Notes: generated by a model not told the origin, from the sequence alone. A DNA stretch of 32,000 nucleotides from Ureaplasma parvum serovar 3 str. ATCC 27815 (GCF_000019345.1 NC_010503.1:210001-242000), one strand, 5' to 3'; shown: positions 1-32,000, numbered from the stretch's first letter. Numbers and translations are program-made.

Positions 1-163
1 CGTTTTGAATTTTATTAATTGTTATTTTATTTGCAATCACTTCATCCTTTTTAGTTGATTCTGGTGTTGATGGGTTTTCTGGTACTGGTGTAGAGTTTTG
101 ATTAGGAACTTGTTCAAAAGTTACTGTTTGATAATTTAAATTATAATTTATATTAACTTTAAT
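1..163 (-). pseudogene. 5'-truncated copy (C-terminal module only) of the lipoprotein family represented by 417..1916; continues past the left window edge
   Basis: The minus-strand frame is open from 163 to 1: IKVNINYNLNYQTVTFEQVPNQNSTPVPENPSTPESTKKDEVIANKITINKIQN... An in-frame TAA lies at 164..166 directly upstream. There is no ATG, RBS or signal peptide. The NLNYQTVTFEQVP block is nucleotide-identical to 825..863 of the full-length gene. Confidence 0.6.
96..144. repeat. Left arm of an inverted repeat (partner 823..871)
   Basis: The reverse complement of 96..144 is ataatttaaattatcaaacagtaacttttgaacaagttcctAatcaaaa. It matches 823..871 at 48 of 49 positions, and 104..144 versus 823..863 is a perfect 41-nt match. 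It contains the 10-bp perfect palindrome AATTTAAATT at 133..142. Confidence 0.9.
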
Positions 164-164
164 T

Positions 165-184
165 TATATATATATATATATATA
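165..184. repeat. (TA)10 dinucleotide microsatellite
   Basis: Direct reading gives ten consecutive TA units. They are flanked by inverted TTAACT (153..158) and AGTTAA (190..195) hexamers. Confidence 0.97.
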
Positions 185-227
185 GAAGTAGTTAACTCCA
201 AAAATGATAAATTTATATAATATTGTT

Positions 228-256
228 TTGACAATAATTAAATAAAATTGTAAAAT
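228..256 (+). promoter_or_regulatory. Candidate sigma-70-type promoter of the lipoprotein gene (TTGACA, 17 nt, TAAAAT)
   Basis: A perfect -35 hexamer TTGACA lies at 228..233, followed by a 17-nt spacer and then TAAAAT at 251..256. It sits about 160 nt upstream of the ATG at 417. The call rests on sequence pattern only. Confidence 0.5.
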
Positions 257-262
257 AAATTA

Positions 263-292
263 GTAAATGTGCTAATGCATTTACAGTTTTTA
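263..292 (+). promoter_or_regulatory. Terminator-like stem-loop in the lipoprotein leader (orphan copy of the rpoC terminator hairpin)
   Basis: GTAAATG (263..269) pairs with CATTTAC (278..284) and is followed by AGTTTTTA. The sequence is related to the hairpin at 23928..23965 (shared GTA.ATGTGCTAA...CATTTAC.GTTTT). Confidence 0.45.
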
Positions 293-416
293 TGTGTCTT
301 AAAATAAATTATATAAATAAAATTGTTTTATGTACAATATACAATGTTCTTTTTAAATTTTTACAATTAGAATAATTTAAATAACAAAAATTAATCTATT
401 AGGAGATTATATATAA

Positions 417-1916
417 ATGAAATTATTAAAAAACAAAAAATTTTGAGCAATGTCATTAAGTGCGATTGCAATTAGTACAAGTATAGTTGCGTTCGCAGCT
501 TCTTGTTCAAATACAAATATTAAATCTAAGTTAAGCAAGCAATTAGCACAAACAAAAGATCAAAAAAACCATTTTGCTGTTTATGAAATTGAAAATTATA
601 CTAAACTAACAGATGAAGAAAAGAAGTCATTAGAAAATCTTGAGTTTGGTGTTTCTATTTTGGATAAAGATGGTAAAAATCCAATAAATATTAAAGTTAA
701 AGGAGTTCAAAAAGAAGGTAAGATTTACGTTAAATTGCCACGCAAACCAGAAGTAAATGAAAAATTACTTGTTGTACCAACTAAAAATATTTTAAAAACA
801 GAAGCATTAGTTTTAAATAATGATAATTTAAATTATCAAACAGTAACTTTTGAACAAGTTCCTGATCAAAAATTAGAACCAAAAGAAGAAAAACAAACTA
901 AAGCTGTTGATTATGAAAAAGCAATTAAAGATGAAGATTATGTAAAACAAATTACATTATCTAATTTAGAAAAATATATTAGTAATGAGTATCAATATTT
1001 AAATCCAAATAATAAAACACTAGATTATAAAAATCATAGTTTTGTTCAAAAGTTTTTAGACGAAATTGATCTTTTAGCACAAAAATTAGAAAGCAACGAC
1101 CTTAATTTAGAAGATAAACAAATTTATGAAAAAATTATTTTAGGATTACGTTGATTGCTAGCAGAAGATAATAATGAAACTAAAAATAAAGCTTTAGAAT
1201 TATTTAAAGATTACTTTACAACAATCATGAAAGCAACAAAAGTAAATGATAAAGTTCATTATGATCCAAGTTTTATTAATGAATTTTATGGTTCAATAAG
1301 CAATTTGTTTGAAGAGCATGATTTAGAGCCATCAGTGGAAATTGAATCTAATAAAATCCGTATTGTTAAAGAAGATAAAGATGTAATAAAAGACAAAACA
1401 GTTACTGCAACATTTAATTTATACAATGGCTTTGACTGATCAACATTATTAAAAGATGTTGTATTTAAAGAATATAAGAAAGATAGTAATGGTAAACCAG
1501 TAATAGATGAAAAAACAAAAATGCCAATTGAAACTGATAAAATAGTTGAAGATCCTGTAGTAATGCGTTTAGAAATTGCTGAATATCCAAAAGATTGAAA
1601 CACTAGCAAAGAAAATCCTAAAAACTTTTCATATATTAACTTTAAAAAATCAGAAGTTTTAAAATCACCAAAATTAGTGTTTACTAAGGTATTTAATTTA
1701 GATAAAGAACAAAAATATCATATTAACAATGTAATGTTCAGCCATAAATTAATTCCCAATTTATTGAAAGCATTGGATATAAAAAACAATACAACTAATG
1801 CCGAATTAATTAAAAAAATTAAAGAAAATATGACTGCTATTGATGAAAAAACACAAACAAATTTAAATACAAATTACATTCCTTTGTCACTTACAGAAAC
1901 AAATAATAAAAAATAA
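417..1916 (+). CDS. Putative surface lipoprotein, full-length family member (499 aa)
   Basis: The ATG at 417 is preceded by AGGAGA (401..406). Track ORFs 450..1154, 1155..1439 and 1677..1916 are in one frame and join through in-frame TGA codons at 444, 1152, 1437 and 1596. The N-terminus MKLLKNKKFWAMSLSAIAISTSIVAFAASC has a basic n-region, a hydrophobic core and a lipobox-like AAS-C. The stop is TAA at 1914..1916. Confidence 0.85.
823..871. repeat. Right arm of the inverted repeat (partner 96..144), inside the lipoprotein CDS
   Basis: See 96..144. Both arms are read in the same codon phase as NLNYQTVTFEQVP. The palindrome AATTTAAATT lies at 825..834. Confidence 0.9.
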
Positions 1917-1923
1917 TTAATAT

Positions 1924-1967
1924 AAAAAACTCTAGTTAGTATCTTTAAAATAACACTAGAGTTTTTT
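1924..1967. terminator. Bidirectional rho-independent terminator between convergent genes
   Basis: AAAAAACTCTAGT (1924..1936) pairs with ACTAGAGTTTTTT (1955..1967). An A-tract upstream and a T-tract downstream allow it to work on both strands. It lies between the stop at 1916 (+) and the stop at 1971 (-). Confidence 0.75.
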
Positions 1968-1970
1968 ATA

Positions 1971-4043
1971 TTAACTTAAAATTAAATTTTTCATTTTAGC
2001 TTCATCAATAAGTTTTTTAATAAAATATTCAACAGCAATCATAGCACGGACATCATTTTCGCAATAAATACGAGCGTCATGTACAAATTGTTCTCATTCT
2101 AGATCAGTAATTGTATTGAAAAAACGTTTTGTTGTTTTTGTTTGACAAACCAAACCATTACCCACACTTAGTTCTTTGTAGTTTAAACAATTAACATCGT
2201 GATAAATTTGTGGAAATTCTTTTTCAATAATTGGTAAGACTTTTTTAATTGAATAAAAACCTTTTAATTCAGGAATTACAATTAATTGCTTTCCCATTGA
2301 AACTATAAAAAAATCAGCTAAATCATACATGTTTTTAATTATTTCGCTAACCTTTAATTCATATATTTCTTCATTAATGAATTCAGCCATTTCTTTAAGA
2401 CGCGAAGCTTCAAAAGATTTGTTGTATACAATATATGAATATTCTAATCCCTGGTGAATTTTATCAATAATTGCTTTAAACCATTCATTATTAATTTCAC
2501 GTGGATCAATAATCATATTAGTGCATTTTAAATTTTTAATATCACAACTTCCATCATCAATAATAATAGAATTTTGTGTAACAGTTTGGGTAAAAGGAAA
2601 CGAATTATCAACAGCGCGAATTGCTGAATTAATTGATTCAAAATCAAAATAAACCTTTTTTGATTTCAATTTAGCAAATAAATCAACAGCAGCTTGATAG
2701 ATCTTTATTTGATTATTTTTATATAAATTAAAAAAGGTTTGATTAGCATATGTTTTTAAAATATCAATCCCTAATATATCTTTAGTAACATTATCTAAAC
2801 CAAATTTTTTAATTGTTAAAATTTTTCCACTATATTTAATAACATCATATCCGCTATATGCGTATAAATTTCTTAATTCTAATCAAAAATCATTATCCTT
2901 ATAGTCACCCTTATCATTATATGATGGTATAAAATAGTTAGGAATTCTTTGTTCGATAGGCAAAGCTAATAAATTTTGTTTATGAACTAATAATTCGCTG
3001 ATTACTTCATCAAAATCATTGTGTAATTTTTCAATGCCTTTAATTAATTCATCCATGGTTTTATTAAAACGTACATCATCTTTTAAATCTTCTGTTTTGT
3101 AATCATAAATTTTTTTGGCTTCCTTATAATCATTTATGCTACTATAGGTTCCATCGATTAAATCATCTATTAAAATACCTTTACAATGATCATAAGCATC
3201 AATATCTTCATAATATTTTTTATTTTCGTCTTTTTTTAAATAAATTGCTTCTCCACGCTTACGTTTACGTTTTAATTCATTAATTTCAAATTTATTAAAT
3301 TGATTTGCAGCACTTGGTGGTAAAGATAAAACTACGCTTTTTTGATAATTATAATAAGGAGAAATTGTAAAATTTACTTGATTTTTTTTTAATTTAACAT
3401 AATCAACAATGCACATTTGATAACTTATACATTTATTTATAAAATAAGGGTGTTTTGAGATAACTTGTGCTTGGTAAAATACATCTAAAATATGGTGTTT
3501 TTTAATTGAACTTGTCCCTTTTGTTTCGATAACAATAAATTCATCGTTCTTTTTGATAAAACAATCGGGTTTAGTAATTAATTTATCATTAATAAAAACA
3601 GGTTGAAAAAAAATGATTTTATCATTTTTATCAATTAATTCTAAAGTTAAATTAGCAAGCTCTTCTAATGATTTGTTTTTAAATAAAGGATCAGTTTCGA
3701 AATTAATAATTTTCTTAATGTAATGATAAGTTTTTTTAATATCTTCTTGTGATGCTTTATCTAATAAAATACCTTCAGCAATTTTAGGATTGTCCACATC
3801 TATATTTTTATTAATTTCTAATTGTGAAAGAAAATCAGTTTGTTCCTTATAAATTTCATATGCATCAATTTCATAATCATGTTCTTCTTCATCATCTAAA
3901 TCCTCAAAATCATAAGAACTAACATTTTTTAACAATAAGTCGATTTTAGCTTTAATCTCAGCATTAGTGAAAAACCACATTGCTTTTTGCTTTGTATAAT
4001 AACCAATGTAATCATATTTAGTAATGTATTTCCCTGTGCGCAT
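1971..4043 (-). CDS. DUF2779-type protein: N-terminal PD-(D/E)xK-like nuclease region plus C-terminal DEDDy-like exonuclease-like region (690 aa)
   Basis: Track ORFs 2883..4055 and 2094..2669 are in one frame. I translated 2670..2882 and 1971..2093 by hand and found them open, with only TGA codons at 2883 and 2094. The ATG at 4043 follows GAGG by 6 nt (the track start at 4055 is a GTG). Motifs: KPDCF...FIVIETKG...YQAQ in the N-terminal half; VYFDFES (DxE), YNKSFE and IYCENDVRAM (Y-x3-D) in the C-terminal half. The stop is TAA at 1971..1973. Confidence 0.8.
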
Positions 4044-4076
4044 TGATAACCTCACTTTATAACATTAATTATATAT

Positions 4077-4117
4077 AAAAAAATAATGTTCAATAAACGA
4101 ACATTATTTAAAAAAAC
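4077..4117 (-). terminator. Rho-independent terminator after the HAD phosphatase gene
   Basis: AAATAATGTTC (4081..4091) pairs with GAACATTATTT (4099..4109) around a 7-nt loop. On the minus strand the hairpin is followed by a T-run. Confidence 0.7.
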
Positions 4118-4118
4118 T

Positions 4119-4994
4119 TTATTTATTTTCATTTAAAACATATTCTAATTCTCAAACAACACCATTTTCTACGTTTGTGTGTTTAGTAATGTGACGTGCT
4201 AGTAATTTAGCGGGACGTGTACCATTTTTCATGGCAAAGCCATATCCAGCATGGTTTAGCATTGTCAAATCATTTTCACCATCGCCGAAAGCTATACAAC
4301 GATCTAATGGAATTCCATAATATGAGGATAAATAGCGCATAGCCATTGCTTTATCAGCAAATGATGAATTAATTTCAATAACTTCAAATTGGTCATCAAC
4401 CCTCGCTGATCAGCTACGAACCGCTAAAGTGGGAGCAATTTGTTTAATATGATAAACCATAGAATCAAATAAAGCTTTATCGTTGACATTTAATAAAAGG
4501 GCATTAGCATCTCTAATAAGGTTGTTAATATCATTTTCCTTAGTCAATTTATTTTTTTCATTCATATCACGAATGGGCACGTGAAATATATCAATAAATG
4601 ATTTTCAAATATTTAAATCCATATTACTGTTTAAAATGGTAGCAACATTATCAGCTTCAACAACAGCATTAACAATATTTTTAGCAATAAATCGATTTTT
4701 TAAAATTGCGCTTACAATATCTTTACTAAATGTCATATTAATTGGCGCGAATTTTTTATCGGAAGGGTTTGAAATATAAGAGCCATTATAATTAGCCATT
4801 AAAGTTGTTAATCCTAATTTTTCATAAATATGGATTGATCCACGTAAGGGACGACCTGTTACAATACAGAAAATATGGCCTTGATTGATGATTTTTTTAA
4901 TTCCCTCAATTGTTTTTTCTGATATATCACTATCATTATTTAAAAGTGTTCCATCTAGATCACAAGCAATTAAATATTTGTTGTTTTTTCCCAT
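4119..4994 (-). CDS. Cof-type HAD-IIB family phosphatase (291 aa)
   Basis: Track ORFs 4605..4994 and 4152..4346 are in one frame. I translated the gap by hand; it is open, with TGA codons at 4605, 4410 and 4152. Motifs: motif I ACDLDGTLL, motif IV FGDGENDLTML. The RBS is GAGG and the stop is TAA at 4119..4121. Confidence 0.9.
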
Positions 4995-5019
4995 TAATTT
5001 TTTACCTCATTATATACTA

Positions 5020-6021
5020 TTATTTTAGTTGCATATGTTTTAAAACTAGTTGTACATTTTGATAAGCAATATCGTTAGCACGCTCGCAACTATTGTCTAT
5101 CATTATATCTAATTCTGGACTATTTAATCAATAAGAAATTTTTTGTTGCAGCTTTTCTAAAAAATCAGCAACGATATTGGCTAAATCATTTTTAAAAACA
5201 CCATAGTTTTGTTGTTGGTATTTTAGTTCGATTTCTTTAAAGCTTAGATTTGTTAAACAAGCATAAATTGTCATTAAATTACTTACTCCTGGTTGTAATG
5301 TTAAATCATATTTAACTTTGTTTAAATTATCTGTTAAAGCTCCTTTAATTTTTTTAAAAATTATATCCTTTGAATCATTTAAAAAAATCACACCCTTAAG
5401 GTTTTTAGAAGATTTTGACATTTTAATATTAGGATCTAATAAATCCATAATTTTTGCCCCTATTTTAGGAATATAAACTTGAGGCAATTTAAAAGTATTA
5501 CCATATCTTTTATTAAAACGGTCAGCAAGCGTTCTTGTTAATTCCAAATGTTGTTTTTGATCTTGGCCAACAGGAACAACATCTGCATTAAAAGTTAAAA
5601 TATCTGCTGCCATTAATGTGGGATATGTTAATAAACCAGAAGGAATCATTTCAGTGTTATTAGCCATCTTTGTTGCTTTAATACTTTTATCTTTAAATTG
5701 TGTCATACGCGTTAGTTCACCAATACTTGTTGAACATAATAATATGTGAGCTAATAATGGAATCGATAAGATATCTGATTGGTAAAATAGACATGTTTTT
5801 TTAGGATCAATACCAGCAGCTAAATATGTCGCGATAATCTGACGTTTAGTAGTAGAAAAATCAGTGTTATCAAAAATATTTGGTGTTAAGGAATGTAAAT
5901 CCGCAACAAATAAAAACACTTCATAATCATCTTGTAAATCAACAAAGTTTTTAATTGCACCTAAATAATTTCCTAATGTTAAATTATTAGTTGGTTGAAT
6001 TCCTGAAATTAGTCTTTTCAT
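5020..6021 (-). CDS. trpS: Tryptophan--tRNA ligase (333 aa)
   Basis: MKRLISGIQPTNNLTLGNYLGAI shows the class I HIGH-region context and KMSKS is present. The track ORF 5128..6021 extends through the TGA at 5128 to TAA at 5020..5022 (hand translated). Confidence 0.95.
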
Positions 6022-6145
6022 AATGTTTTATTTTACCTTACTTAAACGTTAATACAATTAAACATTTAAAATTAATGTTTTTTTTGTATACTTAATTATT
6101 ATATAAGTAAAATTGTAATTATAAGAAGATAAAAATAAAAGGAAT

Positions 6146-6532
6146 ATGATTTACGTTTTATACAGTCCTAATTGCGCAGTGTGTAAAAAAGTTGTGCGAT
6201 TTTTCCGAAATAATCAAATTGAAATTACCAAAATTATTATTGGTGAAGATAAAATAGAACGTTCTATGTTGTTAGATATTTTATCTCTTTGTGAAGATGG
6301 CTTTGGAACAATTATATCTTTTAAGACAGAATCTTCAAAACGCTTGAATATTACTTCAAAAACTTTTTTAGATTTATCTACAAAAGAATTATTAAATTTA
6401 ATTCAAAATGATTTAAATTTAATTCGTCGCCCTTTAATCTATCAAACAAAAAACAATCGACCATATCGTTTACAAATTGGTTATGATTCAGAAGAAATTG
6501 AAATTTTTAAACGAGCAGTGCATGAAAAATAA
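6146..6532 (+). CDS. spx: Spx/ArsC-family redox-sensing regulator-like protein (128 aa)
   Basis: An N-terminal C-x-x-C (CAVC at residues 10-13) and an LIRRPLI motif are typical of Spx/ArsC-fold proteins. Confidence 0.8.
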   Translation: MIYVLYSPNCAVCKKVVRFFRNNQIEITKIIIGEDKIERSMLLDILSLCEDGFGTIISFKTESSKRLNITSKTFLDLSTKELLNLIQNDLNLIRRPLIYQTKNNRPYRLQIGYDSEEIEIFKRAVHEK

Positions 6533-7334
6533 TAAGCCAATTTGTTTTTATGATATCTATTGTTTTAAACCACAAGAATGTTTTAAAAGAAATGATATTA
6601 ATTTGTTAGAAGATAAACTAAAAAGATATTCAAAAATAACATTTTTACGAAATAAAGAAAATCCTGAAATTATTTTTTTATTAGGTGGAGATGGATCGTT
6701 TATCAATTTTATTAACCAACAATGAAAAAAAAATGTAAAAATTGTTGGCATTAATTATGGACAATTAGGTTTTTATAGTTCATATGATAGTATTAAAACT
6801 ATAAATTTAGACGAAATTATTGATGAAAATATGTATTATAATCCTTTATTACTTAAAGTAAGTATTAATAACCAAAATTTTTTTTATTGTTTGAATGAGT
6901 TAAGTTTATTTTCTAATGAGTTAGTGTCTTTTGATATTAGCATAAATGATTATCCATATGAAAAATTTCGTGGCTCTGGTTTGTTATTTGTAACACCAAG
7001 CGGATCAACTGGCAAAAACAAAACAGCTTTTGGTCCCATTATTTTTAATAATCATGAGAATTTTATTATGACAGAGATTTTTCCTGTTAATCATTTAAAA
7101 TATTCAAGTTTAAATGCCCCTGTGGTTTTTAGAAAAGATTATAAAATCAGTTTAACAAATATTAAATTTAAAAAATCTTTTAGTGTTGCTATTGATGGGA
7201 ATATCATTAATTTTAGCGATAAAATTAATGATATTAAAGTAGAAACAATCCAAGCTTCATCAAAAATTCATGGTTTAAATAATTTTAAGAAATACATTGA
7301 TAAATTAAACAAATCTTTTATTAAAGGAGAATAA
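6522..7334 (+). CDS. nadK: NAD kinase (270 aa)
   Basis: Track ORFs 6477..6725 and 6831..7334 are in one frame and join through the TGA at 6723. GGDGSF motif. The ATG at 6522 (MKNNKPICF) overlaps the spx stop by 11 nt. Confidence 0.88.
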
Positions 7335-7336
7335 AA

Positions 7337-7717
7337 ATGCAAAATTTAAATAATAAGCAAAAAACATTAATTATTTTTTTAGGTATTATTACCTTTGGAA
7401 TTTTTATTATTTACTTTTTTACAAAAGCTAAAAAAGTATCTCAAATTAGAAACACTCATTTAATAGTATCTTCAAATATTCCTTTTAGTTTAAATGATTT
7501 TTATAATTGTATTGGTTCAAAAAATAATTTAGTTAACGTTGATGCGACAATTAATACATTAAAAATTGAATTAAAAGAAATTAACGCATTGAATAATGAA
7601 AAATTAAAGGTTTTAGGTGCAAAAGGGATTATGTGCAATCAAACAAAAATTTCTATTATTTTTGGTGATTTTTGTTTGGAACTTAAAGAATTAATTAAAA
7701 AAGATTTATTTTCATAG
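7337..7717 (+). CDS. Membrane-anchored PTS EIIB(Glc)-like domain protein, active-site Cys absent (126 aa)
   Basis: RBS AAGGAG. There is an N-terminal TM helix (LIIFLGIITFGIFIIYFF). The C-terminal part, IGSKNNLVNVDATINTLKIELKE...LKVLGAKGI...ISIIFG, aligns with the EIIB signature [15 protein letters not shown]...LKKLGA.GV...QAIFG. Confidence 0.7.
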   Translation: MQNLNNKQKTLIIFLGIITFGIFIIYFFTKAKKVSQIRNTHLIVSSNIPFSLNDFYNCIGSKNNLVNVDATINTLKIELKEINALNNEKLKVLGAKGIMCNQTKISIIFGDFCLELKELIKKDLFS

Positions 7718-7797
7718 TATACTATATACTTAATTTGTTAATGTACATATACAAATATTATATTCATAAATTAGTTATTAAAGGACATTAAAAAAAT

Positions 7798-8019
7798 ATG
7801 TTAATTAAACCCGCGAAACGCAGTGAAAAAATTTATACAATTATTGCTATAAAAGATAGTGTTGTAACTTTAAAAAATGATTATCAAGACGAAAAAAATA
7901 TTCAAATTTACGAGTTTGATTTGCAGAATATTATTCCAGAAGTTGGTAAATTTATTAATCTAATTAAATACGATCAACAAGGTTGTTCAGTATTTGAAGA
8001 ATATGATAAAAACATTTAA
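7798..8019 (+). CDS. Hypothetical small protein (73 aa)
   Basis: The ORF is intact, with an AAAGGA RBS-like sequence upstream and an AT-rich promoter-like region. I recognise no motif. Confidence 0.5.
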   Translation: MLIKPAKRSEKIYTIIAIKDSVVTLKNDYQDEKNIQIYEFDLQNIIPEVGKFINLIKYDQQGCSVFEEYDKNI

Positions 8020-8020
8020 T

Positions 8021-8500
8021 TTATTTATGATATTTTCCGTTATTTAAAATACTAAGTGCCCTATATATTTGTTCACATAACATGACTTTTGCTAAGCCAT
8101 GAGCAAAAGTCATTTTTGACATAGATAAATGATAATTAGCACGCTCATAGATGCTTTCATGTAAACCATTAGATCCACCAATAATGAAACAAATATCATG
8201 AGAAAATGTGTTTAGTCATTGTTGTATTTTTTTAGCTAATGTTTCGCTACTTATAATGTTGCTTTCAATAATTAAAGCAATTACAAAATCATTTTGATTA
8301 ATATTTTTAAAAATTTTAGAGGCCTCTTTACTTTTAATTTGTTCTAAGGATTTATTTGAAATTTGAACTGGTTCAGGTTCATCGCTAACAACAATTTCTT
8401 GGCATTTTAAATAATGGTTAATTCTTTTTAAATAATCATTAATTAGATCAACAAAAGCTTTTTGTTTTAATTTCCCTACACTTATAATTTTTATCATCAT
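8021..8500 (-). CDS. rlmH: 23S rRNA (pseudouridine1915-N3)-methyltransferase RlmH (159 aa)
   Basis: The track ORF 8216..8500 continues through the TGA at 8216 into LNTFSHDICFIIGGSNGLHESIYERANYHLSMSKMTFAHGLAKVMLCEQIYRA, the SPOUT/RlmH C-terminal signature. The stop is TAA at 8021..8023. Confidence 0.9.
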
Positions 8501-8562
8501 CTTAGTTAAATAACCTTTTTTTTGATTATAATCTAACTAAGATTATAAAGGATAATGATTCA

Positions 8563-9279
8563 ATGAAATATATTATTGCTAATTTTAAAATGAATGCAAC
8601 ACAAGAATTAATTAATCATTTTTTAAATAATTTAACGTTATTTGATGAGCAAAAAATTATTATTGGTTTAGCACCAGGGGATTTATATTTAAAAACATTT
8701 GTTAATTTAGCTGAAATAAAAAAAGTCAATTTATATGCTCAAAACCCATCATTACATAATAAAGGACCTTATACAGGTCAAATAAGTTGTTTACAATTAT
8801 TAGATATTAATATTAAAAATGCTTTAGTTGGGCATAGTGAAATACGTATTGATTTTTCACAATCAATAATTGATCAAAAAATAAAAATATCTATGGATTT
8901 ATTAGAACAAGTCATCATTTGTGTTGGCGAAACTTTTGATGCTTATAAACAAAATAAATCACTTAATTTTGTTTTAAATCAATTAGCCAACATCATTAAT
9001 TACAAAGGATTAAAAAAAATTATTATCGCTTATGAACCAATTTGAGCAATTGGCACTGATTTAGAATTAGATTTTAAACATATTAATTACATGATCGAAG
9101 GAATTAAAACATATTTATATAATTGTACTGGAATAAATATTCCTATTTTATATGGCGGTAGTGTTAATGACAATAATATTAATGAATTGTGCAATCAAAA
9201 ATTAATCGATGGTTTTTTAATTGGCAATGCTTCATTAGATGTTAATGTTTTTAATAAAATTATCGATAAATGTAAATAA
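8563..9279 (+). CDS. tpiA: Triose-phosphate isomerase (238 aa)
   Basis: Track ORFs 8563..9045 and 9091..9279 are in one frame and join through the TGA at 9043. Motifs: [28 protein letters not shown]. Confidence 0.93.
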
Positions 9280-9295
9280 TAAAATGGATTAGAAT

Positions 9296-10804
9296 ATGAA
9301 ATTAAATAAAAAAATAGGTTTGATAATCATTGATGGATTAGGAATTGGAAAAGAAGATAATACTAATGCTGTTCATTTAGCAAATCCACCAACATTAAAT
9401 TATTTGATTAATAATTTTCCCACATTACAAATTAGTGCGGCTCAACAAAATATTGGTTTACTTGAAAATCAAGCAGGTAACAGCGAAATTGGTCATTTAA
9501 CAATTGGTGCGGGCCGTATCATTTTAAATGATAATGCAAATATTAATAATTATATGAAATCCGTTGATTATGAAAGTGCAGTTTTAAGCAATATTAAAAA
9601 TGAAATTGTTCATATTGTTGGCATGTATTCGAATGGTTTAGTACATAGTAATTATGAACATATTCATTGAATTATTAAACAAATAATTAAAAACAATAAT
9701 CAGGTTGTTTTACATTTAATTTCTGATGGACGAGATGACTATCCTTATGGTTTTGCTCAATTCATTGAACAAATTAATGCCTTAAAAAAACAATATAATA
9801 TTATTGTAAAGAGTCTAAGTGGGCGTTATTTTGCAATGGATCGTGATCAGCGATGAGAACGTACCCAAAAAGCATTTAATGCAATGTTTGTTAAGCAAGA
9901 TAAAATATGTGAAAAAACATTTTTAGAGGTTGCACAATCAATCGCAAATTCTTATAAAAGTGATGAATTTGTTCAACCTGTAGTTTTTAATGATGATGAA
10001 AAATATAATTTAAAACCACATCAAAAAGTGATTTTAGCAAACTATCGTTCAGATCGTATGCGCCAGTTAGCACACTTACTTAAACCTAACAAAAAATTTC
10101 ATTACAATAATCCGTTTTTAGTTCAAGATGTTAATTTAATTACTTTAGTACCATTCCCTGATGTTGATGCAATAGCTTTATTTGAGAAGCAAAATTTAAA
10201 TAACACTTTAGGTGATGTTTTTAATAAACACCAAATAAAAGAAGCTCGAATTGCAGAAACAGAAAAATATGCCCATATATCTTTTTTCTTTGATGGCGGT
10301 GTTAATAAATATTATTCGACAAAAACACAATATTTGATTCCTTCGCAAAAAGTTGCTACTTATGATTTATGTCCCCAAATGTCAGCACATTTAATTACGA
10401 AAACTATTATCGATCATTATTTCGATCATGATGTTTTTATTGTTAATTATGCAAATCCTGATATGGTTGGTCATAGCGGCAATATGCAGCAAACAATTGA
10501 AGCAATTCTAAGTGTTGACCATGAAATTCGAAAATTATATGATTTTTTTGAAAAGAATAATGGTGTGTTGATGATTACAGGTGATCATGGAAATGCTGAA
10601 ATGATGCTTGATGATCAAAAACAAGTAATTACTTCTCACAGTGTTAATGATGTTTGGTTTATTATCACAGATAATAAAGTTATTTTAAATTCGACACAAA
10701 AATTTAGTTTAGCAAATATTGCTCCAACTATTTTGGAATATTTAAATATCGCTCAACCAATTCAAATGACAGCAACGAGTATGATAAAAAAGATTTGTGA
10801 ATAG
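9296..10804 (+). CDS. gpmI: 2,3-bisphosphoglycerate-independent phosphoglycerate mutase (502 aa)
   Basis: Track ORFs 9296..9670 and 9884..10804 are in one frame and join through TGA codons (9668, 9854). Motifs: [54 protein letters not shown]. Confidence 0.95.
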
Positions 10805-10850
10805 TTTTATTATGCTATTATAATAATTTGATATACGAAGGAGTTTTATA

Positions 10851-11726
10851 ATGGATAAAAAAGCTAAAATTTATACTTGATCACACATTATTTTAATTGT
10901 TTTTAGCTTAGTTTGTTTGCATTGGTTTTTCATTTTATCAATCACAATTCCTAACCAAACTGGTTTTTTAATTAATCGAGTTGGTCAATGAATAAATTCA
11001 TCTAGTACATATGCTTATAAAATTGATCCTCGATCATTATTTTATTTAAATTATACTTTAAACTTTAATATTGCTTTAAATGCAAGTGGTATAGCTAGTA
11101 TTGTTTTATTTATTTGTTATATTTTAACATTTATTTTTAATCTAATAATGATTGGAATTATTAGATCTTGAAGGCCAAGTTTATTACATTTAATAATTGC
11201 TATATTAATTTGACTTGCTATTTTATATTTATTTATCATTATTATGATCAAACCAAACTTTAATCAGATTATTAATAATAGTTATTATACATGATTAAAA
11301 AATGTTATTTTTAATGATCAAACTTTAACACTTAATAAAAAAAATGTGATTTTAAATACTTATATTAATCACTATCATTTACCAATAATTAATGATCCAC
11401 AAGTTGCTTTATTAGATATTAGCAAACACCAAATTAATAATGAAAATTTAACATTTAATCCTTCATACAACTATAATGCCAATCTTTATTTTACAAAAGC
11501 AAAATTAATTTATTGTACTTATACAATTATTGGAATAATTTTTATCATTAGTTTTATTTATTATCTAAGTGAAATTATTAAACGATGTTTATTAGTTAAT
11601 GACAATTGAAAAATTAAACAACACGAACGAAAAGATGGTTTAAATATAAAAAAAAGAAAAAATAAACAAGAAATTGTTGCTCCTGACCCTATTTTAGAAG
11701 AAATTTTTAAAGAATTAGATTTATAA
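10851..11726 (+). CDS. Hypothetical multi-pass membrane protein (291 aa) embedded in the glycolytic cluster
   Basis: The ATG at 10851 follows GAAGGAG. The hand translation is open, with six in-frame TGA codons, and joins track ORF 11346..11609. It has several long hydrophobic segments and a basic/acidic C-terminal tail. The stop is TAA at 11724..11726. Confidence 0.7.
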
Positions 11727-11735
11727 AAAATATTG

Positions 11736-11772
11736 AAGACACTTGTTTAATTATTTGTCTTAATATTTTTTT
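11736..11772 (+). terminator. Possible rho-independent terminator
   Basis: AAGACA (11736..11741) pairs with TGTCTT (11756..11761), followed by AATATTTTTTT. The stem is short and the loop is 14 nt, so the call is only moderate. Confidence 0.45.
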
Positions 11773-11828
11773 AATTTTTAACATAAAATTAATGTATAAG
11801 TCTTTTAAAAAAGAGGAATTAACAACAT

Positions 11829-14085
<2,257 letters not shown>

Positions 14086-14096
14086 AGGGAAAATTA

Positions 14097-15521
14097 ATGT
14101 TTTCAAAAACACGCATTATTGCTACAGTAGGTCCAGCAACAACAAAATTGTTTTCTAATTGGTTAGAATTTAACGATTTAAATAATATAAATGATGCTCA
14201 ACAAGTATGCATAAACATTAAAGATTTAATTTTAAGTGGTGTTAATATTTTTCGTATGAATTTAAGTCATGGCGACCAAAAAATACACCTTTTTCGTACA
14301 CAATTAATTAAAAAAATTGCGGATGAATTAAAGATCAAAGTTGAAATATTATTTGATACAAAAGGACCAGAAATTCGTGTTTGTGAAATGAGTGATAATA
14401 ATTTTATTATTAAAAATAGTGAAGTTATAATACATTGTAAAGAAAAAGTTTTAGGTAGTTTTAATGAGTTTAGTGTTACTGATGCTACTGGACAATACAA
14501 TATGATTAGTGATGTTAAAATTAATCACCGAATTTTAATCGACGATGGAAAATTAATTTTAATTGTTAAAAAAATTGATTTTCTAAAAAACATCATTTAT
14601 ACAACCGCTAAAAATAGTTATTCATTAAAAACAAATAAACGCTTAAATTTACCAGATGCCAATTATAGTTTGCCGTTTTTGTCAAAGAAAGATATTGATG
14701 ATATAAATTTAGCAGTTAAATTAAAAATTCCTTATTTGGCTTTATCGTTTATTTCTAATATTAAACAAATTAATGAGGTTAAACAACTTTTAAAAAAGTC
14801 CTCATTTATACCAAAATTAATTGCAAAAATTGAAACTCAAGAAGCAATTGATAATCTAGAAGAAATTATTAAAAATACTGATGGTATCATGGTTGCGCGT
14901 GGGGATTTAGGGCTAGAAGTACCTTTTTATAAAATTCCTATTTATCAAAATAAAATTGTTGAATTATGCCATAAATACAATAAATATTGTATTATAGCGA
15001 CACAAATGTTAGATTCATTAGAACGTAATATTATCCCCACACGAGCTGAAGTCACAGATGTTTATTATGCCGTTAAACAAAAGGTTAACGCAACAATGTT
15101 ATCAGGCGAAACGGCCGCAGGAATTGATCCAATTAATGCTGTACAAGTTATGAAATCTATTATTTTAGAGACAGAAAATAATAATATAGAAAACGAAATA
15201 ACATTTAAAAAAAATGAATTATTAATTCCTAAGGAAGTTAAATTAAAAATTTTATCATTTCATAAATTAAAAATAAATAAACATAAATTATTAGTTGTTA
15301 ATTTAATTAGTAAAAATTCTAAACATTTAGTTTATGATATATTAAAATATGATTTTAATTTTAATATTTTATTTGTTATAGATAAAAATCAAGAACATGA
15401 TTTATTATTAAAAAATGCTAATTTTATTATTAGTGAAAATAAAATGTTAAAACAAGAAGAATTATTAAAATCATTTAATATTGATTTTAATAATCATGAA
15501 TTTTTATTTATTTCAATTTAA
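14097..15521 (+). CDS. pyk: Pyruvate kinase (474 aa)
   Basis: RBS AGAGGGA. Motifs: TRIIATVGPA, FRMNLSHG, DTKGPEIR, MVARGDLG, and the ATQMLDS..P.PTRAEV.DV context. The C-terminal roughly 120 aa are N/K-rich and divergent. Confidence 0.94.
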   Translation: MFSKTRIIATVGPATTKLFSNWLEFNDLNNINDAQQVCINIKDLILSGVNIFRMNLSHGDQKIHLFRTQLIKKIADELKIKVEILFDTKGPEIRVCEMSDNNFIIKNSEVIIHCKEKVLGSFNEFSVTDATGQYNMISDVKINHRILIDDGKLILIVKKIDFLKNIIYTTAKNSYSLKTNKRLNLPDANYSLPFLSKKDIDDINLAVKLKIPYLALSFISNIKQINEVKQLLKKSSFIPKLIAKIETQEAIDNLEEIIKNTDGIMVARGDLGLEVPFYKIPIYQNKIVELCHKYNKYCIIATQMLDSLERNIIPTRAEVTDVYYAVKQKVNATMLSGETAAGIDPINAVQVMKSIILETENNNIENEITFKKNELLIPKEVKLKILSFHKLKINKHKLLVVNLISKNSKHLVYDILKYDFNFNILFVIDKNQEHDLLLKNANFIISENKMLKQEELLKSFNIDFNNHEFLFISI

Positions 15522-15534
15522 AATAAAAATAATT

Positions 15535-15564
15535 TTATTATTAATATCTTTAATATAGTATAAT
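15535..15564 (+). promoter_or_regulatory. Weak candidate promoter upstream of rpoB (TTATTA, 18 nt, TATAAT)
   Basis: A consensus TATAAT lies at 15559..15564, with a poor -35-like TTATTA at 15535..15540. In DNA this AT-rich, such a match can arise by chance. Confidence 0.3.
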
Positions 15565-15579
15565 TATAAAATATTCTGT

Positions 15580-15617
15580 CTATTTAAGCACAAATGTGTA
15601 ATAAATAGGCTTTTTTC
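15580..15617 (+). terminator. Terminator/attenuator hairpin between pyk and rpoB
   Basis: CTATTTA (15580..15586) pairs with TAAATAG (15602..15608), with inner CACA/TGTG pairing, followed by GCTTTTTTC. It ends 27 nt before the rpoB ATG. Confidence 0.65.
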
Positions 15618-15643
15618 TATTTTTGTGAGGTACTAGTTAGAAT

Positions 15644-18600
15644 ATGCAAAATAATAAAAATTATACTGAGAAATTTATTACTGATAAAGTAATGCGAAGA
15701 GATTATTCAAAAATTAAATCTAATTTTGAAGGACCAAATCTACTTGAAATTCAAGTTGAATCTTTTAAACGCTTTATGGAGAAAGATTTAAAAGAAGTTA
15801 TTTCAAGTATTTTTCCATTAAAATCTCCTCAGGGTAAGTATACGTTAGCATTTAAAGGTTTAAAAATTAAGCAGCCAACAAAAGATGAAAGTGCTTGTCG
15901 TGACGAAGGTAAAACATTTGAAACACCAATTTATATTGATTTGGAATTAACAGATAACTACACAGGTGAAGTTAAACGTGCACAACGAAATACTAAAACA
16001 GGAGAAGATGGTATTTATTTAGGAGCAATTCCCAAAATGACAGAAAAAGGAACTTTTGTTATTAATGGAATTGAAAAATTTGTTATCTCACAAATTGTTA
16101 GATCACCAGGAATTTATGTACTTGGTAAATCAAGCATCAAATTGAACGGTTCACGTAAGCGTTTATTTGAAGGCAAAATTTGTGAAATTTATCCTTCTAA
16201 GGGTACTTTGATGCTTGGTTATATTCCTAAGGATCGTCATAATATTCAAATTGTTGCACGTGATTCATCTGGTGATAATGCGCAAACATTTTCAGTAACT
16301 ACTTTACTAAAAGCTTTTGGTTTAACAAGTGCTGAAATCTTAAAAATTTTTAATAATGAAAAAGAGATTCGTGAATCATTAGAAATTGAAAAATATGCGC
16401 CAGAATATATTTTTGAAAATTCACAAGAAAATGAAATTATTTTTAAAATTTATAGTGATGCTCATGATATTCATGAGAAAGCCGATCGTCGAGAATCAAA
16501 TAATAAGTTAAAAGAAGAATATATAGAACAAGGTTCACCACTTTTATCAAAGTTAAAACAACTAATTTTTAATTATGTTGAAAAAAACGATGAAATTGAT
16601 GCATTATTACATGAAAATAAAGATGTTGAAGATGCTAGTTTCATTAAGAATAATAAAAAATTATATGATGAAAGAGAAGAAATCATTAATTGCATCATTA
16701 GTGAAAAAGCAGCTAAGGATATCGTTGAATTATTAGGTATTAATATTAAAAATATAGAAACACTAAGACATTTAGGCAAAGCTTCTTATCAAATAGCTTT
16801 ACAACAACATTTTTTTAATAAGCGTTTATATGATATTAGTAGTGCTGGACGCTATAAATTTGAAAAAAAATTATTATTAAGTGAACGTTTATATCAAAAA
16901 GTAATTGCGAATGATATTATTGATAAAAAAAATAATATTCTAATTCCTAAAGATACTTTAATTACTAAAGAACATATCGAACTAATAAAAAAAGAATCAC
17001 GTGATAAAAACATTAAATGAACAAAAAAAATTAATTTATTACCAACAGCATTAGAATCAGAAATTGAACAATTTTTAGAATATGAAAGTATTGCAGTTTA
17101 TAAAGATAATGATTTAAGAGATGAAACAACAGAGATTGTCGGTCTAGCATCAGGTTGCAAACTTCAAACTTTAACCGTGGCTGACTTAGTTGCTACAACA
17201 AGTTATATTTATAACTTGAATTATGAAATTGGTGAATTTGATGATATAGATCATTTAGGTAATAAAAGACTTAAATTGATTCATGAATTATTACGAGCAA
17301 GAATTGCTACAAGTATGGCTCGTATTGAGAAGTTTATTAATGAAAAGTTGGCTATTTCTGATGGTTCAAGCAATAACATTACAAATGTTAATGATAAAGG
17401 TATTGATACTGAACTTGATCGTGAAATTGAAGAAAGCGATATGAGTGATGAGGAAAAGAAAAAAGCAATTAGTGTTAAATCAATTATTAATACAAAACAA
17501 TTCCAAAGTTTAGTTAAAGATTTTTTTAATTCACATCAATTAATTCAATTTATTGACCAACAAAATCCATTAGCAGAATTAACTAATAAACGTCGTATTT
17601 CAGCGATGGGTCCAGGAGGAATTAGTCGTGAAGACCCTAATTTAGATATTCGTGATGTTCATCACTCTCACTATTCGCGTATTTGCCCGATTGAAACACC
17701 AGAAGGAATGAATATTGGGTTGATTATGTCTTTAGCATCACTTGCAAAAGTAGATGAAAATGGTTTTATTGTAGCACCTTATTATGTTGTTGAGGATGGG
17801 GTTGTAAAAGAAGATTATAAATATTTAACAGCCCATGAAGATGATAACTATATTATTGCTGAATCATCAGTCCAATTAGATGAAAATAAACGAATTTTAG
17901 ATGAACAAGTTGTTGCTCGATATCGTGGCTCAACAGGTTTATTTAGTCCTAATGAAGTTGATTTTATTGATATTGTTCCAAAACAAGTAGTATCAATTGC
18001 TGCATCAGCAATTCCATTTATTGAAAATGACGATGGGGCACGTGCTTTGATGGGGTCAAACATGCAACGTCAAGCAACACCTTTAATTAAACCATATGCC
18101 CCTATTGTAGGGACAGGTACAGAATTTAAAATTGCACACGATTCAGGAATGGCTGTTGTTGCTAAAAATGACGGAGTGGTTGAATTTGTTGATAGTCAAA
18201 AAATTATCATTAGAAATGATAATGATAAATTAGATGATTATAAATTAATTAAATATCGTAAATCAAATCAAGACACATGTAATAACCAAATTCCAATTGT
18301 AAAAGTAGGTCAAAGAGTTCACAAATCTGAAACAATTGGTGATGGACCTGCAATGCAAAATGGTGAATTAGCTTTAGGTCGTAATATTCTAGTTGGTTAT
18401 ACAACTTGACGAGGTTATAATTTTGAAGATGCTATTATTATTTCTGAACGTTTAGTTGATCAAGATGTATTTACATCAATTCATATTGATGAGCATACAA
18501 TTCAATGTATGAAAACAAAAAACGGTGATGAAGAAATCACTCGTGACATGCCTAATGTCTCTGATACTGCAAAACGTTTTTTAGATAATCAAGGTATCGT

Positions 18601-19948
18601 TTTAGTTGGCGCTGAAGTTCATGAAGGAGATGTTTTAGTTGGAAAAACAACTCCACGAGGTAATGTTGAAACTGCTCCAGAAGATCGTTTATTGCAAACA
18701 ATTTTTGGCGATAAATCAAAAACAGTTAAAGATTCATCACTAAAAGTAAAACACGGTCAAGAAGGAATTGTTGCTGCTGTTAAGCGAATTAAATCAAGTG
18801 ATGAAAATGGTAGTGAATTACCAGATGACGTAATTGAAATTATCAAAGTTTATATTGTTCAAAAACGTAAAATTCAAGTTGGTGACAAAATGGCAGGGCG
18901 TCATGGAAATAAAGGAATTGTATCAAAAGTTGTTCCTATTCAAGATATGCCTTTTTTAAAAGACGGGACTCCATTAGATATTATGTTAAATCCATTAGGT
19001 GTACCTAGTCGTATGAATATTGGTCAAATTTTAGAATTGCACTTAGGTTATGCTGCGGCTGAAATAGGTAAAAAACAATTAATTCAAATTGCAATTGATC
19101 AATTAGGTTATGAAAAATATATTTCATTGTTTGGAATCAATGAAATTATTGCTAAAAAACTTTATGAAAATATTAGTAATTTAATTAAACACAAACAAGC
19201 AAAACAGGCAAAAGATATAGATTTAATTGATGTGACAATTATTCTAAAAGAATTGGGATTATCATATGATGATATTGGAATTAAAATTTCAACTCCTGTA
19301 TTTGATGGTGCAAATCATGATGATATTGTTTCTATTATGAATGAAGCAAACATTGATATTGAAAATAATAAGGGTAAACAAGTTCTATATGATGGAAGAA
19401 CTGGTGAACCATTCGATGGTTTAATTTCAGTTGGATTAACATACATGTTAAAACTAGATCATATGGTTGATGATAAAATTCACAGTCGTTCGGTTGGTCC
19501 ATATAGTAAAATTACACAACAACCATTGGGTGGTAAATCACAAAATGGAGGCCAACGTTTTGGTGAAATGGAAGTTTGAGCTTTAGAAGCTTATGGTGCA
19601 GCTTATAATTTATTAGAAATTTTAACAATTAAATCCGATGATGTTCAAGGACGTAATCAAGCTTACAATGCTATTATAAAAGGTCACGATGTTGTTGCTG
19701 ATGGAATGCCAGAATCATTTAAATTATTAACAAAACAAATGCAAGGTTTAGGGTTATGTATTACCGTTGAAACAAAAGATGATCGTATGGTAGATATTAA
19801 TGAATATACACTAAATCAAAATCGTTTAAATAATGACGATGATGAGGTTATTTTAGATGAAAATCTAAAAGAGATCAATGATTCTAATGAAGAAATATTT
19901 AATACAAACTTTAATAATAATGACTATGATGATGAAGAGAACTTCTAA
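15644..19948 (+). CDS. rpoB: DNA-directed RNA polymerase subunit beta (1434 aa)
   Basis: Four track ORFs (15644..17020, 17177..18409, 18509..19579, 19706..19948) are all in one frame and join through TGA codons. Motifs: [58 protein letters not shown]. Confidence 0.97.
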
Positions 19949-19969
19949 ATAATAGAAAGGTAAAATAAT

Positions 19970-23887
<3,918 letters not shown>

Positions 23888-23927
23888 ATCCTTTTATTAA
23901 AAGTTTCACAAAATAACTTTGATATTT

Positions 23928-23965
23928 ACGTAGATGTGTGCTAAACACATTTACGTTTTATTTAT
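23928..23965 (+). terminator. rpoC rho-independent terminator
   Basis: ACGTAGATGTGT (23928..23939) pairs with ACACATTTACGT (23945..23956), giving 12 bp with one G-T pair and a GCTAA loop, followed by TTTTATTT. Confidence 0.8.
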
Positions 23966-24009
23966 ATATTTTTAATCATACTTATTTTTAGAAAATAGGA
24001 GAAAACAAG

Positions 24010-24531
24010 ATGAAATTATTAAAAAACAAAAAAATTTGGGTATTAACAATTAGTAGTGTTTTAATTGGTGTAAGTGTTATTACATCAATTGCTTCATGCT
24101 CTAGTTCAAACATAGAATCTAAATTAAGTGATAAATTAGTTGAAGATGAAGATAATAATTATTACGTAGCATATCAAATTTCAAATTATGAAAAATTAAA
24201 AGATTTTGAAAAAAAACAATTAGAAAAAGTCACTTTTTCAACATCTATTACCCCAACTGATAAAACAAAAAACTCACAAGTTTTTAATGCAAAAGTAAAT
24301 GAAGGCATTTTATTCAATCAGCAAGCGAAAACATTTTATATCAAATTAGTTCGTAAGCCTGAAGTTGGTGAAAGTATTATTATTTTACCAAATAATTCAA
24401 TTTTAAAAACACACGGCTTTGTAGTTACAAATGAAAATTTAAATTTTATTAAAATTAATAAAAAAGGCGAATTACAAAGATCTAATACGGCAATAACTAA
24501 AAAAAATAATTTAACTAACGAATATAAATAG
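24010..24531 (+). CDS. Short lipoprotein (173 aa): N-terminal-module-only paralogue of 417..1916
   Basis: RBS AGGAG. The first 24 nt are identical to the gene at 417. The signal peptide MKLLKNKKIWVLTISSVLIGVSVITSIASC carries a lipobox. The protein is homologous along the N-module (KLVRKPEV, ILKT, NLNF blocks) and then diverges at the AATTTAAATT junction (24436..24445). It ends at a true TAG. Confidence 0.8.
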   Translation: MKLLKNKKIWVLTISSVLIGVSVITSIASCSSSNIESKLSDKLVEDEDNNYYVAYQISNYEKLKDFEKKQLEKVTFSTSITPTDKTKNSQVFNAKVNEGILFNQQAKTFYIKLVRKPEVGESIIILPNNSILKTHGFVVTNENLNFIKINKKGELQRSNTAITKKNNLTNEYK

Positions 24532-24554
24532 AATTAAAATAAATAATGATTAAA

Positions 24555-24595
24555 TAAAAAATCTGATGGTTAACAGACTATCAGATCTTTTATTT
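24555..24595. terminator. Bidirectional terminator between the short lipoprotein gene and degV
   Basis: ATCTGATGG (24561..24569) pairs with CTATCAGAT (24578..24586). It is preceded by an A-run and followed by CTTTTATTT. Confidence 0.7.
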
Positions 24596-24604
24596 AATAA
24601 GAGT

Positions 24605-25459
24605 CTATTTAGCTTCAATTAAGATAGCAAAATTATTTAAACCCACATGCGCATAAATACAACCCGGTAAATATGAAATTTTAATTTCAATAGTTTGTCG
24701 AATTTTTTCTTGTAATGAAGTTTTTAATGAATTGATTTGTGATTCATTTTCTAAATCAGTAAGAATTGCAATGTTCTTAATACCATTTGTGCGCCAATGA
24801 TTTTGATTATCAATTATATCTAATAATTTATCTATAGCTGTTGATAAATTCGGTGTTTTATCCATAAAATCTAATTGCCCATTTCAACGAACAATTAATT
24901 TTAAGCGTAAAGCTTTAGCTATAATTCCTTTAGTTTTTTTAACACGTCCGCCCGCAATTAATTGGTCTAAATTATTTACGATAACTCCACCTATAATTTT
25001 TTGTGAACGTTGTTTTACTAAACTAATTAATTCTTCATCACTCGGATTATTTTTTAAGAGTAAATTAATCTCATCAACTAATCATAAAATACCAATTGAA
25101 ACAGAACGTGAATCAATGCACACTAAATGTTTGTCTTTGTAATCTTCTTTAATAATACTTAGAGATTCAAAATAACTTGATAAACCACTTGATAATGTTA
25201 AAATAACAACACGATCATATTTTAAGAATAATTCATCTAATTTTTTCATAACAAAACCTGGTGAAGGTAATGAAGTATGAATATTTGTTTTATTAATTAA
25301 TATTTGTTTCAATTGTTCTTGACTAACGTCAATAACATCTTTTAATTCTTTTTCTATTTGTTGTTCTCTAATAATTAACTGAATAGGCACAAAATATACA
25401 TTATCATCTTTAATATCTAAGACGTTAGCACCTGTATCGATTAAAATTGCTGTTTTCAT
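24605..25459 (-). CDS. DegV-family fatty-acid-binding protein (284 aa)
   Basis: Track ORFs 25082..25477 and 24605..24865 are in one frame. I translated the gap by hand; it is open, with TGA codons at 25082 and 24884. I chose the ATG at 25459 (MKTAILIDTGANV), which follows AGGGG, over the track's TTG at 25477. The LIAGGRV motif is present. The stop is TAG at 24605..24607. Confidence 0.88.
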
Positions 25460-25603
25460 AAATCTACCCCTAATCAACTAAAACTTATTAAAAATTATAA
25501 TAAAAACAACATTATTAACTATGATTAAAAGTTAGATAAAGTTAATTTAATATTATAATTTATAAATAAAGAGAGTAATTTCTCTTTAAAAATTGGAGTT
25601 GAA

Positions 25604-26197
25604 ATGTATATTTATTATAATAAAACAAGTCTAAACGATACGTTAATTTTTTTAAAAAACAATCAGCAATATGATCATCAAGTGTTTTTAAACGATGACT
25701 TATTGCTTTTTTATCATGGTGATGAACTAATTGGTTTAAATTTATTTAATGCAAGTGAATATTTAAAAAATTTAAATGAAGGATATTTATATCCTACGAC
25801 TCAATTAATTCAAAAATTAAGTGATTTAATAAAAATAAAATTATCATTAGATAATGCTTTTAAAGGTTTTGTGGTAGGTAAAATTTTAGAAGTTAATTTA
25901 ATTCCCAATACTCATTTACATATTTGCTTAGTAGATATAGGTGATCAACAAATACAAATAATATGTGGAGCACAAAATGTCCGTATTGGCTTAAAAACGG
26001 TTGTAGCGACACCTAATTTATTAATGCCAAATGGAAATGAAATTAAAAAATCCAAATTAATGAACTATGATTCATTTGGAATGTTGTGTTCACAAAAAGA
26101 ATTAAATATTAATAATTTTAATTCACAAGGAATTGTCGAACTTAATGATGAATATCAGGTTGGTCAATTGTTTACAAAAGTTTATAGTAATTTATAA
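25604..26197 (+). CDS. ytpR: YtpR-like tRNA-binding (OB-fold) domain protein (197 aa)
   Basis: RBS GGAG. The C-terminal half, FVVGKILEV...HLHICLVDIGD..IQIICGAQNV..G..V....L...G..I.KSKL....S.GMLCS, matches the tRNA_bind domain pattern shared with the PheT N-terminus and CsaA. Confidence 0.75.
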   Translation: MYIYYNKTSLNDTLIFLKNNQQYDHQVFLNDDLLLFYHGDELIGLNLFNASEYLKNLNEGYLYPTTQLIQKLSDLIKIKLSLDNAFKGFVVGKILEVNLIPNTHLHICLVDIGDQQIQIICGAQNVRIGLKTVVATPNLLMPNGNEIKKSKLMNYDSFGMLCSQKELNINNFNSQGIVELNDEYQVGQLFTKVYSNL

Positions 26198-26216
26198 TTT
26201 AAAGTAGGTAAAATTA

Positions 26217-27209
26217 ATGTCAAAAAATGATGATATATTATTATTTAGTCTTTCAAATTCACATCAATTAGCTAATAAAATTGCTAATTTACTAAAAATT
26301 GAATTATCACCAATTAGAATTGATAAGTTTGCAGATGGTGAATTAATTGTTGCACCTCAAGTTCCAGTGCGTGGACGTCGAGTTATTATTATTCAATCAA
26401 CATCTAAACCTGTTAACGATAGTTTAATGGAATTATTAATCGCTATTGACTCAATTAAACGAGCTAGTGCCAAAGCAATTAGTGTTGTAATTCCTTATTA
26501 TGGATATGCACGTCAAGACCGTAAAGCTAAACCACGTGAACCAATTACAGCACGTTTAGTTGCAAAAATGATTGAGAGTGCGGGCGCAACTAGTGTATTA
26601 ACTTGAGATATTCATTCTTTACAAACACAAGGTTTTTTTGATATTCCGTTTGATTCATTAGAGGCTGTATGAGTTTTAATGAAACATTATTTTAGTGCTT
26701 ATAAAGATTCATCAAATATAACTATTGTTTCACCAGATTATGGTGGTGTCAAACGTGCTCGTGAAATTTCAATAGCTACAGGTGCAACATTAGCAATTGT
26801 TGATAAACGAAGATCTGGCAAAAATCAGGTGGAAATTAATAATGTATTAGGTGATGTTAAAGATCGTGATTGTGTAATTGTTGATGATATGATTGATACT
26901 GGTGGCACAATTTTAGGTGCTGCTAAAATTGTGCGTGAAAAAGGCGCTAAATCAATAACAATTATTGCTACACATGGTTTGTTTAATAATAATGCACGAC
27001 AACATTTTCAACAAGCAATTAAAGATCGAATTATTAATAAAATTTGTATAGCTGATACAATTGAAAATGAACCTTTTGATGGTCTTGAAATTGTAAGTAT
27101 CGCTCCAGCAATTGCCAAATGTATTGAAATTTATTCAGAGGGTACAGGTTCGATGTCGTTTGTACATGATGAAAATTCAAAAGTTTTATTTGCTAAAAAA
27201 ATATATTAA
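26217..27209 (+). CDS. prs: Ribose-phosphate pyrophosphokinase (330 aa)
   Basis: Track ORFs 26217..26606 and 26679..27209 are in one frame and join through TGA codons. Motifs: FADGE, YYGYARQDRK, VDDMIDTGGT. Confidence 0.95.
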
Positions 27210-27215
27210 ATAAAA

Positions 27216-27755
27216 ATGAATAAACCAATTATCAAAGAAGTTATTATTGTAGAAGGTAAAACAGATGCACAAAAAATTGATCAATTAGTAAATGCACAAA
27301 TTATTACTACTAATGGATCAGAAATTAATAAAAAGACTTTAGCTTTAATTAAACAAGCACAATTATCAAAAGGAATTATTTTATTTTTAGATCCTGATTA
27401 TCAAGGAGAAAGAATTCGTAAAATAATTACTAATTATTTAAAAGATGGCATTATTAAACAGTGTTTTATTAGTAAGGACAATATGAAGAATAATTCTAAA
27501 AAAATTGGAATTGCTGAAGCTAATAATGATGCTTTATTGAAAGCTTTGAAATCTCAAGGAACATTCGTTATTAATTCAATTGAATCTATTACTTGATTAG
27601 AATACTTAAGTTTAAATTTAAATAACAAAAAAATACGTTTAATGCTTTGTGATTATTTAAATATTAGTTATTGTAATCACAAACAATTATTTAAAAGATT
27701 AAACATGATGCAAAAAACATTTAAAGAAATTAAAATAATTATTGAAGGATTTTAA
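27216..27755 (+). CDS. rnmV: Ribonuclease M5 (Toprim domain) (179 aa)
   Basis: Toprim motifs VIIVEGKTD and LFLDPDYQGERIR. The track ORF 27216..27596 extends through the TGA at 27594 to TAA at 27753..27755. Confidence 0.85.
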
Positions 27756-27758
27756 CTT

Positions 27759-28598
27759 ATGAAATTATGTGATAAAGAATATATTTTATCTGTTATTGCT
27801 ACACCAATTGGCAATCTTGAAGAAGTTAGTGAACGTGTTATTAAATGTTTAAATGAAGCTTATGTTATTTTATGTGAAGACACTCGAGTTACAGCTAAGC
27901 TGTTGCATCTATTAAATATTTATGATTACAAAAAATTAATTAGTTATCATAATTTTAATGAAATTCAAAAATTGAATGAAGCGATTAATTATATTAAAAA
28001 ATATCCAACAGCTTTAGTTAGTGATGCAGGCTATCCAACAATTTCAGATCCTGGTTATAAATTAATTAATGAATGTCATCAACAAAATATTGGAATTCAA
28101 GTTATTAATGGTCCCTCAAGTTTGATGCATGCTCTAGTTGCTAGTGGAATGTGTTCGCAAGATTTTATGTTTTTAGGTTTTTTAGGTAAAACGCAAAAAC
28201 AACGTGTTGAAAAACTAAAATTATATAAAAACTTGCAAACAACTTTTGTTATTTATGAAGCTGTGCACCGAATAGAAAAGACTTTAATGGATATATATGA
28301 AATATGAGGAGATATTTTAATTTTTATCGGGCGCGAACTAACAAAAAAAAATGAAAGTCATTATTATGGTTATCTTTCACAACTACCCCCAATTACTGAA
28401 AAAGGAGAGTTTGTAATTGTTATTGATAATAAGATCAATCAAGATGTTATTAAGAATAATAATATTAATGAATGTCTAATTAAAATTAGAGATTTAATGA
28501 AACAAAATTTTAAATTAAAAGATGCTTGTAAAGAAGTTAGTAAATCTTCTAATTTTGATAGTAAAGAATTATATAAATTAATAATTAATCAAAAATAA
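27759..28598 (+). CDS. rsmI: 16S rRNA (cytidine1402-2'-O)-methyltransferase RsmI (279 aa)
   Basis: Motifs: VATPIGNLEE.S.R, ILCEDTR, SDAGYPTISDPGY, YEAVHR, GRELTK. It extends through the TGA at 28305 to TAA at 28596..28598. Confidence 0.9.
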
Positions 28599-28599
28599 T

Positions 28600-31411
<2,812 letters not shown>

Positions 31412-31427
31412 AATCTTTAATTCTTTG

Positions 31428-31455
31428 TAATTATTAAAATAATTAAGCTTTTTTT
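31428..31455 (+). terminator. Possible weak (AT-only) terminator after metG
   Basis: TAATTATT (31428..31435) pairs with AATAATTA (31438..31445), followed by AGCTTTTTTT. The stem has no G-C pairs and the loop is very small. Confidence 0.4.
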
Positions 31456-31498
31456 ATATAATTTATAAGACTAACATTTAATAGTAGTTGAGGAATTA

Positions 31499-32000
31499 AT
31501 GAGGTTAAGATATAAAATCTTATGCGCTAGCTTAGGAGTGGTTGGTGTTGTTGGTGTTATTGCTGCAATATCAATTGATTATAAACAAATTCCAATTGTT
31601 TATGCAAATGGTAGTTCATCAGTATTACCCTTAATTCAGGCCTTATCTGAAAAACATCATAAACAAGATATTATTTCTAATGCTGGAGGTTCTTCGTTAG
31701 GAATAATTGAAGCTGTTGAACAAAGAACTAATATAGGCGTAAGTTCACGTAGTCCAAATATTGATTTTGAGCAACAAAGTGTTGAAAAAAGTCATGTAGT
31801 TTATGATAAGTGAAAACAAAATCAATTGAAAACTTATACAATTGCTTGAGATGGTATAGGCATTATTTATAAACTCAATAAAACTAATCATGAATTAGTT
31901 TTAACAAAAGACAATATTATTAAATTGTTTAAAGCTTTTACTGGGAATGAACAAGTAAGTTATTATGATCTTGATCCCCAATTACCAAAAACACCAATTT
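31499..32000 (+). CDS. pstS: PstS-family phosphate ABC transporter substrate-binding protein, 5' part (runs off the right edge)
   Basis: RBS GAGGAA, with TATAAT at 31457..31462. There is an N-terminal hydrophobic anchor. NGSSSVLPL, GGSSLG and VSSRS match the PBP-like phosphate-binding pattern. The frame continues through TGA codons at 31811 and 31847 to the window end. Confidence 0.75.

What the first reader, a model, noticed from the sequence alone, without database searches (positions are those of the whole stretch)
96..871. Inverted 41-nt boxes bracket the promoter plus 5' coding module of a lipoprotein gene: candidate DNA-inversion switch that swaps C-terminal modules
Seen in sequence:
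- 104..144 is the exact reverse complement of 823..863 (41 nt; 48/49 over 96..144 versus 823..871).
- Both copies are read in the same codon phase, as N-L-N-Y-Q-T-V-T-F-E-Q-V-P.
- Right of the box at 823..871 lie the remaining roughly 350 codons of an intact lipoprotein gene.
- Left of the box at 96..144, on the minus strand, lies a different open C-terminal coding sequence. It has no start codon, RBS or signal peptide of its own, and an in-frame TAA sits at 164..166.
- The 678 bp between the boxes (145..822) carry everything needed for expression: (TA)10, a TTGACA-17-TAAAAT promoter, the RBS, the ATG, the signal peptide with lipobox and about 135 N-terminal codons.

Recombination between the boxes would invert 145..822. 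That would fuse the expression module in frame to the currently silent left-hand module and leave the present C-terminal module promoterless.

Established knowledge: a single expression module shuffled among 5'-less silent genes by site-specific inversion is how the known mycoplasma surface-antigen switches work (M. pulmonis vsa, M. bovis vsp, M. agalactiae vpma, M. penetrans mpl).

Inference: that this locus is such a switch. The protein family here does not obviously resemble those families, and no recombinase gene lies in the window.
Basis: partly seen in the sequence, partly recalled or inferred. Interest (0 to 1): 0.8.

Follow-up and report, generated by a model that had tools for sequence, protein, structure and literature searches.

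The report
Known Ureaplasma UU172 surface-antigen inversion switch

Summary

**What the window holds**
- The window is Ureaplasma parvum, read with genetic code 4.
- The 499-aa lipoprotein gene at 417..1916 is UU172, an MBA N-terminal paralogue.
- The minus-strand ORF that runs off the left edge is the UU171/144 fusion.
- The 41-nt boxes (104..144 and 823..863) are letter for letter the inverted repeat published by Zimmerman et al. (2011, 2013). Those authors showed the inversion by Southern blot, sequencing and immunoblots, with about 1-2% spontaneous switching. They also showed that the XerC recombinase (UU222) binds the repeat in vitro.

**Independent evidence from 10 public assemblies of the locus**
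- Four have the window's orientation.
- Three have 145..822 exactly inverted. One of them carries an intact in-frame 584-aa UU172N-UU171/144 fusion.
- One has lost the whole cassette through a 743-bp deletion.
- Two show nested inversions that use a third short site (ATAATTTAAAT, 372..382). These flip only the promoter-bearing spacer, or only the RBS plus 5' coding part.

These nested configurations are not among the six described in the 2011 text, and they are the only small novelty here. No recombinase gene lies in the window. Interest is low because the system is already known.

The parts
1..103 (-). Start of the currently silent C-terminal module UU171/144. It continues about 400 codons beyond the left edge of the window.
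   Evidence: Minus-strand frame is open from the box to the window edge. In L001-L010 it runs 435 codons after the box to a normal stop. It contains DYDVKLTNVKIANIALNNDNV, the published UU171/UU144 linker.
104..144 (-). Left 41-nt inverted repeat (site S1, IRUU172). Its inner 14 nt (131..144, ATAATTTAAATTAT) are a perfect palindrome.
   Evidence: Exact reverse complement of 823..863. Identical to the published 5'-ATAATTTAAATTATCAAACAGTAACTTTTGAACAAGTTCCT-3'.
145..371 (+). Promoter-bearing spacer ('irb'). It holds (TA)10 at 165..184 and TTGACA-17-TAAAAT at 228..256.
   Evidence: It inverts together with UU172N in L002, L004 and L010, and on its own in L007.
372..382 (+). Third short recombination core (site S2), ATAATTTAAAT, just upstream of the RBS.
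   Evidence: The breakpoints of the nested inversions in L007 (S1xS2) and L009 (S2xS3) fall exactly here. The predicted junction sequences match those loci exactly across the compared stretches.
401..405 (+). Ribosome-binding site AGGAG, 11 nt before the ATG.
   Evidence: Read directly from the sequence.
417..822 (+). UU172N: signal peptide, lipobox (Cys30 at 504..506) and the MBA N-terminal paralogue domain. This is the mobile 5' coding module.
   Evidence: NCBIfam NF045871 MBA_Nterm_para matches residues 3-137 at 152.7 bits against a cut-off of 55. Translation.
813..827 (+). TTAAATAATGATAAT, the 15-nt repeat that is also present in inverted orientation inside UU144 (published third inversion site).
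   Evidence: The published 51-nt sequence matches 813..863 exactly. The partner copy sits about 570 bp left of the window start in all loci. Paper text.
823..863 (+). Right 41-nt inverted repeat (site S3), codons 136-149 of UU172.
864..1916 (+). UU172C, the C-terminal module expressed in the window's configuration (350 codons plus TAA).
   Evidence: It is left without promoter, RBS or start codon in L002, L004, L009 and L010.
1917..1974 (.). Perfect 20-bp hairpin between the convergent genes UU172 and UU173 (DUF2779); probably a bidirectional terminator.
   Evidence: Inverted repeat I7, arms 1917-1936 and 1955-1974, 100% complementary.

Best explanation
The region is the UU172 phase-variable element of Ureaplasma parvum.

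A 678-bp cassette (145..822) carries the promoter region, RBS, start codon, lipoprotein signal peptide and the MBA N-terminal paralogue domain (UU172N). It is bracketed by 41-nt inverted repeats that lie in the same reading frame. Site-specific inversion between the repeats, most likely catalysed by the XerC-like tyrosine recombinase UU222 encoded elsewhere in the genome, re-joins the cassette in frame to one of two 5'-less C-terminal modules. These are UU172C on the right, giving a 499-aa product, and UU171/144 on the left, giving a 584-aa product. A cell therefore displays one or the other surface lipoprotein. The window shows the UU172-ON state.

- **Shown here:** the repeat, the reading frames, both orientations in natural isolates, and breakpoints inside the boxes.
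- **Shown in the literature:** inversion within clonal populations, alternating protein expression, about 1-2% spontaneous switching, and XerC binding to the repeat in vitro.
- **Inferred:** that XerC catalyses the inversion at this locus. Catalysis was demonstrated only for the sister mba locus, in a heterologous host.
- **Also inferred:** which promoter is the functional one.
For: - **Identity with the published element.** The published 51-nt UU172 sequence matches 813..863 exactly (paper). The published 41-nt IRUU172 equals 823..863 and the reverse complement of 104..144.
- **Organism and synteny.** The window is Ureaplasma, with the expected neighbours: DUF2779 (UU173), a HAD hydrolase, trpS, and onward to rpoB.
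- **Protein family.** The N-module is an MBA N-terminal paralogue domain.
- **Partner ORF.** The left ORF contains the UU171/144 linker peptide quoted in the paper.
- **Configurations in ten public assemblies.** L003, L005, L006 and L008 are collinear with the window. L002, L004 and L010 have 96..871 inverted at 98.7-99.6% identity. The in-frame fusions read ...NLNYQTVTFEQVPNQNSTP....
- **Experiments in the literature.** Southern blots, cloned inverted sequences, Western and colony blots, and escape under antibody pressure. XerC EMSA on the repeat, and xerC-driven inversion of the mba locus in M. pneumoniae.
Against: - No recombinase gene lies in the window, so the enzyme cannot be examined here.
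- XerC catalysis at this particular locus has not been shown directly.
- Comparisons between strains show that inversion has happened. They do not show its rate in the source strain.
- The functional promoter is unmapped, and promoter-like matches are at chance density.
Confidence: 0.96

Rival explanations
1. Fossil inverted duplication: the two boxes are remnants of an old duplication and no longer recombine.
For: Nothing specific. It is only the default reading of an inverted repeat seen in a single sequence.
Against: - Both orientations occur among nearly identical isolates, with breakpoints inside the boxes.
- The partner ORF stays open for 435 codons.
- Inversion within clonal populations has been published.
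Confidence: 0.01
2. The inversion is real but is produced by general homologous (RecA-type) recombination between the 41-nt identical repeats, not by a dedicated site-specific recombinase.
For: Forty-one identical bases could in principle support homologous exchange. The exact crossover point cannot be placed within the identical box.
Against: - The nested inversions in L007 and L009 have breakpoints at a site that shares only the 11-nt core ATAATTTAAAT. That is too short for RecA-type exchange and is typical of a recombinase core.
- The related mba repeats share the same core region.
- XerC binds the repeat in vitro, and xerC is the only one of the three recombinase genes found in all switching strains.
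Confidence: 0.05
3. Expression of UU171 and UU172 is controlled mainly by slipped-strand changes in the (TA)n tract of the spacer (Rocha and Blanchard 2002, as cited in the 2011 paper), and the inversion is secondary.
For: The tract is hypervariable between isolates, from 6 to 10 repeats.
Against: - The tract at 165..184 lies 44 nt upstream of the best -35 match, so it does not change hexamer spacing.
- The left module has no RBS or start codon and cannot be expressed without the cassette.
- Published blots show that both products always carry UU172N.
Confidence: 0.05

Closest known systems
UU172 phase-variable element of Ureaplasma parvum / U. urealyticum (Zimmerman, Rosengarten, Spergser 2011, Mol Microbiol 79:663; 2013, FEMS Microbiol Lett 340:55)
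   Same: It is this element. The repeat sequence, the genes (UU172 and UU171/144), the MBA N-terminal domain, the synteny and both major configurations A and B are all the same.
   Different: The window itself differs in nothing. Among public assemblies I additionally see spacer-only and 5'-coding-only inversions through a short site at 372..382, and a cassette deletion. These are not among the six configurations described in the 2011 text.
mba locus of Ureaplasma (UU375/UU376; Zimmerman 2009; Paralanov 2012)
   Same: Same organism and the same N-terminal protein family. A single promoter plus conserved-domain cassette is inverted onto alternative variable domains. The repeat core is related (ATTTGAATTATCAAACAG versus ATTTAAATTATCAAACAG), and XerC binds it.
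   Different: It is a different locus, about 200 genes away. Its partners are tandem-repeat domains, and its repeat is 21-25 nt rather than 41 nt.
Mycoplasma pulmonis vsa locus (HvsR recombinase, vrs boxes)
   Same: It works the same way. One expression site, comprising promoter, RBS and the 5' coding region with signal peptide, is joined in frame to 5'-less silent genes by inversion at repeats that lie inside the coding sequence.
   Different: The proteins and repeat sequences are unrelated. vsa has many silent genes, and its recombinase gene lies next to the locus. Here there are two main partners and the recombinase gene is distant.
M. bovis vsp, M. agalactiae vpma and M. penetrans mpl switches
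   Same: These are surface-lipoprotein phase variation by Xer-like tyrosine recombinases acting on short inverted repeats.
   Different: They move or flip only a promoter placed in front of complete genes. Here part of the coding sequence moves as well, so chimeric proteins result.

Membership tests
Ureaplasma UU172 phase-variable element | 41-nt inverted repeat ATAATTTAAATTATCAAACAGTAACTTTTGAACAAGTTCCT, one copy inside UU172 and one in the spacer in front of UU171 | tested here: met
   Exact matches at 823..863 (+) and 104..144 (-). Published sequence.
Ureaplasma UU172 phase-variable element | The mobile module encodes the MBA N-terminal paralogue domain with the conserved lipoprotein signal peptide | tested here: met
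   NF045871 matches residues 3-137 at 152.7 bits against a cut-off of 55. Lipobox Cys30.
Ureaplasma UU172 phase-variable element | The partner ORF is UU171/144: 5'-less, in frame after inversion, and containing the DYD linker and the LNNDN repeat | tested here: met
   The 584-aa fusion in L009 and L010 contains ...NNIDYDVKLTNVKIANIALNNDNV..., as quoted in the paper.
Ureaplasma UU172 phase-variable element | Both orientations occur | tested here: met
   Four assemblies are collinear with the window, three carry the whole-cassette inversion and two carry nested inversions.
Ureaplasma UU172 phase-variable element | High-frequency reversible switching within a clonal population | not testable with these tools
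   Known only from the literature: about 1-2% spontaneous switching and sectored colonies.
Ureaplasma UU172 phase-variable element | XerC (UU222) tyrosine recombinase present in the genome and acting on the repeat | not testable with these tools
   No recombinase gene in the window. In vitro binding is published. Catalysis at this locus has not been shown.
vsa-type expression-module shuffling (mechanistic class) | A single cassette with promoter, RBS and 5' coding region; silent partners lacking a 5' end; recombination site inside the coding sequence and in frame | tested here: met
Promoter-only invertible switch (fimS / mpl type) | The invertible segment contains only the promoter, and both flanking genes are complete | tested here: not met
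   The main invertible segment includes 135 codons, and the partners lack start codons. A spacer-only flip does exist in L007, but its effect on expression is unknown.

The most novel reading that the evidence does not exclude
The element is not a two-site, two-state switch. It is a shufflon of at least three sites.

A short core, ATAATTTAAAT at 372..382 between the promoter-bearing spacer and the RBS, recombines with either 41-nt box. The promoter spacer (145..371) and the RBS plus 5' coding part (372..822) can therefore invert independently. This gives four states, all of which are seen in public genomes: window-like, L010-like, L007 and L009.

In the two 'flipped-spacer' states the best promoter match points away from the cassette. 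A perfect TATAAT is also created 40 nt upstream of the ATG. These states could therefore be OFF states or states of altered expression level, adding an on/off or level layer on top of the antigen swap. I did not find these configurations in the text of the 2011 or 2013 papers.
Probability: 0.3. Interest if true: 0.35.

Novelty: already known. Interest (0 to 1): 0.15.

Why it matters
The switch lets a minimal-genome human urogenital pathogen alternate between two immunogenic surface lipoproteins, and so escape antibody. This was established in 2011-2013, so the finding adds no new biology.

It has two uses.
- As a positive control, it shows that the first-stage reader can recognise a real inversion switch from raw sequence.
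- It gives a small extension. Public assemblies reveal additional nested inversions, a cassette deletion, and poly-A or nonsense truncations. Together these show that natural populations sample more states of the locus than the two main ones.

Tried and rejected
- **Look-up with the code-4 translation.** I used the TGA-free ArsC-family gene at 6146..6532 as an anchor instead, with 10-kb flanks.
- **Scan of genome contigs.** I used the 18-nt degenerate core ATTTRAATTATCAAACAG. A genome-wide census of boxes was therefore not obtained.
- **Two scans of metagenome contigs.** The patterns were the S2-RBS sequence and part of the box. Both found nothing, so that collection apparently holds no matching Ureaplasma contig.
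- **Protein search with UU172N.** It returned only 6 clusters and did not list the 499-aa or 584-aa forms, so it could not be used to count configurations. Its top hit, P0001 (163 aa), led to five more loci in the inverted configuration with a GAA-to-TAA nonsense mutation.
- **Short contigs of 718-757 bp.** I first suspected they were assembly breaks at the repeats. They are ordinary low-coverage contigs, some with adapter tails, so I rejected that idea.
- **Promoter assignment by consensus scan.** The result is inconclusive, because matches are at chance density in this AT-rich DNA.
- **Literature search for the accession numbers that carry the unusual configurations.** It found nothing.

Full report
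**Observation.**
The repeat is real. 104..144 is the exact reverse complement of 823..863 (41 nt), and the match is 48/49 over 96..144 versus 823..871. The repeat finder extends it to 74-nt arms at 85%. The 36-nt core occurs exactly twice in the 32-kb window and never in 100 dinucleotide-preserving shuffles.

The window uses genetic code 4. Read that way, 417..1916 encodes a 499-aa lipoprotein. Its N-terminus is MKLLKNKKFWAMSLSAIAISTSIVAFAASC, with the lipobox Cys at residue 30, and the gene has four TGA = Trp codons. Both boxes are read in the same phase as NLNYQTVTFEQVP. The minus-strand frame is closed by TAA at 164..166 on the inner side of the left box and is open to the window edge on the outer side. 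(TA)10 lies at 165..184, TTGACA-17-TAAAAT at 228..256, and AGGAG at 401..405.

**Source and context.**
I used the TGA-free ArsC-family gene at 6146..6532 as an anchor and fetched 10 kb on each side from ten public assemblies. All ten are about 0.72-0.74-Mb Ureaplasma genomes or Ureaplasma contigs, and all show the same gene order: a large DUF1410 protein, the two lipoprotein modules, DUF2779, a HAD hydrolase, trpS, and onward to eno, pfk, pyk and rpoB.

In these loci the left ORF continues for 435 codons beyond the box to a normal stop. The two C-terminal modules are distant paralogues, with 32% identity over 132 residues (E = 8e-14).

**Identity with a published system.**
A literature search led to Zimmerman et al. 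2011 (PMC3047005). That paper gives the 51-nt sequence TTAAATAATGATAATTTAAATTATCAAACAGTAACTTTTGAACAAGTTCCT from inside UU172, encoding LNNDNLNYQTVTFEQVP. It matches 813..863 exactly. The 2013 follow-up (PMC3599477) prints the 41-nt inverted repeat, which equals 823..863 and the complement of 104..144.

The left ORF contains DYDVKLTNVKIANIALNNDNV, the published junction of UU171 and UU144. NCBIfam model NF045871 (MBA_Nterm_para) covers residues 3-137 of the protein. That is exactly the part encoded between the start codon and the right box. The finding is therefore the "UU172 phase-variable element".

**What the literature established.**
- Inversion of the UU172N/spacer segment was shown by Southern blot and by sequencing of cloned variants.
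- UU172 and UU172N-UU171/144 are expressed alternately, as shown on Western and colony blots.
- Escape variants are selected under antibody pressure.
- About 1-2% of cells switch spontaneously, and colonies are sectored.
- xerC (UU222) is the only one of three tyrosine recombinase genes present in all switching strains. Its product binds the repeats of both this element and the mba locus in vitro. xerC drove inversion of the mba locus in M. pneumoniae.
- Catalysis at the UU172 element itself is inferred, not shown.

**Independent evidence obtained here.**
A block-by-block map of the ten loci gives five configurations.

| Configuration | Loci | What is seen |
|---|---|---|
| Collinear with the window | L003, L005, L006, L008 | UU172 intact, 499 aa |
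| Whole cassette inverted | L002, L004, L010 | 96..871 inverted at 98.7-99.6% identity, breakpoints inside the boxes |
| Spacer only inverted | L007 (CP021987) | 145..371 flipped; UU172 ORF still intact |
| RBS plus 5' coding part inverted | L009 (CP041199) | 372..822 flipped; intact 584-aa fusion |
| Cassette deleted | L001 (CP021988) | window 124..866 missing |

In the inverted state the fusion is in frame (...FEQVPNQNSTPVPENP...). It is intact at 584 aa in L010 and L009. It is truncated to 476 aa in L002 by loss of one A from an A6 run, and to 236 aa in L004 by gain of one A in an A7 run. Five further contigs, reached through a 163-aa database protein, are also in the inverted state and carry a GAA-to-TAA nonsense codon. 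This matches the kinds of "size variation" mutation described in the paper.

**Beyond the published description.**
In L007 and L009 the breakpoints fall on a third site, ATAATTTAAAT at 372..382. This site shares only that 11-nt core with the palindrome ATAATTTAAATTAT at the inner end of both boxes. The predicted junction sequences match those loci exactly across the compared stretches.

The 2011 paper proposed ATTTAAATTA as a possible core and noted that it has several copies in the element. However, the six configurations accounted for in its text do not include these two. I could not see the figures, so this is a cautious statement.

The functional meaning is unknown. In L007 the best promoter match (11/12) points away from the UU172 start, and a 10/12 match points towards it. 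Promoter-like matches are at chance density throughout.

In L001 the deletion joins TCAAAAGTTA to TCAAAAATTA, an imperfect microhomology. It removes the cassette and both recombination cores, which leaves both modules silent.

**Other checks.**
No recombinase gene lies in the window. Pfam annotations of the left 16 kb and of the remaining unassigned ORFs show only housekeeping families. The (TA)n tract varies from 6 to 10 between isolates. It lies upstream of the -35 match, so a spacing effect is unlikely.

**Verdict.**
The system has been known since 2011. It works like the M. pulmonis vsa switch but belongs to the Ureaplasma MBA family. Interest is low. The nested three-site behaviour is a modest possible extension.

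Noticed in passing
window 372..382 (site S2); L007 3981..4244; L009 3953..4695: Two public genomes carry nested inversions that use a third short core, ATAATTTAAAT, just upstream of the RBS. CP021987 has only the promoter-bearing spacer (145..371) flipped. CP041199 has only the RBS plus 5' coding part (372..822) flipped. Together with the two main states, all four combinations exist in nature.
   Followed up: partly
L001 4610..4740 (equivalent to window 124..866 missing): CP021988 lacks the whole expression cassette and both recombination cores. The 743-bp deletion has a junction at the imperfect microhomology TCAAAAGTTA / TCAAAAATTA. Both C-terminal modules are left head to head and silent.
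   Followed up: partly
window 165..184 and the equivalent position in L002-L010: The (TA)n tract in the spacer ranges from 6 to 10 repeats among otherwise ~99% identical isolates.
   Followed up: partly
L002 about 2979; L004 about 3731; L131 about 4490: Expressed UU172N-UU171/144 fusions are often truncated. L002 has lost one A from an A6 run (476 aa). L004 has gained one A in an A7 run (236 aa). The P0001 contigs carry a GAA-to-TAA nonsense codon (163 aa).
   Followed up: yes
window 24010..24531 (+): A second, 173-aa MBA N-terminal paralogue lies just downstream of rpoC; from that position I take it to be the UU189 orthologue (my inference, not tested). It is 46% identical to UU172N. Homology ends at the codon position of the recombination core, where it carries a different perfect palindrome, AAAATTTAAATTTT. 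A short 27-codon tail follows. No partner box lies in the window.
   Followed up: partly
window 1917..1974: A perfect 20-bp inverted repeat with an 18-nt loop lies between the convergent genes UU172 and DUF2779. It is probably a bidirectional terminator.
   Followed up: no
L009 / L010 fusion protein, residues 190-259: The UU171 part gives a sub-threshold DUF1410 match (E = 1.5e-4, 22.5 bits against a cut-off of 25.5). This is the same family as the large neighbouring gene on the left, and hints at shared ancestry of these surface modules.
   Followed up: no
window 11044 and 19717: Two further copies of the 11-nt core ATTTAAATTAT lie inside housekeeping genes. They have none of the flanking box sequence and are probably chance matches in AT-rich DNA.
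   Followed up: no
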